Source: Escherichia coli (GTDB lineage Bacteria > Pseudomonadota > Gammaproteobacteria > Enterobacterales > Enterobacteriaceae). Taken from it: 64,000 nucleotides of DNA. The translations under genes were made by a program, and so were the position numbers. Shown one piece after another: positions 1 through 64,000 of this stretch. The notes under the pieces are model-generated. The model was not told the origin of the DNA, did no database searches, and saw only the letters and a list, made by a program, of their open reading frames with translations. Numbering within the stretch: the stretch's first letter is position 1; each line of letters begins with the position of its first letter. The stretch lies in the NCBI RefSeq assembly GCF_003018255.1, contig NZ_CP027440.1; one strand, given 5' to 3'.

Positions 1-14673: not shown

Positions 14674-16053
14674 ATGCCGCCTGGCGTCGCGGTTTGTTTT
14701 TCATCTCTCTTCATCAGGCTTGTCTGCATGGCATTCCTCACTTCATCTGATAAAGCACTCTGGCATCTCGCCTTACCCATGATTTTCTCCAATATCACCG
14801 TTCCGTTGCTGGGACTGGTCGATACGGCGGTAATTGGTCATCTTGATAGTCCGGTTTATTTGGGCGGCGTGGCGGTTGGTGCAACGGCGACCAGCTTTCT
14901 CTTTATGTTGTTGCTGTTTTTACGCATGAGCACCACCGGGCTGACTGCACAGGCTTATGGTGCCAAAAATCCTCAGGCATTAGCCCGTGCGCTGGTGCAA
15001 CCGTTGCTGTTGGCGTTGGGGGCTGGGGCGTTAATTGCGCTGCTGCGTACGCCGATTATCGATCTGGCGCTGCATATTGTTGGCGGTAGTGAAGCAGTCC
15101 TGGAACAGGCGCGACGCTTTCTTGAAATCCGCTGGTTAAGCGCACCGGCGTCGCTGGCGAATCTGGTATTACTTGGTTGGTTACTCGGCGTGCAATATGC
15201 CCGTGCGCCAGTAATTTTGTTAGTGGTCGGCAATATCCTCAACATTGTGCTGGATGTCTGGCTGGTGATGGGGCTGCATATGAACGTGCAGGGCGCGGCT
15301 CTGGCAACGGTTATTGCGGAATATGCAACATTGCTGATTGGTCTGCTAATGGTGCGTAAAATCCTCAAACTACGCGGAATCTCCGGCGAAATGCTGAAAA
15401 CAGCCTGGCGAGGAAACTTCCGTCACTTGCTGGCGCTTAACCGCGATATCATGCTGCGCTCGCTGTTGCTGCAACTCTGTTTCGGCGCGATCACTGTACT
15501 TGGCGCGCGACTGGGGAGTGACATTATCGCTGTTAACGCGGTTCTGATGACGCTACTCACCTTTACCGCCTATGCGTTGGATGGTTTTGCCTACGCGGTT
15601 GAAGCACATTCCGGTCAGGCATACGGTGCGCGCGACGGTAGTCAATTGCTGGATGTCTGGCGGGCAGCGTGCCGCCAGTCGGGGATCGTAGCGTTACTGT
15701 TTTCGGTGGTTTATTTGCTGGCAGGGGAACACATCATTGCGTTGCTGACGTCGTTAACCCAGATTCAGCAGCTGGCTGACCGCTATCTTATCTGGCAGGT
15801 GATTTTGCCGTTGGTCGGCGTCTGGTGTTATCTGCTGGACGGCATGTTTATAGGCGCAACGCGTGCCGCCGAAATGCGTAACAGTATGGCGGTGGCCGCC
15901 GCAGGTTTTGCGCTGACGCTCCTTACGCTGCCGTGGCTGGGGAATCATGGTTTGTGGCTGGCGTTAACCGTCTTTCTGGCGTTACGCGGGCTTTCTCTGG
16001 CGGCTATCTGGCGGCGTCACTGGCGTAACGATACCTGGTTTGTCGCAACGTGA
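14674..16053 (+). CDS. dinF: MATE-family efflux protein DinF
   Basis: 459 aa polytopic membrane protein immediately downstream of lexA. Confidence 0.93.
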   Translation: MPPGVAVCFSSLFIRLVCMAFLTSSDKALWHLALPMIFSNITVPLLGLVDTAVIGHLDSPVYLGGVAVGATATSFLFMLLLFLRMSTTGLTAQAYGAKNPQALARALVQPLLLALGAGALIALLRTPIIDLALHIVGGSEAVLEQARRFLEIRWLSAPASLANLVLLGWLLGVQYARAPVILLVVGNILNIVLDVWLVMGLHMNVQGAALATVIAEYATLLIGLLMVRKILKLRGISGEMLKTAWRGNFRHLLALNRDIMLRSLLLQLCFGAITVLGARLGSDIIAVNAVLMTLLTFTAYALDGFAYAVEAHSGQAYGARDGSQLLDVWRAACRQSGIVALLFSVVYLLAGEHIIALLTSLTQIQQLADRYLIWQVILPLVGVWCYLLDGMFIGATRAAEMRNSMAVAAAGFALTLLTLPWLGNHGLWLALTVFLALRGLSLAAIWRRHWRNDTWFVAT

Positions 16054-16168
16054 CGGTTAAAAATTCTGAATAAATAATCCTAAGCCAAATTGCTGACTAC
16101 ACTTAATCTCACGTTCAGAAGAAAAGTGAACGTACTCTCATTCACAACCTAACGATGAGGTCTTGATT

Positions 16169-16378
16169 ATGAATAAAGATGAAGCCGGCGGTAACTGGAA
16201 ACAGTTTAAAGGTAAAGTGAAAGAGCAATGGGGCAAACTGACCGATGATGATATGACGATCATTGAAGGAAAACGTGATCAGTTAGTGGGTAAAATCCAG
16301 GAACGCTACGGTTATCAGAAAGATCAGGCAGAAAAAGAGGTTGATAGTTGGGAAAAACGCCATGATTACCGCTGGTAA
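16169..16378 (+). CDS. yjbJ: CsbD-family stress protein YjbJ
   Basis: ORF track 71 aa; ATG at 16169 (MNKDEAGGNWKQ) gives known 69 aa. Confidence 0.85.
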   Translation: MNKDEAGGNWKQFKGKVKEQWGKLTDDDMTIIEGKRDQLVGKIQERYGYQKDQAEKEVDSWEKRHDYRW

Positions 16379-16419
16379 TTAATCCCTCCTGCCCGACATG
16401 TACAAGGATGTACACCCTT

Positions 16420-16935
16420 TTAGCGAGGTTTCTTTTTCACCTGAATAGAGTGGTCATGATGGCACTGTTCGGGATGACGACACGCTTCTACTTCTACACA
16501 TGCTGAACATAATCCATGTGCTTCAATAACATTATGCCGCAGGGCAAAACCCATTTTTGCCGCCAGCGTATGCATGATGTCTTCCACGCCTTCAGCACAT
16601 TCTTCTTTCACCGCGCCGCAGCGATCGCAAATAAACATGGCTGAAGTATGGGTGGGCTGATCGAACAGATGACAGAGCACATAACTGTTGGTGGATTCCA
16701 CCTTATGCACAAAACCTTGTTCAAGCAGAAACTCCAGCGCGCGATAAACCGTTGGCGGCTTGGCTTGCGGTTCAGCTTCGCGCAGCAAATCAAGCAGATC
16801 ATAAGCACTGATAGCGCCATCCTGCAGACTCATCAGGCGCAACACTTCGAGACGCTGTGGGGTCAGGCGCACATTACGCTGTGCGCAGATTTTTTCAGCC
16901 TGCGCTAATAACTCCTGCGTTGTGGTCTTTTCCAT
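16420..16935 (-). CDS. zur: zinc uptake regulator Zur
   Basis: ORF track 228 aa; start set at MEKTTTQELL giving known 171 aa. Confidence 0.9.
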   Translation of the reverse strand: MEKTTTQELLAQAEKICAQRNVRLTPQRLEVLRLMSLQDGAISAYDLLDLLREAEPQAKPPTVYRALEFLLEQGFVHKVESTNSYVLCHLFDQPTHTSAMFICDRCGAVKEECAEGVEDIMHTLAAKMGFALRHNVIEAHGLCSACVEVEACRHPEQCHHDHSIQVKKKPR

Positions 16936-17090
16936 TGGGCACCTCGACAGTGGGGTTAAGAATGTCCTTACTTTACCATAGTTCTCACTTAAACGCCGAG
17001 AACAGGGTGTCATGGCTGTCACATTGCCTGATCGCATATTCGTTATGCTATAGTAGCGCCCCCAATTTACCAGATGCTTAAAAAGTCGCC

Positions 17091-18086
17091 ATGCCAGCAG
17101 AATCACACACTGTTTATCCCGCTTACCGTTTCTCGATTGCCCCGATGCTCGACTGGACGGACAGACATTGCCGTTATTTCCTGCGTCTGCTTTCCCGCAA
17201 TACGTTGCTGTATACCGAAATGGTGACCACAGGGGCGATTATTCACGGTAAAGGTGATTACCTGGCGTACAGTGAAGAAGAACATCCGGTAGCGTTGCAA
17301 CTCGGGGGTAGCGATCCGGCGGCGCTGGCACAGTGTGCGAAGCTGGCAGAAGCGCGCGGATATGATGAGATCAACCTGAATGTCGGCTGCCCGTCTGACC
17401 GGGTGCAGAACGGCATGTTTGGTGCGTGTCTGATGGGTAATGCGCAGCTGGTTGCCGACTGCGTGAAAGCGATGCGCGATGTGGTGTCGATTCCGGTGAC
17501 GGTGAAAACGCGTATTGGCATCGATGATCAGGACAGCTATGAATTTCTCTGCGATTTCATCAACACCGTTTCCGGCAAAGGTGAGTGTGAGATGTTCATC
17601 ATCCACGCACGTAAAGCCTGGCTTTCTGGGTTAAGTCCGAAAGAAAACCGTGAGATCCCGCCGCTCGATTATCCGCGTGTGTATCAACTGAAGCGTGACT
17701 TTCCGCATCTGACGATGTCGATTAACGGTGGTATCAAGTCGCTGGAAGAAGCTAAAGCGCATTTGCAACATATGGATGGCGTGATGGTCGGGCGCGAGGC
17801 GTATCAGAATCCGGGTATTCTGGCGGCGGTAGACCGAGAGATTTTTGGTTCCTCGGATACTGATGCTGATCCGGTGGCGGTAGTGCGCGCCATGTATCCG
17901 TACATTGAGCGTGAACTCAGCCAGGGTACGTATCTCGGCCATATTACCCGGCATATGCTGGGCTTGTTCCAGGGTATTCCTGGCGCGCGGCAGTGGCGGC
18001 GTTATTTAAGTGAAAATGCCCATAAAGCGGGTGCAGACATTAATGTGCTGGAACACGCGCTCAAACTGGTGGCGGATAAGCGTTAA
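17091..18086 (+). CDS. dusA: tRNA-dihydrouridine synthase A
   Basis: 331 aa ORF with Dus-family motifs (APMLDWTD); start per ORF track. Confidence 0.88.
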
Positions 18087-18121
18087 CTTTTCACCAAAAA
18101 GTAGTCAAATTCACCACGCCC

Positions 18122-18146
18122 TGCGCCCCGTCGCGGGGCGTTTTGC
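18122..18146 (+). terminator. intrinsic terminator after dusA (CGCCCCG-TCG-CGGGGCG then TTTT)
   Basis: GC hairpin followed by T-run. Confidence 0.75.
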
Positions 18147-18168
18147 TGTTAAATCAATAGATTATTTT

Positions 18169-18185
18169 TGGCATGATTCTTGTAA
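18169..18185 (+). promoter_or_regulatory. candidate sigma-54 promoter of pspG (TGGCAT-N5-TTGTA)
   Basis: GG-N10-GT element about 35-50 bp upstream of pspG start; resembles the pspA promoter as I recall it. Confidence 0.55.
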
Positions 18186-18219
18186 TGCCAGCAAGAGATT
18201 TCATATTTGGGAGAGCATC

Positions 18220-18462
18220 ATGCTGGAACTACTTTTTGTAATTGGCTTTTTTGTCATGCTGATGGTCACCGGTGTTTCGTTGCTGGGTATTATCGCCGCG
18301 CTGATTGTGGCGACGGCCTTTATGTTCCTCGGCGGTATGCTGGCATTGATGATTAAGTTGCTGCCGTGGCTGCTGTTGGCGGTTGCGGTGGTGTGGGTGA
18401 TCAGGGCGATTAAAGCACCAAAAGTGCCGAAATATCAGCGTTATGACCGCTGGCGTTACTAA
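18220..18462 (+). CDS. pspG: phage shock protein G
   Basis: ORF track 150 aa overlaps dusA; ATG at 18220 (MLELLFVIGF) gives known 80 aa membrane protein. Confidence 0.85.
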   Translation: MLELLFVIGFFVMLMVTGVSLLGIIAALIVATAFMFLGGMLALMIKLLPWLLLAVAVVWVIRAIKAPKVPKYQRYDRWRY

Positions 18463-18597
18463 GGGATTGTGCGGATGATCACAACCTAAGGTTTTATCCT
18501 TAGAACAAAATAGGAATTGATAATCAAATCTGTCATTATTGCGCGTCAAACAAATTCATCGAGCTGTACCCTACATACAGCCGAACTATAAAAGAAA

Positions 18598-18625
18598 GGG
18601 CTTCCCAGGTGGAAGCCCAATTTCT
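18598..18625. terminator. bidirectional terminator between pspG and qor (GGGCTTCC-loop-GGAAGCCC flanked by T-rich runs on both strands)
   Basis: Perfect 8-bp inverted repeat between convergent genes. Confidence 0.75.
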
Positions 18626-18626
18626 T

Positions 18627-19610
18627 TTATGGAATCAACAGGCTGGAACCCTGCGTCGCCCGGCTTTCCAGAATCTCATGCGCACGCCGCGCATCCTTCA
18701 GCGGATATTTCTGCTGCTCGGCGACATCGACCTTAATCACACCGCTGGCAATCAAAGAGAACAGTTCATTACTGGCCTCGGTTAATTCCTCCCGCGTGGT
18801 GATATAGCCTTGCAGGGAAGGGCGTGTCACATACAACGAGCCTTTCTGATTGAGAATGCCTAAGTTCACACCGGTAACCGCACCTGATGAGTTGCCAAAA
18901 CTCACCATTAAGCCGCGGCGTTGCAGGCAATCCAGCGACCGTTCCCAGGTGTCTCTGCCCACTGAATCGTACACCACGCGCACTTTCTTACCACCGGTGA
19001 TCTCTTTTAACCGCTCGACCAGATTCTCTTCACGATAGTTAATAACCTGCCACGCGCCCGCTTTTAGCGCACTCTGCGCTTTTTGCGCGGTTCCTACGGT
19101 GCCGATAAGTTTCGCGCCAAGGGCTTTTGCCCACTGGCAGGCAATCAAGCCAACGCCGCCAGCCGCTGCGTGGAACAGGAACTGCTCATCGGGTTTAATT
19201 TCATAGGTTTTGCGCAGCAGATAATAAACCGTTAAGCCTTTCAGGAAGGATGCCGCAGCTTGCTCAAAAGAAATTGCCGCAGGCAGAATCGCCGCTTTAT
19301 CCGCATTAATGTTATGCACAGAGCTGTAAGCGCCTAATGCCGATTGTGCATAGACTACGCGATCGCCTGCCTTAATATGCTTTACACCACTGCCGACTTT
19401 ACTCACGATGCCTGCCGCTTCGGTGCCTAATCCGCTGGGTAGCGATGGCGGCGGGTAAAGGCCGCTGCGGATATACGTGTCGATAAAATTGATGCCGATG
19501 GCTTTATTTTCGACCTGGATTTCATTCTCCGCCGGATCGGCAGGAGTGAACTCTACGGCTTGAAGTACTTCCGGGCCACCGTGCTTGTGAAATTCAATTC
19601 GTGTTGCCAT
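18627..19610 (-). CDS. qor: NADPH:quinone oxidoreductase Qor
   Basis: ORF track 363 aa; start set at MATRIEFHKH giving known 327 aa. Confidence 0.9.
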   Translation of the reverse strand: MATRIEFHKHGGPEVLQAVEFTPADPAENEIQVENKAIGINFIDTYIRSGLYPPPSLPSGLGTEAAGIVSKVGSGVKHIKAGDRVVYAQSALGAYSSVHNINADKAAILPAAISFEQAAASFLKGLTVYYLLRKTYEIKPDEQFLFHAAAGGVGLIACQWAKALGAKLIGTVGTAQKAQSALKAGAWQVINYREENLVERLKEITGGKKVRVVYDSVGRDTWERSLDCLQRRGLMVSFGNSSGAVTGVNLGILNQKGSLYVTRPSLQGYITTREELTEASNELFSLIASGVIKVDVAEQQKYPLKDARRAHEILESRATQGSSLLIP

Positions 19611-19692
19611 GTGTCCTCCAGAACGTATCGTCAGGGTCTGCTTCATATGGTAAAGTTTCGACCCATTCTTTATCTCGGTAACTCCATTCACT

Positions 19693-21108
19693 ATGGCAGG
19701 AAATAAACCCTTCAACAAACAGCAGGCTGAACCCCGCGAACGCGATCCACAAGTTGCCGGGCTGAAAGTGCCTCCGCACTCGATCGAAGCGGAGCAGTCG
19801 GTGTTGGGCGGTTTAATGCTGGATAACGAACGCTGGGATGATGTAGCTGAGCGTGTGGTGGCAGATGATTTTTACACCCGCCCACACCGTCATATCTTTA
19901 CTGAAATGGCGCGTTTGCAGGAAAGCGGTAGTCCTATCGATCTGATTACCCTTGCGGAATCGCTGGAACGCCAGGGGCAACTCGATAGCGTCGGTGGTTT
20001 TGCTTATCTGGCAGAGCTGTCAAAAAATACGCCAAGTGCGGCGAACATCAGTGCATATGCGGATATCGTGCGCGAACGTGCCGTTGTTCGTGAGATGATC
20101 TCCGTTGCTAACGAGATTGCCGAAGCTGGTTTTGATCCACAAGGGCGTACCAGTGAAGATCTGCTCGACCTTGCTGAATCCCGCGTCTTTAAAATTGCCG
20201 AAAGTCGTGCAAACAAAGACGAAGGGCCGAAGAACATCGCCGATGTGCTCGACGCAACCGTGGCGCGTATTGAGCAGTTGTTTCAGCAGCCACACGATGG
20301 CGTTACCGGGGTAAATACCGGTTATGACGATCTCAACAAAAAAACCGCTGGCTTGCAGCCGTCGGATTTGATCATCGTTGCCGCGCGTCCGTCGATGGGT
20401 AAAACGACATTTGCGATGAACCTCGTCGAAAACGCGGCGATGTTGCAGGATAAACCGGTGCTTATCTTCTCGCTGGAGATGCCATCAGAACAGATCATGA
20501 TGCGTTCTCTGGCGTCGCTGTCGCGCGTTGACCAGACTAAAATCCGTACCGGTCAGCTCGATGATGAAGACTGGGCACGCATTTCCGGCACCATGGGTAT
20601 TTTGCTCGAAAAACGTAATATCTATATCGATGATTCCTCCGGCTTGACGCCAACGGAAGTGCGTTCCCGCGCACGCCGTATTGCCCGTGAACACGGCGGC
20701 ATCGGGCTTATCATGATCGACTACCTGCAACTGATGCGCGTACCGGCGCTTTCCGATAACCGTACGCTGGAAATTGCAGAAATCTCCCGCTCGCTGAAAG
20801 CACTGGCGAAAGAACTGAACGTGCCGGTGGTGGCGCTGTCCCAGTTGAACCGTTCTCTGGAACAACGTGCCGACAAACGCCCGGTCAACTCCGACCTGCG
20901 TGAATCTGGCTCTATCGAGCAGGATGCGGACTTGATCATGTTTATCTATCGTGATGAGGTGTATCACGAAAACAGTGATTTAAAAGGCATCGCGGAAATT
21001 ATTATCGGTAAACAACGTAACGGCCCAATCGGGACGGTACGCCTGACCTTTAACGGTCAATGGTCGCGCTTCGACAACTATGCGGGGCCGCAGTACGACG
21101 ACGAATAA
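19693..21108 (+). CDS. dnaB: replicative DNA helicase DnaB
   Basis: 471 aa ORF recognised as DnaB. Confidence 0.97.
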   Translation: MAGNKPFNKQQAEPRERDPQVAGLKVPPHSIEAEQSVLGGLMLDNERWDDVAERVVADDFYTRPHRHIFTEMARLQESGSPIDLITLAESLERQGQLDSVGGFAYLAELSKNTPSAANISAYADIVRERAVVREMISVANEIAEAGFDPQGRTSEDLLDLAESRVFKIAESRANKDEGPKNIADVLDATVARIEQLFQQPHDGVTGVNTGYDDLNKKTAGLQPSDLIIVAARPSMGKTTFAMNLVENAAMLQDKPVLIFSLEMPSEQIMMRSLASLSRVDQTKIRTGQLDDEDWARISGTMGILLEKRNIYIDDSSGLTPTEVRSRARRIAREHGGIGLIMIDYLQLMRVPALSDNRTLEIAEISRSLKALAKELNVPVVALSQLNRSLEQRADKRPVNSDLRESGSIEQDADLIMFIYRDEVYHENSDLKGIAEIIIGKQRNGPIGTVRLTFNGQWSRFDNYAGPQYDDE

Positions 21109-21160
21109 TAATTATTTTATGAATTAGGTAATTAAAGCAAACACTTATCAAGGAACACAA

Positions 21161-22240
21161 ATGCAAGCGGCAACTGTTGTGATTAACCGCCGCGCTCTGC
21201 GACACAACCTGCAACGTCTTCGTGAACTGGCGCCTGCCAGTAAAATGGTTGCGGTGGTGAAAGCGAACGCTTATGGTCACGGTCTTCTTGAGACCGCGCG
21301 AACGCTCCCCGATGCTGACGCCTTTGGCGTAGCCCGTCTCGAAGAAGCTCTGCGACTGCGTGCGGGGGGAATCACCAAACCTGTACTGTTACTCGAAGGC
21401 TTTTTTGATGCCAGAGATCTGCCGACGATTTCTGCGCAACATTTTCATACCGCCGTGCATAACGAAGAACAGCTGGCTGCGCTGGAAGAGGCTAGCCTGG
21501 ACGAGCCGGTTACCGTCTGGATGAAACTCGATACCGGTATGCACCGTCTGGGCGTAAGGCCGGAACAGGCTGAGGCGTTTTATCATCGCCTGACCCAGTG
21601 CAAAAACGTTCGTCAGCCGGTGAATATCGTCAGCCATTTTGCGCGCGCGGATGAACCAAAATGCGGCGCAACCGAGAAACAACTCGCTATCTTTAATACC
21701 TTTTGTGAAGGCAAACCAGGTCAACGTTCCATTGCCGCGTCGGGTGGCATTCTGCTGTGGCCACAGTCGCATTTTGACTGGGTGCGCCCGGGCATCATTC
21801 TTTATGGCGTCTCGCCGCTGGAAGATCGTTCCACCGGTGCCGATTTTGGCTGTCAGCCGGTAATGTCATTGACCTCCAGCCTGATTGCTGTGCGTGAGCA
21901 TAAAGCCGGAGAGCCTGTCGGTTATGGTGGAACCTGGGTAAGCGAACGTGATACCCGCCTTGGCGTAGTCGCGATGGGCTATGGCGATGGTTATCCGCGC
22001 GCCGCGCCGTCCGGTACGCCAGTGCTGGTGAACGGTCGCGAAGTGCCGATTGTCGGGCGCGTCGCGATGGATATGATCTGCGTAGACTTAGGTCCACAGG
22101 CGCAGGACAAAGCCGGGGACCCGGTCATTTTATGGGGCGAAGGTTTGCCCGTAGAACGTATCGCTGAAATGACAAAAGTGAGCGCTTACGAACTTATTAC
22201 GCGCCTGACTTCAAGGGTCGCGATGAAATACGTGGATTAA
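21161..22240 (+). CDS. alr: alanine racemase (biosynthetic) Alr
   Basis: 359 aa ORF recognised as Alr. Confidence 0.95.
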
Positions 22241-22265
22241 TCGTTCTGTAATATTTGATTGTCTG

Positions 22266-22297
22266 TGCCGGATGCGGCGTGAATGCCTTATCCGGCC
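22266..22297. repeat. single REP element after alr
   Basis: GCCGGATGCGGCGTGAATGCCTTATCCGGCC. Confidence 0.85.
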
Positions 22298-22492
22298 AAT
22301 AAAATCTTACCAATTCAATAAGTTGATATTCTTTCATGCTCTTATAAAGGTCGTGCATCTGGCGGATGTACGTTTGTCATGAGTCTCACTCTGTTGCTAA
22401 TTGCCATTCGCCCCTGAACATCCTCTCGATCTTCGCCTTCTTCCGGTTTATTGTGTTTTAACCACCTGCCCGTAAACCTGGAGAACCATCGC

Positions 22493-23686
22493 GTGTTTCA
22501 AAAAGTTGACGCCTACGCTGGCGACCCGATTCTTACGCTTATGGAGCGTTTTAAAGAAGACCCTCGCAGCGACAAAGTGAATTTAAGTATCGGTCTGTAC
22601 TACAACGAAGACGGAATTATTCCACAACTGAAAGCCGTAGCGGATGCGGAAGCGCGCCTGAATGCGCAGCCTCATGGTGCTTCGCTTTATTTACCGATGG
22701 AAGGGCTTAACAGCTATCGCCATGCCATTGCGCCGCTGCTGTTTGGTGCGGACCATCCGGTACTGCAACAACAGCGCGTAGCAACCATTCAAACCCTTGG
22801 CGGCTCAGGGGCATTGAAAGTGGGTGCAGATTTCCTGAAACGCTACTTCCCGGAATCAGGCGTCTGGGTCAGCGATCCTACCTGGGAAAACCACGTAGCA
22901 ATATTCGCCGGGGCTGGATTCGAAGTGAGCACTTACCCCTGGTATGACGAAGCGACTAACGGCGTGCGCTTTAATGACCTGTTGGCGACGCTGAAAACAT
23001 TACCTGCCCGCAGTATTGTGTTGCTGCATCCATGTTGCCACAACCCAACGGGTGCCGATCTCACTAATGACCAGTGGGATTCCGTGATTGAAATTCTCAA
23101 AGCCCGCGAGCTTATTCCATTCCTCGATATTGCCTATCAAGGATTTGGTGCCGGTATGGAAGAGGATGCCTACGCCATTCGCGCCATTGCCAGCGCTGGA
23201 TTACCCGCTCTGGTGAGCAATTCGTTCTCGAAAATTTTCTCCCTTTACGGCGAGCGCGTCGGCGGACTTTCTGTTCTGTGTGAAGATGCCGAAGCCGCAG
23301 GCCGCGTACTGGGGCAATTGAAAGCAACAGTTCGCCGCAACTACTCCAGCCCGCCGAATTTTGGTGCGCAGGTGGTGGCTGCGGTGCTGAATGACGAGGC
23401 ATTGAAAGCCAGCTGGCTGGCGGAAGTAGAAGAGATGCGTACTCGCATTCTGGCGATGCGTCAGGAACTGGTGAAGGTATTGAGCACAGAGATACCAGAA
23501 CGCAATTTCGATTATCTGCTTAATCAGCGCGGTATGTTCAGTTATACCGGTTTAAGTGCCGCTCAGGTTGACCGACTACGTGAAGAATTTGGTGTCTATC
23601 TCATCGCCAGCGGTCGCATGTGTGTCGCCGGGTTAAATACGGCAAATGTACAACGTGTGGCAAAGGCGTTTGCTGCGGTGATGTAA
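22493..23686 (+). CDS. tyrB: aromatic amino acid aminotransferase TyrB (GTG start)
   Basis: ORF track 411 aa; known 397 aa product begins at the in-frame GTG ([10 protein letters not shown]); my by-eye base count here disagreed with the track by 1 nt, track frame used. Confidence 0.9.
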
Positions 23687-23695
23687 TGCAGGAAA

Positions 23696-23719
23696 GCAGG
23701 CTGGAGTTATCCAGCCTGC
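23696..23719 (+). terminator. hairpin after tyrB (GCAGGCTGG-loop-CCAGCCTGC)
   Basis: Inverted repeat immediately after tyrB stop; no strong T-run. Confidence 0.5.
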
Positions 23720-23907
23720 AGTGAAATTAAACTGTCGTCGCTTTCACTCTTGCTTTATAGATGATTTTTTTGATGCCATCGTTCTACGTGAGAGGTAATA
23801 AAACGTTGTTAGTTCTAACTTGTTAAGTTTATCCCAATGTTCTGGAGTACTTTTCCCTGTTTTACCGTGTGGAATAATAATTTTTGCACATCTAACCATT
23901 ATTAAAT

Positions 23908-24411
23908 TTAATAATAAGTATCGGGTTTGTTACGATAGAATTTTTCTATATCCTCAAGAATATGCTTTGCCTTATTGCCTGTGACTATCTGAGATTCAAT
24001 TATAGTATCGTTAAATTCTAAAGTTAAAGAGAACTCTTTTTTTCCGCTTTGTGTAAGTTTAACCTTATATTGATTACCAATATCAAATAAAAAGGTCCTG
24101 TAATGAGAATAATCACCTTTAACCTCCTCGGCAAAACAGCAAAGCGTGCAAATATACATACAATCTTTCTTACCCCTGATTTTGTTAACTAAATCAATAA
24201 ATGCGTGAAAAACTGTACTTGCAATAGAACTTGATACTTCTTCTCCAGGTCTACAAAAATCTTTTGCAATTTTTAACTGTGTTTCTATATATAAAAAGAG
24301 ATCTTTGGCATAAGAGAAATCTTTGGCATAAGAGATACCTTTGTTATTTAGTGTATCTAGCTCTACAGGTAAAGATGTCGTGTTGTTGCTATTCACATTT
24401 GATATATTCAT
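23908..24411 (-). CDS. hypothetical protein in AT-rich tyrB-aphA interval (167 aa from SD-preceded ATG; longest ORF 180 aa to 24450)
   Basis: ORF track 23908..24450; AAGGAGA 7 nt upstream of ATG at 24411; no recognisable domain; region visibly AT-rich. Confidence 0.55.
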   Translation of the reverse strand: MNISNVNSNNTTSLPVELDTLNNKGISYAKDFSYAKDLFLYIETQLKIAKDFCRPGEEVSSSIASTVFHAFIDLVNKIRGKKDCMYICTLCCFAEEVKGDYSHYRTFLFDIGNQYKVKLTQSGKKEFSLTLEFNDTIIESQIVTGNKAKHILEDIEKFYRNKPDTYY

Positions 24412-24532
24412 ATCATCATCTCCTTCGGGAGTAATAAAATTAGTCACCATTGTAGGGTAGGGGGCTGGTCAATCAGAAATCATCTTTATAAACTTCGATT
24501 GTTTTGTAATGCTGTATCATTAAGTTTATTAA

Positions 24533-25525
<993 letters not shown>

Positions 25526-25530
25526 CAGAG

Positions 25531-25567
25531 CGGGAGAGCGTAATACTCTCCCGAATGCTGTTTTTTT
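25531..25567 (+). terminator. terminator after aphA (CGGGAGAG-loop-CTCTCCCG ... T7)
   Basis: Inverted repeat followed by TTTTTTT a few nt downstream. Confidence 0.6.
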
Positions 25568-25635
25568 AATCACACCTTTATCCTTTCGCTGTCTTGCTGC
25601 AAACTGATTAAGAGAGTTTTATCAAGGAGCAGCAC

Positions 25636-26052
25636 ATGTGGTATCAAAAGACGCTCACGCTTAGCGCCAAATCTCGTGGGTTTCATCTGGTAACGGATGA
25701 AATTCTGAATCAGCTGGCTGATATGCCGCGCGTTAACATCGGTTTACTGCATCTGTTGCTGCAACATACCTCCGCCTCTCTGACACTTAATGAGAACTGC
25801 GATCCCACCGTACGCCACGACATGGAGCGTTTTTTCCTCCGCGCCGTTCCCGATAACGGAAATTATGAGCATGACTATGAGGGAGCAGACGATATGCCTT
25901 CTCATATCAAATCCTCAATGCTGGGAACATCGCTTGTATTGCCGGTGCATAAAGGGCGTATTCAGACCGGCACCTGGCAAGGCATCTGGCTGGGGGAACA
26001 TCGCATCCACGGCGGATCGCGTCGCATCATCGCGACACTACAAGGGGAGTGA
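25636..26052 (+). CDS. yjbQ: UPF0047 family protein YjbQ
   Basis: 138 aa ORF recognised as YjbQ. Confidence 0.85.
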
Positions 26053-26055
26053 AAA

Positions 26056-26412
26056 ATGACCATTTCGGAGTTGCTACAATATTGCATGGCAAAACCAGGC
26101 GCAGAACAGAGCGTGCATAACGACTGGAAAGCGACGCAGATCAAAGTGGAAGATGTGCTGTTTGCGATGGTGAAAGAAGTAGAAAATCGCCCAGCTGTTT
26201 CGCTGAAAACCAGCCCGGAGCTGGCGGAGCTGCTACGTCAGCAGCACAGCGATGTGCGTCCAAGCCGCCATCTGAATAAAGCGCACTGGAGCACCGTGTA
26301 TCTCGACGGTTCGCTGCCGGATTCGCAAATCTATTATCTGGTGGATACGTCTTATCAGCAGGCGGTGAATTTGCTGCCGGAAGAAAAACGTAAATTGCTG
26401 GTGCAACTCTGA
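26056..26412 (+). CDS. yjbR: uncharacterised protein YjbR
   Basis: 118 aa ORF, 3 bp after yjbQ. Confidence 0.85.
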   Translation: MTISELLQYCMAKPGAEQSVHNDWKATQIKVEDVLFAMVKEVENRPAVSLKTSPELAELLRQQHSDVRPSRHLNKAHWSTVYLDGSLPDSQIYYLVDTSYQQAVNLLPEEKRKLLVQL

Positions 26413-26418
26413 AAGAAG

Positions 26419-26441
26419 AAGGCCGCTCTGAAAGCGGCCTT
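26419..26441. terminator. hairpin between convergent yjbR and uvrA (AAGGCCGCT-loop-AGCGGCCTT)
   Basis: Inverted repeat between convergent stops. Confidence 0.6.
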
Positions 26442-26446
26442 AACGA

Positions 26447-29269
26447 TTACAGCATCGGCTTGAGGAAGCGCGCCGTATGCGAAGCTTCGCACTCTGCGAC
26501 GGTTTCTGGCGTACCGGAGACGAGGATTTCGCCGCCCCCACTGCCGCCTTCCGGTCCCAGGTCGACAATCCAGTCAGCGGTTTTGATCACGTCGAGATTG
26601 TGCTCAATTACCACAATGGTATTGCCCTGATCGCGCAGTTTATGCAGTACGTCGAGCAGTTGCTGAATATCGGCGAAGTGCAGACCGGTGGTCGGCTCGT
26701 CGAGAATATACAGCGTCTGCCCGGTGCCGCGTTTTGACAGCTCACGCGCCAGCTTCACGCGCTGGGCTTCACCACCAGAAAGTGTGGTTGCGGACTGCCC
26801 GAGGCGAATGTACGTCAGGCCAACATCCATCAGCGTTTGCAGCTTACGCGCCAGAGCTGGCACCGCATCAAAGAACTCACGCGCCTCTTCGATGGTCATA
26901 TCCAGCACTTCGTGGATGGTTTTGCCTTTGTACTTAATCTCCAGCGTTTCACGGTTATAGCGTTTGCCTTTGCACTGGTCGCACGGTACGTAAATGTCCG
27001 GCAGGAAGTGCATCTCCACTTTGATCACGCCGTCGCCCTGACAGGCCTCGCAGCGTCCGCCACGGACGTTAAAGCTGAAACGCCCTGGCGTATAACCACG
27101 CGCACGGGATTCTGGTACGCCTGCGAACAGTTCGCGTACAGGTGTAAACACGCCGGTATAGGTTGCCGGATTGGAACGTGGGGTACGACCAATTGGGCTT
27201 TGGTCGATATCGATCACTTTGTCGAAATGTTCCAGTCCCTGAATATCGCGATACGGTGCCGGTTCGGCGATGGTCGCACCATTCAACTGGCGTTGGGCAA
27301 TCGGGAACAGTGTGTCGTTAATCAGTGTCGATTTACCGGAACCTGAAACCCCTGTGATGCAAGTAAACAGACCCACCGGCAGCGTCAGCGTCACGTCTTT
27401 CAGGTTGTTGCCGCGTGCGCCTGTCAGTTTCAGCACTTTTTCCGGATTTGCCGGAACGCGCTTCTTCGGCACTTCAATCTTGCGTTTACCGCTCATGTAC
27501 TGCCCGGTCAACGACTCTGGCACCGCCATTATTGCTTCCAGCGGACCTTCCGCGACGACTTCACCGCCGTGTACACCCGCACCCGGACCGATATCGATCA
27601 CATGATCAGCGGCGCGAATCGCGTCTTCGTCGTGCTCCACCACAATCACGGTATTACCGAGATCGCGCAGATGGATAAGCGTACCCAGCAGGCGCTCGTT
27701 ATCGCGCTGGTGCAGGCCGATAGACGGCTCATCCAGCACGTACATCACGCCAACCAGGCCCGCACCAATCTGGCTCGCCAGACGAATACGCTGGGCTTCA
27801 CCGCCGGAAAGTGTCTCTGCTGAGCGGGAAAGTGTCAGGTAATTCAGGCCGACGTTAACGAGGAATTTCAGACGATCGCCGATCTCTTTAAGGATTTTTT
27901 CTGCAATCTTCGCCCGCTGACCTGCGAGTTTGAGATTGTTGAAGAATTCCATCGCATGACCGATGCTCATGTCGGAGATGGCGGGCAGCGGCGTATTCTC
28001 GACATACACGTGGCGTGCTTCCCGACGCAGACGGGTTCCTTCGCAGCTGGCGCACGGACGATTGCTGATAAACTTGGCTAATTCTTCACGTACCGCGCTG
28101 GATTCCGTCTCTTTATAACGGCGCTCCATATTGTGCAGCACGCCTTCGAACGGATGACGACGAATGGAGGTATCGCCACGATCGTTCATGTATTTGAATT
28201 CAATGTTTTCTTTGCCAGAACCGTACAACACCACTTTATGCACGTTCGCGCTCAGGCTGCCCCACGGCGCTTCGACGTCGAACTTATAGTGATCTGCCAG
28301 CGATTTCAGCATCTGGAAATAATAGAAGTTGCGGCGATCCCAGCCACGGATCGCACCGCCAGCCAGCGACAATTCCGGATTCTGGATCACGCGGTCAGGA
28401 TCGAAATATTGCTGTACGCCAAGACCGTCACAGGTCGGGCAGGCTCCCGCCGGGTTGTTAAATGAAAACAGGCGAGGTTCCAGCTCGCGCATACTGTAAC
28501 CGCAAATCGGGCAGGCAAAGTTGGCGGAGAACAGCAGCTCTTCCGCTTTCGGATCGTCCATATCCGCCACTACCGCGGTACCACCGGAAAGCTCCAGCGC
28601 GGTTTCAAACGACTCGGCAAGACGTTGGGTAAGATCGTCACGCACTTTGAAGCGATCAACCACCACTTCAATGGTATGTTTCTTTTGCAGTTCCAGTTTC
28701 GGCGGATCGGAAAGATCGCAGACTTCGCCATCAATACGAGCACGGATGTAACCCTGACTTGCCAGGTTCTCCAGCGTTTTGGTGTGTTCGCCTTTGCGCT
28801 CTTTAATGATTGGCGCGAGCAGCATCAGGCGTTTACCTTCCGGCTGGGACAACACGTTATCCACCATCTGACTGACGGTTTGCGCTGCCAGCGGGACGTC
28901 GTGGTCCGGGCAGCGCGGCTCACCGACGCGGGCGAACAACAAACGCAAATAGTCGTGGATTTCGGTGATTGTCCCCACCGTAGAACGCGGGTTATGAGAC
29001 GTCGATTTCTGCTCAATCGAGATGGCAGGAGAAAGCCCCTCAATATGATCGACGTCCGGCTTTTCCATCAGTGACAGAAACTGCCGCGCGTAGGCGGAAA
29101 GGGATTCAACGTAACGGCGCTGCCCTTCGGCATATAAGGTGTCGAAAGCGAGCGAGGATTTGCCAGAACCCGAAAGCCCGGTCACGACAATGAGTTTGTC
29201 GCGGGGGATAACGAGGTTGATGTTTTTGAGATTATGGGTGCGGGCGCCCCGAACTTCGATCTTATCCAT
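26447..29269 (-). CDS. uvrA: excinuclease ABC subunit A
   Basis: 940 aa ORF with duplicated ABC ATPase motifs; recognised as UvrA. Confidence 0.97.
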
Positions 29270-29354
29270 TCACCTTTCCCGGATTAAACGCTTTTTTGCC
29301 CGGTGGCATGGTGCTACCGGCGATCACAAACGGTTAATTATGACACAAATTGAC

Positions 29355-29370
29355 CTGAATGAATATACAG
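29355..29370. promoter_or_regulatory. LexA (SOS) box shared by divergent uvrA and ssb promoters (CTGAATGAATATACAG)
   Basis: CTG-N10-CAG box in uvrA-ssb intergenic region. Confidence 0.9.
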
Positions 29371-29522
29371 TATTGGAATGCATTACCCGGAGTGTTGTGT
29401 AACAATGTCTGGCCAGGTTTGTTTCCCGGAACCGAGGTCACAACATAGTAAAAGCGCTATTGGTAATGGTACAATCGCGCGTTTACACTTATTCAGAACG
29501 ATTTTTTTCAGGAGACACGAAC

Positions 29523-30059
29523 ATGGCCAGCAGAGGCGTAAACAAGGTTATTCTCGTTGGTAATCTGGGTCAGGACCCGGAAGTACGCTACATGCCAAAT
29601 GGTGGCGCAGTTGCCAACATTACGCTGGCTACTTCCGAATCCTGGCGTGATAAAGCCACCGGCGAGATGAAAGAGCAGACTGAATGGCACCGCGTTGTGC
29701 TGTTCGGCAAACTGGCAGAAGTGGCCAGCGAATATCTGCGTAAAGGTTCTCAGGTTTATATCGAAGGTCAGCTGCGTACCCGCAAATGGACCGATCAATC
29801 CGGTCAGGATCGCTACACCACAGAAGTCGTGGTGAACGTTGGCGGCACCATGCAGATGCTGGGTGGTCGTCAGGGTGGTGGCGCTCCTGCAGGTGGCAAT
29901 ATCGGTGGTGGTCAGCCGCAGGGCGGTTGGGGTCAGCCTCAGCAGCCGCAGGGTGGCAATCAGTTCAGCGGCGGCGCGCAGTCTCGCCCGCAGCAGTCCG
30001 CTCCGGCAGCGCCGTCTAACGAGCCGCCGATGGACTTTGATGACGATATTCCGTTCTGA
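29523..30059 (+). CDS. ssb: single-stranded DNA-binding protein SSB
   Basis: ORF track 199 aa; start at [10 protein letters not shown] gives known 178 aa; Gly/Gln-rich tail ending DDDIPF. Confidence 0.96.
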
Positions 30060-30126
30060 TTTGTCTTTAAAACAATAGGTTATATTGTTTTAAGGTGGAT
30101 GATTAAAGCATCTGCCAGCCATAAAA

Positions 30127-30152
30127 AAGAAGCCTCCGTTATGGAGGCTTCT
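30127..30152. terminator. bidirectional terminator between ssb and yjcB (AGAAGCCTCC-loop-GGAGGCTTCT; T-run on minus strand)
   Basis: Perfect inverted repeat with A-run upstream on plus strand. Confidence 0.75.
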
Positions 30153-30157
30153 ACATA

Positions 30158-30439
30158 TCAAGTCAAAATCATTGGCCATTGTGGCGGTGTCTGATTCATC
30201 TCTTCTATCATCACCGACTCGATGTTGTGCCAGATGGCGGTGATATCCGCCATTGTGATGCCAAGCAACCCCATTGCGAACCAGCAGGCAGAAACCACGC
30301 CCAGACCGCTGCTGATCACTGCAAGCCCGACATAATCAGCCCGACGAAAACGGATGTTGAGCGTGCTAGCCAGAAACATCATTACGGCACTAAGAAGTTG
30401 CCAGCGAAAAAGAACCACGCCAGTGGTGAGGGTAGCCAT
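30158..30439 (-). CDS. yjcB: small membrane protein YjcB
   Basis: ORF track 126 aa; start set at MATLTTGVVL giving 93 aa. Confidence 0.7.
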   Translation of the reverse strand: MATLTTGVVLFRWQLLSAVMMFLASTLNIRFRRADYVGLAVISSGLGVVSACWFAMGLLGITMADITAIWHNIESVMIEEMNQTPPQWPMILT

Positions 30440-30867
30440 CAAACAATTCCTCGGAAAAGAGCTGATGCCCTGGACAGCGCGGCGTTGTTCACGGGAGGCG
30501 TGATACACTCTGGCTATCGCGGGGCTTGCAGAACACAAAAATGAAACACTCTGTTTGTTTCATGAATTTTGTGAACTATATCACAATTGGTTGTTTGTTA
30601 GCCAGATTAGGCCGTGACTTTTATTGCCGTACAGATTATGTGTTTTTTCAGCGGCATTAAGGGTATATCTTCCCGCCGCCTCTGCATTCCTGAAGGTGAT
30701 TAATTTTTAAGATCAATGAATTATCGTCATCCTGGTGACGATTAAAAAGGTCTCAATTTTATATCAGGCAAAAGTGCTATTTATACCGTAAGATTTATCT
30801 AAAGACGTCGGTAGCCAGGGTTTCACCTTGCAATAACCGGGTATAAACAGGCAGGGAATTGATAGCA

Positions 30868-32454
30868 ATGAGTCATCGTGCACGACACCAATTACTGGCG
30901 TTTCCGGGCATTATCTTTTTAGTTCTCTTTCCCATCATTCTGTCGCTATGGATTGCCTTCTTTTGGGCAAAATCAGAAGTGAATAATCAGCTCCGAACCT
31001 TTGCTCAGCTGGCGTTGGATAAATCTGAGCTGGTCATTCGTCAGGCAGATTTAGTGAGCGATGCAGCTGAACGCTATCAGGGGCAAGTTTGCACTCCAGC
31101 CCATCAAAAGCGAATGTTGAATATTATTCGTGGCTATCTTTATATTAATGAATTGATTTATGCTCGTGATAACCATTTTTTATGCTCATCGCTGATAGCG
31201 TCTGTAAATGGCTATACGATTGCACCGGCCGATTATAAGCGTGAACCTAACGTTTCTATCTATTATTACCGTGATACGCCTTTTTTCTCTGGCTATAAAA
31301 TGACCTACATGCAGCGGGGAAATTATGTGGCGGTTATCAACCCTCTCTTCTGGAGTGAAGTGATGTCTGATGATCCGACATTGCAATGGGGAGTGTATGA
31401 TACGGTGACGAAAACCTTTTTCTCGTTAAGCAACGAGGCCTCGGCAGCAACGTTTTCTCCGCTGATTCATTTGAATGATTTAACCGTACAACGAAATGGC
31501 TATTTATATGCGACAGTTTATTCGACAAAACGCCCAATTGCAGCCATTGTTGCGACTTCATATCAACGTCTTATAACTCATTTTTATAATCATCTTATTT
31601 TTGCGTTGCCCGCCGGTATTTTGGGGAGTCTTGTTCTGCTATTACTCTGGCTACGTATTCGACAAAACTATTTGTCTCCCAAACGCAAATTGCAACGCGC
31701 CCTCGAAAAACATCAACTTTGCCTTTATTACCAGCCAATAATCGATATCAAAACAGAAAAATGTATCGGAGCTGAAGCATTGTTACGTTGGCCTGGTGAG
31801 CAGGGGCAAGTAATGAATCCGGCAGAGTTTATTCCGCTGGCAGAAAAGGAGGGGATGATCGAACAGATAACTGATTATGTTATTGATAATGTCTTCCGCG
31901 ATCTGGGCGTGTACCTGGCAACACATGTCGATCGCTATGTTTCTATTAACCTGTCGGCCTCCGATTTTCATACGTCACGGTTGATAGCGCGAACCAACCA
32001 GAAAACAGAGCAATATGCGGTGCGTCCGCAGCAAATTAAATTTGAAGTGACTGAACATGCATTTCTTGATGTCGACAAAATGACGCCGATTATTCTGGCT
32101 TTCCGCCAGGCTGGTTACGAAGTGGCAATTGATGATTTTGGTATTGGCTACTCTAACTTGCATAACCTTAAATCATTGAATGTCGATATTTTGAAAATCG
32201 ACAAATCGTTTGTTGAGACGCTGACCACCCATAAAACCAGTCATTTGATTGCGGAACATATCATCGAGCTGGCGCACAGTCTGGGGTTAAAAACGATCGC
32301 TGAAGGCGTCGAAACTGAGGAGCAGGTTAACTGGCTGCGCAAACGCGGCGTGCGCTATTGTCAGGGATGGTTCTTTGCGAAGGCGATGCCGCCGCAGGTG
32401 TTTATGCAATGGATGGAGCAATTACCCGCGCGGGAGTTAACGCGCGGGCAATAA
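30868..32454 (+). CDS. pdeC: c-di-GMP phosphodiesterase PdeC (CSS-motif sensor + EAL domain)
   Basis: ORF track 531 aa from TTG; ATG at 30868 gives 528 aa; C-terminal EAL-domain motifs. Confidence 0.88.
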
Positions 32455-32456
32455 AA

Positions 32457-32780
32457 CTACAGGCGGTGGCGATAATCGCTGGGAGTGCGATCAAACTGCC
32501 GACGGAAAACGCGGGAGAAGGTCTGCTGAGAGACATAACCCAGGTCCATTGCGATATCAAAAATCGGACGCTCGGTGGTGCGCAACTCAACGGCGGCCAG
32601 TAACAGGCGGCGTTGGCGAATGTAATCACCTAGTGTCTGATGCGTCACAGTACGGAACATCCGCTGTAAGTACCACTTTGAATAGCCTGATTTTTTTGCG
32701 ACGACATCAATGTTAAGCGGCTGGTCAATATGCTCGTCAATCCATGCGATAAGATCCTGAATAATTTTCTGATGGGACAT
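32457..32780 (-). CDS. soxS: AraC-family superoxide response activator SoxS
   Basis: 107 aa ORF recognised as SoxS. Confidence 0.95.
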   Translation of the reverse strand: MSHQKIIQDLIAWIDEHIDQPLNIDVVAKKSGYSKWYLQRMFRTVTHQTLGDYIRQRRLLLAAVELRTTERPIFDIAMDLGYVSQQTFSRVFRRQFDRTPSDYRHRL

Positions 32781-32836
32781 AAATCTGCCTCTTTTCAGTG
32801 TTCAGTTCGTTAATTCATCTGTTGGGGAGTATAATT

Positions 32837-32854
32837 CCTCAAGTTAACTTGAGG
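32837..32854. promoter_or_regulatory. SoxR operator in soxS promoter (palindrome CCTCAAGTTAACTTGAGG)
   Basis: Perfect 18-bp palindrome between divergent soxS and soxR. Confidence 0.92.
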
Positions 32855-32865
32855 TAAAGCGATTT

Positions 32866-33330
32866 ATGGAAAAGAAATTACCCCGCATTAAAGCGCTGCT
32901 AACCCCCGGCGAAGTGGCAAAACGCAGCGGTGTGGCGGTATCGGCGCTGCATTTCTATGAAAGCAAAGGGTTGATTAGCAGTATCCGTAATAGTGGCAAT
33001 CAGCGGCGATATAAACGTGATGTGTTGCGATATGTCGCAATCATCAAAATTGCTCAGCGTATTGGCATTCCGCTGGCGACCATTCGTGAAGCATTTGGCG
33101 TGTTGCCCGAAGGGCATACATTAAGTGCGAAAGAGTGGAAACAGCTTTCGTCCCAATGGCGAGAAGAGTTGGATCGGCGCATTCATACCTTAGTGGCGCT
33201 GCGTGACGAGCTGGACGGATGTATTGGTTGTGGCTGCCTTTCGCGCAGTGATTGCCCATTGCGTAACCCGGGCGACCGCTTAGGAGAAGAAGGCACAGGC
33301 GCACGCTTGCTGGAAGATGAACAAAACTAA
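32866..33330 (+). CDS. soxR: MerR-family redox sensor SoxR ([2Fe-2S] cluster CIGCGC motif)
   Basis: 154 aa ORF recognised as SoxR. Confidence 0.95.
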
Positions 33331-33360
33331 AGCGCCACAAGGGCGCTTTAGTTTGTTTTC
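33329..33360. terminator. intrinsic terminator after soxR (AAAGCGCC-ACAA-GGGCGCTTT then T-rich)
   Basis: Inverted repeat overlapping soxR stop. Confidence 0.75.
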
Positions 33361-33470
33361 CGGTCTTTGTCTTTCTCTCTATCCCGCTGGTACACAGGAG
33401 GGTTTCCCCCGACGTCAACACACCTCATTCGAGCACGTGGTGGAGGTTCCGGTTGGTGTTGATGCTTTAA
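33330..33470 (-). ncRNA. possible RyjA-like small RNA locus (placement by synteny only)
   Basis: In K-12 as I recall, sRNA RyjA is encoded opposite to and just downstream of soxR; no sequence-level confirmation possible here. Confidence 0.3.
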
Positions 33471-33875
33471 TTGTATGTCACCGGCGTTTCTTCGCCAGTG
33501 TAAAAGTACACTTTTTAGCCGCAATATTTTTGTCATCTCAGACGATTTTTTATCGCAATCCTGAACGGTATACGGCTCGATAACGCTGCAATCTTGCGCA
33601 TCGACGATAACGTTTGCGCATCAATTGCCTGGTTTTTCATCGTCAAGACAATAAAAGAGAAAAAAGCAGCAAACTTCGGTTGAAAAAGCCGCTATGATCG
33701 CCGGATAATCGTTTGCTTTTTTTACCACCCGTTTTGTATGCGCGGAGCTAAACGTTTGCTTTTTTGCGACGCACCAATTTGTCGCAAACCTGGAGCAGGA
33801 AGATAACGTTTCGCTGGCAGGGGATTGTCCGCCACGCATCTTGACGAAAATTAAACTCTCAGGGGATGTTTTCTT

Positions 33876-35225
33876 ATGTCTACGCCATCAGCGCGTACCG
33901 GCGGTTCACTCGACGCCTGGTTTAAAATTTCACAACGTGGAAGCACTGTCCGTCAGGAAGTGGTTGCCGGGTTAACAACATTTCTGGCGATGGTCTACTC
34001 GGTTATCGTCGTTCCAGGCATGTTGGGTAAAGCAGGCTTCCCGCCTGCGGCAGTTTTCGTTGCGACCTGTCTGGTTGCCGGACTCGGTTCTATCGTGATG
34101 GGTCTGTGGGCTAATCTGCCGTTGGCGATTGGTTGCGCCATCTCCCTGACGGCGTTTACCGCATTCAGTCTGGTGCTGGGGCAACATATTAGCGTACCTG
34201 TCGCGCTGGGTGCCGTGTTCCTGATGGGTGTGCTGTTTACGGTCATTTCTGCCACGGGTATCCGTAGCTGGATTTTGCGCAACTTGCCGCACGGTGTGGC
34301 GCACGGCACGGGGATTGGTATCGGTCTGTTCCTGCTGCTGATTGCTGCTAATGGTGTCGGTCTGGTGATTAAAAACCCACTTGATGGTCTGCCCGTCGCG
34401 CTGGGGGATTTCACGACCTTTCCGGTGATGATGTCGTTGGTGGGGCTGGCAGTGATTATCGGCCTGGAAAAACTGAAAGTCCCTGGTGGCATTCTGCTGA
34501 CCATTATCGGTATCTCAATTGTCGGTTTGATCTTCGATCCTAACGTCCATTTCTCCGGCGTTTTCGCCATGCCTTCATTGAGCGATGAAAACGGCAATTC
34601 ACTAATTGGCAGCCTGGACATTATGGGCGCGCTGAATCCTGTAGTCCTGCCAAGCGTTCTGGCGCTGGTGATGACGGCAGTATTTGATGCCACCGGAACT
34701 ATCCGTGCCGTCGCCGGCCAGGCGAACCTGCTGGATAAAGATGGGCAGATCATCGACGGCGGGAAAGCACTGACCACTGACTCCATGAGCAGCGTTTTCT
34801 CTGGCCTGGTGGGTGCAGCTCCGGCAGCGGTATACATCGAGTCTGCGGCGGGTACGGCGGCGGGCGGTAAAACCGGTTTGACGGCTATCACCGTTGGCGT
34901 GCTGTTCCTGCTGATTCTGTTCCTCTCTCCGCTCTCTTACCTCGTTCCGGGGTATGCAACGGCTCCGGCGCTGATGTACGTTGGCCTGCTGATGCTGAGT
35001 AACGTGGCGAAAATCGACTTTGCTGATTTTGTTGATGCGATGGCGGGTCTGGTTACGGCGGTATTCATCGTGCTGACCTGTAACATCGTAACAGGCATCA
35101 TGATCGGCTTCGCGACTCTGGTGATTGGTCGTCTGGTTTCCGGCGAATGGCGCAAGTTGAACATCGGTACGGTCGTTATCGCTGTGGCGCTGGTGACCTT
35201 CTATGCGGGTGGCTGGGCTATCTAA
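33876..35225 (+). CDS. ghxP: guanine/hypoxanthine permease GhxP (NCS2 family)
   Basis: 449 aa polytopic membrane protein ORF recognised as YjcD/GhxP. Confidence 0.9.
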
Positions 35226-35375
35226 TCTTTCATATGATTCTGAAAACGGGTGGCAATGGCTGCCCGTTTTTATTTTCTCCGCACATTGTGTGAGCTTTTG
35301 CGATATTCTGAAAAAATGAGAATTCAGGCATAACGCCTTTCTCAGATCATAAAAAACATCGCAAACAGGGAACGC

Positions 35376-37025
35376 ATGGAAATCTTCTTCACCATACTGA
35401 TAATGACCCTCGTGGTCTCGCTGTCCGGGGTGGTCACTCGTGTCATGCCCTTTCAGATCCCGCTTCCGCTTATGCAAATCGCCATCGGTGCGCTACTGGC
35501 GTGGCCGACGTTTGGTTTGCATGTGGAGTTTGATCCTGAACTCTTTTTAGTCTTGTTTATCCCGCCGTTGCTGTTCGCTGATGGCTGGAAAACGCCGACC
35601 CGTGAATTTCTCGAACATGGTCGAGAGATTTTCGGCCTCGCGCTGGCGCTGGTGGTGGTCACCGTGGTCGGCATTGGCTTTCTTATTTACTGGGTGGTGC
35701 CGGGCATTCCGCTGATCCCCGCCTTTGCGCTGGCGGCGGTGCTTTCTCCGACCGATGCTGTGGCGCTCTCGGGGATTGTTGGCGAAGGGCGCATCCCGAA
35801 AAAAATCATGGGCATTTTGCAGGGCGAAGCGTTGATGAATGACGCCTCCGGTCTGGTGTCGTTGAAGTTTGCCGTGGCAGTGGCGATGGGGACGATGATC
35901 TTCACCGTCGGTGGTGCGACGGTCGAATTTATGAAAGTGGCCATTGGCGGTATTCTCGCCGGTTTTGTGGTGAGCTGGCTGTACGGTCGCTCGCTGCGAT
36001 TCCTCAGCCGCTGGGGCGGTGATGAACCCGCGACGCAGATCGTCCTGCTGTTCCTGCTGCCATTCGCTTCTTATCTGATTGCCGAACATATTGGCGTTTC
36101 CGGTATCCTCGCTGCGGTTGCCGCCGGGATGACCATCACCCGTTCCGGTGTGATGCGCCGTGCGCCGCTGGCAATGCGCCTGCGCGCAAACAGTACCTGG
36201 GCGATGCTGGAATTTGTCTTTAACGGCATGGTATTCCTGCTGTTAGGTCTGCAGCTGCCGGGTATTCTGGAGACGTCGCTGATGGCGGCAGAAATCGACC
36301 CTAACGTCGAAATCTGGATGCTGTTTACCGATATCATTCTGATTTATGCGGCGCTGATGCTGGTCCGTTTCGGCTGGCTGTGGACGATGAAAAAGTTCAG
36401 CAACCGCTTCCTGAAGAAGAAGCCGATGGAGTTTGGTTCGTGGACCACACGAGAAATCCTGATCGCGTCTTTCGCCGGGGTGCGTGGGGCGATCACTCTG
36501 GCTGGTGTGCTCTCAATCCCGCTGCTCTTGCCGGATGGTAACGTCTTCCCGGCGCGCTATGAGCTGGTGTTCCTGGCGGCTGGTGTCATTCTCTTCTCGC
36601 TGTTTGTCGGCGTGGTGATGTTGCCTATTCTGCTACAACACATTGAAGTCGCGGACCATTCGCAACAATTGAAAGAGGAACGTATTGCGCGAGCGGCAAC
36701 GGCAGAAGTGGCGATTGTGGCGATCCAGAAAATGGAGGAGCGTCTGGCGGCGGATACCGAAGAGAATATCGATAACCAGCTGCTCACAGAGGTTAGTTCT
36801 CGCGTCATTGGTAACCTGCGTCGTCGCGCCGATGGACGTAACGACGTTGAAAGTTCCGTGCAGGAAGAGAACCTTGAGCGTCGCTTCCGTCTGGCGGCAT
36901 TGCGTTCTGAACGTGCTGAACTGTACCACCTGCGCGCCACGCGGGAGATCAGTAACGAAACGCTGCAAAAATTACTGCACGATCTCGATTTGCTTGAAGC
37001 GTTGCTGATTGAAGAGAACCAATAA
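35376..37025 (+). CDS. yjcE: putative Na+/H+ exchanger YjcE (CPA1 family)
   Basis: 549 aa membrane protein ORF. Confidence 0.88.
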   Translation: MEIFFTILIMTLVVSLSGVVTRVMPFQIPLPLMQIAIGALLAWPTFGLHVEFDPELFLVLFIPPLLFADGWKTPTREFLEHGREIFGLALALVVVTVVGIGFLIYWVVPGIPLIPAFALAAVLSPTDAVALSGIVGEGRIPKKIMGILQGEALMNDASGLVSLKFAVAVAMGTMIFTVGGATVEFMKVAIGGILAGFVVSWLYGRSLRFLSRWGGDEPATQIVLLFLLPFASYLIAEHIGVSGILAAVAAGMTITRSGVMRRAPLAMRLRANSTWAMLEFVFNGMVFLLLGLQLPGILETSLMAAEIDPNVEIWMLFTDIILIYAALMLVRFGWLWTMKKFSNRFLKKKPMEFGSWTTREILIASFAGVRGAITLAGVLSIPLLLPDGNVFPARYELVFLAAGVILFSLFVGVVMLPILLQHIEVADHSQQLKEERIARAATAEVAIVAIQKMEERLAADTEENIDNQLLTEVSSRVIGNLRRRADGRNDVESSVQEENLERRFRLAALRSERAELYHLRATREISNETLQKLLHDLDLLEALLIEENQ

Positions 37026-37042
37026 CGCTTTGGCGGTGTAAT

Positions 37043-37078
37043 CGGTAAAAAGGTGCAGTACATCGCACCTTTTTACCG
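37043..37078. terminator. bidirectional terminator between convergent yjcE and actP (14-bp stem CGGTAAAAAGGTGC / GCACCTTTTTACCG)
   Basis: Long perfect inverted repeat with A/T runs. Confidence 0.75.
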
Positions 37079-37107
37079 TTGGTCAGGTGACCAGAGGCTA
37101 GTGGAGA

Positions 37108-39068
<1,961 letters not shown>

Positions 39069-39145
39069 CACAGATTCTCCAGAGGTAATGTAGGGATTGT
39101 TTTAATTCCCGCTCCCTTATGGGAGAAGGTTAACGCTTGGGTAAC

Positions 39146-39420
<275 letters not shown>

Positions 39421-39449
39421 GTTACCGACTCGCATCGGGCAATTGTGGG

Positions 39450-43237
<3,788 letters not shown>

Positions 43238-43281
43238 CCCCGTTCCGCCTCGCAAGGGGCGGAAAACACAATGGAGTGAAT

Positions 43282-43848
43282 ATGAGCGTATTACGTTCGT
43301 TATTAACTGCCGGGGTGCTGGCGTCGGGCCTGTTGTGGAGCCTGAACGGAATTACCGCTACCCCTGCGGCGCAGGCATCTGGTGATCGCTACGAAGTTAC
43401 CCAGCAGCGTAACCCGGATGCCGCCTGTCTGGACTGTCATAAGCCAGATACCGAAGGTATGCATGGCAAACATGCTTCCGTTATCAACCCGAATAACAAA
43501 CTGCCGGTCACCTGCACCAACTGCCACGGTCAGCCATCACCGCAACACCGCGAAGGGGTGAAAGATGTGATGCGCTTTAACGAGCCGATGTACAAGGTTG
43601 GAGAGCAGAACAGCGTCTGTATGTCCTGCCATCTGCCGGAACAGTTGCAAAAAGCGTTCTGGCCACACGATGTCCACGTAACCAAAGTGGCGTGCGCCAG
43701 CTGCCATTCCCTGCATCCACAGCAAGATACGATGCAGACGTTAAGTGACAAAGGACGGATTAAGATTTGCGTCGATTGCCACAGCGATCAGCGCACCAAT
43801 CCGAACTTTAACCCGGCGTCTGTTCCGTTGCTTAAGGAGCAGCCATGA
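43282..43848 (+). CDS. nrfB: pentahaem cytochrome c NrfB
   Basis: ORF track 190 aa from GTG; ATG at 43282 gives 188 aa; five CxxCH motifs. Confidence 0.92.
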
Positions 43849-44516
43849 CCTGGTCTCGTCGCCAGTTTCTCACCGGCGTCGGCGTGCTGGCAGCCGTCAG
43901 CGGCACCGCAGGGCGCGTGGTGGCGAAAACGTTGAATATCAATGGGGTGCGTTACGGCATGGTGCATGACGAGTCGTTATGCATCGGCTGTACCGCCTGT
44001 ATGGATGCTTGTCGGGAAGTGAACAAGGTGCCGGAAGGCGTCTCGCGCCTGACGATTATTCGTAGCGAGCCGCAGGGCGAATTTCCTGATGTGAAATATC
44101 GCTTCTTCCGTAAGTCTTGCCAGCACTGCGATCATGCGCCGTGCGTTGACGTCTGCCCGACCGGTGCGTCTTTTCGTGATGCCGCTAGCGGGATTGTCGA
44201 TGTTAATCCTGATCTCTGCGTCGGTTGTCAGTACTGCATCGCCGCCTGTCCGTACCGCGTGCGCTTTATCCATCCGGTCACGAAGACGGCGGACAAATGC
44301 GATTTCTGCCGTAAGACCAATTTGCAGGCCGGTAAGCTGCCCGCGTGCGTTGAAGCTTGCCCGACCAAGGCACTGACGTTTGGCAATCTGGACGATCCCA
44401 ACAGTGAGATTTCGCAACTGCTGCGCCAGAAGCCCACTTACCGCTACAAGCTGGCGCTGGGAACCAAACCGAAGCTGTACCGCGTACCGTTTAAATACGG
44501 GGAGGTGAGCCAATGA
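43845..44516 (+). CDS. nrfC: Fe-S subunit NrfC (Tat signal, 4Fe-4S ferredoxin motifs)
   Basis: 223 aa ORF with RRQFL twin-arginine motif and multiple CxxCxxCxxxCP motifs. Confidence 0.93.
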
Positions 44517-45469
44517 TGCAGACTTCCGCATTTCATTTTGAATCGCTGGTGTGGGACTGGCCGATTGCCATCTACCTGTTTTTGATTGGTATTTCTGCCG
44601 GTCTGGTGACGCTGGCCGTGCTGTTACGTCGCTTCTACCCGCAGGCGGGCGGTGCAGACAGTACGTTGCTGCGCACCACGCTAATTGTCGGGCCTGGCGC
44701 GGTGATCCTCGGTCTGTTGATCCTCGTCTTCCACCTGACAAAGCCGTGGACCTTCTGGAAGCTGATGTTCCACTACAGTTTTACCTCGGTGATGTCGATG
44801 GGGGTGATGTTGTTTCAGCTCTACATGGTGGTGCTGGTGCTGTGGCTGGCGAAAATCTTTGAACATGATTTGCTTGCCCTGCAACAACGCTGGTTGCCGA
44901 AGCTGGGGATCGTGCAAAAGGTTCTGAGCCTGCTGACGCCCGTTCATCGCGGACTGGAAACATTGATGCTGGTGCTGGCGGTGCTGCTGGGGGCTTATAC
45001 CGGCTTTCTGCTGTCGGCGCTGAAATCGTATCCGTTCCTCAATAACCAGATCCTGCCGGTGCTGTTCCTCTTCTCCGGCATCTCGTCCGGTGCGGCGGTA
45101 GCGCTGATCGCCATGGCGATACGCCAACGCAAAAATCCGCATTCCACGGAAGCGCACTTTGTTCACCGTATGGAAATCCCTGTGGTATGGGGTGAAATCT
45201 TCCTGCTGGTGGCGTTTTTTGTCGGTCTGGCGCTGGGCGATGACGGTAAAGTGCGTGCGCTGGTGGCGGCATTAGGTGGCGGTTTCTGGACGTGGTGGTT
45301 CTGGCTTGGTGTCGCCGGGCTGGGGCTGATTGTGCCAATGTTGCTCAAACCGTGGGTCAATCGCAGTTCCGGCATTCCTACCGTGCTGGCGGCGTGTGGG
45401 GCCAGTCTGGTCGGCGTGTTGATGCTGCGCTTTTTCATTCTCTACGCCGGACAGTTGACGGTGGCGTAA
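44513..45469 (+). CDS. nrfD: membrane quinol dehydrogenase subunit NrfD
   Basis: 318 aa polytopic membrane protein ORF. Confidence 0.93.
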   Translation: MMQTSAFHFESLVWDWPIAIYLFLIGISAGLVTLAVLLRRFYPQAGGADSTLLRTTLIVGPGAVILGLLILVFHLTKPWTFWKLMFHYSFTSVMSMGVMLFQLYMVVLVLWLAKIFEHDLLALQQRWLPKLGIVQKVLSLLTPVHRGLETLMLVLAVLLGAYTGFLLSALKSYPFLNNQILPVLFLFSGISSGAAVALIAMAIRQRKNPHSTEAHFVHRMEIPVVWGEIFLLVAFFVGLALGDDGKVRALVAALGGGFWTWWFWLGVAGLGLIVPMLLKPWVNRSSGIPTVLAACGASLVGVLMLRFFILYAGQLTVA

Positions 45470-45548
45470 GCCAGAAAAGAGGTGGTTTCTGGACGTATTC
45501 CTTCCTGAAGTCGGTTTTCTGGCGTTGTTGTTAAGTCTCGGGGTCAAC

Positions 45549-47207
45549 GTGTTGACCCCGTTGACGGCCTTCGCGGGAGTGCGGTTGCGCTGGCCTGCCA
45601 TGATGCGACTCACTTGCATCGGCATTCTGGCGCAGTTCGCGCTCCTGCTGCTCGCCTTTGGCGTACTGACGTATTGTTTTCTCATCAGCGATTTCTCGGT
45701 CATTTATGTCGCCCAACATAGCTACAGCCTGCTGTCGTGGGAACTCAAACTGGCGGCGGTGTGGGGCGGTCATGAAGGTTCGCTGCTGCTTTGGGTGCTG
45801 CTGCTTTCCGCCTGGAGCGCGCTGTTTGCCTGGCATTATCGGCAGCAAACCGATCCGCTATTTCCGCTAACGCTAGCCGTTTTATCTCTCATGCTCGCCG
45901 CACTGCTACTGTTTGTAGTGCTGTGGTCCGATCCCTTCGTGCGGATATTTCCACCAGCAATCGAAGGCCGCGATCTCAATCCGATGCTGCAACATCCCGG
46001 TCTTATCTTTCATCCACCGCTGCTTTACCTTGGCTATGGCGGTTTGATGGTGGCGGCGAGCGTGGCGCTGGCGAGTTTACTGCGCGGCGAGTTTGATGGT
46101 GCCTGCGCCCGAATTTGCTGGCGCTGGGCGTTACCTGGCTGGAGTGCATTAACGGCTGGGATCATCCTCGGTTCCTGGTGGGCCTATTGCGAACTGGGCT
46201 GGGGCGGCTGGTGGTTCTGGGATCCGGTGGAAAACGCCTCTTTATTACCCTGGCTTTCTGCCACTGCGCTGCTGCACAGTTTGTCCCTGACACGCCAGCG
46301 GGGGATTTTCCGCCACTGGTCGCTGCTGCTGGCGATAGTTACTCTGATGCTGTCGCTGCTGGGCACCTTAATTGTCCGTTCTGGCATTCTGGTTTCGGTT
46401 CATGCGTTCGCACTGGATAACGTCCGCGCCGTGCCGTTGTTCAGCCTGTTTGCACTGATTAGCCTTGCGTCTCTGGCTCTGTATGGCTGGCGAGCGCGGG
46501 ACGGTGGCCCGGCGGTGCGTTTTTCGGGGTTATCGCGGGAAATGTTAATCCTCGCTACGCTGTTGCTGTTTTGCGCAGTGCTACTGATCGTGCTGGTGGG
46601 AACGCTTTATCCGATGATTTACGGTCTGCTGGGCTGGGGACGCCTCTCCGTTGGCGCGCCGTATTTTAACCGCGCGACGTTACCGTTTGGTCTGTTGATG
46701 CTGGTGGTGATTGTGCTGGCGACGTTTGTCTCTGGCAAACGCGTGCAGCTTCCGGCGCTGGTAGCTCATGCTGGCGTGCTGTTATTTGCCGCGGGGATCG
46801 TGGTTTCCAGCGTCAGTCGTCAGGAGATCAGCCTGAATTTACAGCCGGGTCAGCAGGTGACGCTGGCAGGATACACCTTCCGTTTTGAGCGACTCGATCT
46901 GCAAGCCAGAGGCAATTACACCAGCGAAAAAGCGATAGTGGCGCTGTTTGACCATCAGCAACGCATTGGTGAACTGACGCCGGAGCGGCGTTTTTATGAA
47001 GCACGCCGTCAGCAAATGATGGAACCGTCAATTCGCTGGAACGGCATCCATGACTGGTATGCGGTCATGGGCGAGAAAACCGGAGCGGATCGTTACGCTT
47101 TTCGTTTGTATGTACAAAGCGGTGTGCGCTGGATCTGGGGGGGAGGATTGTTGATGATTGCGGGCGCATTGTTAAGCGGATGGCGGGGGAGGAAGCGCGA
47201 TGAATAA
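45549..47207 (+). CDS. nrfE: haem lyase NrfE (CcmF-like); start uncertain, longest ORF begins at TTG 45525
   Basis: ORF track 560 aa; GTG at 45549 would give the 552 aa I recall for NrfE. Confidence 0.85.
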   Translation: MLTPLTAFAGVRLRWPAMMRLTCIGILAQFALLLLAFGVLTYCFLISDFSVIYVAQHSYSLLSWELKLAAVWGGHEGSLLLWVLLLSAWSALFAWHYRQQTDPLFPLTLAVLSLMLAALLLFVVLWSDPFVRIFPPAIEGRDLNPMLQHPGLIFHPPLLYLGYGGLMVAASVALASLLRGEFDGACARICWRWALPGWSALTAGIILGSWWAYCELGWGGWWFWDPVENASLLPWLSATALLHSLSLTRQRGIFRHWSLLLAIVTLMLSLLGTLIVRSGILVSVHAFALDNVRAVPLFSLFALISLASLALYGWRARDGGPAVRFSGLSREMLILATLLLFCAVLLIVLVGTLYPMIYGLLGWGRLSVGAPYFNRATLPFGLLMLVVIVLATFVSGKRVQLPALVAHAGVLLFAAGIVVSSVSRQEISLNLQPGQQVTLAGYTFRFERLDLQARGNYTSEKAIVALFDHQQRIGELTPERRFYEARRQQMMEPSIRWNGIHDWYAVMGEKTGADRYAFRLYVQSGVRWIWGGGLLMIAGALLSGWRGRKRDE

Positions 47208-47583
47208 AGGACTTCTCACGCTACTGCTGTTATTTACCTGTTTTGCGCGCGCTCAGGTCGTAGACACCTGGCAATTCGCCAATCCGCAACAACAGCAACA
47301 GGCGTTAAATATTGCCAGCCAGTTACGTTGTCCGCAGTGCCAGAATCAAAACTTACTGGAATCCAACGCGCCGGTGGCGGTCAGTATGCGCCATCAGGTT
47401 TACAGCATGGTGGCGGAGGGGAAGAACGAAGCTGAAATCATCGGCTGGATGACCGAACGCTACGGAGATTTTGTTCGCTATAACCCACCGTTAACGGGCC
47501 AGACGCTGGTGTTGTGGGCGCTGCCAGTGGTGTTGTTACTGCTGATGGCACTGATCCTCTGGCGAGTGAGGGCGAAGCGATGA
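47200..47583 (+). CDS. nrfF: NrfF (CcmH-like thiol:disulfide oxidoreductase, CPQC motif)
   Basis: 127 aa ORF overlapping nrfE stop. Confidence 0.88.
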
Positions 47584-48176
47584 AACAGTCACAAATACCG
47601 GTGAAAATGCTGACAACACTCACGATTTTGATGGCATTTCTCTGTATCGGCAGTTATCTGTTAAGCCCAAAATGGCAGGCGGTACGTGCGGAGTATCAGC
47701 GTCAGCGCGATCCGCTGCATCAGTTTGCCAGCCAGCAAACCCCAGAAGCGCAGCTTCAGGCATTGCAGGATAAAATCCGCGCTAATCCACAAAACAGCGA
47801 ACAGTGGGCGTTACTGGGCGAGTACTATCTGTGGCAAAATGATTACAGCAATTCGCTGCTGGCGTACCGTCAGGCGTTGCAACTACGTGGTGAGAACGCT
47901 GAACTGTATGCGGCGCTGGCGACGGTGCTTTATTACCAGGCCAGCCAGCATATGACCGCCCAGACACGCGCAATGATCGATAAAGCCCTCGCGCTGGACT
48001 CTAACGAAATCACCGCTCTGATGCTGCTGGCTTCCGATGCGTTTATGCAGGCGAATTACGCGCAGGCCATCGAACTATGGCAAAAAGTGATGGATCTCAA
48101 CTCACCCCGGATCAACCGGACACAGCTGGTCGAGTCGATTAATATGGCGAAATTGTTGCAGCGGAGATCAGATTAA
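47580..48176 (+). CDS. nrfG: NrfG (TPR protein)
   Basis: ORF track 220 aa; ATG at 47580 ([10 protein letters not shown]) gives known 198 aa; 4-bp overlap with nrfF. Confidence 0.88.
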
Positions 48177-48517
48177 TCATCTGGTGATGAAGATTATGTT
48201 ATTGAGCTGCATAAAAAATAATCGAATGAACATATGCCAAAAATAATCACCAATCAGTATTATTGCAGATTAAACAAATAAAAATCTTTCCATAACAAAT
48301 GGTTATTCATTAATCCTGCCATAAACTCGCGTTATTATGCATTAATGCAGCGAAAAGCTCTGTTGTTAAAGGGTTGCGCAACATACCGCGCAAATGATAC
48401 TGATCATAAGCGTTAAAAAAATCTACAAACCAACGCAACACAATTCATGCCCTGGCAGTATGTCACGTTCTCGCGTTTCTGAACGGGGAACGGCGCTCCA
48501 TTGAGGAAGTTATTCTG

Positions 48518-49831
48518 ATGAAAAATATAAAATTCAGCCTGGCCTGGCAGATTCTGTTTGCTATGGTGCTGGGCATTCTCCTGGGAAGCTACCTGCACTA
48601 CCATAGCGACAGCCGCGACTGGCTGGTCGTCAATTTGCTCTCTCCGGCGGGTGATATCTTCATCCATCTGATCAAAATGATTGTTGTGCCGATTGTGATC
48701 TCCACGCTGGTGGTGGGTATCGCGGGTGTTGGTGATGCCAAACAGCTCGGGCGTATTGGCGCGAAAACCATTATTTACTTCGAGGTGATCACCACCGTCG
48801 CCATCATTTTGGGGATCACTCTGGCGAACGTCTTCCAGCCCGGTGCCGGGGTGGATATGTCGCAGCTGGCGACCGTCGATATCTCGAAATATCAGAGCAC
48901 TACGGAAGCGGTACAAAGCAGTTCCCACGGCATTATGGGCACGATTTTGTCGCTGGTGCCGACGAACATTGTGGCGTCGATGGCGAAAGGCGAAATGCTG
49001 CCGATCATCTTCTTCTCGGTGCTGTTTGGTCTGGGGCTTTCATCCCTGCCCGCGACGCATCGTGAACCGCTGGTGACCGTTTTCCGCTCCATCTCTGAAA
49101 CCATGTTTAAAGTGACTCACATGGTGATGCGTTATGCGCCGGTGGGTGTGTTTGCGCTGATTGCGGTGACGGTGGCTAACTTTGGTTTCTCGTCTCTGTG
49201 GCCACTGGCGAAACTGGTGCTGCTGGTGCATTTCGCCATTCTGTTCTTCGCGCTGGTAGTGCTGGGAATTGTGGCGCGCCTGTGCGGGTTAAGCGTCTGG
49301 ATCCTGATTCGTATTCTGAAAGATGAGCTGATTCTGGCGTACTCCACTGCCAGCTCTGAAAGCGTGCTGCCGCGAATTATTGAGAAGATGGAAGCCTACG
49401 GAGCACCGGCGTCGATCACCAGTTTCGTGGTGCCGACCGGTTACTCTTTTAACCTTGATGGTTCGACGCTGTATCAAAGTATTGCCGCTATTTTCATCGC
49501 GCAGTTGTATGGCATTGACCTGTCCATCTGGCAGGAAATCATTCTGGTGCTGACGCTGATGGTGACCTCGAAAGGGATTGCTGGCGTGCCGGGCGTGTCG
49601 TTTGTGGTGTTGCTGGCAACGCTGGGTAGCGTAGGTATTCCGCTGGAAGGTCTGGCGTTTATTGCCGGTGTTGACCGTATCCTCGACATGGCGCGTACTG
49701 CGCTGAACGTGGTGGGTAATGCGCTGGCGGTGCTGGTGATTGCCAAGTGGGAACACAAATTTGACCGTAAGAAAGCGCTGGCTTATGAGCGCGAAGTGCT
49801 GGGCAAATTTGATAAAACTGCGGATCAATAA
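48518..49831 (+). CDS. gltP: proton/glutamate-aspartate symporter GltP
   Basis: 437 aa ORF recognised as GltP. Confidence 0.93.
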   Translation: MKNIKFSLAWQILFAMVLGILLGSYLHYHSDSRDWLVVNLLSPAGDIFIHLIKMIVVPIVISTLVVGIAGVGDAKQLGRIGAKTIIYFEVITTVAIILGITLANVFQPGAGVDMSQLATVDISKYQSTTEAVQSSSHGIMGTILSLVPTNIVASMAKGEMLPIIFFSVLFGLGLSSLPATHREPLVTVFRSISETMFKVTHMVMRYAPVGVFALIAVTVANFGFSSLWPLAKLVLLVHFAILFFALVVLGIVARLCGLSVWILIRILKDELILAYSTASSESVLPRIIEKMEAYGAPASITSFVVPTGYSFNLDGSTLYQSIAAIFIAQLYGIDLSIWQEIILVLTLMVTSKGIAGVPGVSFVVLLATLGSVGIPLEGLAFIAGVDRILDMARTALNVVGNALAVLVIAKWEHKFDRKKALAYEREVLGKFDKTADQ

Positions 49832-49840
49832 TTGAAGATT

Positions 49841-50240
49841 GCCGGGGATATCCACCCGGCAATATGTGGATGCCTGATGCGACGCTTACCGCGTCTTATC
49901 AGGCCTACGCCAGACTGCGCAATAGCTTGATTTAGGGTGATTTTGTAGGTCGGATAAGGCGTTTACGCCGCATCCGACATCAATATCTGATGCGACGCTT
50001 GCCGCGTCTTATCAGGCCTACGCCAGACTGCGCAATAGCTTGATTTAGGGTGATTTTGTAGGTCGGATAAGGCGTTTACGCCGCATCCGACATCAATATC
50101 TGATGCGACGCTTACCGCGTCTTATCAGGCCTACGCCAGACTGCGCAATAGCCTGATTTAGCGTGATTTTGTAGGTCGGATAAGGCGTTTACGCCGCATC
50201 CGACATCAATGCCTGATGCGACGCTTACCGCGTCTTATCA
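49841..50240. repeat. BIME array: about 3.5 tandem 113-bp units of paired REP elements between gltP and yjcO
   Basis: TGATGCGACGCTT recurs at 49875, 49988, 50101, 50214. Confidence 0.92.
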
Positions 50241-50248
50241 GGCCTACC

Positions 50249-50938
50249 TTAACCGTTAGTTAATTTTTCAAACTCTTCACACCCGGTATCAAACCCTTCC
50301 ATACAGCTCAGATTTAACCAGTGCAGCGCCTTTTGTTTGTTCTTCTCGATAAAACCTTCTTCACCGTTTAAGAACATCATTCCCGCCCAGTACTCGGAAT
50401 AACCGGTTCGGGAAATCGCAGAGCTGCGTTTGAAATACCAGGTTGCCTTGTCATCGTCGGCCTTAATGCCCACGCCGTTGGCGTAAATCAAACCAAGCAG
50501 CATTTGGGCATCGACGGCAGAGTCGTTCTCCAGATCTTCCGAGGCGTTTTCTAACAGCGAAATTGCCTTTGGATAATCCGGTTTACCCGCTTGCGTATTT
50601 ACCAGAATATGCGCCAGCGTTACTTCACCTTCTTTACTGCCCGCTTGCGCCGCTTTCTCTGCAAGAACTTTTGCTTGTGGATAGTCCAGACTGACCGGAT
50701 TGGTGATTTTGATCTGCGCTAACAGCGCGCAGGCATCAGCATCACCGCTGTCGGCGGCTTTCTGTGCCCAATATTCGGCTTTGCTCAAATCGCCGGAGCT
50801 AAACCAGCTGTCGGCAAGAAAATATTGTGCGCGTCGGTCCCCTGCCTCTGCTGCCTTTAAATACTGGCTGCCAGGCTCGGAGTCGTTCGCGTGGGCAAAG
50901 AATGTCAAAAACAACATCAATGCGATAATTTTTTTCAT
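50249..50938 (-). CDS. yjcO: Sel1-repeat periplasmic protein YjcO
   Basis: 229 aa ORF with signal peptide. Confidence 0.85.
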   Translation of the reverse strand: MKKIIALMLFLTFFAHANDSEPGSQYLKAAEAGDRRAQYFLADSWFSSGDLSKAEYWAQKAADSGDADACALLAQIKITNPVSLDYPQAKVLAEKAAQAGSKEGEVTLAHILVNTQAGKPDYPKAISLLENASEDLENDSAVDAQMLLGLIYANGVGIKADDDKATWYFKRSSAISRTGYSEYWAGMMFLNGEEGFIEKNKQKALHWLNLSCMEGFDTGCEEFEKLTNG

Positions 50939-50989
50939 TTTGATAATACGATTGGGTAGGGAGTAACCAGTATAAAGAGTTCGAATGGA

Positions 50990-51018
50990 TAAAAAAACAG
51001 CCTCCGAAAGGAGGCTGT
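50990..51018 (-). terminator. intrinsic terminator after fdhF (ACAGCCTCC-GAAA-GGAGGCTGT then T-run on minus strand)
   Basis: Perfect inverted repeat preceded by A7 on plus strand. Confidence 0.8.
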
Positions 51019-51031
51019 AGAAAGGACTGTA

Positions 51032-53179
51032 TTACGCCAGTGCCGCTTCGCGCAGGCGAGTTTTCAACTTGTTGTACTCGTCAATCACGTACTGCTCGGC
51101 GGCGCGCTGATCGGCGATCGGCTCGACGCGCACGGCGCAGTATTTGTATTCCGGCGTTTTCGTAATCGGGCTTAAGTTTTCGGTCACCAGCTCGTTACAG
51201 GCACCAATCCACCACTGGTAGGTCATGTAAATCGCCCCTTTGTTCGGACGATCGCTGACCTGCGCACGGGTGATAATTTTGCCTTTACGCGAGTGCACCC
51301 AAACCAATGCCTCATCTTCAATACCCAGACGTTTGGCGTCTTCGGTATTGATTTGTGCGTAGCCAGGTTCATCAGCCAGCGCCGCCAGTGCCGCACAGTT
51401 ACCGGTCATCGAACGGCAAGAGTAGTGACCAACTTCACGCACCGTTGACAGTACCATCGGGTATTCGTCGGTGAGTTTGTCGATTGGCGCTACCCAGTCG
51501 CAGGTGAAGAACTGCGCCAGACCGTTCGGGGTATCAAACTTCTCTTTAAACAGATAAGAAGTCCCCTGATCGGCATCTGAAGTATCGCGGCAAGGCCACT
51601 GAATGAAGCCCAGTTCGCCCATTTTCTCGTAAGTCGCACCGTAGAAATCCGGGCACAGATGACGCAACTCGTCCCAGATCTCCTGGGTGTTGTTGTAGTG
51701 CATCGGATAACCCATACGAGTGGCAATTTCACTGATGATTTGCCAGTCCGTTTTCAGATCCCACTTCGGCTCAACCGCCTTGAAGAAACGCTGGAAGCCA
51801 CGGTCAGCCGCAGTAAACACGCCTTCATGCTCGCCCCACGACGTTGACGGTAAAATGACATCCGCCGCCGACGCGGTTTTGGTCATAAAGATGTCCTGAA
51901 CGATAACCAGTTCCAGATCTTCAAAGGCTTTACGTACTGCCGACAGTTCCGCGTCAGTTTGCAGCGGATCTTCGCCCATAATGTACGCCGCTCTCACTTC
52001 ACCATGCGCCACGCGGTGCGGCAGCTCGCTGATGCGATAGCCGGTATGAGCAGGCAGGCTTTCCACGCCCCAGGCTTTGGCGAATTTCTCGCGGTTAGCC
52101 GGATCTTTCACGTACTGATAGCCCGGATACGTATCCGGCAGCGCGCCCATATCGCAGGCACCCTGCACGTTGTTCTGACCACGAACCGGGTTTACACCCG
52201 CATGTGGCTTACCGAGGTTACCGGTCAGCATCGCGAGGCTGGTCAGAGAACGCACGGTTTCCACGCCCTGATAGAACTGGGTTACCCCCATGCCCCACAG
52301 GATGGCGGCGCTTTCTGCCTGGGCATACATCCGCGCCGCCTGACGAATCTCACTGGCGCTGACGCCGGTGATATCTTCAACCGACTCCGGCGTGTAGCCT
52401 TCAACGATTTTACGATACTCTTCAAAGCCTTCTGTACGGGAAGCGACGAACGCTTTGTCGTACAGATTTTCTTCAATAATGACATGGCCCATCGCATTCA
52501 ACAGCGCGATGTTCGAGCCGTTTTTCAATGCAATGTGCATGTCAGCAATGCGCGCGGTTTCAATTTTACGCGGATCGCAGACGATAATTTTCGCCCCGTT
52601 ACGTTTAGCGTTAATTACGTGATTCGCCACGATTGGGTGGGAATCCGCCGGGTTATACCCGAAAACGAACACTAAATCGGTATTATCAATTTCGTTAATA
52701 GCATTGCTCATTGCGCCATTACCGACCGATTGGTGCAGACCTGCAACCGATGGGCCGTGTCAGACACGAGCGCAGCAGTCAACGTTATTGGTACCAATAA
52801 CGGCGCGCGCAAATTTTTGCATTACATAGTTGGTTTCGTTACCCGTACCGCGCGAGGAGCCGGTCGTCTGGATGGCATCCGGACCGTACTTCTCTTTGAT
52901 GGCGCTCAGGCGCTCGGCAACGTAATTCAGTGCCTCATCCCAGGAAACAGGTTCGAGTTTGCCGCCACGCTGGCGACGGATCATGGGGGTTTTCAGGCGC
53001 GGGGTCAGGATCTGGGTATCGTTAATGAAGTCCCAGCCATAATAACCCTTCAGACACAGGGTACCCTGGTTGGTTTTCCCCTGCGCTGCCTCCGCCCGGA
53101 CGATTTTGCCGTTATCGACGACCAGGTTGATTTTGCAACCTGATGCGCAATAGGGGCAAACCGTGACGACTTTTTTCAT
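51032..53179 (-). CDS. fdhF: formate dehydrogenase H (selenoprotein; in-frame UGA at 52760-52762 decoded as selenocysteine, codon 140)
   Basis: ORF track splits gene into 139 aa (52760..53179) and 559 aa (51032..52711) pieces in the same frame; combined 715 codons matches FdhF. Confidence 0.93.
52715..52759 (-). other. SECIS stem-loop directly 3' of the fdhF UGA codon (mRNA: CACGGCCCAUCGGUUGCAGGUCUGCACCAAUCGGUCGG)
   Basis: Sequence read on minus strand matches the bacterial fdhF SECIS hairpin as I recall it. Confidence 0.85.
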
Positions 53180-53229
53180 CGGTCTCGCTCCAGTTAATCA
53201 AATCACGCATACGCGCTCTCGACTACAGT

Positions 53230-53246
53230 ATGCATCTTTTATGCCA
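53230..53246 (-). promoter_or_regulatory. sigma-54 promoter of fdhF (TGGCATAAAAGATGCAT on minus strand)
   Basis: GG-N10-GC element about 50 bp upstream of fdhF start. Confidence 0.85.
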
Positions 53247-53376
53247 CATTTTATTTGGGGTCATTCCCTGATATTACGGGCACTATTTATTCAAAACTCT
53301 GACGAAAAACAGGCTGTCGTCAGTTTTGACGTGACGAAACGAAATACCGCGTGACAGCCATCACGCGGTAGACATT

Positions 53377-54843
53377 TTATTTTTTCTCGACGATGGGAGC
53401 TGCCTGATACCCGCCGCCCAGCGATTTCATCAACTGAATGCTTTGGATCACCCGGCGGCTGTCCAGCATCAGTAATGACATCTCTTCGGCAAGCACTGGC
53501 AACCGGGCTTCGGTGGCCTGTAAGCGGCTGGTTAAGCCGCGCTGATAGGCGGCCTCGGCTGCGCGCTGGGCGAAGCGCGTTGCTTCCACGCGTTCCGCCT
53601 GCATCTCTCGCTCGTCGTTGAGGGTTTGCAGACGTGTGCCGTTGACGGCAATGTCACGCACCGCGTTCAATACTGACTGGTTGTAACGTTCAATCATCAT
53701 GTTGCTGGCGGTGCGAGTGCCTTCGAGATTGGCATTCAACCGTCCACCGTCAAACAGCGGCAATTTCAGACCCGGGATGAAGTTGAACTGGCGACTGGTT
53801 TTTTTGAATAAGGTATCCAGGTGGATGGAGTCCAGACCGAAAAACGCTTTGATATCAAAGCTCGGGTAGAACAGCGCCCGCGCGGAATCCACCTGATCTA
53901 ATGACGCCTGAACATACCAGCGCATGGCTTGCAGATCCGGGCGTCTGGCGAGCAACTCATAAGAGAGCGTTGCCGGAATGCCGGTCTGTACTCGTGGTAA
54001 TGCCACCGGTTTGATCTCCGGCATATCGCTGGCTCCCGCGCCAATCAATGCACGCAGAGATTCTCGCGTTTCAGTGATTTGCCCTTTGACGGCAGCAATT
54101 TGTTTATCGACCGCCAGAATCTGTGCCCGCGCGCCGTGGAAAGGCACTTGCGCTTCCAGACCGTGCGCCACTTTACTCTGGTGCGCTTTCACCGCGTAAT
54201 CAATCACATCGCGAGTTTGTTCTAACAGATCGAGCATCTGATAGCTGGCCTGCATACTGTAATAAAGCTGCGCTACGCCCGTGGTCAGCGATAGCTCTAC
54301 TGCTGCGGTTTCTGCCAGCGCGGCATTATGCGCGCCAATGGCGGCAGCAACCGCTGAGCGATGCACACCCCACAAATCGAGATCCAGTCCGGCAAACAAA
54401 CCGACTGTGGCTTCCGTATAGTACGGCCCGTCCATACCCAGTGCTGGCGCATCCATCGCATAAGGGCTTAAAAAGCCGTTCGCCGAGACGCGTTGGCGGT
54501 TGAGCATCCCTAACGCTGCGACCTGTAATTGTGAACCGGCATCTAACAAATCGGCCTGGGACTGCGCTTTTTCTTCCCGCAGTTTCGCTTCGGCGAGGGT
54601 GTGTGAACCACTTAGCGTCCGTTGGATCAGCGCATCCAGCTGCGGGTCATTGAGTTGTTTCCACCACTGCGCCTGCGGCCAGCCGGAGCTGGCAAGATGA
54701 ATATCATCGGCCAGTTTGATTTGTTCCGGTTTGAGCTGTTGATGAGGCGCAGAATCCTTACGTACCAGGGCACAGCCGGAAATCAGCGTCGTGCTGCCGA
54801 GAATGCTGCACAACAGCAGGCGTGAAAGTTGACGATTGATCAT
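53377..54843 (-). CDS. mdtP: outer membrane efflux factor MdtP
   Basis: 488 aa ORF with lipoprotein signal (LISGCAL). Confidence 0.9.
   Translation of the reverse strand: MINRQLSRLLLCSILGSTTLISGCALVRKDSAPHQQLKPEQIKLADDIHLASSGWPQAQWWKQLNDPQLDALIQRTLSGSHTLAEAKLREEKAQSQADLLDAGSQLQVAALGMLNRQRVSANGFLSPYAMDAPALGMDGPYYTEATVGLFAGLDLDLWGVHRSAVAAAIGAHNAALAETAAVELSLTTGVAQLYYSMQASYQMLDLLEQTRDVIDYAVKAHQSKVAHGLEAQVPFHGARAQILAVDKQIAAVKGQITETRESLRALIGAGASDMPEIKPVALPRVQTGIPATLSYELLARRPDLQAMRWYVQASLDQVDSARALFYPSFDIKAFFGLDSIHLDTLFKKTSRQFNFIPGLKLPLFDGGRLNANLEGTRTASNMMIERYNQSVLNAVRDIAVNGTRLQTLNDEREMQAERVEATRFAQRAAEAAYQRGLTSRLQATEARLPVLAEEMSLLMLDSRRVIQSIQLMKSLGGGYQAAPIVEKK

Positions 54844-64000: not shown

Follow-up and report, generated by a model that had tools for sequence, protein, structure and literature searches.

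The zur-dusA interval in the window and in K-12

Two arrangements of zur and dusA are found in Escherichia coli, and the locus analysed here raises the question of which of them is the older and how the one gave rise to the other. In K-12 (MG1655) yjbL (b4047) and yjbM (b4048) lie between the two genes. In the stretch of 64,000 nucleotides that we analysed (hereafter the window), the first-pass annotation, made from the sequence alone, had placed divergent zur and dusA starts only about 155 bp apart, with yjbL-yjbM apparently absent and both promoters necessarily sharing the short interval. The ORF coordinates give a gap of 155 bp (Table 1), the PGAP annotation of E2348/69 has the same gap and the same 331-aa DusA, and alignment to K-12 confirmed that yjbL and yjbM are missing from the window. 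The original interpretation is thus supported, and is refined below with respect to polarity, extent and mechanism.

Both reading frames are intact in the window. The start codon of zur is the complement of 16933-16935, the Zur proteins of the window and K-12 are 98% identical, and the sequence context TCGCCATG at dusA is conserved. No ORF of at least 100 aa lies wholly between zur and dusA in the window, and an Rfam scan of 16700-17400 with E values up to 1 returned no element.

Table 1. Features of the zur-dusA locus (window positions unless another record is named; promoter entries are predictions)
Feature	Position	Strand	Basis and remarks
zur	16420..16935	-	ORF, 171-aa zinc uptake repressor; annotated as zur in matching genomes
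zur-dusA intergenic region	16936..17090	.	155 bp, divergent genes
Candidate zur promoter, extended -10 TGGTAAAGT	16970..16978	-	Relaxed scan, prediction only
Native segment replaced in K-12-type genomes	17004..17136	+	dusA promoter, 5' UTR and codons 1-15; blastn breakpoints
Candidate native dusA promoter	17024..17063	+	Relaxed scan and conservation, predicted
Weak -35-like element TTGCCT of the dusA candidate	17024..17029	+	Spacing to the extended -10 element 19 bp
Extended -10 element TGCTATAGT of the dusA candidate	17046..17054	+	
GC-rich discriminator AGCGCCCCC of the dusA candidate		+	
dusA, native N-terminus	17091..18086	+	ORF, 331 aa, ATG at 17091
Unoccupied attB of dusA-specific integrases, ATTGCCCCGATGCTCGACTGG	17136..17156	+	Single perfect match in the window
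DUF2713 gene, K-12 (L003)	18322..19307		
DUF2713 gene, L086	3423..4379		
DUF2713 gene, L087	1923..2927		
DUF2713 gene, L088	3424..4380		

Comparison by blastn showed that the two genomes are otherwise colinear here, with 133 bp of the window (17004-17136) facing 1686 bp of K-12 (L003 18072-19757), and that the K-12 block has a GC content of 34.8%, compared with 52% in the flank. The left breakpoint (17003/17004) leaves 68 bp in front of the zur start codon. On the right, homology with K-12 breaks at 17137, within dusA and 46 nt beyond its ATG, so that the difference extends past the interval 16936-17090 singled out by the first-pass annotation and into the dusA coding region. K-12 lacks the dusA upstream region and the first 15 codons of the window and has different ones instead; its DusA, annotated at 345 aa, starts with MHGNSEMQKINQTSAMPEKTDVHWSGRFSVAPMLDW, unlike that of the window. 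The alignment is best described as a replacement, rather than as a clean gain or loss of two genes.

The replacement is linked to raised divergence. In 250-bp windows, the zur region 16250-17003 is 88.8-94.4% identical to K-12, and the neighbouring genes are ~97-98% identical; dS between the window and K-12 is 0.21 for zur, 0.13 for the body of dusA and 0.07-0.08 for lexA, dinF and qorA. This pattern would fit either an old polymorphism or import from a divergent donor. Two deep allele classes of zur co-segregate with the presence or absence of the K-12-type block, which carries a DUF2713 gene (see below).

An unoccupied attachment site in dusA

dusA is an integration hotspot, where a family of integrases targets a conserved stretch at the 5' end of the gene (Farrugia et al. 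2015, PMC4482086), and the elements that use these dusA-specific integrases supply a new dusA 5' end and promoter (PMC4482086; PMC13136901). The supplement of PMC4482086 lists lysogens of E. coli dusA phages. In the window the attachment core ATTGCCCCGATGCTCGA (17136-17152) has its sole perfect match within dusA, where it covers codons 16-21 (IAPMLD).

An occupied counterpart is seen in BEN5202, which has a ~45-kb lambdoid prophage within dusA. At its attL, native sequence of the window type runs beside zur up to ~17149 and is followed by phage DNA; at its attR, 88 bp separate a tyrosine integrase gene from the 345-aa dusA downstream of it. The free phage mEp460 carries a matching attP, with the integrase gene adjacent to the arm. 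attL and attR share the 8-bp core ATGCTYGA, which reads ATGCTCGA in the window (17145-17152) and falls there within the semi-conserved ATTGCCCCGATGCTCGACTGG; the attB of the window, the attP of mEp460 and the attL and attR of BEN5202 form a consistent four-way alignment with the crossover at this core. The BEN5202-type junction of integrase and dusA was found in 728 of 5426 complete genomes. An integrated element, with integrase, attL and attR, is not present in the window, which has one att copy and contiguous zur and dusA.

A further dusA of the phage type was met on pO177A1 (L005, NZ_CP024617.1), an 89-kb record labelled as a plasmid, where a complete dusA, encoding the BEN5202 protein, and a truncated pspG (2140-3502) lie among phage tail and integrase fragments. 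Its origin may lie in a phage-plasmid, in aberrant excision or in misassembly, and we judged it to be a side issue.

A probable integration scar in K-12

The K-12 block ends in a stretch of 107 bp (L003 19667-19773) with 82-84% identity to mEp460 and to eight other records of the phage collection, these nine matches being eight phage genomes and one Salmonella houtenae contig. Against prophage arms in IMG/VR the identity reaches up to 91%, and the core is the exact point at which the match stops. The same 107-bp arm is homologous to both the attP arm of mEp460 and the attR arm of BEN5202. When the latter was searched with a query running from the integrase to dusA, K-12-type genomes matched from just upstream of the K-12 ATG, and window-type genomes from the core only. 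About 90 bp further upstream, a motif of ~20 bp reads TTATGGTATAGTACCCCG in K-12 and CTATGTTATAGTACGCCAT in the phages, in which it covers the first integrase codons. A tblastn search of the K-12 block with the BEN5202 integrase gave nothing significant, the ~20-bp start-like motif being the only resemblance, and no attL relic or second att copy was found in K-12.

The right junction of K-12 is of the attR type, with an element-derived 5' end of dusA. At least one integrase event shaped the block, because this junction is exact and its arm is homologous to phage DNA; and since K-12 has neither an integrase remnant nor a second att copy, the block would be an integrase-less scar and not an element. 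No att site lies at the left breakpoint, for which a separate deletion or recombination has to be assumed. Four divergent DUF2713 haplotypes that we examined have the two breakpoints in identical positions, which argues for one founding event.

Such a scar can still serve for integration. In O157:H7 N8B7-2 and in ETEC6334 a second prophage sits at the scar, and the K-12-type 5' end has been displaced as a 35-codon dusA fragment that follows the DUF2713 gene. Salmonella houtenae has a comparable scar, again lacking an integrase, with an arm of similar sequence (HWSGRFSVAPMLDW) and another cargo (alcohol dehydrogenase), which suggests that the decay of islands at the dusA site recurs. The order of genes on the Salmonella houtenae contig (L094, AGRM01000005.1, 2016-7041) is zur, STM4242, a foreign zinc alcohol dehydrogenase gene and dusA with the element-type 5' end MLKTSQTSVLSENTDNHWSGRFSVAPMLDW. 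No description of the K-12 yjbLM block as a relic of a dusA island was found in the literature that we searched; reading it as a scar is a straightforward application of the published mechanism.

The DUF2713 gene and the origin of the K-12 block

YjbL and YjbM of K-12 can be aligned over their full length to undivided DUF2713 proteins (318-340 aa) that are intact in most E. coli, so that yjbL and yjbM are the frameshifted halves of one DUF2713 gene. Its allele classes share 49-65% identity at the protein level and 55-79% in the DNA of the ORF, and the non-coding ends of the block are 88-100% identical. Between the classes dS is 0.5-0.73 and dN/dS 0.44-0.53, and a 10-residue repeat of the KDKLDN type near the N-terminus of the protein varies in copy number. 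Close homologues were named almost only from E. coli, with a few distant relatives on IS-rich contigs; a HMMER search of 1.84 billion representatives yielded 27 DUF2713 hits, of which the distant ones lie among IS elements and not at dusA.

The block had no match in the phage collections, and its seven hits in the plasmid collection looked chromosomal, with no genuine plasmid among them. In IMG/VR, 61 of the 68 viral contigs concerned contain DUF2713 as host flank of a prophage call, and the other seven are live integrase-arm-dusA junctions without DUF2713. Hits of PHROG families to DUF2713 were likewise discounted, as they are explained by prophage calls overshooting into host DNA. Across the phage, plasmid and IMG/VR searches, DUF2713 was not found inside intact dusA-specific elements elsewhere. 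As to function, Pfam gave only DUF2713 itself and PADLOC nothing, an AlphaFold model (pLDDT 72) had no fold match in the PDB at an E value of 0.001 or better, and the literature gave zero hits for DUF2713 and listed yjbL/yjbM only as a young operon of unknown function. The DUF2713 gene may have travelled as cargo of the same element that left the arm.

It is on this last point alone that the scar reading differs from its strongest competitor, in which the K-12 block would be an unrelated foreign insertion in the zur-dusA spacer, brought in by illegitimate recombination or by import from another Escherichia lineage, and its end at the att core would be coincidental or the trace of a later, separate phage event that left the arm. 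The exact attR-type junction with its phage-homologous arm is difficult to accommodate in such a history, as is the parallel scar of Salmonella houtenae with a similar arm and other cargo. Its strength lies in the DUF2713 DNA, which has no phage match, in the left breakpoint, which is not an att site, and in the divergence of the linked genes: the dS of 0.21 for zur against 0.07-0.08 for lexA, dinF and qorA, and that of 0.5-0.73 between DUF2713 alleles, hint that a divergent donor contributed the region by homologous recombination. On balance we consider an unrelated insertion improbable, and prefer to read the block as the scar of an integration at dusA.

Ancestral state and frequency of the two arrangements

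The polarity of the change was surveyed with DusA relatives and their flanks, using one genome per species and locating zur in each, which gave 80 loci. None of the 80 surveyed zur-dusA loci has a YjbL or YjbM homologue. The 155-bp gap recurs in E. albertii NBRC 107761 (L006) and in L007, a record that carries the label E. coli but shares only 89.7% identity with the window; over 15500-18500 the two are colinear with the window sequence. DusA residues 1-331 were matched over their full length in E. albertii, Citrobacter, Enterobacter, Lelliottia, Kluyvera and others, and short divergent zur-dusA gaps of 240-480 bp are present in Yersinia, Rahnella, Budvicia, Tatumella and Vibrio. The colinearity of E. 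albertii leads us to take the window state as ancestral for Escherichia and the K-12 block as a derived insertion. The feature in the window is accordingly an ordinary one and already known in kind: the free attB of a known integrase family, still in its ancestral surroundings.

Longer intervals also occur in this family. Citrobacter has a conserved 162-aa ORF between zur and dusA and keeps the native dusA 5' end; Lelliottia has the same ORF together with one of 452 aa, again with the native 5' end kept, and several other Enterobacteriaceae have similar gaps of 2.1-2.2 kb. In the two genera these ORFs were seen at L008 2251-4222 and L010 7402-7890. Both intervening genes are missing from Escherichia. 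The outer-membrane gene STM4242 of Salmonella houtenae occupies the same position as the 452-aa ORF of Lelliottia.

Among 5426 complete E. coli genomes, window 16420-17400 was matched contiguously at an identity of at least 99% in 1044, including E2348/69, and in most of the remaining genomes the match breaks at window 17003. The K-12-type region was covered to at least 80% in 4038 of the 5426 (~74%). For the window as a whole, the best match among complete genomes was 98.8% over 24 kb, and none was close.

These frequencies are what might recommend the reverse history, in which a yjbL-yjbM block formerly present in the window lineage was deleted or excised, so that zur came to adjoin dusA: with ~74% of complete E. 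coli genomes, the K-12 reference among them, carrying the block, its absence looks like the minority state. However, a K-12-type block without integrase and attL offers no route to precise excision, and a deletion cannot recreate the segment 17004-17136, which has its orthologue in E. albertii and whose promoter core has orthologues in seven other genera. The 155-bp gap is moreover shared by E. albertii and L007, and an E. albertii-like identity tract confined to 17004-17136 was not seen, BEN5202 and the window being 99.6% alike across the flank. We therefore regard a derived window as largely refuted and very unlikely. A collapse of the yjbLM region in assembly or sequencing, as the source of the short interval, has nothing in its support except the difference from K-12, and can be given practically no weight, as it is refuted by the same contiguous sequence in the 1044 complete genomes, by E. 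albertii and by the two intact reading frames.

Candidate promoters in the 155-bp interval

The expectation that both promoters are confined to the 155 bp was borne out at the level of prediction, with candidates for zur and dusA and two conserved blocks found there. A strict sigma-70 scan of 16800-17250 found no site; a relaxed scan, in which extended -10 elements and a 19-bp spacer were allowed, gave the two candidates of Table 1. Their prediction rests mainly on conservation. When compared with E. albertii and L007, which are ~10% divergent overall, the interval consists of near-invariant blocks at 16936-16998 and 17020-17090 with a variable patch between them. The candidate zur promoter lies inside the first block and inside the 68 bp that K-12-type genomes retain. 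The core of the dusA promoter, TGCTATAGTAGCGCCCC, ~70 bp away from the zur candidate, is invariant across eight genera, and the upstream -35 region of the candidate is not conserved across them. The invariant stretch can be written TGCTATAGTAGC(G/C)(C/G)CCC, the genera named being Escherichia, Citrobacter, Lelliottia, Kluyvera, Pseudocitrobacter, Pluralibacter and Kosakonia.

The native dusA promoter can be read as a -35-independent promoter of the extended -10 type with a GC-rich discriminator. Stringent and growth-rate control are associated with promoters that combine these two features, and the dusA promoter of the window may be regulated in this way. The replacement in K-12 would swap the dusA promoter outright and probably spares the expression of zur, because the zur candidate lies within the 68 bp that K-12 keeps.

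We found no mapped transcription start sites for zur or dusA. From the candidates, transcription of dusA would be expected to start ~7 nt beyond 17054 and that of zur, on the minus strand, near 16963; for K-12, a dusA start is predicted downstream of TGGTATAGT (NC_000913 4261577-4261585). Autoregulation by Zur was considered and rejected: 17040-17058 resembles half a Zur box, but has five mismatches in 15 positions to the core TGTTATAWTATAACA when compared by eye.

Other differences around the locus

Several further differences were noted along the window. malG (1416-2306, minus strand) comes immediately after psiE (912-1322), with only 1322-1416 at their junction; in K-12, xylE and the region of the sRNA malH sit between the two genes, and xylE appears to be absent from the window, as it is from BEN5202. 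At 9318-9332 the window lacks ~1.87 kb that is present in K-12 (yjbI pseudogene, L003 8534-10401), and at 37025-37104 it lacks ~1.6 kb (yjcF, L003 39630-41250). Tandem copies of a ~125-bp repeat at 39159-39373 and 49947-50258 are 73-91% identical to intergenic repeats of K-12 near malE/malK and lamB/malM, and look like elements of the REP/BIME type. BEN5202 carries ~7.2 kb between qorA and dnaB (L004 27274-34436) that is absent from the window and from K-12, with genes for an FAD oxidoreductase, an MFS transporter, an enoyl-CoA hydratase and a LacI-family regulator and a CoA transferase pseudogene. Several of the closest relatives of the window span ~7.2 kb extra somewhere in this region.

Proposed history and consequences

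We consider it highly probable that the window retains the ancestral, unoccupied zur-dusA arrangement and that the K-12-type arrangement is the scar of a dusA-specific integration. What the data establish in this history is where the features and the breakpoints lie, which state is ancestral, that the K-12 arm is homologous to phage DNA and that the site has been re-used. At the outset, phages like mEp460 would recombine at ATGCTYGA in the attB of dusA codons 16-21. Integration would push the native 5' end of dusA toward zur, and the phage would provide a surrogate promoter and N-terminus beside its integrase gene. In the K-12-type scar the phage-like 107-bp arm would have stayed fused to the body of dusA at the core, with 1.5 kb of AT-rich foreign DNA upstream of it that holds one DUF2713 gene, split in K-12, and both the integrase gene and attL would have gone. 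We infer the order of the deletions, as we do the carriage of DUF2713 by the same element and the positions of the promoters.

A more far-reaching claim is that about three-quarters of E. coli, including K-12, express a phage-chimeric dusA, in which the native promoter and 15 codons have been swapped for the attP arm, that DusA and D20 modification differ as a result, and that DUF2713 acts in conflict; in this full form we hold it to be doubtful. If it were true, the level and regulation of DusA, and hence the D20 modification of tRNA, would differ systematically between window-type and K-12-type lineages, and DUF2713, a hypervariable orphan gene tied to the scar with alleles older than the species, might be selected in conflict, for example for phage exclusion at the hotspot.

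The consequences for the reference strain are more direct. K-12 would represent the derived state, its dusA promoter, 345-aa N-terminus and yjbL/yjbM all stemming from an old integration, and statements on dusA regulation that are based on K-12 may not hold for E2348/69 and other strains of the window type. The segment 17136-17156 would also be open to integration by mEp460-like phages and by the Stx phages that have been reported from the locus. A review lists yjbM, dusA and zur as insertion sites of Stx phages (PMC8065619); these are probably one and the same dusA att site, named after the flanking gene in two backgrounds. For the window itself the finding is of little importance, as it has a common ancestral arrangement of a well-described integration hotspot.

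Comparison with known systems

As in other divergent back-to-back promoter pairs in short enterobacterial intergenic regions, the window has outward-facing extended -10 candidates in two conserved blocks ~70 bp apart. Its interval has neither a Zur-box-like operator nor an Rfam element, and its promoters are predicted ones. The yjbL-yjbM pair of K-12 (b4047-b4048, Pfam DUF2713) occupies the same chromosomal position, between zur and dusA, and is absent from the window. The lambdoid phage mEp460 and the dusA prophages of BEN5202 and O157:H7 share with window 17145-17152 the ATGCTYGA core of their attP, attL or attR sites, whereas none of their phage DNA is present in the window.

The closest parallel is the DAI system (PMC4482086). 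In that system occupied relatives show semi-conserved direct repeats, an integrase gene beside dusA and a 5' end and promoter supplied by the element, whereas the window has an empty attB only, with no integrase and no element. The window site resembles the DAI attB in its location and, in occupied genomes, in the flanking repeats and the adjacent integrase gene; both sites fall in the conserved 5' part of dusA, where the first beta strand (APMLDW) is encoded.

Follow-up and report, generated by a model that had tools for sequence, protein, structure and literature searches.

The sigma-54 promoter of Escherichia coli pspG carries GT at −12, a trait shared with the pspA promoter

Introduction

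The closest described systems to the site analyzed here are the E. coli promoters of pspG (yjbO) and of the pspABCDE operon. In the abstract of Lloyd et al. 2004, pspG is said to be dependent on sigma-54, PspF, and IHF and to be under negative control by PspA. Transcription of both pspABCDE and pspG needs sigma-54 RNA polymerase activated by PspF (PMC3068692), and the dependence of pspG on PspF-activated sigma-54 RNA polymerase is also reported in PMC3709507. PspF has one UAS at pspG, with about 20-fold induction, and two at pspA, with about 100-fold induction, and the pspA promoter is IHF-dependent (PMC3709507). Membrane-stress induction operates through PspF and repression through PspA (PMC3068692, PMC3709507, and PMC2763126).

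Genome-wide maps have since located the same promoter. The 17-mer TTGGCATGATTCTTGTA is the motif of sigma-54 ChIP-seq site OS40 (pspG), with a FAT of 15 and the EcoCyc status 'experimentally confirmed' (Bonocora et al. 2015, PMC4591121). Table 1 of that study gives a predicted start-to-gene distance of 25 nt for pspG, with a footnote that sets the start at the motif centre + 19, and sigma-54 overexpression raised only five genes with intergenic sites, pspG and pspA among them (PMC4591121). The dusA-pspG spacer was also bound by RpoN holoenzyme in vitro, as a gSELEX peak (PMC8743547). From Lloyd et al. 2004, the later maps, and EcoCyc, the pspG promoter is already known, and its GT dinucleotide at −12 is visible in published motif tables. 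When we searched the literature for papers that discuss the GT of the psp promoters explicitly, only motif tables came up, with no analysis. Here we compare the dusA-pspG region of one E. coli chromosome with these systems, using a stretch of 64,000 nt (hereafter the window) in which all coordinates are counted from the first base.

Materials and methods

The sigma-54 matrix was built on a leave-one-out basis from the 41 other 'intergenic sense' E. coli ChIP-seq motifs in Table 1 of Bonocora et al. 2015 (PMC4591121), and both strands were scanned. We used this matrix with exact p-values instead of the loose pattern TGGCAYN5TTGYW, which was dropped as a significance test, having 1 match in the window vs 0.52 expected and at least one match in 41 of 100 shuffles. 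The enhancer matrix spans 30 nt and was made from pspA upstream regions only, covering nine genera; beyond E. coli, the pspF-pspA intergenic regions came from Klebsiella, Citrobacter, Lelliottia, Pluralibacter, Cronobacter, Phytobacter, Leclercia, and Salmonella. A PspG alignment was used to scan species-representative genomes, giving 80 Enterobacteriaceae loci, or 81 sequences including the window.

Results

Locus and gene neighbourhood

The window is E. coli chromosome with the gene order dusA-pspG-qorA-dnaB; qorA lies on the minus strand, convergent with pspG, and dnaB is next. An 801-bp query around the site matched 5,425 of 5,426 complete E. coli genomes, in which dusA, pspG, and qorA are annotated there (RefSeq), with 100% identity to one RefSeq genome and 95–99% to most. 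Homologues of PspG, named 'envelope stress response protein PspG', carry PF09583 (Pfam). The features of the region are as follows.

17091-18086, + strand: dusA, with its stop codon at 18084-18086
18088-18117, + strand: PspF enhancer (UAS)-like block TTTTCACCAAAAAGTAGTCAAATTCACCAC, located with the pspA-derived matrix, just past the dusA stop codon
18116-18141, + strand: dusA intrinsic terminator hairpin from a terminator scan, with a G+C-rich stem of 10 bp and a T run after it
18152-18164, + strand: IHF core match AATCAATAGATTA to the consensus WATCAANNNNTTR, ending 4 nt before the sigma-54 17-mer
18168-18184, + strand: sigma-54 −24/−12 promoter (17-mer), a matrix match identical to the OS40 ChIP-seq motif
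18195, + strand: predicted transcription start, 12 nt past T18183 (motif centre + 19), giving a 25-nt leader
18210-18216, + strand: Shine-Dalgarno-like GGGAGAG, read off the sequence; GGGAG is retained in orthologues
18220-18462, + strand: pspG coding sequence, an open reading frame of 80 aa plus stop, RefSeq 'envelope stress response protein PspG'
18598-18618, no single strand: bidirectional terminator-like hairpin between the convergent pspG and qorA, from the terminator scan

The hairpin at 18598-18618 has a perfect 8-bp stem with T-rich tails on both strands and is likely common to pspG and qorA.

The −24/−12 element

A sigma-54-like element with the −24 GG and a GT dinucleotide at −12 had been predicted from the letters alone within 18160-18190, and this is what the region contains. 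The sequence TGGCATGATTCTTGTA occupies 18169-18184 (+) in the dusA-pspG intergenic region, in sense orientation, with its final base 35 nt upstream of the pspG start codon (ATG, 18220). Its −24 element is TGGCAT at 18169-18174, including the invariant GG at 18170-18171. At −12 the dinucleotide is GT at 18182-18183 and not the consensus GC: the G is retained, and T18183 stands where the consensus has C. The spacing is canonical, with 10 nt between GG and GT in the layout TGGCAT-N5-TTGTA. This −24/−12 geometry is the basis of the predicted start at 18195, which agrees with the 'distance 25' in Table 1 of Bonocora et al.

Comparison with a sigma-54 matrix, the check that the original prediction had proposed, ranked the 17-mer first in the window on either strand. 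At 17.07 bits it is 14th of the 42 known E. coli sites, within the range of verified sigma-54 promoters. From the exact score distribution, a match this good has p = 7.7e-7 per position, which amounts to 0.098 expected per window and 7.7e-5 per given 100-nt upstream stretch. C in place of T at −12 would raise the score by 3.9 bits. By score alone such a site occurs about once per 10 windows, and this, with the 3.9 bits lost to the missing C, counts against a promoter assignment; position, conservation, and the adjoining enhancer put the site well beyond chance.

The second-best match in the window, GTGGCATAAAAGATGCA at 53231-53247 (−) with 15.9 bits, is identical to the published fdhF sigma-54 motif (Bonocora OS41), and the window therefore has a second known sigma-54 promoter. 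Other high matrix matches at 48144-48160 (+), 26838-26854 (−), 54918-54934 (+), and 52529-52545 (−) are absent from the published ChIP-seq tables and were taken as chance.

A consensus GC at −12 is frequent in E. coli and not obligatory. Among 42 ChIP-verified intergenic sense sites, 37 have GC and five do not: GT is found in pspA, pspG, and ygeW (3/42), GA in hydN, and TC in glnH, and of these glnH, hydN, and pspA are EcoCyc-confirmed. The likeness to the non-canonical pspA promoter that was originally proposed held when the sequences were compared, as the MG1655 pspA promoter is TTGGCACGCAAATTGTA (OS15 in Bonocora et al.). TTGTA is thus common to pspA and pspG, as a shared trait and not as an established definition of the group.

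Upstream control region

The pspA-derived enhancer matrix had its best match in the window at 18088-18117 (+), with 23.55 bits vs 12.2 for the next best and 7.5e-4 such matches expected per window. This block contains two TTCACCA direct repeats, 20 bp apart. A pspA-type enhancer directly upstream supports PspF control of pspG independently of the literature, and the predicted PspF/sigma-54 control is further backed by the OS40 ChIP-seq site, PMC3709507, and PMC3068692. The pspA upstream regions of the nine genera align gap-free from −100 to −55 relative to TGGCA. Across the 80 Enterobacteriaceae loci the pspG enhancer block was 80–100% conserved; where two copies of the repeat were present their spacing was 20 nt in 31 of 33 loci, and the proximal repeat lay 59–60 nt upstream of TGGCA.

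Between the enhancer and the IHF box lies the dusA terminator, which abuts the proximal enhancer repeat. Across genera the stem persists, with compensatory changes (e.g. GCCCTGCGC/GCGGGGC, GCTCCGC/GCGGAGC, and GCCGCGC/GCGCGGC). A strong terminator at this position speaks against expression of pspG by read-through from dusA. The other route around a sigma-54 promoter, a sigma-70 promoter upstream of pspG, also found little footing, with no sigma-70-like match on the + strand within 17950-18650; on the − strand of the same interval there were two matches vs 1.1 expected, which is chance level.

The predicted IHF box fits the consensus, a motif low in information with 9 matches in the window vs 2.2 expected. 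A strict match at equal offset was present in 35 of 81 pspG loci, so it is position and similarity, rather than an exact consensus, that support the box. Upstream of pspA in the nine genera, a AAATCAATAAGATAA box similar to that of pspG stands at the corresponding place. Elsewhere in the window, two IHF-core copies at 49920-49932 and 50033-50045 (−) are identical (AATCAAGCTATTG) and 113 bp apart, which suggests a local repeat.

We know of no NtrC role at pspG. The dusA-pspG spacer (about 18090-18220) is also among the in vitro NtrC targets, with a 58% peak (PMC8743547).

Conservation across relatives

The −24/−12 motif was found upstream of pspG in 80 of 80 loci, 32–69 nt before the ATG, with a degenerate −24 element in two. 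The conserved islands of the dusA-pspG intergenic region were the enhancer block, the terminator stem, the IHF box, and the −24/−12 elements. Rare −24 variants were TGTCAT in Citrobacter werkmanii, which has lost the second G of GG, and TGGCGC in Enterobacter sp. RIT418. The pspG leader was about 30 nt longer in S. enterica subsp. arizonae and diarizonae and in Citrobacter koseri, at 64–69 nt from motif to ATG vs 35; the added nucleotides form a REP-like, palindromic insert rich in G+C, e.g. GTAGACCCGGTAAGCGC..GCCGGGCAA. Two records, titled 'Chryseobacterium sp. 18061' and 'MAG: Proteobacteria bacterium', also had a dusA-pspG locus of typical enterobacterial form, probably because the assemblies are contaminated or mislabelled.

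At −12, TTGTA was present in 78 of 81 pspG promoters, TTGA in two, and TTGC only in Salmonella enterica subsp. diarizonae. By contrast, the −24 element varied at its sixth base (57 T vs 22 C), and the spacer had 13 variants. The TTGA carriers were an Enterobacteriaceae MAG and Trabulsiella guamensis. All nine pspA promoters, one set from nine genera with variable spacers, had TTGTA. Published ChIP motifs widen the comparison: TGGCATGATTTTTGTAAG for pspG and TGGCACGCAAATTGTATT for pspA in Salmonella (PMC3844500), and TTGGCACGTTTCTTGTAA for pspG and TTGGCACGACTCTTGATT for pspA in Y. pseudotuberculosis (PMC7657599). Neither Yersinia promoter has C, with TTGTA at pspG and TTGA at pspA. Promoters of the PspF regulon thus almost never have C at −12.

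Such conservation suggests constraint on the T, within the limits of counts that come from phylogenetically related species and are not independent events. One explanation is that T at −12 is a selected feature of PspF-regulon promoters that would tune the sigma-54 fork-junction lock, for example so as to set basal level, response speed, or the need for PspF. We consider this nearly an even call, falling slightly on the doubtful side. The pattern itself speaks for selection: TTGTA persists in pspG while nearby positions drift, it is uniform in pspA, Yersinia lacks C in both promoters, and a C would add 3.9 bits yet is almost never present, in contrast to the GC of 37 among the 42 E. coli intergenic sense sites. 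Against selection, GT is present at ygeW and at a dcuD antisense site, both of them unrelated to PspF. At glnAp2, changes to the TGCA around −12 raise activator-independent transcription, and sigma-54 Region I contacts this position (summarised in PMC4551910), which speaks for this explanation; against it, no clear activator-bypass transcription was seen at pspA in vivo (PMC4551910), and our literature search found no functional comparison of T vs C at this position.

Discussion

We conclude that the site is almost certainly the enhancer-dependent sigma-54/PspF promoter of the membrane-stress gene pspG. The sequence elements, their matches to independent matrices, and their conservation were computed here, whereas occupancy by sigma-54, dependence on PspF and IHF, and repression by PspA come from the literature; the precise start of transcription and whatever role the T may have are inferred. 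In the mechanism that we propose, sigma-54 RNA polymerase would form a closed complex on TGGCAT/TTGTA (18168-18184) and would be unable to melt the DNA alone. PspF would occupy the enhancer at about 18088-18117, and a bend by IHF at about 18152-18164 would bring it to the polymerase. ATP hydrolysis by PspF would then open the promoter, with transcription starting near 18195 and a leader of 25 nt ahead of pspG. In cells free of membrane stress, PspA holds PspF in an inactive state. At −12, T replaces the consensus C; it is tolerated, conserved, and common to pspA.

The T may have a more specific role. PspF is an activator that lacks a sensory domain, and its only control is exerted in trans by PspA. 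We tentatively propose, while judging it rather less probable than not, that from Escherichia to Yersinia selection has made the avoidance of C at −12 (TTGTA, sometimes TTGA) a signature specific to the PspF regulon, fitting the stability of the fork-junction lock to PspF. If this were true, the −12 sequence would serve to tune a promoter to one given enhancer-binding protein. What our analysis adds is modest: across dozens of genera, the pspA and pspG promoters both retain a base other than C at −12 although positions nearby drifted, and this gives a cheap, testable hypothesis on −12 tuning of enhancer-dependent promoters. The pspG promoter otherwise offers nothing new, and serves as a positive control in which a non-canonical sigma-54 promoter was recognized rightly from raw sequence.

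A rival reading, in which the element matches by chance or binds sigma-54 without productive transcription and pspG is expressed by dusA read-through or from a sigma-70 promoter, is very improbable. In its favour, the loose pattern by itself has 0.52 matches expected per window, no transcription output is known for many of the sigma-54 sites in E. coli (PMC4591121), and Salmonella pspG, despite strong sigma-54 binding, rose just 1.4-fold with a promiscuous activator (PMC3844500). Against it, the motif, enhancer, and IHF box keep a conserved register across about 80 species, the terminator and the + strand sigma-70 scan leave little room for other sources of transcript, and the E. coli site is 'experimentally confirmed' in EcoCyc, with pspG responding to sigma-54 overexpression (PMC4591121). 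Stress induction of pspG is also reported to be lost in rpoN or pspF mutants or once the GG is mutated.

As a PspF-dependent sigma-54 promoter, the site in the window is the same object as the E. coli pspG (yjbO) promoter OS40, with the identical 17-mer, dusA-pspG context, and 25-nt predicted start-to-ATG distance; the window differs from the known promoter only by strain-level polymorphism elsewhere in the 801-bp query.

The nearest system after this is the pspA promoter of the pspABCDE operon, which is dependent on sigma-54, PspF, and IHF. Both promoters have TTGTA at −12 and a TGGCAYG −24 element. Immediately upstream of −24 each has an AAATCAAT...GAT.A box, and the 30-nt enhancer, in the same orientation at both, contains two (A/T)TTC(A/G)C(C/T)A repeats spaced by 20 bp. 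They differ in the sixth base of the −24 element, which is T in pspG and C in pspA, and in the placement of the enhancer, which at pspG lies 13 bp nearer the promoter (−81 to −52 vs −94 to −65 for pspA, counted from the T of TGGCA). The pspG enhancer also scores 23.6 bits with the pspA enhancer matrix vs 35–42 for pspA sites. The dusA terminator embedded between enhancer and IHF site also sets pspG apart from pspA, as does the lack of a divergently oriented pspF.

Canonical sigma-54 promoters (TGGCAC-N5-TTGCW; glnAp2, hypA, and norV) share with pspG the −24 GG, the −12 G, and their exact spacing, as well as an upstream enhancer and an IHF-assisted loop, whereas they have the C of the −12 GC where pspG has T.

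Follow-up and report, generated by a model that had tools for sequence, protein, structure and literature searches.

A probable low-diversity coding minisatellite in yjbS, an Escherichia coli-restricted gene shortened in K-12

The tyrB-aphA spacer and its AT-rich island

The stretch of DNA analysed here, hereafter the window, comprises 64 kb of the Escherichia coli chromosome and corresponds to the alr-tyrB-aphA-uvrA region; the surrounding ORFs are alr, tyrB, aphA, yjbQ, yjbR and uvrA, and an AT-rich island lies between tyrB and aphA. This spacer was delimited by a GC scan and by genome searches at positions 23687-24811; its GC content is about 30%, versus about 50% in the flanks, and it is called here the yjbS island from the gene that it carries.

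A 911-bp query taken from the island (23690-24600) found a match in 4,357 of 5,426 complete E. coli genomes, about 80%, and a single genome, that of strain DETEC-S792, matches it with 100% identity. The island is missing in the remaining 20% or so, most of which have another insert at this position; across E. coli the tyrB-aphA site is found in three states, namely the yjbS island, a larger insert and a short spacer of about 336 bp. The larger insert, present in about 1,040 genomes, contains a sensor kinase and a sigma-54-dependent regulator beside aphA; the short spacer is found in 19 genomes and in one genome IS1 takes the place of the island. The KguS/KguR genomic island of UPEC (c5032-c5041) has been described as inserted between tyrB and aphA (PMC3694859), that is, at the same chromosomal site as the yjbS island, but its cargo is unrelated and much larger. 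The larger insert observed here, likened to it by site and gene types, is consistent with the published position of the KguS/KguR island; this insert and the yjbS island appear to be mutually exclusive.

The corresponding region of K-12 appears in the literature as a 'promoter island' that is bound by H-NS and connected with DNA predicted to be foreign (PMC3661553), and the AT-rich, H-NS-bound DNA bearing yjbS was probably acquired. An Rfam search of the island returned nothing credible. The tyrB stop codon is directly followed, at 23696-23719, by a GC-rich hairpin with perfect pairing (GCAGGCTGG-AGTTAT-CCAGCCTGC). With tyrB and yjbS converging on it from either side, this hairpin could act as a terminator for both; it is not called by a simple terminator scan because it has no T-run.

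The full-length yjbS frame and its broken alleles

The island contains a minus-strand ORF of 167 codons plus stop at 23908-24411, whose product begins with MNISNV and matches K-12 YjbS over its first 46 residues or so. The open frame extends from 23908 to 24450, where an in-frame upstream ATG would give a protein of 180 aa; this codon lacks a Shine-Dalgarno sequence, whereas a Shine-Dalgarno-like GGAG, read from the sequence at 24420-24423 on the minus strand, precedes the MNIS start codon by 8 nt. The internal ATG at 24411, giving 167 aa, is the likely start. On the plus strand, an antisense ORF of 67 aa (24231-24434, TTG start), which would read DLWHKR/NLWHKR across the repeat described below, was considered as a coding frame and rejected because it is interrupted in many alleles.

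At the aligned position RefSeq annotates yjbS, a gene for a 67-aa product ('protein YjbS'), in K-12-type genomes. The ORF of the window belongs to yjbS both by genomic position and by orthologous sequence: locus, strand and start codon are the same, the first 46 residues or so are nearly identical, and DNA identity between K-12-type genomes and the window is 93% over the island. The difference in length is due to a 1-bp deletion, corresponding to the plus-strand C at window position 24254, which in K-12-type alleles shifts the minus-strand frame after ...IAKDF and leads to a stop at 67 aa; further on, a run of seven T is also reduced to six. The window allele is instead intact, with 167 aa and two repeat units, compared with one unit (b, see below) in K-12. 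The aligned sequences thus indicate that K-12 yjbS is a truncated, degraded form of the gene and that the window carries its intact version.

The annotation of other strains is affected by this shortened protein. In PGAP annotation, intact yjbS alleles appear either as pseudogenes flagged 'frameshifted' or as two separate features; this flag is an artefact, since the truncated K-12 protein is the PGAP reference. The locus had been described in the earlier note as an orphan ORF, a term which holds in that no family match and no homologue outside Escherichia could be found, but not in the sense of an unannotated gene, the ORF being full-length K-12 yjbS. Profile searches of the ORF in Pfam, NCBIfam and PADLOC gave no match, and those in PHROG gave marginal matches only (best E=0.007). 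Two very large protein searches retrieved Escherichia sequences and fragments only, with no homologue elsewhere; two long unrelated proteins that appeared in the homology searches matched short low-complexity stretches and were discarded. An exact 23-mer scan of species-representative genomes gave two chance matches only (Nautiliaceae and Flavobacterium) and left the E. coli representative itself unmatched, so that it says little about other Escherichia. A structural search with the ORF also found no informative fold match.

The AlphaFold2 (AF2) model of the protein, derived from a shallow alignment of 10 sequences, is of moderate confidence (pLDDT 69.6, pTM 0.67). Full-length YjbS has no signal peptide and no surface features in its sequence. 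A cysteine cluster, C84-x3-C88-x2-C91-C92 with an additional C53, is encoded at 24136-24162 (residues 84-92) and is missing from the truncated K-12 product; it might bind a metal.

The frame is open in 14 of 21 sampled alleles. Pairwise dN/dS among the intact ones ranges from 0.18 to 0.72, and the minimal changes in the gene comprise 12 synonymous and 18 nonsynonymous substitutions, versus a neutral ratio of 1:4.1 (binomial p=0.008). These values show the minus-strand frame to be real and under some purifying selection. Independent lesions are found in K-12-type, O157-type, D6, XYEH3934, ECNB21 and APEC20/16 alleles, several of them at the T7 homopolymer (A7 on the coding strand) that allele alignment locates inside the minus-strand ORF at 24037-24043. 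This run has shrunk to T6 in the K-12-like, ECNB21 and APEC20/16 alleles, and in O157 a 10-bp deletion takes it out altogether; the homopolymer forms a second, recurrent mutational hotspot which, unlike the 18-bp repeat, breaks the frame. The K-12 and O157 types together represent about 44% of the sampled island carriers, and yjbS is dispensable and decaying in many lineages.

Two published observations concern the K-12 gene: yjbS was scored as 'essential' by TraDIS only (PMC5821084), and two macrophage-evolved populations both yielded small-colony variants with an identical IS1 insertion in the gene (PMC4999529). Both the TraDIS call and the IS1 insertion may reflect DNA accessibility or insertion-site preference rather than a function of the protein.

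The same data bear on the possibility that the ORF is non-functional today, its repeat being a minisatellite without selective effect in AT-rich DNA that was acquired horizontally, is decaying and happens to have kept the frame open. This is what would be expected from a gene lacking homologues outside Escherichia as well as any family or fold match, independently disrupted in the six allele types named above, called a pseudogene by PGAP and located in an H-NS-associated promoter island that about 20% of genomes do not have. However, 167 open codons at 30% GC, where about 8% of random codons are stops, would arise by chance with a probability of about 1e-6, and the depletion of nonsynonymous changes, the GGAG upstream of the start and the persistence of intact alleles across about 8% DNA divergence are all at odds with it; the PGAP flag, in turn, derives from the truncated reference. 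A loss of function in present-day E. coli is accordingly considered rather unlikely.

The 18-bp repeat and its copy number across strains

Near its 5' end, the yjbS ORF contains two 18-nt units in head-to-tail orientation, namely unit a (ATCTTTGGCATAAGAGAA on the plus strand) at 24301-24318 and unit b (ATCTTTGGCATAAGAGAT) at 24319-24336, which differ in their last base only. The earlier note had placed two copies of ATCTTTGGCATAAGAGA at 24301-24317 and 24319-24335, and reading of the sequence showed these positions to be exact. On the plus strand the order is ...AAAAAGAG ATCTTTGGCATAAGAGAA ATCTTTGGCATAAGAGAT ACCTTTG..., with partial units on both sides (AGAG before and ACCTTTG after) that account for an additional 0.6 copy; indeed, Tandem Repeats Finder (TRF) reports a tract at 24297-24343 with period 18, 2.6 copies, 89% matches, no indels and a score of 73. 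By TRF, the feature is a head-to-tail direct repeat whose unit exceeds the 10 bp or so expected of a VNTR. With up to 3 mismatches allowed, the unit occurs in the 64 kb at these two sites only, versus 0.01 expected from 100 shuffles, and for periods 4-30 the window has no longer exact tandem run than this one, of 17 bases, whereas 20 Markov-simulated sequences of 64 kb reached 9-12 bases.

On the coding strand, the minus strand, unit b (ATCTCTTATGCCAAAGAT) is translated first as ISYAKD, residues 26-31, and unit a (TTCTCTTATGCCAAAGAT) follows as FSYAKD, residues 32-37; the codons are ATC TCT TAT GCC AAA GAT and TTC TCT TAT GCC AAA GAT, giving ISYAKD-FSYAKD at residues 26-37 of the 167-aa ORF. 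The six-residue duplication with conserved frame that had been noted as SYAKDF/SYAKDL is this same pair read one residue out of phase. In the AF2 model, residues 26-37 are found at the start of a helix (28-52) that follows a low-confidence N-terminus; the hexapeptides would thus lie where a predicted disordered N-terminus gives way to the first long helix. The motif recurs a third time in degenerate form (ATCTTTTGCAAT, encoding IAKD(F)) at 24259-24270, 42 nt from the array; this copy is in frame and out of the 18-nt register, and it may be coincidental or may represent an old, dispersed copy.

Two larger tandem arrays are found elsewhere in the window, at 39148-39428 (period 91, 3.1 copies) and at 49874-50247 (period 113, 3.3 copies). 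Their consensus contains palindromes of the GCCGGATAAGGCG...GCATCCGGC type and they look like REP/BIME elements.

The repeat could also act at the DNA level, for instance as paired, iteron-like sites for a regulator of aphA or of yjbS, its coding property being incidental. The dense promoter-like, H-NS-bound character of the K-12 region is in line with such a role, against which stand the position of the array within the coding sequence, some 75 nt past the start codon of the ORF and some 475 nt away from the start of aphA, the lack of dyad symmetry and of any Rfam match, and the absence of the unit elsewhere in the window. The promoter and terminator scan performed no better than shuffles: promoter-like sites were 5, versus 5.7±2.7 in shuffled sequences, and none of them covers the repeat on the coding strand. 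Taken together, these points make a regulatory site very improbable. A reading of the TGGCA within the unit as part of a sigma-54 promoter was rejected by eye, no -12 element being found at the correct spacing.

Copy number was determined by a census of the same 5,426 complete genomes, whose sampling of lineages is biased, with queries made of repeat units only. Copy classes were set by E-value cut-offs, which resolve the different tract lengths cleanly; a coverage statistic (>=80%) was unusable for this purpose because out-of-register partial matches are joined into one place. The unit is present in 4,348 genomes. At least two copies (E <= 1e-7) were scored in 2,271 genomes and at least three (E <= 1e-16, a-type query) in 45, to which a c-type query added 6 further three-copy genomes, since the a-type query misses divergent c- and d-type arrays such as that of OkiPb01698. 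A single genome, SW4848, has at least four copies, and unit parsing gave exactly four (a-b-b-b). One copy is thus present in about 2,077 genomes, two in about 2,220, three in at least 50 and four in one, with a few divergent alleles that could be misclassified by the cut-offs; one or two copies are found in 98.8% of the carriers and the copy-number diversity index is about 0.51. All sampled K-12-type genomes, in which yjbS is annotated, have a single copy.

Alignment of six length classes revealed 0, 18 or 36 extra bases, located exactly at the repeat, and alleles with 1, 2, 3 and 4 units produce open ORFs of 161, 167, 173 and 179 aa, respectively. Two independent assemblies of strain d1-58 agree in having three copies each, and no instability within a clone was seen.

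The suggestion that the copy number can vary between strains was borne out: it ranges from one to four, changes by whole units only and differs among alleles with near-identical flanks. The converse, that the duplication is fixed and ancient, with all related genomes having exactly two copies, deserves almost no credence. An old duplication is indeed evident in the common c-b allele, whose units differ at 3 of 18 positions, and most genomes have one or two copies; however, alignment of related genomes showed that all states from one to four exist, and expanded arrays occur in at least 51 genomes, in at least 7 arrangements and on several flank backgrounds. Variability is nevertheless low, and much of the split between one and two copies could be old and bound to lineages.

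Evolution of the array and its meaning for yjbS

Four plus-strand unit variants can be distinguished: a (...GAGAA), b (...GAGAT), c (ATCTTTAGCATAAGAAAA) and d (ATCTTTGGCATAAGAAAA). Read on the coding strand, b gives ISYAKD, whereas a, c and d, which differ from each other by synonymous changes only, give FSYAKD. These units are combined in one-copy arrays (b and d), two-copy arrays (a-b, as in the window, c-b and d-b(star)), three-copy arrays (a-b-b, a-a-b, c-c-b, c-d-b, d-d-b and d-d-b(double star)) and the four-copy array a-b-b-b, and the tract measures 61, 79, 97 or 115 nt only. When all single duplications and deletions were enumerated, each expanded array proved to be the product of a one-step 18-nt duplication of a shorter array that is itself observed, and the one-copy b and d alleles the products of one-step deletions. 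Starting from c-b, a breakpoint at offset 0-6 generates c-c-b, and one at offset 7-15 generates c-d-b; d is thus the predicted hybrid unit.

In a neighbour-joining (NJ) tree built on the flanks only, close clades have mixed copy numbers, namely {c-b, c-c-b, c-d-b}, {b, a-a-b, d-d-b} and {a-b, a-b-b, a-b-b-b}. Expanded alleles are therefore present on several flank backgrounds, indicating that gains and losses have recurred; at least six independent copy-number events are implied, a number which recombination between flank backgrounds could inflate.

Our main reading, to which we assign a probability of roughly 85%, is that the feature represents a low-diversity, in-frame coding VNTR, or minisatellite, in the E. 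coli-restricted gene yjbS, evolving by misalignment of its repeats. Misalignment of units, by replication slippage or by unequal recombination, would add or remove exactly one 18-nt unit per event, and the partial flanking units would offer the microhomology that allows one-copy alleles to duplicate as well. Since 18 is a multiple of 3, each event would correspond to one [I/F]SYAKD hexapeptide and the frame would never be shifted. The origin by slipped-strand mispairing proposed in the earlier note finds support in the whole-unit steps, the one-step products and the hybrid unit, all of which unequal recombination fits too; we infer slippage rather than RecA-mediated unequal exchange, and functional near-neutrality of the changes in repeat length.

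The array could instead be a selected tuning device, in which full-length YjbS has its activity, partner binding or geometry set by how many [I/F]SYAKD hexapeptides are present, and selection rather than drift keeps the alleles. The recurrence of expansions, the purifying selection on the ORF, the purely synonymous differences among a, c and d and the open frame of every copy-number allele would all be compatible with tuning. However, an 18-bp unit preserves the frame automatically, so that frame preservation is uninformative on selection; when rare variants are included, the differences between units amount to about 3 synonymous and 5 nonsynonymous changes, indistinguishable from neutrality; the copies range from one to four only; and independent lesions have disrupted the gene in many lineages, the K-12 and O157 types together accounting for the 44% or so of sampled carriers given above, and in K-12 it lies in H-NS-bound, silenced DNA (PMC3661553). 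Tuning is accordingly judged improbable, and antigenic variation is unlikely since YjbS has neither a signal peptide nor surface features. In its full form, this proposal sees full-length YjbS as a working E. coli-specific protein, which could be for example an orphan immunity-like or a small regulatory protein with a CxxxCxxCC cluster, and the hexapeptide array as a length-adjustable linker or helix cap whose gains and losses are kept by selection; its chances of being right seem small.

The coding VNTR that we favour can be compared with known repeat systems. In Staphylococcus aureus, the 24-bp repeats of spa are an in-frame coding minisatellite that changes by slipped-strand mispairing. The yjbS repeat resembles minisatellites of this type in that the unit is a multiple of 3, whole units are gained and lost, hybrid units are formed and the alleles are informative for typing. 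Minisatellites of the spa type, however, are usually found in surface or secreted proteins and in many copies; the yjbS protein has no export signal and its array has one to four copies. With phase-variable contingency loci the repeat shares the mutational process, namely misalignment, but these loci switch expression through the frame or the promoter spacing. A phase-variation on/off switch was thus rejected for yjbS: the 18-bp unit corresponds to 6 codons and cannot shift the frame, all alleles are in frame, and the repeat lies within the CDS and not in the promoter.

In E. coli itself, the MLVA loci CVN002 and CVN007 of the GECM panels (Lindstedt scheme) have 18-bp units, and formulas and primers are available (PMC8143711). 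Like the yjbS repeat, they are chromosomal tandem repeats of 18-bp period with a strain-variable copy number, which in their case is used for typing, and the allele range of 1-4 and the diversity index of about 0.51 place yjbS close to the low-variability GECM loci. With up to 3 mismatches allowed, the 64-kb window has no binding site for any of the 20 GECM-10 primers; the yjbS repeat is therefore a different locus, and its identity with one of the GECM-7/10 typing loci (CVN001-CVN017, CCR001) was rejected.

Taken alone, the repeat is a routine coding tandem repeat, of little importance as a mechanism. It is nonetheless a clean VNTR not listed before, in which the order of the a, b, c and d units records the duplication events, and it could be used as a low-resolution lineage marker. 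The tyrB-aphA site gains detail as a variable hotspot with three states, the yjbS island, a KguS/KguR-type island and a short spacer. If the tuning proposal were true, yjbS would be a rare bacterial example of a coding minisatellite that tunes a cytoplasmic protein, and one hidden by the frameshifted stump of K-12. Of the by-products, the new reading of yjbS itself is the most useful: the K-12 gene is the frameshifted remnant of an orphan gene for a protein of 161-179 aa, which in many other E. coli is intact and under purifying selection, and the bias that the K-12 reference introduces in the annotation of this locus is worth correcting.

Follow-up and report, generated by a model that had tools for sequence, protein, structure and literature searches.

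A compact tail-to-tail junction of pdeC and soxS in Escherichia coli with a stem-loop embedded in the last codons of pdeC

Overlapping bidirectional terminators of convergent genes were reportedly described by Ju, Li and Liu in 2019 using SEnd-seq. The pdeC-soxS junction of Escherichia coli resembles this class in having one hairpin element at the point where the two genes meet and an mRNA 3' end just beyond it. The junction differs from the class in lacking the symmetry of A-tract, hairpin and U-tract, with the U-run on the wrong side for both strands, and only the soxS end has been mapped. Convergent excludons are convergent pairs with an overlapping or embedded terminator, and pdeC-soxS is listed among them (PMC12288877). 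In that ExcludonFinder study (Sanmartin et al., NAR 2025), 165 convergent excludons are catalogued, every one of them seen in 50% or more of 58 MG1655 RNA-seq data sets, and 146 of the 165 have terminators located inside the neighbor's transcription unit. The class is defined by mutually exclusive expression and RNase III processing, whereas pdeC-soxS is known by its geometry and overlap, and the data from Klebsiella show co-induction. The terminator-like hairpin of pdeC-soxS is also located in the neighbor's coding sequence and not in a 3' UTR, and 2 bp separate the two genes, against an average of 95 nt among the excludons of E. coli (PMC12288877). The junction fits into this described class, in which the terminators of convergent pairs overlap or are embedded.

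Two further systems are close in different ways. Transcripts terminated by Rho whose 3' ends are protected by a hairpin (Dar and Sorek 2018, PMC6061677) share with soxS a stable stem-loop without a U-tract, an end a few nt beyond the stem, and a C-rich, G-poor stretch downstream. That class is Rho-dependent, whereas a role of Rho at soxS is a prediction from sequence features. The second system lies on the other side of the same locus, where soxR and SraL (RyjA) are also convergent with overlapping 3' ends, sraL (33323-33463, minus strand) overlapping the last 8 nt of soxR. The soxR/sraL junction carries a textbook bidirectional terminator at 33324-33354, its 13 pairs being flanked by an A/T run on each side, and the pdeC/soxS junction has no such element. 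A consensus scan recovered the soxR/sraL site as the only strong terminator match near the pdeC-soxS junction.

The junction was analyzed in a window of 64,000 nucleotides of E. coli (contig NZ_CP027440.1, assembly GCF_003018255.1). The gene pdeC (yjcC; 30868..32454, plus strand) encodes a c-di-GMP phosphodiesterase of 528 aa according to the ORF list, the RefSeq annotation and Pfam, with a CSS-motif domain at aa 39-243 and an EAL domain at aa 273-505. Its coding sequence ends in GGG CAA TAA, with the stop TAA at 32452-32454. The gene soxS (32457..32780, minus strand) encodes the AraC-family activator of the superoxide response of 107 aa according to the ORF list, annotation, Pfam and alignment, with an HTH_18/AraC-type HTH domain at aa 28-106. 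Its stop codon is TAG, seen as cta on the plus strand at 32457-32459, in place of the TAA found in K-12 by alignment. The identities of both genes are confirmed by 100% identity to annotated E. coli, by the annotation of K-12 MG1655 and by the Pfam domains. The spacer between the two stops is the dinucleotide aa at 32455..32456, the same in K-12. The original prediction that the two genes converge with stops about 2 bp apart was borne out, as the gap is exactly 2 bp, tail to tail, both here and in the annotation of K-12 MG1655 (pdeC 4275471..4277057, soxS 4277060..4277383), where the layout is the same. Such a gap leaves soxS without room for a 3' UTR of its own in the spacer.

The 2-bp spacing is no chance oddity of the source strain. 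The RefSeq annotation of an identical E. coli genome gives the same boundaries for pdeC and soxS as in the window. The 1.5 kb around the junction shows 100% identity with several complete E. coli genomes and has a match in 5425 of 5426. The 101-nt junction itself was found in 5424 of the 5426 complete E. coli genomes, with at least 99% identity in 5084. Gaps of the 11 convergent pairs within the window are 2, 34, 41, 46, 82, 93, 98, 154, 165, 417 and 502 bp, so that pdeC-soxS is the tightest and a clear extreme.

Directly upstream of the pdeC stop lies a GC-rich inverted repeat at 32421..32452, identified by repeat search and folding and present in both transcripts, with 12-nt arms (32421-32432 and 32441-32452) that are 92% complementary and separated by an 8-nt loop. 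The hairpin covers the last 11 codons of pdeC (518-528) plus the first base of the stop, and it spans 10-41 nt beyond the soxS stop, within pdeC. The predicted folding energy of the RNA is -23.7 kcal/mol (z = -5.6) for the soxS strand and -18.9 kcal/mol (z = -4.0) for the pdeC strand, and on neither strand was any of 200 shuffled sequences equally stable. The codons involved fall into the PdeC tail beyond the EAL domain (aa 506-528; 32383..32451, plus strand), delimited by the end of the Pfam EAL match at aa 505 of 528 and by the tails of 69 orthologues, and thus outside any recognized domain. PdeC tolerates a Flag tag fused to its C-terminus on the chromosome (PMC5897775).

The hairpin only partly resembles a canonical intrinsic terminator. 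A GC-rich stem-loop is present, with a 12-bp stem at -23.7 kcal/mol. A consensus scan for a hairpin followed by a T-run was negative for canonical terminators on both strands of the junction, and neither the soxS-strand tail UGCUCCAU nor the pdeC-strand tail AAUAAAAC holds a U-tract of at least 5 T in the 8 positions directly past the stem. The flanks read GCAAUU-hairpin-AAUAAAA on the plus strand and UUUUAUU-hairpin-UGCUCC on the minus strand, so that the order of an upstream A-tract and a downstream U-tract is absent. On the soxS strand, the U-run (UUUUAUU) precedes the hairpin instead of coming after it, and the tail past the stem (UGCUCCA) is U-poor. Efficient canonical intrinsic termination of soxS is therefore unlikely. 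An Rfam search revealed no known RNA family at the pdeC-soxS junction, the only match near the soxRS locus being sraL beside soxR.

The 3' end of soxS and the transcript overlap are taken from the literature. In Supplementary Data 4 of a TRS study (Nat Commun 2023, PMC10687069), soxS has a "Primary" 3' terminus at 4277017 on the minus strand, with a 3' UTR length of 44. Applying an offset of 4244603 between K-12 and the window, set by equating K-12 4277060 with 32457, places this terminus at 32414, 7 nt beyond the hairpin's last paired base and 41 nt into the pdeC coding sequence. The resulting soxS 3' UTR (32414..32456, minus strand) comprises 43 nt, of which 2 nt are spacer and the other 41 nt run antisense to the last part of pdeC. 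The distance of 7 nt from the stem falls into the range of 7-9 nt of canonical intrinsic terminators. The terminus comes from a single TRS data set, recorded in LB, in which expression was low, with 0.1-0.7 read starts per position. A search for 3'-end data from paraquat-induced cells gave none. It was not called in the Term-seq data of Adams et al. 2021, where the sole entry near the pair in the supplements is a 3' end at the soxS start codon. The SMRT-Cappable-seq supplements contain no 3' end of either gene, and no pdeC 3' end is given in the Adams 2021 Term-seq, TRS or SMRT-Cappable-seq supplements.

These observations support the original prediction in part and refine two of its statements. 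The statement that no terminator intervenes holds insofar as the 2-bp spacer has no room for one and the scan was negative on both strands, but it overlooked the strong, conserved stem-loop in the last 11 pdeC codons, right past which the soxS mRNA ends. Transcripts were also said to read into the opposing gene. Of the features of a convergent excludon, the tail-to-tail arrangement on opposite strands is directly observed, and the overlap has published support through the TRS terminus, 43-44 nt past the soxS stop and inside pdeC, and through the ExcludonFinder list. As the soxS mRNA ends right past the hairpin, the stable read-in of soxS is however short (~41 nt) and bounded rather than open-ended.

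A comparison across the Enterobacteriaceae reveals how the junction has evolved. Scanning with SoxS, using one genome per species, yielded 80 loci, among which 69 have a pdeC orthologue converging on soxS and 11 have kept soxS without pdeC next to it. Of the 69 species that have the pair, 64 place the two stops no more than 16 bp apart, with gaps of 1-15 bp in 38 and overlaps of the coding sequences of 4-16 nt in 26. At one locus (L054), a distance of 308 reflects a frameshifted pdeC. The genera with overlapping coding sequences include Klebsiella, Raoultella, Trabulsiella, Yokenella and Pluralibacter, where PdeC ends in AEI* encoded antisense to the last soxS codons. Among the 69 orthologues, the PdeC tail past the conserved motif AKAMPPQEF is hypervariable between genera in both sequence and length.

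The hairpin is kept at the same position in Escherichia, Salmonella, Citrobacter and Intestinirhabdus in an alignment of 24 sequences. In this alignment, 86.5% of cells are paired, compared with 33-50% if the partners are slid by 1-3 columns. Changes on both sides affect 4 of the 12 pairs, for example from U-A to C-G or from U-A to G-C. The covariation score was reached by none of 500 shuffles, controls that do not give true probabilities for related sequences. The hairpin is itself coding sequence, and part of its conservation could stem from protein constraint on the Pro-Ala...Gly-Gln codons.

Lineages with a reduced or missing pdeC provide a natural experiment on which gene the hairpin serves. 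In Escherichia sp. MOD1-EC7003, pdeC is reduced to its last 29 codons with an in-frame stop, and in S. enterica subsp. arizonae to approximately the last 26 codons; the hairpin is present in both. In Intestinirhabdus alba, the hairpin is present and no pdeC remnant is detectable. The hairpin has thus outlived the loss of pdeC, which on these sequence comparisons assigns it to soxS rather than to PdeC. Both this persistence and the compensatory changes disfavor protein constraint as the origin of the conservation. A different stem-loop, antisense to the AMPPQEFMTWQQQ motif of PdeC, follows soxS at a short distance in Enterobacter and Lelliottia. Kluyvera and Pseudocitrobacter, without a pdeC at this place, have their own stem-loop shortly past soxS. 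The stem-loops past soxS in these other clades mostly lack a U-tract.

The probable explanation, and in our view the best available one, is a compact tail-to-tail junction where the coding sequence of pdeC harbors the signal for the soxS 3' end. Transcription of soxS would pass its own stop, cross the 2-bp spacer and enter the end of pdeC. The RNA would then fold the 12-bp GC-rich hairpin, and the stable mRNA would end 7 nt further, 41 nt inside pdeC. Given the missing proper U-tract past the stem, the hairpin is most likely a weak, non-canonical terminator or a pause site. It probably also serves as a protective 3' stem-loop. Longer soxS transcripts, halted by Rho within the C-rich stretch that follows, would be trimmed back to it by exonuclease. 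A candidate Rho-loading region is the soxS-strand RNA beyond the hairpin (32260..32420, minus strand), where the GC skew of the plus strand in 80-nt windows is +0.23 to +0.26, such that C exceeds G in the soxS-strand RNA. Hence, C-rich, G-poor and untranslated RNA as expected for Rho-dependent termination lies downstream of the mapped soxS end. We infer the mode of termination from these features, and in silico the U-poor tail and the C-rich stretch do not separate intrinsic termination, Rho-dependent termination and processing. On the protein side, the PdeC frame would run past the EAL domain through the soxS 3' UTR until the first stop. Such an extension would account for the hypervariability of the last ~20 residues and for the drift of the stop-to-stop distance.

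The fate of pdeC transcription is likely different. On the pdeC strand, the hairpin lies in translated codons and is followed by AAUAAAA, so that it cannot be an intrinsic terminator for pdeC. With no terminator ahead of soxS, polymerases transcribing pdeC would have to proceed antisense into soxS, presumably for some distance. The region entered past the stop (32457..32620, plus strand), antisense to soxS, shows a plus-strand GC skew of +0.08 to +0.26 and is G-rich and probably a poor substrate for Rho. The consensus scan found no terminator-like site on the plus strand over 32457-32620. The pdeC and soxS mRNAs would consequently share a complementary segment of at least ~45 nt centered on the hairpin.

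A regulatory reading, which takes up the antisense interference raised in the original prediction, would have the overlap selected because pdeC and soxS interfere with each other, as in an excludon with a regulatory role. Strong induction of soxS would produce RNA antisense to the end of pdeC, and RNase III cleavage of the duplex or collisions of polymerases would lead to less PdeC and more c-di-GMP under superoxide stress. In the reverse direction, read-through from pdeC would damp soxS. The complementary segment of 41-43 nt would form a duplex of 41-43 bp, a length sufficient for RNase III. The G-rich RNA past the pdeC stop, devoid of a terminator, could allow read-through to extend over soxS. 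The reported overlap in at least half of the 58 RNA-seq data sets (PMC12288877), the conservation of the junction in 64 of 69 species and the fact that PdeC is itself a redox-controlled enzyme (PMC5897775) speak for the same view. Our literature search found no experiment showing antisense interference between pdeC and soxS.

The expression of the two genes points in another direction. In K. pneumoniae, the yjcC (pdeC) promoter is inducible by paraquat in a SoxRS-dependent manner, as a promoter-lacZ fusion was induced and yjcC mRNA was lower in soxRS mutants (PMC3720812). Such co-induction, rather than reciprocal expression, argues against simple mutual exclusion. We considered whether the paraquat induction of yjcC in Klebsiella could be solely an artefact of soxS read-through in a non-strand-specific qRT-PCR, and rejected this given that the promoter-lacZ fusion was also induced. 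A MarA site upstream of pdeC in E. coli points the same way. The intergenic region between yjcB and pdeC contains a marbox, GCAATAAAAGTCACG (30613..30627, minus strand), as an exact match to the published site under a MarA ChIP-seq peak at yjcB<>yjcC in ETEC H10407 (PMC5684230). Expression of pdeC is weak, and the effect on induced soxS should be correspondingly small. As pdeC is sigma-S dependent (PMC5897775) and no pdeC 3' end was called in the searched data sets, pdeC is unlikely to affect induced soxS much. Furthermore, the loss of pdeC next to soxS in 11 of 80 species, with soxS kept, speaks against a selected partnership. Once the soxS hairpin is housed in a dispensable protein tail, nothing would select for an intergenic region, and this accounts for the tight spacing equally well. 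Overall, we regard selection of the overlap for interference as unlikely.

A selected regulatory link between superoxide stress and c-di-GMP through the overlap could take either of two forms, although we doubt that one exists. A burst of soxS RNA could pair with the last 41 nt of the pdeC mRNA, and cleavage by RNase III would generate non-stop pdeC messages and less PdeC. Alternatively, marbox-driven transcription of pdeC, under SoxS, MarA or Rob, could cross soxS antisense and act as a delayed negative feedback helping to shut the response off. The absence of a terminator and the poor Rho substrate ahead of pdeC transcription would permit such an antisense run across soxS.

A shared bidirectional terminator of the SEnd-seq type would imply that the hairpin stops or pauses polymerases from both directions, that head-on collisions release them, and that both mRNAs end flanking one stem-loop. 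The hairpin does form in both transcripts, at -23.7 and -18.9 kcal/mol, and the soxS end 7 nt past the stem fits the expectation. The collision model furthermore uses such hairpins as pause sites even if they do not terminate by themselves (bioRxiv 10.1101/2022.10.23.513370). The flanks, though, have the wrong polarity, with AAUAAAA past the hairpin on the plus strand and UUUUAUU before it on the minus strand. On the plus strand the hairpin also lies within translated codons up to the stop, and ribosomes will melt it. While the soxS end fits, the three searched 3'-end data sets contain no pdeC end. A shared terminator is thus improbable here.

The weakest reading, that the junction holds no functional element, the hairpin being a by-product of PdeC tail codons (its invariant core, GCCCGC/GCGGGC, falls on codons for Pro-Ala and Gly-Gln) and the soxS 3' end mapped in one low-coverage data set being a decay intermediate, is very improbable and was rejected, because four stem positions show compensatory changes in a tail that is otherwise not conserved as protein, the stem-loop survives pdeC deletion in three lineages, and lineages without pdeC have a different hairpin just past soxS.

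The close abutment of pdeC and soxS is real but ordinary and already known in its main parts. The arrangement is in the annotation of K-12 MG1655, the soxS end and the overlap are in published tables, and the pair is in the excludon catalogue. What is added here is modest, comprising the covariation of the hairpin, its location in the domain-free tail of PdeC, its persistence past deletions of pdeC, and the drift of the stop-to-stop distance from -16 to +15 bp across the Enterobacteriaceae. The junction clearly illustrates the over-printing of a terminator-like hairpin by a protein tail that is dispensable, and natural deletions show which gene is the owner.

The signal ending and probably stabilizing the soxS mRNA sits in pdeC codons 518-528, which calls for practical caution. 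In-frame pdeC deletions of the Keio design reportedly leave only the last six codons, and a deletion of this type would take away the hairpin's distal arm. A tag added to the C-terminus of PdeC ahead of the stop would increase the distance between hairpin and soxS. Either type of construct could alter soxS expression and thereby confound oxidative-stress or antibiotic-resistance phenotypes ascribed to PdeC. Assays of the pdeC 3' end that are not strand-specific also pick up induced soxS RNA. Were the overlap found to tie PdeC levels to the induction of SoxS, superoxide stress would be connected with biofilm signaling.

Two members of the 80 Enterobacteriaceae soxS loci (one genome per species) retain little of pdeC beside soxS. 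In Escherichia sp. MOD1-EC7003 (L003, 2827-2913) and Salmonella enterica subsp. arizonae (L006, 2830-2907), only the last ~26-29 pdeC codons are left and the rest is deleted. The remaining ~80-90 bp of pdeC adjoining soxS contain the GC-rich hairpin that lies just past the soxS stop. The stop itself (window 32457-32459) reads TAG in the present strain versus TAA in K-12 MG1655, and the neighboring hairpin does not differ between these two strains. The E. coli hairpin is absent from the Enterobacter/Lelliottia clade, which carries a different stem of 9-12 bp, UGCUGCUGCCAGG...CCUGCGGCGGCA, about 20-60 nt past the soxS stop (loci L022, L029-L033, L037-L039, L042, L047, L048, L051, L061, L068 and L070). 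This stem runs antisense to AMPPQEFMTWQQQ, a conserved motif of PdeC, and selection on RNA structure is not separable here from coding constraint.

At the opposite end of soxS, Term-seq data contain a strong 3' RNA end, scored 43001, at K-12 4277382 on the minus strand, equivalent to window 32779 (Adams et al. 2021). The position is base 2 of the soxS start codon, which implies an abundant short RNA consisting of the soxS 5' UTR alone, generated via premature termination or processing.

Upstream of pdeC, a marbox GCAATAAAAGTCACG (window 30613-30627, minus strand) exactly matches a site in ETEC H10407, where the sequence lies under a MarA ChIP-seq peak in the yjcB-yjcC (pdeC) interval (PMC5684230). 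Either pdeC or yjcB may belong to the Mar/Sox/Rob regulon.

Elsewhere in the window, Rfam naRNA4 (REP/BIME-type repeats) is matched eight times, with the hits grouped in the intergenic stretches that follow malF (3885-3955), lamB (8114-8184), acs/yjcH (39160-39412) and gltP (49948-50244). A SECIS element within fdhF (52713-52767, minus strand; RF01988, 87 bits) is expected, since this gene for formate dehydrogenase H has a selenocysteine codon. The genes yjbJ (+) and zur (-) also converge, with a gap of 41 bp (16376-16418), and the ExcludonFinder table that names pdeC-soxS lists them as a convergent excludon too (PMC12288877).

On the soxR side, the sRNA gene sraL (RyjA; 33323-33463, minus strand; Rfam RF01408, 153 bits) is convergent with soxR, and the two overlap across the final 8 nt of soxR. 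Both genes share a textbook bidirectional terminator hairpin of 13 pairs (33324-33354). The soxRS locus is therefore bordered by overlapping convergent transcripts on both flanks.

Follow-up and report, generated by a model that had tools for sequence, protein, structure and literature searches.

The DNA immediately downstream of soxR in Escherichia coli raises the question of whether the opposite strand there carries a gene for a small RNA and, if so, how that RNA would act. This question was examined in a window of 64,000 nucleotides (the whole stretch of DNA analysed; contig NZ_CP027440.1, RefSeq assembly GCF_003018255.1), for which a first-pass annotation had proposed, from the letters alone, that the small RNA RyjA is encoded opposite the soxR 3' end. 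Comparison of the window with Rfam bore out this placement. The best match of the whole window was to RF01408, "sraL Hfq binding RNA", on the minus strand at 33323-33463, where it covered model positions 1-142 of 142 with a score of 153.3 bits (E 1.1e-34; gathering score 39). Alignment with ryjA of K-12 MG1655 (b4459), which the first-pass annotation had suggested as a check, revealed identity at 141 of 141 positions; in K-12 the gene is an annotated ncRNA on the minus strand of NC_000913.3 (4277926-4278066) and overlaps the last 8 nt of soxR. We hold with high confidence that 33323-33463 is the gene of RyjA/SraL, a 141-nt non-coding RNA (nt 1 at 33463, nt 141 at 33323), a reading that takes in its promoter, its terminator and a proposed mechanism in trans. 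Nothing in the sequence comparisons contradicted the identification. The gene is already known, reportedly having been described in 2001, and has a curated Rfam family; the copy in the window is an ordinary one of the K-12 type.

The likeness to K-12 extends beyond the 141 nt of the RNA to its strand relation to soxR, its terminator, its -10 box and its neighbours, pdeC-soxS-soxR and ghxP-yjcE, which stand in the same order: pdeC, soxS (-), soxR (+), ryjA (-), ghxP, yjcE. Over the 251 nt aligned, the differences from K-12 lay outside the RNA. Three were substitutions in the 77 nt 5' of it (-21, -46 and -55), which left the -10 box unaltered, and three fell in the 3' coding part of soxR. The soxR coding sequence was placed at 32866-33330 on the plus strand from the list of open reading frames, the matches of SoxR to MerR families in Pfam and the RefSeq annotation of identical DNA. 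The two genes are convergent; the last 8 nt of soxR (33323-33330) overlap the 3' end of the sRNA, and the soxR stop codon TAA (33328-33330) lies within the 5' arm of the terminator hairpin. The site typical of sraL, directly downstream of soxR on the opposite strand, was occupied by the RNA in the window and in six homologous loci of other taxa. In the E. coli genomes shown, RefSeq/PGAP had only soxR under the ryjA match, and K-12 MG1655 had the sRNA annotated.

A single hairpin stands between the two convergent genes. The inverted repeat AAACTAAAGCGCC / GGCGCTTTAGTTT, the sole inverted repeat detected in 33300-33900, has arms of 13 nt at 33324-33336 and 33342-33354 that are 100% complementary, giving at 33324-33354 the 13-bp stem, 5-nt loop and U-run of the Rho-independent terminator of the sraL family. 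The folding energy was -22.2 kcal/mol on the plus strand (z -5.70) and -20.5 kcal/mol on the minus strand (z -5.75), and on each strand 0 of 200 dinucleotide shuffles folded as well. On the plus strand, the full 13-bp stem is followed by GTTTTCC and the inner 10-bp stem by TTTGTTTT; on the minus strand, the corresponding tails are TGTTCATCTT and TTTTGTTC. A consensus terminator scan called only the minus-strand terminator, the plus strand narrowly failing the T-count rule of the scan only when all 13 pairs are taken as stem. Because the hairpin is symmetric, the terminator portion of the sraL model also matched the plus strand weakly, at 23.7 bits. Since T-runs are present on both sides and folding is strong on both strands, the hairpin can terminate both the soxR (+) and the ryjA (-) transcripts. 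The earlier suggestion that a hairpin at 33329-33349 can act as a two-way terminator was well founded, that segment being the G+C-rich core of the perfect 13-bp stem.

Upstream of the RNA, the minus strand carries the -10 hexamer TACAAT at 33470-33475, followed by TAA. Counted from the 5' end annotated at 33463, this box occupies -12 to -7; the -35 region is a poor one. When five other species were aligned with the window (six genera or species in all), -11A, -9A, -7T, -6T and -5A were invariant. The interval proposed in the first-pass annotation, 33325-33475, can be refined to 33323-33463 for the RNA itself, which it covers while extending just as far as the promoter. A consensus scan for sigma-70 promoters called none at the ryjA start, as is expected for a promoter of the sigma-S type (PMC3753932). 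The sraL promoter has been described as being of this type, with a conserved -10 box, an A/T-rich discriminator and a degenerate -35 (PMC3753932). With its TACAAT-TAA, its degenerate -35 and the lack of a sigma-70 call, the promoter sequence in the window is compatible with sigma-S recognition. Transcription would start at 33463 under the control of TACAAT-TAA and a weak -35 and would end at 33323, at the hairpin that would also terminate soxR.

Published work on expression, mostly in Salmonella, fits a stationary-phase RNA. Salmonella SraL builds up in stationary phase and is nearly absent from an rpoS mutant; this dependence was established by Northern blot, lacZ fusion and ChIP, the sraL promoter being enriched more than 100-fold in RpoS ChIP (PMC3753932). 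Mutation of hfq lowers the level of SraL, which is also under the control of PNPase and polyadenylation (PMC3753932). In E. coli, RyjA is polyadenylated and ranks among the most up-regulated transcripts of a pcnB mutant (PMC5389530). By analogy, RNA polymerase containing RpoS would make RyjA on entry into stationary phase, Hfq would stabilise the RNA, and poly(A) polymerase and PNPase would destabilise it.

In all species examined, frames of 36-126 codons without a stop run across the RNA on both strands, which could be taken to mean that the conserved sequence encodes a small protein, in the ORF at 33317-33583 (+), 33348-33536 (-) or 33367-33462 (+). Stop codons are scarce in every frame of the region, and a stretch that lacks them is therefore not decisive as a test of coding. 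None of the three ORFs overlapping the interval had a Pfam match at E<=0.1, in contrast to SoxR, and the boundaries of the open stretches varied between species. The 38 substituted positions among the seven homologous sequences were spread over the codon phases as 11/15/12 (p=0.71) and clustered in hairpin loops. Further, a 1-nt deletion at alignment column 107 sets all homologues apart from the window, and the remaining indels measure 1, 2 and 8 nt. A small protein encoded here is accordingly a reading to which we give almost no credence. The first-pass annotation had judged that the interval lacks a protein-coding signal and that its ORFs are spurious; the absence of Pfam matches and of codon periodicity, together with the frame-breaking indels, upholds that judgement for the RyjA gene.

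Within E. coli, the 141-nt RNA was found in 5420 of 5426 complete genomes and was at least 99% identical in 5400 of these 5420. When a 401-nt query that included the flanks was used, identity of at least 99% was retained in only 727 E. coli genomes. The difference between these counts indicates that the RNA is more constrained than its flanks. Departures from this pattern were few: 6 of the 5426 genomes were without a match, the match covered less than 80% of the query in 12, and three matches lay on plasmids. One interrupted copy was seen in strain 405, a urinary isolate (NZ_CM132948.1; positions 3001-3845 of the locus), in which the ryjA match extends only to nt 112 and is separated from soxR by an IS200C transposase gene, so that ryjA is split just ahead of the terminator hairpin.

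Homologues in other taxa were sought with the 16-mer GNCGGGGGAAACCCNC (14 specified bases) over 298 Gb of genome contigs, which returned at least 120 loci, almost all of them chance matches in unrelated phyla. Among the matches listed were seven Enterobacteriaceae loci, six of which were true sraL loci. A Superficieibacter locus, which has neither sraL nor soxR nor ghxP, was rejected as a chance match. The six homologues come from E. albertii, Citrobacter werkmanii, Citrobacter sp. FP75, Enterobacter cloacae and Enterobacter spp. BIGb0383 and Bisph1, and each gave a full-length sraL match of 110-164 bits. In all six loci soxR is convergent beside sraL, and soxS and ghxP flank the pair as well wherever the DNA reaches far enough. 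Across the seven sequences, nt 51-67, 78-87, 89-104, 112-123 and 128-141 were invariant.

These comparisons bear on the simplest account of the interval, namely that it holds only the soxR terminator and non-functional intergenic DNA, without an RNA gene. Such an account agrees with RefSeq/PGAP annotation, in which soxR is the sole gene under the match for most E. coli genomes. However, a bare terminator would leave unexplained a full-length covariance-model match far above threshold, a curated ncRNA annotation in K-12, non-coding blocks of 10-17 nt that are invariant across genera, and an RNA that is better conserved in E. coli than its flanks. It is further opposed by a -10 box that is conserved and correctly spaced from the annotated 5' end and by published Northern blots (PMC3753932). 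We regard the absence of an RNA gene as extremely improbable and retain the identification as ryjA/sraL.

The fold of RyjA comprises four parts. Nucleotides 1-8 pair with 45-52 in a long-range 5' stem that encloses a small hairpin. Two central hairpins at nt 51-97 (33367-33413, -), drawn from the Rfam structure line and the consensus fold, contain the cross-genus invariant block GUCGGGGGAAACCCUCC. A purine-rich linker at nt 83-109 (33355-33381, -), UAGAGAGAAAGACAAAGACCGGAAAACA, is unpaired in the minimum free energy, Rfam and consensus structures, and the terminator occupies nt 110-140 and is followed by one U. The whole-molecule fold had a z of only -1.94. The consensus fold contains 36 pairs, none of them consistently broken among the homologues; 2 of the 36 were changed on both sides, one of them, in the 5' stem, from A-U to G-C. 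Evidence from covariation is thin because most pairs never vary.

Features of Hfq-binding RNAs were present in the sequence in the form of the terminator with its U-tail and the A/G-rich linker. An (ARN)x motif flanked by two stem-loops has been assigned to nt 84-117 of RyjA, in a group with OxyS, MgrR and ChiX (PMC5575007). An in-register test for at least four ARN triplets in 20 nt found none in RyjA, and the (ARN)x assignment therefore rests on that study, whose definition was apparently less strict, and on the evident abundance of A and G. OxyS, MgrR, ChiX/MicM and OhsC likewise have a purine-rich single-stranded stretch between stem-loops, which in RyjA are the central hairpins and the terminator. 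This likeness is one of architecture alone, without sequence homology and with other targets. Collectively, these observations suggest that linker nt 83-109 is probably a region of Hfq contact, a seed region or both.

The documented targets of SraL are encoded elsewhere. In Salmonella, SraL has, close to its 5' end, a validated site of 7+3 bp for pairing with tig immediately ahead of the Shine-Dalgarno (SD) sequence, and it lowers tig mRNA about two-fold (PMC3753932). The regulation is backed by compensatory mutations and a gel shift (PMC3753932). SraL of Salmonella enterica serovar Typhimurium belongs to the same Rfam family and lies in the same place downstream of soxR, on the opposite strand, and the E. 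coli sequences also offer its 7+3-bp complementarity to the tig leader directly 5' of the SD (PMC3753932). The far neighbour differs, being the glutathione S-transferase gene STM4267 in Salmonella (PMC3753932) and ghxP in the window.

A windowed, accessibility-corrected search for local duplexes with the K-12 tig 5' UTR placed the best predicted pairing at sRNA nt 25-34 (CACGUGCUCG; 33430-33439, -) with tig -29 to -19, again in 7+3 bp and with an optional extension in which CCUC pairs with the SD sequence GAGG. The duplex had an energy of -12.4 kcal/mol, as compared with -6.4 +/- 1.8 for dinucleotide-shuffled sRNAs, and one of 60 shuffles did as well. The predicted E. coli pairing agrees with the published Salmonella site and provides an imperfect complementarity to a trans-encoded mRNA at a regulatory position. 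For the rho leader, with which SraL is reported to pair over a putative rut site so as to reduce premature Rho-dependent termination (reviews PMC6582626, PMC12360218), the best predicted site was linker nt 83-106 against a C/U-rich stretch at -152 to -129, inside rhoL. This pairing is a prediction only and was not above chance, with 11 of 60 shuffles as good. Whole-molecule RNAduplex runs against the tig and rho leaders were set aside, as they gave unrealistic end-to-end duplexes matched by 36 of 200 and 194 of 200 shuffles, respectively. Exact complementary 7-mers were uninformative, at least one being expected by chance with P 0.7-0.9 (about 0.7 for the tig leader). No publication combining RyjA with RIL-seq came up in a literature search.

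The experiments on tig, rho and RpoS were done in Salmonella, not E. coli. If the Salmonella findings carry over, RyjA would act in trans by imperfect base pairing. The region near its 5' end would pair just upstream of the tig Shine-Dalgarno and thereby yield less trigger-factor mRNA, and pairing with the rho leader over the putative rut site would lessen premature Rho-dependent termination and raise rho expression.

Action in trans has to be weighed against the possibility that RyjA is additionally or mainly a cis-antisense partner of soxR, in which case duplexes between the transcripts, cleavage by RNase III or collision of polymerases could couple the expression of the two genes. The 3' ends of the convergent transcripts do overlap, the RNA ending at 33323 and the soxR stop codon lying within the hairpin, and the transcripts have in common about 30-36 nt of perfectly complementary 3' sequence in the form of the terminator. 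The convergent layout is kept in all six homologous loci. Further, SraL has been termed an 'antisense sRNA', although the same paper has soxR merely as a neighbour and no effect on soxR was found in the literature retrieved (PMC3753932). Against coupling, only 8 nt of the soxR coding sequence are overlapped, and the complementary part is held in a very stable hairpin in both RNAs. The coding overlap is not a conserved feature, since the end of soxR lies a few nt past the sRNA in some genera. Convergent genes often have one bidirectional terminator in common, an arrangement that needs no regulatory meaning. A cis-antisense role is, in our estimation, improbable. The term 'antisense' used in the first-pass annotation is thus apt as a description of position, RyjA being convergent with soxR, with which it has an 8-nt coding overlap and a common terminator; it does not describe the documented regulation of tig and rho, which takes place in trans (PMC3753932; PMC6582626).

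Several other elements were recorded in the window. Upstream of ghxP, a PurR-box-like sequence, ACGATAACGTTTGCGC, at 33604-33619 has three mismatches to ACGCAAACGTTTGCGT, and 0.61 such matches are expected per window; as a candidate PurR site, it would fit control of a guanine/hypoxanthine transporter by the purine repressor. The region upstream of ghxP also contains a sigma-70-like promoter, TTGAAA-18-GATAAT, at 33680-33709. Two direct-repeat pairs on AACGTTTGC link 33706-33722 with 33749-33765 and 33603-33615 with 33799-33811. A full-length Rfam SECIS_2 match on the minus strand at 52713-52767 (87.1 bits; gathering score 70) is presumably a selenocysteine insertion element inside a formate dehydrogenase gene. 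On the plus strand, eight Rfam naRNA4 matches of 62.7-79.8 bits, at 3885-3955, 8114-8184, 39160-39412 and 49948-50244, correspond to extragenic palindromes of the REP/BIME type, two of the sets being tandem clusters of three.

The practical value of these results is the confirmation that a real sRNA gene was placed correctly from sequence alone, at a locus where automatic RefSeq annotation omits ryjA in most E. coli genomes. For the sraL family, the distribution of conservation along the RNA bears on its targets. Conservation is low in the tig-pairing segment, one of the most variable parts of the RNA, and almost complete in the linker. In the Enterobacter sp. Bisph1 homologue (5986-6120), 8 nt of the tig-pairing segment are missing, and the central hairpin, linker and terminator are unaltered. 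This deletion hints that not all members of the family regulate tig. Given that the tig-pairing region is variable and, in Bisph1, partly deleted, the ancestral target of SraL, or its main one, may not be tig. Two bolder extensions can be framed, either of which we consider a long shot. The tail-to-tail layout might itself be functional, the hairpin and the complementary 3' ends of about 30-36 nt linking the superoxide regulator with the stationary-phase programme of RpoS by way of duplexes at the 3' ends or of altered termination or decay; or else linker nt 83-109, not the variable tig region, might be the principal seed, with further targets in E. coli. Conservation across genera is highest in the central hairpin and in the purine-rich linker and not at the tig site, which is a modest pointer to further targets of this RNA.

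Follow-up and report, generated by a model that had tools for sequence, protein, structure and literature searches.

The closest described systems are the pur operons of the PurR regulon (purF, purL, purMN, purHD, purT and others), most of which carry a single operator box lying across the -35/-10 region. A different arrangement is known for the purR gene, autoregulated through two operators located downstream of its start, and for purB, whose operator lies within the coding region; at these sites the repressor acts as a roadblock. The region upstream of the purine permease gene ghxP (yjcD), described in this work, features the same 16-bp palindrome with a central CG found in the pur operons, and two of its copies, here called box 1 and box 3, fall inside the range of scores of validated sites. 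As in the rest of the regulon, in vivo occupancy of the region depends on adenine, and expression of the gene tracks the PurR-1 iModulon. In contrast to the single box of most pur operons, ghxP features three conserved boxes, centred near -105, -5 and +38, of which the promoter box is the weakest match. Box 3, together with the box ancestrally present at the place of a further copy, motif 5, lies in the leader, similarly to the purR and purB operators; ghxP differs from both in adding a promoter-overlapping box and a far-upstream box at fixed distance, and in that its leader boxes double as arms of an RNA helix.

Two other types of system share single traits with this locus. An auxiliary operator about 100 bp 5' of a promoter-proximal one, at a constrained distance, is also found in lac (O1/O3) and, with HU, in gal (OE/OI). 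The 99-bp spacing of ghxP, however, is not obviously in phase, and a loop at ghxP would be hypothetical. A structured 5' leader preceding a guanine/hypoxanthine permease gene recalls the purine riboswitches of Firmicutes (pbuG, pbuX; the guanine riboswitch in the case of Bacillus pbuG), but the ghxP leader matches no purine-related Rfam family either in sequence or in structure: its helix P1 closes a long P2 containing an internal hairpin, along with a 3-bp H3, and no expression platform could be identified.

As a whole, the region is probably best described as the regulatory region of ghxP, repressed by PurR with hypoxanthine or guanine, in which three operators are arranged round one promoter, motif 5 is a decayed operator which also takes part in an RNA helix, and motif 1 is a chance resemblance. 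New with respect to previous reports are the integrated operator map, including a deeply conserved box merged with the -10 hexamer, the invariant 99-bp spacing between two of the boxes, and a leader RNA, supported by covariation, which uses operator sequence as a helix arm.

The analyzed stretch of E. coli DNA (64,000 nucleotides, hereafter the window) contains the soxR-ghxP spacer, an interval shared by 5,420 of the 5,426 complete E. coli genomes. Compared with K-12 MG1655, it shows 99% identity, all five motif copies being unchanged. The genes and other elements surrounding the spacer are the following:

32457-32780, minus strand: soxS
32866-33330, plus strand: soxR
33323-33463, minus strand: sRNA SraL/RyjA (Rfam RF01408, 153 bits)
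33858-33878, plus strand: translation initiation region CTCAGGGGATGTTTTCTTATG, about 20 nt nearly invariant, outside the leader structure
33876-35225, plus strand: coding sequence of ghxP (yjcD), the regulated gene, a 449-aa ORF annotated in K-12 as guanine/hypoxanthine transporter GhxP

Since SraL/RyjA occupies 33323-33463, the part of the spacer assignable to ghxP is 33464-33875. The sRNA shares the soxR-ghxP spacer with the ghxP leader, and a ChIP-chip peak described below is named after both (ryjA/yjcD); it differs, however, in its direction of transcription, which leads away from ghxP, and in its position, 140 bp from box 1 and outside the motif cluster. Predicted pairing between SraL and the ghxP leader is not specific, shuffled sequence doing equally well (90 out of 300).

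An earlier note on this DNA, made from sequence alone, had described five copies of a motif upstream of ghxP. All five strings are indeed found, on the plus strand: GATAACGCTGC at 33579, GATAACGTTTGCGC at 33606, GATAATCGTTTGC at 33704, GCTAAACGTTTGC at 33747 and GATAACGTTTCGC at 33802. Within the 64-kb window there is no enrichment either in the 12-mer motif, with up to 2 mismatches (7 matches, 6.7 expected), or in its 9-mer core, with up to 1 mismatch (22 matches, 24 expected). The non-random part is the clustering: 3 of the 22 core matches (33609, 33708 and 33751) fall within 150 bp, all on the plus strand.

The copies were evaluated with a PurR weight matrix constructed from the 27 other sites of Cho 2011 Table 1 (PMC3159470), with ghxP omitted, on which scores range from 12.1 to 25.4 bits. 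A PurR operator was defined as a 16-bp imperfect palindrome ACGCAAACGTTTGCGT, with a central CG and a score comparable to that of validated sites. Box 1 (18.5 bits, p=3.9e-7) and box 3 (19.0 bits, p=2.7e-7, the top match of the 64 kb) are operators by this definition. The weight-matrix scan, which had been proposed in the earlier note, thus places these two boxes ahead of all other matches in the 64 kb, the third-ranked one reaching only 12.5 bits. Box 2 is borderline (10.3-13.4 bits): in E. coli its score, 10.3 bits, with a chance expectation of 0.03 in the 413-bp spacer, is lower than that of any matrix site (minimum 12.1 bits), while loci with A as the first base reach 13.4 bits. Motif 5 (7.0 bits, chance expectation 0.13) and motif 1 (-3.5 bits, random level) are not operators by the same definition. 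The five copies can be listed as follows, with positions relative to the predicted transcription start where applicable:

33579-33589, plus strand: motif copy 1 (GATAACGCTGC), a chance resemblance outside the system, -3.5 bits; its letters GATAACG are not conserved
33604-33619, no strand: PurR box 1 (ACGATAACGTTTGCGC), from -112 to -97, coincident with the published ChIP-chip motif
33703-33718, no strand: PurR box 2 (GGATAATCGTTTGCTT), from -13 to +3, spanning the -10 hexamer and the predicted start
33746-33761, no strand: PurR box 3 (AGCTAAACGTTTGCTT), in the leader, from +31 to +46; the left part doubles as 5' strand of helix P2
33800-33815, plus strand: motif copy 5 (AAGATAACGTTTCGCT), 3' strand of helix P2, best read as a decayed PurR operator

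The five copies are therefore not equivalent repeats, as had been claimed, but comprise one product of chance and three to four genuine elements.

That ghxP is a PurR target is already known, its control by PurR being established by ChIP-chip, iModulon and adenine-repression literature. A PurR ChIP-chip peak over ryjA/yjcD, found in the adenine condition only, was reported by Cho 2011 (PMC3159470) with the motif ACGATAACGTTTGCGC, i.e. box 1; the peak (log2 ratio 2.08, spanning 33229-33859) has a resolution of about 630 bp, and gives occupancy by region, not by box. In the same study 23 genes were judged to depend significantly on purR and adenine, and yjcD is not one of them. The dependence of ghxP expression on purR and adenine comes from other studies. 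Sastry 2019 (PMC6892915) includes ghxP in the PurR-1 iModulon, with a PurR motif at the coordinate of box 1, and the assignment is repeated by Rodionova et al. 2021. A purR-dependent repression of ghxP by adenine is cited by Kozmin 2013 (PMC3809563), where HAP is reported to repress 4-fold. Box 3 appears in the supplement of PMC4576408 as a known RegPrecise site, at -130, and motif 5 is offered in the same paper as a new predicted PurR site, at -76. Three of the five copies are thus already recorded, one at a time, in the literature or in databases, while within the ghxP/yjcD literature we found no report of box 2 and no paper covering the copies jointly. The link between PurR and this purine permease gene, drawn in the earlier note, was correct, and the ChIP data recommended there as a check were already available in the form of the adenine-only peak over ryjA/yjcD, along with the PurR-1 iModulon and the adenine repression.

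Conservation was evaluated in 80 ghxP loci, one genome per species, from about 40 genera of Enterobacteriaceae. Box 1 and box 3 were found in all 80 loci, the latter with scores of 15.8-21.4 bits in 79 of them and of 11.6 bits in one Raoultella; box 2 was found in 79. At the position of motif 1 the other genera feature the consensus AAAAATGTTGC, lacking the central CG, and at the position of motif 5 scores reach at most 7 bits in E. coli and most Enterobacteriaceae, being below 0 in most genera. Judged by alignment, conservation supports copies 2, 3 and 4 as PurR boxes, and copy 5 as a conserved element although not as a PurR box; copy 1 receives no support. When loci are aligned ungapped, anchored on box 1, a footprint emerges, composed, in order, of TTGCGCAT followed by box 1, an A-rich stretch, TTGAAA, a variable 18-bp spacer and GATAATCGTTTGCyT (33704-33718) as a single block. 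The elements so defined, other than the boxes, are:

33594-33601, plus strand: TTGCGCAT, directly 5' of box 1, near-invariant in 79 species (ungapped anchoring)
33680-33685, plus strand: TTGAAA, -35 hexamer of the predicted ghxP promoter, near-invariant in the Enterobacteriaceae footprint
33704-33709, plus strand: GATAAT, -10 hexamer, after an 18-bp spacer; GATAATCGTTTG is identical in 79 of the 80 loci

TTGAAA-18-GATAAT, matching at 10 out of 12 positions, is the sole promoter-like site in 33200-34000 and the sole conserved sigma-70 promoter, and transcription is predicted to start near 33715-33717, at the head of the T7 run. All positions given here relative to +1 derive from this match to the consensus and from its conservation. 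The left half of box 2 is the -10 hexamer itself, and the CGTTTGC half-site which follows it is as conserved as the hexamer. Conservation of box 2 could in part come from constraints on the promoter or on the initial transcript. Similarly, the invariance of box 3 could owe something to RNA instead of PurR; its unpaired right half, TTGCTT, is invariant and fits the PurR consensus. The TTGCGCAT element found next to box 1 recurs 20 bp further on, at 33614-33621.

The search was extended to outgroup loci with ghxP-yjcE synteny, in Erwinia, Yersinia, Serratia, Rahnella, Hafnia, Dickeya, Pectobacterium and Edwardsiella. The promoter with its merged box 2 is retained in six of the eight (Erwinia, Yersinia, Serratia, Rahnella, Hafnia and Edwardsiella), and the -35 TTGAAA in Erwinia, Rahnella, Hafnia, Edwardsiella and Dickeya. 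Box 3 was found in most outgroup loci; overall, boxes 2 and 3, or a box at the place of motif 5, occur in five further families or genera. Box 1 is absent from the outgroup loci, including those of Erwinia, Yersinia, Serratia, Hafnia and Edwardsiella; Rahnella, alone among them, features a weaker PurR-like match upstream, at another position. The promoter-overlapping box 2 is the oldest and most widely conserved of the boxes. At the place of motif 5 strong PurR-like palindromes are found in Serratia (ACGTAAACGATTACGT, 17.9 bits), Yersinia (17.0 bits) and Edwardsiella (15.5 bits). Since strong palindromes occur there in these genera and weak ones in Enterobacteriaceae, motif 5 is best read as a decayed operator, the remnant of a leader operator still strong in Yersiniaceae and Hafniaceae, whose PurR-like left half would have been lost in Enterobacteriaceae.

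The sequences with their scores and conservation, the published PurR occupancy of the region in vivo and the covariation of the RNA helices, described below, are established, whereas start site, occupancy of individual boxes, mode of repression at each of them and any function of the RNA are what we infer from these data. By its position, PurR bound to box 2 would keep RNA polymerase from the promoter, and PurR bound to box 3 would stop elongation; box 1 would be at least a high-affinity PurR site, placed at a set distance from the promoter. GhxP imports guanine and hypoxanthine, which are the co-repressors of PurR, so that the scheme would amount to a self-limiting negative feedback loop.

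Various alternatives to three operators round one promoter deserve consideration. The arrangement originally suggested, in which PurR, or some other regulator recognizing GATAACGTTTGC, would bind cooperatively to five equivalent and directly repeated half-sites, finds some support in the orientation of all copies on the plus strand, in their GATAA-like left flank and in the presence of three perfect right half-sites (13 bits each) inside 150 bp. It is nevertheless very improbable. Copy 1 does not resemble a PurR site and lacks conservation, and copies 2 and 4 reach, as full palindromes, scores comparable to those of validated sites. In copy 3 the GATAA coincides with the -10 hexamer, copy 5 departs from the motif in most genera, and the spacings are irregular (27, 98, 43 and 55 bp), two of them varying among species. 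What had been taken for half-sites in copies 2 and 4 are complete 16-bp palindromes, the left halves of which had been overlooked, while copy 3 is a box merged with the -10 hexamer, copy 5 appears to be a decayed operator and copy 1 a product of chance; nothing in the data demands a regulator other than PurR. An opposite simplification, in which PurR acts via box 1 alone, box 2 being kept by promoter and start constraints and box 3 by helix P2, agrees with the fact that box 1 is the sole motif given by both the ChIP-chip peak and the iModulon motif search, that box 2 overlaps the -10 hexamer, and that the left half of box 3 doubles as one strand of an RNA helix. We consider it unlikely, because box 3 outscores box 1 and its unpaired right half fits the PurR consensus, because a single site at -105 is poorly placed for repression, and because box 1 is missing beyond Enterobacteriaceae, where boxes 2 and 3 or the box at the place of motif 5 persist; were box 1 the only operator, those taxa would be left without any.

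A third alternative concerns the way in which boxes 1 and 2 might cooperate. In 79 of the 80 loci their centres are 99 bp apart, in spite of a mean identity of only 62% in the 83-bp linker, falling to 56% in its first 41 bp, and of lengths that vary elsewhere: from 26-30 up to 140 bp between box 2 and box 3, and from 97 to 174 bp between box 3 and the ATG. The fixed position of box 1 with respect to box 2 suggests a joint action with the promoter complex. Repression by looping, in which PurR dimers on the two boxes would interact, directly or through a DNA-bending protein, and trap the promoter in a 99-bp loop, much like lac O3-O1 or the gal OE-OI repressosome, would account for this constancy. 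We give it a small chance, since box 1 is a recent addition restricted to Enterobacteriaceae, and the fixed length is in part just that of the promoter plus the A-rich upstream element. Moreover, PurR is a dimer lacking the tetramerization helix of LacI, it binds the two operators of the purR gene independently, and 99 bp is roughly out of phase for loops of the LacI type, which follow a periodicity of about 11 bp with maxima near 92.5 and 103.5. Neither tetramers nor loops are known for PurR. As to cooperative binding in general, the invariant spacing is the single hint found at this locus.

Besides the operators, the region between the promoter and ghxP features a structured RNA. Compensatory changes were first visible in a side-by-side comparison of leaders and span about 40 genera. 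They define a domain of about 106 nt, containing four helices, which sits between the sole conserved promoter (33680-33709), whose start site is predicted, and the start codon:

33736-33841, plus strand: leader RNA domain, about 106 nt, four helices, identified by covariation
33736-33745 with 33832-33841, plus strand: helix P1 (RNAalifold)
33747-33756 (left part of box 3) with 33805-33814 (motif 5), plus strand: helix P2 (RNAalifold)
33764-33770 with 33781-33787, plus strand: hairpin H1, added to the RNAalifold prediction
33822-33824 with 33828-33830, plus strand: hairpin H3 (RNAalifold)

P1, P2 and H3 were recovered by RNAalifold unguided. In MAFFT alignments, blind to structure, 91-94% of the cells can pair and double-sided changes occur in 14 pairs; shifting the partners by 1-3 columns lowers these values to 32-46% and 3-9, respectively. 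In the covariance-model alignment of 75 distinct sequences 16 pairs show double changes, corresponding to 157 cells; the observed pairing statistics were reached by none of 500 shuffles. Covarying pairs are concentrated in P1 (7 out of 9) and H1 (7 out of 7), with 1 out of 10 in P2 and a weak signal in H3. A mutual-information scan, also blind to structure, ranked two P1 pairs first and second and recovered one H1 pair; in the same scan the P2 pair 33748/33813 is C-G in 22 sequences, U-A in 32 and U-G in 11. G-U cells are 174, and pairing is higher in the sense (94.5%) than in the antisense orientation (86.9%), which points to an RNA of the ghxP sense. The covariance model finds one match per ghxP locus, in 79 out of 83 loci, always on the plus strand and just 5' of the start codon, and no other match in the window or in the ghxQ/uacT region. 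On the basis of these alignments we regard the leader RNA structure as real with high confidence.

The structure is narrowly distributed. Beyond Enterobacteriaceae the covariance model gives no significant detection, and with filters off only Erwinia is found, weakly (13-22 bits); equivalents of P1 and P2 are recognizable, by eye and in minimum-energy folds, in Yersinia and Erwinia only. The ghxQ gene, 35 bp after guaD within an operon, has no leader of its own and the model is silent there, as it is at a ghxQ-like locus of Serratia. No Rfam 15 family matches the leader at E<=1, either in the window or in seven related loci, eight genera in all, nor is a leader RNA described in the papers mentioning ghxP or yjcD. 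Helix P2 links the RNA to the operators: in the transcript the two palindrome copies pair with each other, so that complementarity between motif 5 and box 3 has been preserved.

What the leader RNA might do is a matter for tentative ranking. The leading candidate, which we hold with reserve, is a structural or insulating element affecting mRNA stability or translation. Somewhat more doubtful, as a general proposition, is that 33736-33841 is a new cis-regulatory RNA of Enterobacteriaceae ghxP, responsive to a ligand or a protein and controlling translation or the fate of the mRNA independently of PurR, which would have evolved from two copies of a PurR operator pairing as P2. The domain ends about 20 nt 5' of the Shine-Dalgarno sequence, which the consensus fold leaves free. 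A scan of the leader region detected no terminator on the plus strand, and no alternative pairing sequestering the Shine-Dalgarno with covariation was found, the only hairpin nearby being invariant.

Two specific forms of regulation come next in the ranking. Binding of CsrA or of another protein takes second place, and is improbable in our estimate. CsrA would set translation by binding three CAG(G)GGA(U)UG-like motifs, resembling the CAGGAUG repeat of CsrB, one of which lies over the Shine-Dalgarno: the conserved, unpaired CACAGGGAGAUG (in E. coli GCAGGAAGAU, 33797-33806), GGCAGUGGAUUGU (33818-33830) and the Shine-Dalgarno CUCAGGGGAUGU (33858-33869). The leader thus features several GGA motifs, one over the Shine-Dalgarno, as expected of a CsrA target, and the translation initiation region is invariant across about 20 nt. 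However, the GGA of the middle motif is inside the predicted H3 stem and the third motif is absent from Erwinia. In addition, ghxP is marked 'No' for CLIP-seq in Supplementary Data 6 of Potts 2017, possibly being poorly expressed in that medium, and its listing there as 'activated by CsrA', alongside other transporters of the PurR regulon, looks indirect. Third, and still less probable, is a metabolite sensor, for example a purine riboswitch, adding a post-transcriptional layer on top of PurR. In its favour, the leader combines several helices around a junction, with covarying stems and strongly conserved nucleotides outside them, in the predicted 5' UTR of a purine permease gene; yet the lack of an Rfam match in eight genera and the narrow distribution speak against it, as do the missing terminator or covarying Shine-Dalgarno-sequestering fold, in a domain stopping about 20 nt short of the Shine-Dalgarno, and the fact that the E. 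coli leader by itself folds no better than shuffles (z=-0.53).

As far as PurR is concerned, this analysis adds little beyond a coherent map, which tells operators from the other copies, locates the promoter and identifies the oldest box. The interest comes mainly from the RNA, since a 5' UTR structure backed by covariation and absent from Rfam is uncommon in a well-studied E. coli gene, and, if regulatory, would provide a second layer of control on purine-base uptake. A palindromic operator duplicated within a transcribed leader automatically gives rise to a long-range RNA helix, which selection can retain after one of the operators has decayed. If the novel RNA reading is true, identical DNA letters act as a repressor operator and as an RNA helix. 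Motif 5, a published predicted PurR site kept for pairing in most genera, also calls for caution in predicting transcription factor sites within leaders.

Other candidate elements were considered and discarded. A terminator or attenuator at the T-runs 3' of boxes 2 and 3 finds no counterpart in the plus-strand scan, the palindrome of box 3 forming an interrupted stem of 4-5 bp. An upstream ORF of 22 codons (33738-33806), whose stop is the TAA in motif 5, has its ATG, located in P1, replaced in many genera (GTAAGCG, GTCTGCG, GTATACG), and a 35-codon minus-strand ORF over box 1 (start at 33640) extends into sequence which is not conserved upstream of 33594. By eye, no second promoter that was conserved or had an acceptable -10 was seen round box 1 or at TTGACG 33842, nor any convincing CRP, IHF, FNR, Nac or sigma-54 site in the linker or at CTGGCAG. 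Pairing of the H1 loop with the Shine-Dalgarno or with the GGGAG stretch was also considered: the loop is C-rich in most genera, those of K-12 and of the window lack a C-run, and the Shine-Dalgarno is invariant. Both differences between the window and K-12 inside the leader RNA domain sit in this same loop, and lineage-specific insertions, which fold into separate hairpins, are located in the unpaired stretch or in the interval separating box 2 from P1.

Of the 80 Enterobacteriaceae species compared, each represented by one genome, 79 place the first two PurR boxes upstream of ghxP (box 1, 33604-33619, and box 2, 33703-33718; the whole interval spanning 33604-33718 in the window) at a distance of exactly 99 bp; in Mangrovibacter, the exception, it measures 100 bp. 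The 41 bp adjoining box 1 share a mean identity of only 56%, while the neighbouring spacers differ freely in length, and no factor site was recognised within the linker joining the two boxes. Box 1 itself is flanked by a short repeat: two copies of TTGCGCATC, 20 bp apart, are found at 33594 and 33614 (window 33594-33621), the former lying directly 5' of the box and the latter overlapping its right end. Across 79 species the upstream copy is conserved to the same degree as box 1; when compared with a PurR half-site with its central CG, this copy did not match.

The predicted ghxP start (window 33714-33723) lies at a GC followed by seven T residues, GCTTTTTTT, the corresponding sequence in most genera being GCCTTTTTT. 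A similar T-run, GCTTTTTT, comes after box 3 (33746-33761). T-runs located at the transcript start are a hallmark of UTP-sensitive reiterative transcription, as in codBA, upp and pyrBI.

Directly 3' of the predicted start, some lineages carry lineage-specific insertions of 45-130 bp, all different from one another and each folding into strong hairpins. Among the ghxP loci from related genomes (L-numbers), insertions are placed, relative to the predicted leader RNA domain (33736-33841) and its helix P1, as follows:

Between box 2 and P1: L030, L045, L048, L076, L035 and L043
Within the leader: L064, L070 and L073-L075

In Buttiauxella, an additional hairpin is found within the unpaired stretch of the leader domain.

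Within the same domain, the loop of helix H1 (window 33771-33780) reads RCCCCUUUU in most genera, a sequence similar to the anti-Shine-Dalgarno end of 16S rRNA; it is complementary to AGGGG within the Shine-Dalgarno sequence of ghxP. The C-run has been lost both in E. coli K-12 (GCAGCAAAUU) and in the window strain (GCACCAAUUU); E. albertii and another E. coli retain GCCCC. A 22-codon ORF, MRGAKRLLFCDAPICRKPGAGR, is also present in E. coli at 33738-33806, crossing box 3 and H1 and ending at a TAA within the motif copy at 33800-33815 (motif 5). Considered as a candidate gene, it is probably not one, because its ATG is not kept in genera other than that of E. coli.

In constitutively active E. 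coli cusS mutants grown in minimal medium, ghxP is up-regulated alongside cusR and cusC, an effect left unexplained by the authors (PMC10920338). Inspection by eye of the region upstream of ghxP revealed no sequence resembling a CusR box.

Locus L002 is a 2.9-kb contig (JAEWQV010000038.1) of a metagenome-assembled genome labelled "Bacillota bacterium"; the GhxP it encodes is 100% identical to the E. coli protein, and its upstream region features three PurR boxes, the same as those of the window in position and sequence. This contig almost certainly entered the bin as contamination from E. coli. In Buttiauxella (L071, 3856-3979, - strand), a "Vibrio RNA AS5" Rfam match lies downstream of ghxP, between ghxP and yjcE; it is sub-threshold, its 46 bits (E=4.8e-7) falling short of the gathering score, 96.

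On the soxR side, an Rfam match in the window identifies an sRNA gene overlapping the final soxR codons:

33323-33463, - strand, SraL/RyjA sRNA (RF01408, 153 bits)

A terminator hairpin with a 13-bp stem (33324-33354) is common to SraL/RyjA and soxR, and could act as a bidirectional terminator. The position of SraL/RyjA beside soxR is conserved in Salmonella, Klebsiella, Kosakonia and Buttiauxella.

Follow-up and report, generated by a model that had tools for sequence, protein, structure and literature searches.

The window, by which is meant the whole stretch of 64,000 nucleotides of E. coli DNA that was analysed, contains the convergent genes gltP and yjcO, separated by a gap of 417 bp that is filled by a tandem array. 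The product of gltP is identified at equivalog level (NCBIfam NF008440, about 905 bits, E = 4e-273). TRF places the array at 49874-50247, with a period of 113, 3.3 copies, 97% matches, 0 indels and a score of 713, and it is the longest TRF array of the window. A preliminary description of this DNA, which reported a BIME array with a 113-bp period between these two genes, was accurate in its period, its flanks and its REP/BIME identity, as judged by TRF, by typing of the REPs (Z2 33-35/37 and Y 33/35 identical to the references) and by their alternating orientation; but its figure of about 3.5 units is corrected to 3.3 copies (seven REPs, of which four are Z2 and three Y), and its start at 49841 falls inside a separate non-REP hairpin, the array proper beginning at 49871. 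The features of the locus are as follows.

48518-49831, + strand: gltP CDS, glutamate/aspartate:proton symporter, the upstream flank, whose transcript enters the array (ORF, NCBIfam, RefSeq)
49832-49837: spacer of 6 nt between the gltP stop and the non-REP hairpin
49838-49863, + strand: non-REP hairpin with a 9-bp stem (AUUGCCGGG/CCCGGCAAU) and an 8-nt loop (MFE and centroid fold)
49871-50247, unstranded: whole array, Z2-[L-Y-S-Z2]x3, 7 REPs, period 113 (TRF, REP scan, Rfam naRNA4 matches on Y-S-Z2 pairs)
49871-49908, + strand: Z2 REP a, 35/37 identical to the Z2 reference, with ATCAGGCCTAC at 49898-49908
49909-49944, unstranded: L-like linker 1, 36 nt, with IHF-consensus core AATCAAGCTATTG at 49920-49932 (-), a perfect WATCAANNNNTTR
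49945-49979, - strand: Y REP a, variant GTCGGAT...ATCCGAC with tail GTAGGTC, 33/35 identical to the Y reference
49980-49986, unstranded: S linker 1, short head-to-head linker of 7 nt, TCAATAT (sequence)
49987-50021, + strand: Z2 REP b, with G rather than A in the loop (REP typing)
50022-50057, unstranded: L-like linker 2, with a perfect IHF-like core at 50033-50045 (-)
50058-50092, - strand: Y REP b (REP scan and typing)
50093-50099, unstranded: S linker 2, TCAATAT (sequence)
50100-50134, + strand: Z2 REP c (REP scan and typing)
50135-50170, unstranded: L-like linker 3, the common E. coli variant, with core AATCAGGCTATTG at 50146-50158 (-), one mismatch from the IHF consensus
50171-50205, - strand: Y REP c (REP scan and typing)
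50206-50210, unstranded: S linker 3, TCAAT, preceding the last complete Z2
50211-50247, + strand: terminal Z2 REP d, the sole REP remaining in the shortest (n = 0) allele (REP typing)
50249-50938, - strand: yjcO CDS, Sel1/TPR-like repeat protein, the convergent downstream flank (ORF, RefSeq annotation)

Each repeat unit thus runs in the order Z2, 36-nt linker, inverted Y, 7-nt linker. Unit 1 differs from unit 2 by one base (G/A in the Z2 loop) and from unit 3 by four. The REPs are imperfect palindromes, about 35 nt long, that have a GTAG/CTAC foot and follow the Y or Z2 consensus: compared with the published references, the four Z REPs match Z2 at 33-35/37 positions and the three Y REPs each match Y at 33/35, both differences of the Y REPs forming one compensated outer stem pair. 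They are extragenic, the array lying between convergent stop codons, and highly repeated, with 20 REPs in the 64-kb window and medians of 12 matching places per E. coli genome for a full-locus query and 8 for a single 113-bp unit. The Z-REP tail 11-mer ATCAGGCCTAC occurs nine times in the window against an expectation of 0.02, with four of the nine in this array, an excess indicating that the array is not due to chance. Coding potential is rejected, since the ORF list of the window holds no ORF of at least 40 aa inside the array. The feature table of NC_000913.3 carries no repeat_region at gltP-yjcO.

The hairpin that begins 6 nt past the gltP stop is present in every allele examined, including those of other Escherichia species. 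A reading of it as a degenerate REP is ruled out by its identity of 8-15/35 to the REP references, despite a weak, sub-threshold Rfam match; it could act as a barrier at the 3' end or make ribosomes stall. Elsewhere in the window, an fdhF-like ORF lies beyond yjcO at 51032-52711 (-); a SECIS_2 Rfam match (87 bits) is found just upstream of its apparent start, at 52713-52767 (-), formate dehydrogenase H being truncated in the ORF list at the selenocysteine UGA. The Hfq-binding sRNA sraL is recognised at 33323-33463 (-) (Rfam RF01408, 153 bits).

The locus has been encountered before. An oligonucleotide (B319) representing the MG1655 gltP-yjcO BIME is cleaved in vitro by TnpA_REP (RAYT) at four linker sites (Ton-Hoang et al. 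2012, PMC3333891), of which the weak site GACC|TACA corresponds to the unusual Y tail, GTAGGTC, of the window. The same paper reports that tandem BIME number at a given locus differs among E. coli strains and that TnpA_REP recombines BIME substrates in vitro, and its authors propose a model of amplification. The work on B319 and the published variation among strains mean that prior descriptions exist of the element as well as of its class and behaviour: the array is a genuine, ordinary and previously described E. coli REP/BIME cluster, and not a new kind of element.

The variation of the array was surveyed with a flank-only query (700 nt of gltP and 700 nt of yjcO) against 5,426 complete genomes, of which 5,421 were matched and 5,351 had both flanks joined. 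Gap lengths were taken from two evenly spaced samples totalling 118 genomes, and 17 alleles were read base by base. At least 14 length alleles occur among the 118 genomes, ranging from a gap of 78 bp with one REP to one of 940 bp with eight Y REPs. A first series, with complete ends, follows the rule gap = 78 + 113n bp with n = 0-5, in unit steps of 113-114 bp; a second series (gaps of 147-148, 488-490, 563, 713-714, 826-828 and 940 bp) has the first Z2 deleted and the last Z2 internally truncated, contains up to eight Y REPs, and adjoins a different variant of the yjcO protein. The sampled genomes are distributed as follows.

77-78 bp (one of 83), n = 0, single Z2 REP: 49/118 (42%)
189-191 bp, n = 1: 5/118
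303-304 bp, n = 2: 8/118
416-417 bp, n = 3, the window and BL21: 9/118
529-530 bp, n = 4: 16/118
641-643 bp, n = 5: 2/118
177 bp, O157:H7 type: 6/118
147-940 bp, second series: 22/118
1,514 bp, IS1397 insertion: 1/118

The O157:H7 allele (for example in Rafaela_II) consists of one unit with a 13-bp linker deletion that removes the IHF-like core, and has the same length in all six genomes sampled. The array linker is present in 2,814 of the 5,426 genomes, at 1-9 places each, counts that fit a locus-specific linker in 0-9 copies. The copy-number change that the preliminary description expected at this interval is therefore amply evident in the test of unit-number polymorphism, also within K-12, and the strains are not invariant, as would have told against it, but span gaps of 78-940 bp. 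Because about 42% of the sampled genomes retain a single REP, the extra units must be dispensable. In FDAARGOS_1293, which carries an allele of the second series, four ABC-transporter genes (4170-6921) lie between yjcO and the position of fdhF in K-12, so that the right-hand neighbourhood of the array differs between lineages. A 240-nt contig of 0.5x coverage in an assembly of Pyxidicoccus caerfyrddinensis (NZ_JAAIYA010000177.1) consists of two array units with K-12/B-type variants, and is almost certainly E. coli contamination.

The array is also a target of insertion, as the preliminary description had suspected in calling such arrays hotspots for IS elements. IS1397 has a published specificity for the palindromic units of BIMEs, and its insertions at gltP-yjcO were located from one sampled genome and then by a junction query, by which an IS1397 end adjoins the gltP-side REP in about 11 genomes. 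AR_0077 has a 1,432-bp IS, annotated as IS1397 family, inserted with a TTGC duplication into the loop of its only Z2 REP; S51 and seven others have IS1397 in the first Z2 of the n = 1 allele with a duplication of TGG; and in BH100 (NZ_CP024650.2) gltP and part of the array are followed by IS1397 in a Z2 loop, then by a different BIME and araD/polB, an order of sequences indicating that IS1397 copies in two different BIMEs have taken part in a large rearrangement. In BH100 the junction query, which closes with 32 nt of the IS1397 end, matched 37 places, which suggests that this strain has many copies of the element. At least three independent events are represented, all in Z2 loops, with target duplications of 3-4 bp in AR_0077 and S51. 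The terminal inverted repeats of IS1397 were not reported by the repeat finder and are visible by eye and by fuzzy matching. When the flanks are allowed to lie 1.85 rather than 1.2 kb apart, both are joined in 5,389 genomes instead of 5,351, so that about 38 have an insertion-sized gap; roughly 38-70 genomes have an enlarged or disrupted gap. The natural 11-nt target of the IS621 bridge RNA, ATCAGGCCTAC, occurs once per Z2 and thus four times in the array, and gltP-yjcO is not named by gene in the insertion tables of Durrant 2024. Other rearrangements at the locus include a deletion in Ec-U18 from the gltP 3' end into fdhF, which removes the array and yjcO, and the junction of yjcO to ghxP in the O157:H7 strain Vac_07.1; a published ampC amplicon also has a boundary at gltP/yjcO.

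Between gltP and yjcO the array is also present in E. whittamii, with two units, and in the cryptic-clade strain Escherichia sp. E1V33, with five linkers, and it is found in both of the deep allele series of E. coli; taken together, these occurrences indicate that it predates the species E. coli. Among 55 units from 15 arrays, units differ at a mean of 5.5 positions within an array and 7.8 between arrays, a contrast reached by none of 5,000 permutations of the labels, and lineage-specific variants are shared by several units of one array. The GACTGCG variant of the linker, for example, is found in all three units of the window and otherwise, among the alleles examined, only in strain E1, whose two-unit array is equal to that of the window minus one unit of the first type; to judge from these sequences, the lineage of the window has probably gained one unit recently relative to E1. 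The earlier suggestion that high unit identity signals recent expansion is thus right in part, in the probable gain of one unit relative to E1, and does not hold for the array as a whole, which is old and shared with E. whittamii and E1V33: the high identity reflects ongoing duplication, deletion and homogenisation, not one recent expansion.

Gain and loss of units would proceed mainly by replication slippage or by unequal exchange between the 113-bp direct repeats, with single-strand recombination catalysed by TnpA_REP as a possible contributor. That unit number is instead driven mainly by TnpA_REP, cutting and rejoining single-stranded BIME DNA, is a less attractive proposal that seems unlikely but deserves to be taken seriously: the gltP-yjcO oligonucleotide is cut at four linker sites, BIME substrates are recombined in vitro, and the amplification model of Ton-Hoang et al. 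is the same one (PMC3333891). Yet direct repeats of 113 bp that are 96-99% identical are ideal for RecA-independent slippage and unequal exchange, all of the changes are of whole units, as either mechanism predicts, and the main text of PMC3333891 contains no in vivo effect on BIME copy number. The gltP-yjcO interval could be a convenient assay locus at which to separate slippage from RAYT-driven BIME dynamics, and it exemplifies at one place the published behaviours of BIMEs: amplification and contraction, homogenisation, targeting by IS1397, and IS-mediated rearrangement.

At the RNA level, transcripts of the gap fold better than shuffled sequences on both strands (z = -8.2 for the gltP strand and -9.1 for the yjcO strand). 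The reading of the gap as an intrinsic terminator is rejected, no intrinsic-terminator-like site having been found in it. A Rho termination region has been mapped on the + strand of MG1655 at 4,296,545 (Rho score 10.8, p = 3e-17; Adams et al. 2021), in antisense orientation to yjcO and some 110 nt downstream of the array, which fits the published view that Rho terminates past REPs and that exonucleases trim back to the hairpins. The REP hairpins of the array may accordingly be pictured as 3'-exonuclease barriers that would set the stable 3' ends of gltP and yjcO mRNA after termination by Rho. REPs less than 16 nt past a stop codon are reported to lower translation by stalling ribosomes (Liang, Rudd & Deutscher 2015, as described in PMC12306157). 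Such proximity is found in the yjcO mRNA, where the foot of the terminal Z2 is 2 nt and its stem 5 nt after the UAA, and not in that of gltP, whose first REP is 40 nt away; the terminal Z2 might therefore damp translation of yjcO. Alleles of the second series have no REP hairpin abutting the yjcO stop codon.

On the gltP-sense strand, all three Y-S-Z2 modules of the array exceed the gathering score (59.5) of the Rfam family RF02564 (naRNA4), with 68.1, 69.8 and 77.3 bits. These scores could be taken to mean that the array is a cluster of naRNA4-type RNA genes, whose Y-S-Z2 transcripts would bind HU, bridge cruciforms and condense the nucleoid as proposed for REP325, the more so as REP325 has a matching architecture of Y-l-Z2 units with identical spacers and a transcript of the gltP strand traverses the array. 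RF02564, however, matches any Y-S-Z2 pair, giving eight above-threshold matches at four BIMEs in the 64-kb window alone; the experimental claim is limited to REP325; and about 42% of the sampled genomes have no Y-S-Z2 module at gltP-yjcO. An RNA-gene function of this kind is therefore improbable, and the naRNA4 match identifies a repeat family rather than a specific RNA gene.

Two proteins are candidates for binding at the array. Published work finds BIME-2 to be enriched for gyrase cleavage, chiefly at y REPs, and by analogy the Y REPs of the array are likely to be gyrase sites. IHF binds the L linkers of BIME-1 (Ton-Hoang et al. 2012, PMC3333891), and the linkers of the array are possible IHF sites by virtue of their consensus cores, which in most strains contain one or two mismatches. 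Among Sutormin 2018, Prieto 2012 and Kasho 2021, no IHF or gyrase data naming gltP or yjcO were found in the supplementary tables that could be searched. The deletion of the core in O157:H7 means that binding of IHF at the array cannot be essential. With each added unit the space between the convergent genes would acquire a further Y REP, probably a gyrase site, along with another site of the IHF type and two more RNA hairpins, and it is conceivable that unit number tunes supercoiling, insulation or the fate of gltP and yjcO mRNA, making the array a slow contingency-like locus rather than neutral noise. Such tuning is very improbable; if it were real, the allele series with the truncated terminal Z2 would express yjcO differently. 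Overall, the most fitting view of the array is of a repeat that is semi-selfish and tolerated and whose local effects are modest, rather than of a dedicated device.

Variation of the array extends to closely related laboratory strains. K-12-derived assemblies with flanks of 100% identity (60 assemblies among the matches listed) have four gap lengths, corresponding to 1, 2, 4 and 5 units.

641-643 bp: 31 of the 60 K-12 assemblies listed, the MG1655 reference type
530 bp: 27 of the 60, including C600, DH1, DH5alpha, MC4100, BW25113, NCM3722 and several MG1655
304 bp: 1 of the 60, GM4792
191 bp: 1 of the 60, GM4792

The gap of EMG2 is 530 bp. In one of the Y REPs the MG1655 reference NC_000913.3 is short of 2 bp (CG), which makes its gap 641 rather than 643 bp, and this difference matches a recurrent "+CG at 4,296,380" call that has a frequency of 1.0 in resequenced MG1655. 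Several five-unit assemblies reproduce the 2-bp error of the reference and so look reference-guided, which is why part of the K-12 heterogeneity may be an assembly artefact. The broader proposal, that the copy number in the window or much of the polymorphism results from collapse or expansion of the tandem repeat during assembly, can draw further on the disagreement of MG1655-labelled assemblies (530 against 641-643 bp) and on partial-frequency calls within the array in published resequencing papers, but can scarcely be correct, given that independent assemblies, BL21(DE3) among them, share the 416-417-bp allele, that alleles differ in unit sequence as well and track flank haplotype and lineage (O157 at 177 bp; the second series at 147-940), and that the whole gap, at no more than 0.94 kb, is well inside long reads. 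In practice the gltP-yjcO gap behaves as a fast-changing 113-bp minisatellite, from which resequencing obtains spurious variants of partial frequency; it should be masked, or handled as a variable-number tandem repeat, in variant calling and in checks of assembly quality. Beyond this, the practical value of the locus is modest.

The explanation that best accounts for the locus, and very probably the right one, is an atypical BIME in the form of a head-to-tail array of Z2, L-type linker, inverted Y and S between gltP and yjcO, with ongoing turnover of units. BIME-1 is a single-copy combination of y and z1 whose long L linker in many cases has an IHF site, and BIME-2 combines y and z2 in tandem with a short S linker and s/l/r motifs (Ton-Hoang et al. 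2012, PMC3333891); atypical BIMEs, in the Bachellier/Gilson classification as given in PMC3333891, are chimeras of the two and are also tandem. The generic organisation of a BIME is evident in the alternation of Z2(+) and Y(-) and in the conserved linkers of 36 and 7 nt. Like BIME-2, the array has y and z2 REPs, multiple tandem copies and a short S linker, but its tail-to-tail motif is 36 nt long and aligns with the BIME-1 L linker rather than with the 14-nt linker of the BIME-2 in the window. Like BIME-1, it has a 36-nt L-type linker with the IHF consensus WATCAANNNNTTR (perfect in linkers 1 and 2, with one mismatch in linker 3), but its REPs are of the Z2 type and its unit is tandemly repeated. 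It is filed as an atypical BIME because it departs from one defining feature of BIME-2 and from two features of BIME-1; by its sequence, this mixture of BIME-1 and BIME-2 motifs in multiple copies fits an atypical (chimeric) BIME rather than a plain BIME-2. The reference for the L linker was a canonical BIME-1 in the window, which sits between convergent ORFs at 9948-10820 (+) and 10975-13458 (-).

10864-10892: Z1 of the canonical BIME-1
10893-10928: L linker of the canonical BIME-1
10929-10959: Y of the canonical BIME-1

The linker of the array and this L are both 36 nt long and are identical at 17-18/36 positions in an ungapped alignment (shuffle frequency 0.001-0.004); common to both is CGCAAT...TTGA.TT, the IHF core when read on the opposite strand. 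Among the other REPs of the window are a plain BIME-2 array at 39148-39428 (period 91, 3.1 copies, 94% matches, 14-nt tail-to-tail linker and three Rfam naRNA4 matches), Z2/Y pairs at 3926-4004 and 8111-8245, and a solitary Y at 22270-22300. These elements, the gltP-yjcO array and the Y at 10929-10959 account for the 20 REPs counted in 64 kb.

Comparison with known systems leads to the same assignment. The array resembles naRNA4 (RF02564) in having Y-S-Z2 modules above the gathering threshold, whereas that family was defined on REP325 with a role in HU binding and the nucleoid, the likeness of the array being one of covariance-model score. With BIME-1/RIP/RIB it has in common that two inverted REPs are joined at their tails by a 36-nt linker in which the IHF-consensus core holds the same place, but BIME-1/RIP/RIB has Z1 and a single copy where the array has Z2 and is tandemly amplified, and the linkers are only about 50% identical. 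BIME-2 arrays, such as REP325 between yjdM and yjdN and that of the window at 39148-39428, also consist of alternating Y and Z2 REPs in tandem with a short head-to-head linker, lie between convergent genes and match Rfam naRNA4; the difference is in the tail-to-tail linker, which is 36 nt and L-like in the array, giving a period of 113, and an s/l/r motif of about 14 nt in the BIME-2 of the window, giving a period of 91. From atypical BIMEs no difference was found; like them, the array joins the components of BIME-2 (y and z2, S, tandem repetition) to an L-type linker of BIME-1, in a copy number that varies among strains.

Follow-up and report, generated by a model that had tools for sequence, protein, structure and literature searches.

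The in-frame UGA of Escherichia coli fdhF and its adjoining SECIS element: a known case of programmed selenocysteine recoding read from raw sequence

Introduction

Bacterial selenocysteine (Sec) recoding has its founding example in the SECIS element of fdhF, which was described in E. coli in the 1980s and 1990s. The product of the gene, formate dehydrogenase H (FdhF or FDH-H), is a Mo-bisPGD enzyme and forms the catalytic subunit of formate hydrogenlyase. The same arrangement is found in fdnG and fdoG, the genes of formate dehydrogenases N and O, where the in-frame UGA stands at a set distance upstream of a hairpin that binds SelB and has a bulged U and a GU-containing loop. In eukaryotes and archaea, SECIS elements are located in untranslated regions, mostly in the 3' UTR, and exert their effect over a distance via SBP2, with a kink-turn in the eukaryotic ones. 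Their purpose is shared with that of the fdhF element, since in both cases a UGA is read as Sec with the help of a structured mRNA segment and an elongation factor specialised for the task. In contrast, the fdhF SECIS lies inside the coding sequence, directly after the UGA, where its spacing is critical.

The minimal SECIS was defined as a 17-nt hairpin located 11 nt from the UGA, whose U17, G23, and U24 are required for recognition by SelB (PMC8659212, with reference to Liu et al. 1998). In fdhF, UGA140 is followed by the SECIS, which encodes residues 141-153, and recoding reaches ~30-40% in vivo and in vitro (PMC4513850). SelB binding and the insertion of Sec have been documented with the K-12 sequence, which is identical (PMC4513850).

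We looked at fdhF in a window of 64 kb of E. coli DNA, the window being the whole stretch that was analysed. The gene is the same as fdhF of E. coli K-12 (b4079), with the same neighbours (gltP-yjcO-fdhF-mdtP) and the UGA at the same codon position, 140, and it does not differ from K-12 in the apical hairpin or in the determinants U17, G23, and U24. The mechanism is also that of fdnG and fdoG, which are separate genes lying outside the window. We put at about 98% the probability that the window carries E. coli fdhF with codon 140, a UGA, co-translationally recoded as Sec via the SECIS.

Results

Translation of the minus strand from 53179 to 51032 gave a single frame of 2148 nt, divisible by 3 and closed by a TAA (Table 1). 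In the list of open reading frames, this frame is broken into two pieces, 52760..53179 (139 aa) and 51032..52711 (559 aa). An earlier note on this DNA had claimed that fdhF is reported as two ORFs parted by a TGA, and this is borne out, the list being split at codon 140. The downstream ORF is listed with 559 aa in place of the true 575 codons simply because its start was set at the first ATG past the TGA. Once the full downstream part is taken, both pieces lie in one frame and 139 + 1 + 575 codons make up the 715 that had been announced. A frame change between the two segments, which the same note had named as an observation that would speak against recoding, was looked for by translation and none was found. 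From the U of the UGA onward, the sequence is UGACACGGCCCAUCGGUUGCAGGUCUGCACCAAUCGGUCGGUAAUGGC.

Table 1. Features of the fdhF locus, with positions counted from the first letter of the window
Feature	Position	Strand	Description	Basis
fdhF CDS, formate dehydrogenase H	51032..53179	minus	715 codons + TAA, Sec at codon 140	single-frame translation
Recoded UGA140 (in-frame TGA)	52760..52762	minus		sole internal stop of the fdhF frame
SECIS region, Rfam RF01988 (SECIS_2)	52713..52767	minus	lower helix including the UGA, and apical hairpin	covariance-model match
Minimal 17-nt apical stem-loop	52732..52748	minus	GGUUGCAGGUCUGCACC; nt 15-31 from the U of the UGA	read directly
Sigma-54-type -24/-12 element (putative promoter)	53231..53246	minus	TGGCAT-N5-ATGCA	52 nt upstream of the fdhF ATG
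Terminator-like hairpin after fdhF	50990..51018	minus	ACAGCCUCC-UUUC-GGAGGCUGU, then U7; 14 nt past the stop codon	terminator scan
Terminator-like hairpin (palindrome) after mdtP	53345..53370			position relative to mdtP

The whole window was then compared with Rfam by cmscan. The SECIS_2 model was matched in fdhF over its entire length (model positions 1-55 of 55), with 87.1 bits against a gathering score of 70 and an E-value of 1.8e-17, which is far beyond chance. As had been proposed, the element adjoins the UGA on its 3' side: the stretch 52715..52762, which begins with the U of the UGA and ends at nt 48, holds the whole SECIS. The folding check that had been suggested came out positive, the minimum-free-energy fold of the 55 nt being equal to the Rfam consensus structure. 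The energy of this fold is -19.7 kcal/mol, with z = -1.23 against dinucleotide shuffles, meaning that its stability is unexceptional. Folding energy alone would therefore not single out the hairpin and the evidence lies in its specific pattern; the SECIS was assessed by the covariance model and by comparative data in preference to folding energy. The apical stem-loop begins 11 nt past the UGA, which is the spacing of a bacterial SECIS, and the bases contacted by SelB are present in the window, with U17 bulged and G23 and U24 located within the GGUC loop. Many E. coli genomes have exactly the same 48 nt starting at the UGA. Within the 55-nt model, two silent differences only separate the window from the GTDB representative of E. 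coli: an Arg codon changed from CGC to CGU, by which a C:G pair becomes U:G, and an Asn codon changed from AAC to AAU at an unpaired position. Both of these flank changes keep the modelled SECIS structure.

For the identification of the protein, FdhF was searched with Cys in place of the internal stop. It is identical at 713 of 715 residues to the crystallised E. coli FDH-H (PDB 1AA6, 1FDI, 1FDO, 2IV2, 7Z0T), and the differences from the K-12/PDB sequence are K289E and A390V, with no others. The Mo-ligand position 140 of formate dehydrogenase H, where Sec or Cys is looked for, is occupied by the UGA codon, which aligns with the non-standard residue X140 of the crystal-structure sequence; we take residue 140 in 1FDO/1AA6 to be a Sec bound to Mo. 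FdhF passes the NCBIfam equivalog TIGR01591 (Fdh-alpha) with 1095.7 bits against a cut-off of 666.25, and stays below the cut-off of the FDH-N equivalog TIGR01553 (248 bits vs 814). Its Pfam domains are, in order, PF04879 Molybdop_Fe4S4, PF00384 Molybdopterin, and the dinucleotide-binding PF01568 Molydop_binding.

Orthologous loci were collected with a DNA pattern for R-V-UGA-H-G-P-S-V-A-G in which the wobble positions were left free. At least 120 loci were found, in Enterobacterales and Pasteurellaceae. Among the fdhF matches listed there were 59 distinct 60-mers, and 45 distinct sequences entered the pair counts. Since the pattern required the TGA and the flanking amino acids and fixed U17, the conservation of the UGA and of U17 is outside its reach. 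Among the matches listed, G23 and U24 are invariant in 59/59 distinct orthologous sequences, U24 being a four-fold-degenerate wobble base. More generally, the wobble bases inside the apical hairpin are frozen among these matches: U24 of the GGU codon in 59/59, the Ala codon GCA in 58/59, and the Leu codon CUG in 58/59. Outside the hairpin, wobble sites are variable, with an entropy of 1.64 bits at nt 12 (Pro-CCN), 1.25 at column 47 (Gly-GGN), and 1.77 at column 56 (Ala-GCN). This opposition between frozen and free synonymous sites is the signature of selection acting on the RNA in addition to that on the protein.

The pairing of the SECIS was counted in the 45 sequences under two registers. 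With the register of the literature, in which U17 is bulged and U18:A29 is paired, 92.0% of the cells are paired and two pairs show compensatory changes. With that of Rfam, in which U17:A29 is paired and U18 is bulged, the values are 91.3% and a single compensatory pair, G15:C31 to U:A. When partners were slid as controls, 22-49% of the cells were paired vs 92%. The compensatory changes amount to 11 cells, G15:C31 having become U:A in five of the sequences and U18:A29 having become A:U in six, and there are no unpaired cells at pair 18:29 in the literature register. The covariation score, 0.116, exceeds that of 500/500 shuffles and of all slid controls (at most 0.081), while double changes concern 2/20 SECIS pairs, a pair count that is also reached by 151/500 shuffles. 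Covariation appears as modest support for the SECIS, supportive rather than an independent proof, in a sample that is phylogenetically narrow, coding, and selected for the TGA.

The change of U18:A29 to A18:U29 was observed in loci of the Pasteurellaceae type (L006, L033, L041, L051, L070, and L088). In five of these six loci, G15:C31 is also changed to U:A, and L088 has A15 opposite A31. As judged from these sequences, such changes are a better fit to the literature register, with U17 bulged, than to the Rfam SECIS_2 drawing, with U18 bulged. The Rfam register, having one compensatory pair vs two with that of the literature, was set aside.

Another locus, L117:1065-1124 (+), keeps the R-V-U-H-G-P-S-V-A-G context and the GGUC loop, and its sequence 3' of the loop is wholly different (…GCGGGUCUCGCGGCC…). 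This locus, which was left out of the SECIS pair counts, probably belongs to another formate dehydrogenase paralogue that has a SECIS of its own.

We then asked how widely the locus is distributed in E. coli. Of 5426 complete genomes, 5419 carry the 2.5-kb fdhF locus and 5418 match the 48-nt stretch with the UGA and the SECIS, and 5411 records reach at least 99% over the portion that aligns. Compared with the allele of strain 19KM1831, fdhF differs by 20 synonymous and 2 nonsynonymous codons, and these proportions indicate purifying selection.

Sec insertion also calls upon the sel genes. No tRNA gene was found in the 64-kb window and no sel genes are present on its annotated map. At the species level, selC is found in 5424/5426 complete E. 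coli genomes, and selAB and selD in 5425/5426 each. The queries were selAB and selD of K-12 and a tRNA-Sec sequence that matches annotated tRNA-Sec genes at 100%. The earlier note had placed the absence of this machinery from the genome among the observations that would refute recoding; that it is missing in the host is very unlikely, as judged from the species-level counts.

The gene map of the window reads mal-lamB ... lexA ... dnaB ... uvrA ... soxSR ... acs-nrf-gltP-yjcO-fdhF-mdtPON-yjcS-als. E. coli JNE23-011 is colinear with the window and 99.1-99.6% identical to it, and JNE112863 reaches 99.6% over the last 24 kb of the window. The source belongs to a sparsely sampled E. coli lineage, 99.6% identical to two Japanese isolates, because the next-best genomes, that is most other E. 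coli genomes, are only ~98.5% identical. Transcription of fdhF depends on sigma-54 and FhlA. Upstream of the gene, the pattern TGGCAY-N5-WTGCW has its sole match in the 64-kb window, where 0.61 matches are expected by chance, and from its position and the sigma-54/FhlA dependence of the gene we regard this element as the putative fdhF promoter (Table 1). With a strong terminator-like hairpin after fdhF and another terminator-like hairpin after mdtP, fdhF appears from the sequence to be a monocistronic, self-contained transcription unit.

Other RNA families were matched in the window. Eight Rfam naRNA4/CssrE matches (62.7-79.8 bits), which we take to be extragenic palindromes of the REP/BIME type, lie on the + strand at 3885-3955, 8114-8184, 39160-39412, and 49948-50244. 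Two triple arrays are among them: one lies upstream of acs and the other between gltP and yjcO, directly downstream of the fdhF neighbourhood. The Hfq-binding sRNA gene sraL (RyjA) was matched by Rfam at full length on the minus strand (33323-33463, 153.3 bits). It is convergent with soxR and abuts or overlaps the soxR 3' end, located at ~33330 on the map of the closest genome.

Discussion

The identity of the gene, its single frame, UGA140, and the adjacent SECIS support programmed recoding and not a pseudogene, as the earlier note had claimed. The frame and the UGA, the match of the SECIS in sequence and structure, the identity of the protein, and the conservation and covariation of the hairpin were all observed here. 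In the recoding process, the tRNA encoded by selC would be charged with Ser, which SelA would turn into Sec using selenophosphate from SelD. SelB, together with GTP and Sec-tRNA(Sec), would recognise the apical stem-loop by binding to the bulged U17 and to G23/U24 of the loop. A ribosome standing at the UGA would have melted the lower stem, and the mRNA entrance would then be occupied by the apical hairpin, 11 nt downstream. The ternary complex, tethered through SelB, would be favoured over RF2 for entry into the A site and Sec would be inserted, after which Sec140 would serve as a ligand to the molybdenum centre of FDH-H. From the published work on the same gene, we infer SelB binding, delivery of Sec, and recoding at ~30-40%.

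The K289E/A390V variant of FDH-H could be altered in catalysis or in complex assembly, or the silent changes flanking the SECIS could tune recoding. Nothing in the data points to either of these and the SECIS core is the same as in the reference, so that we consider such effects highly improbable. Hardly any credit can be given to a reading of the UGA without the Sec machinery, by near-cognate suppression with a Trp- or Cys-tRNA, in which the hairpin would merely slow the ribosome or RF2. Low-level SECIS-dependent read-through in the absence of selenium is on record for the fdhF element, as Liu, Reches and Engelberg-Kulka reportedly found in 1999. However, residue 140 of FDH-H is non-standard in the PDB, the bases named as conserved are those that contact SelB (U17, fixed by the pattern, G23, and U24) and not ones of a generic stem stability, and the sel machinery is near-universal in the species. 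In K-12, selB- and selC-dependent 75Se labelling of an 80-kDa product has been published. Finally, the two-piece mechanical ORF call has the look of a nonsense pseudogene, but the idea that fdhF is one in this strain, inactivated by a nonsense mutation to TGA and left with a decaying remnant of the frame downstream, was rejected and is effectively refuted by 575 stop-free codons past the TGA, 573 of them identical to the crystallised enzyme, by the same TGA and flank throughout the species, by a TGA widespread in the same protein context in the at least 120 loci of Enterobacterales and Pasteurellaceae (found with a pattern that required it), by the purifying selection that the excess of synonymous differences indicates, and by a curated SECIS model that matches directly 3' of the TGA.

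The expectation that automated callers will misannotate fdhF stands for naive ORF finders and fails for RefSeq, in which fdhF is one 2148-nt CDS in 2/2 genomes inspected. One RefSeq record labels it 'selenocysteine-containing', and the closest genome annotates the same span as one CDS. UGA140 of fdhF and its SECIS are the archetypal bacterial SECIS in the archetypal gene and are already known. The practical value of the finding is limited to annotation hygiene, that is, merging the two ORFs and labelling codon 140 as Sec. While it brings nothing new biologically, the fdhF case illustrates that programmed recoding is recognisable from raw sequence and need not be mistaken for a pseudogene.
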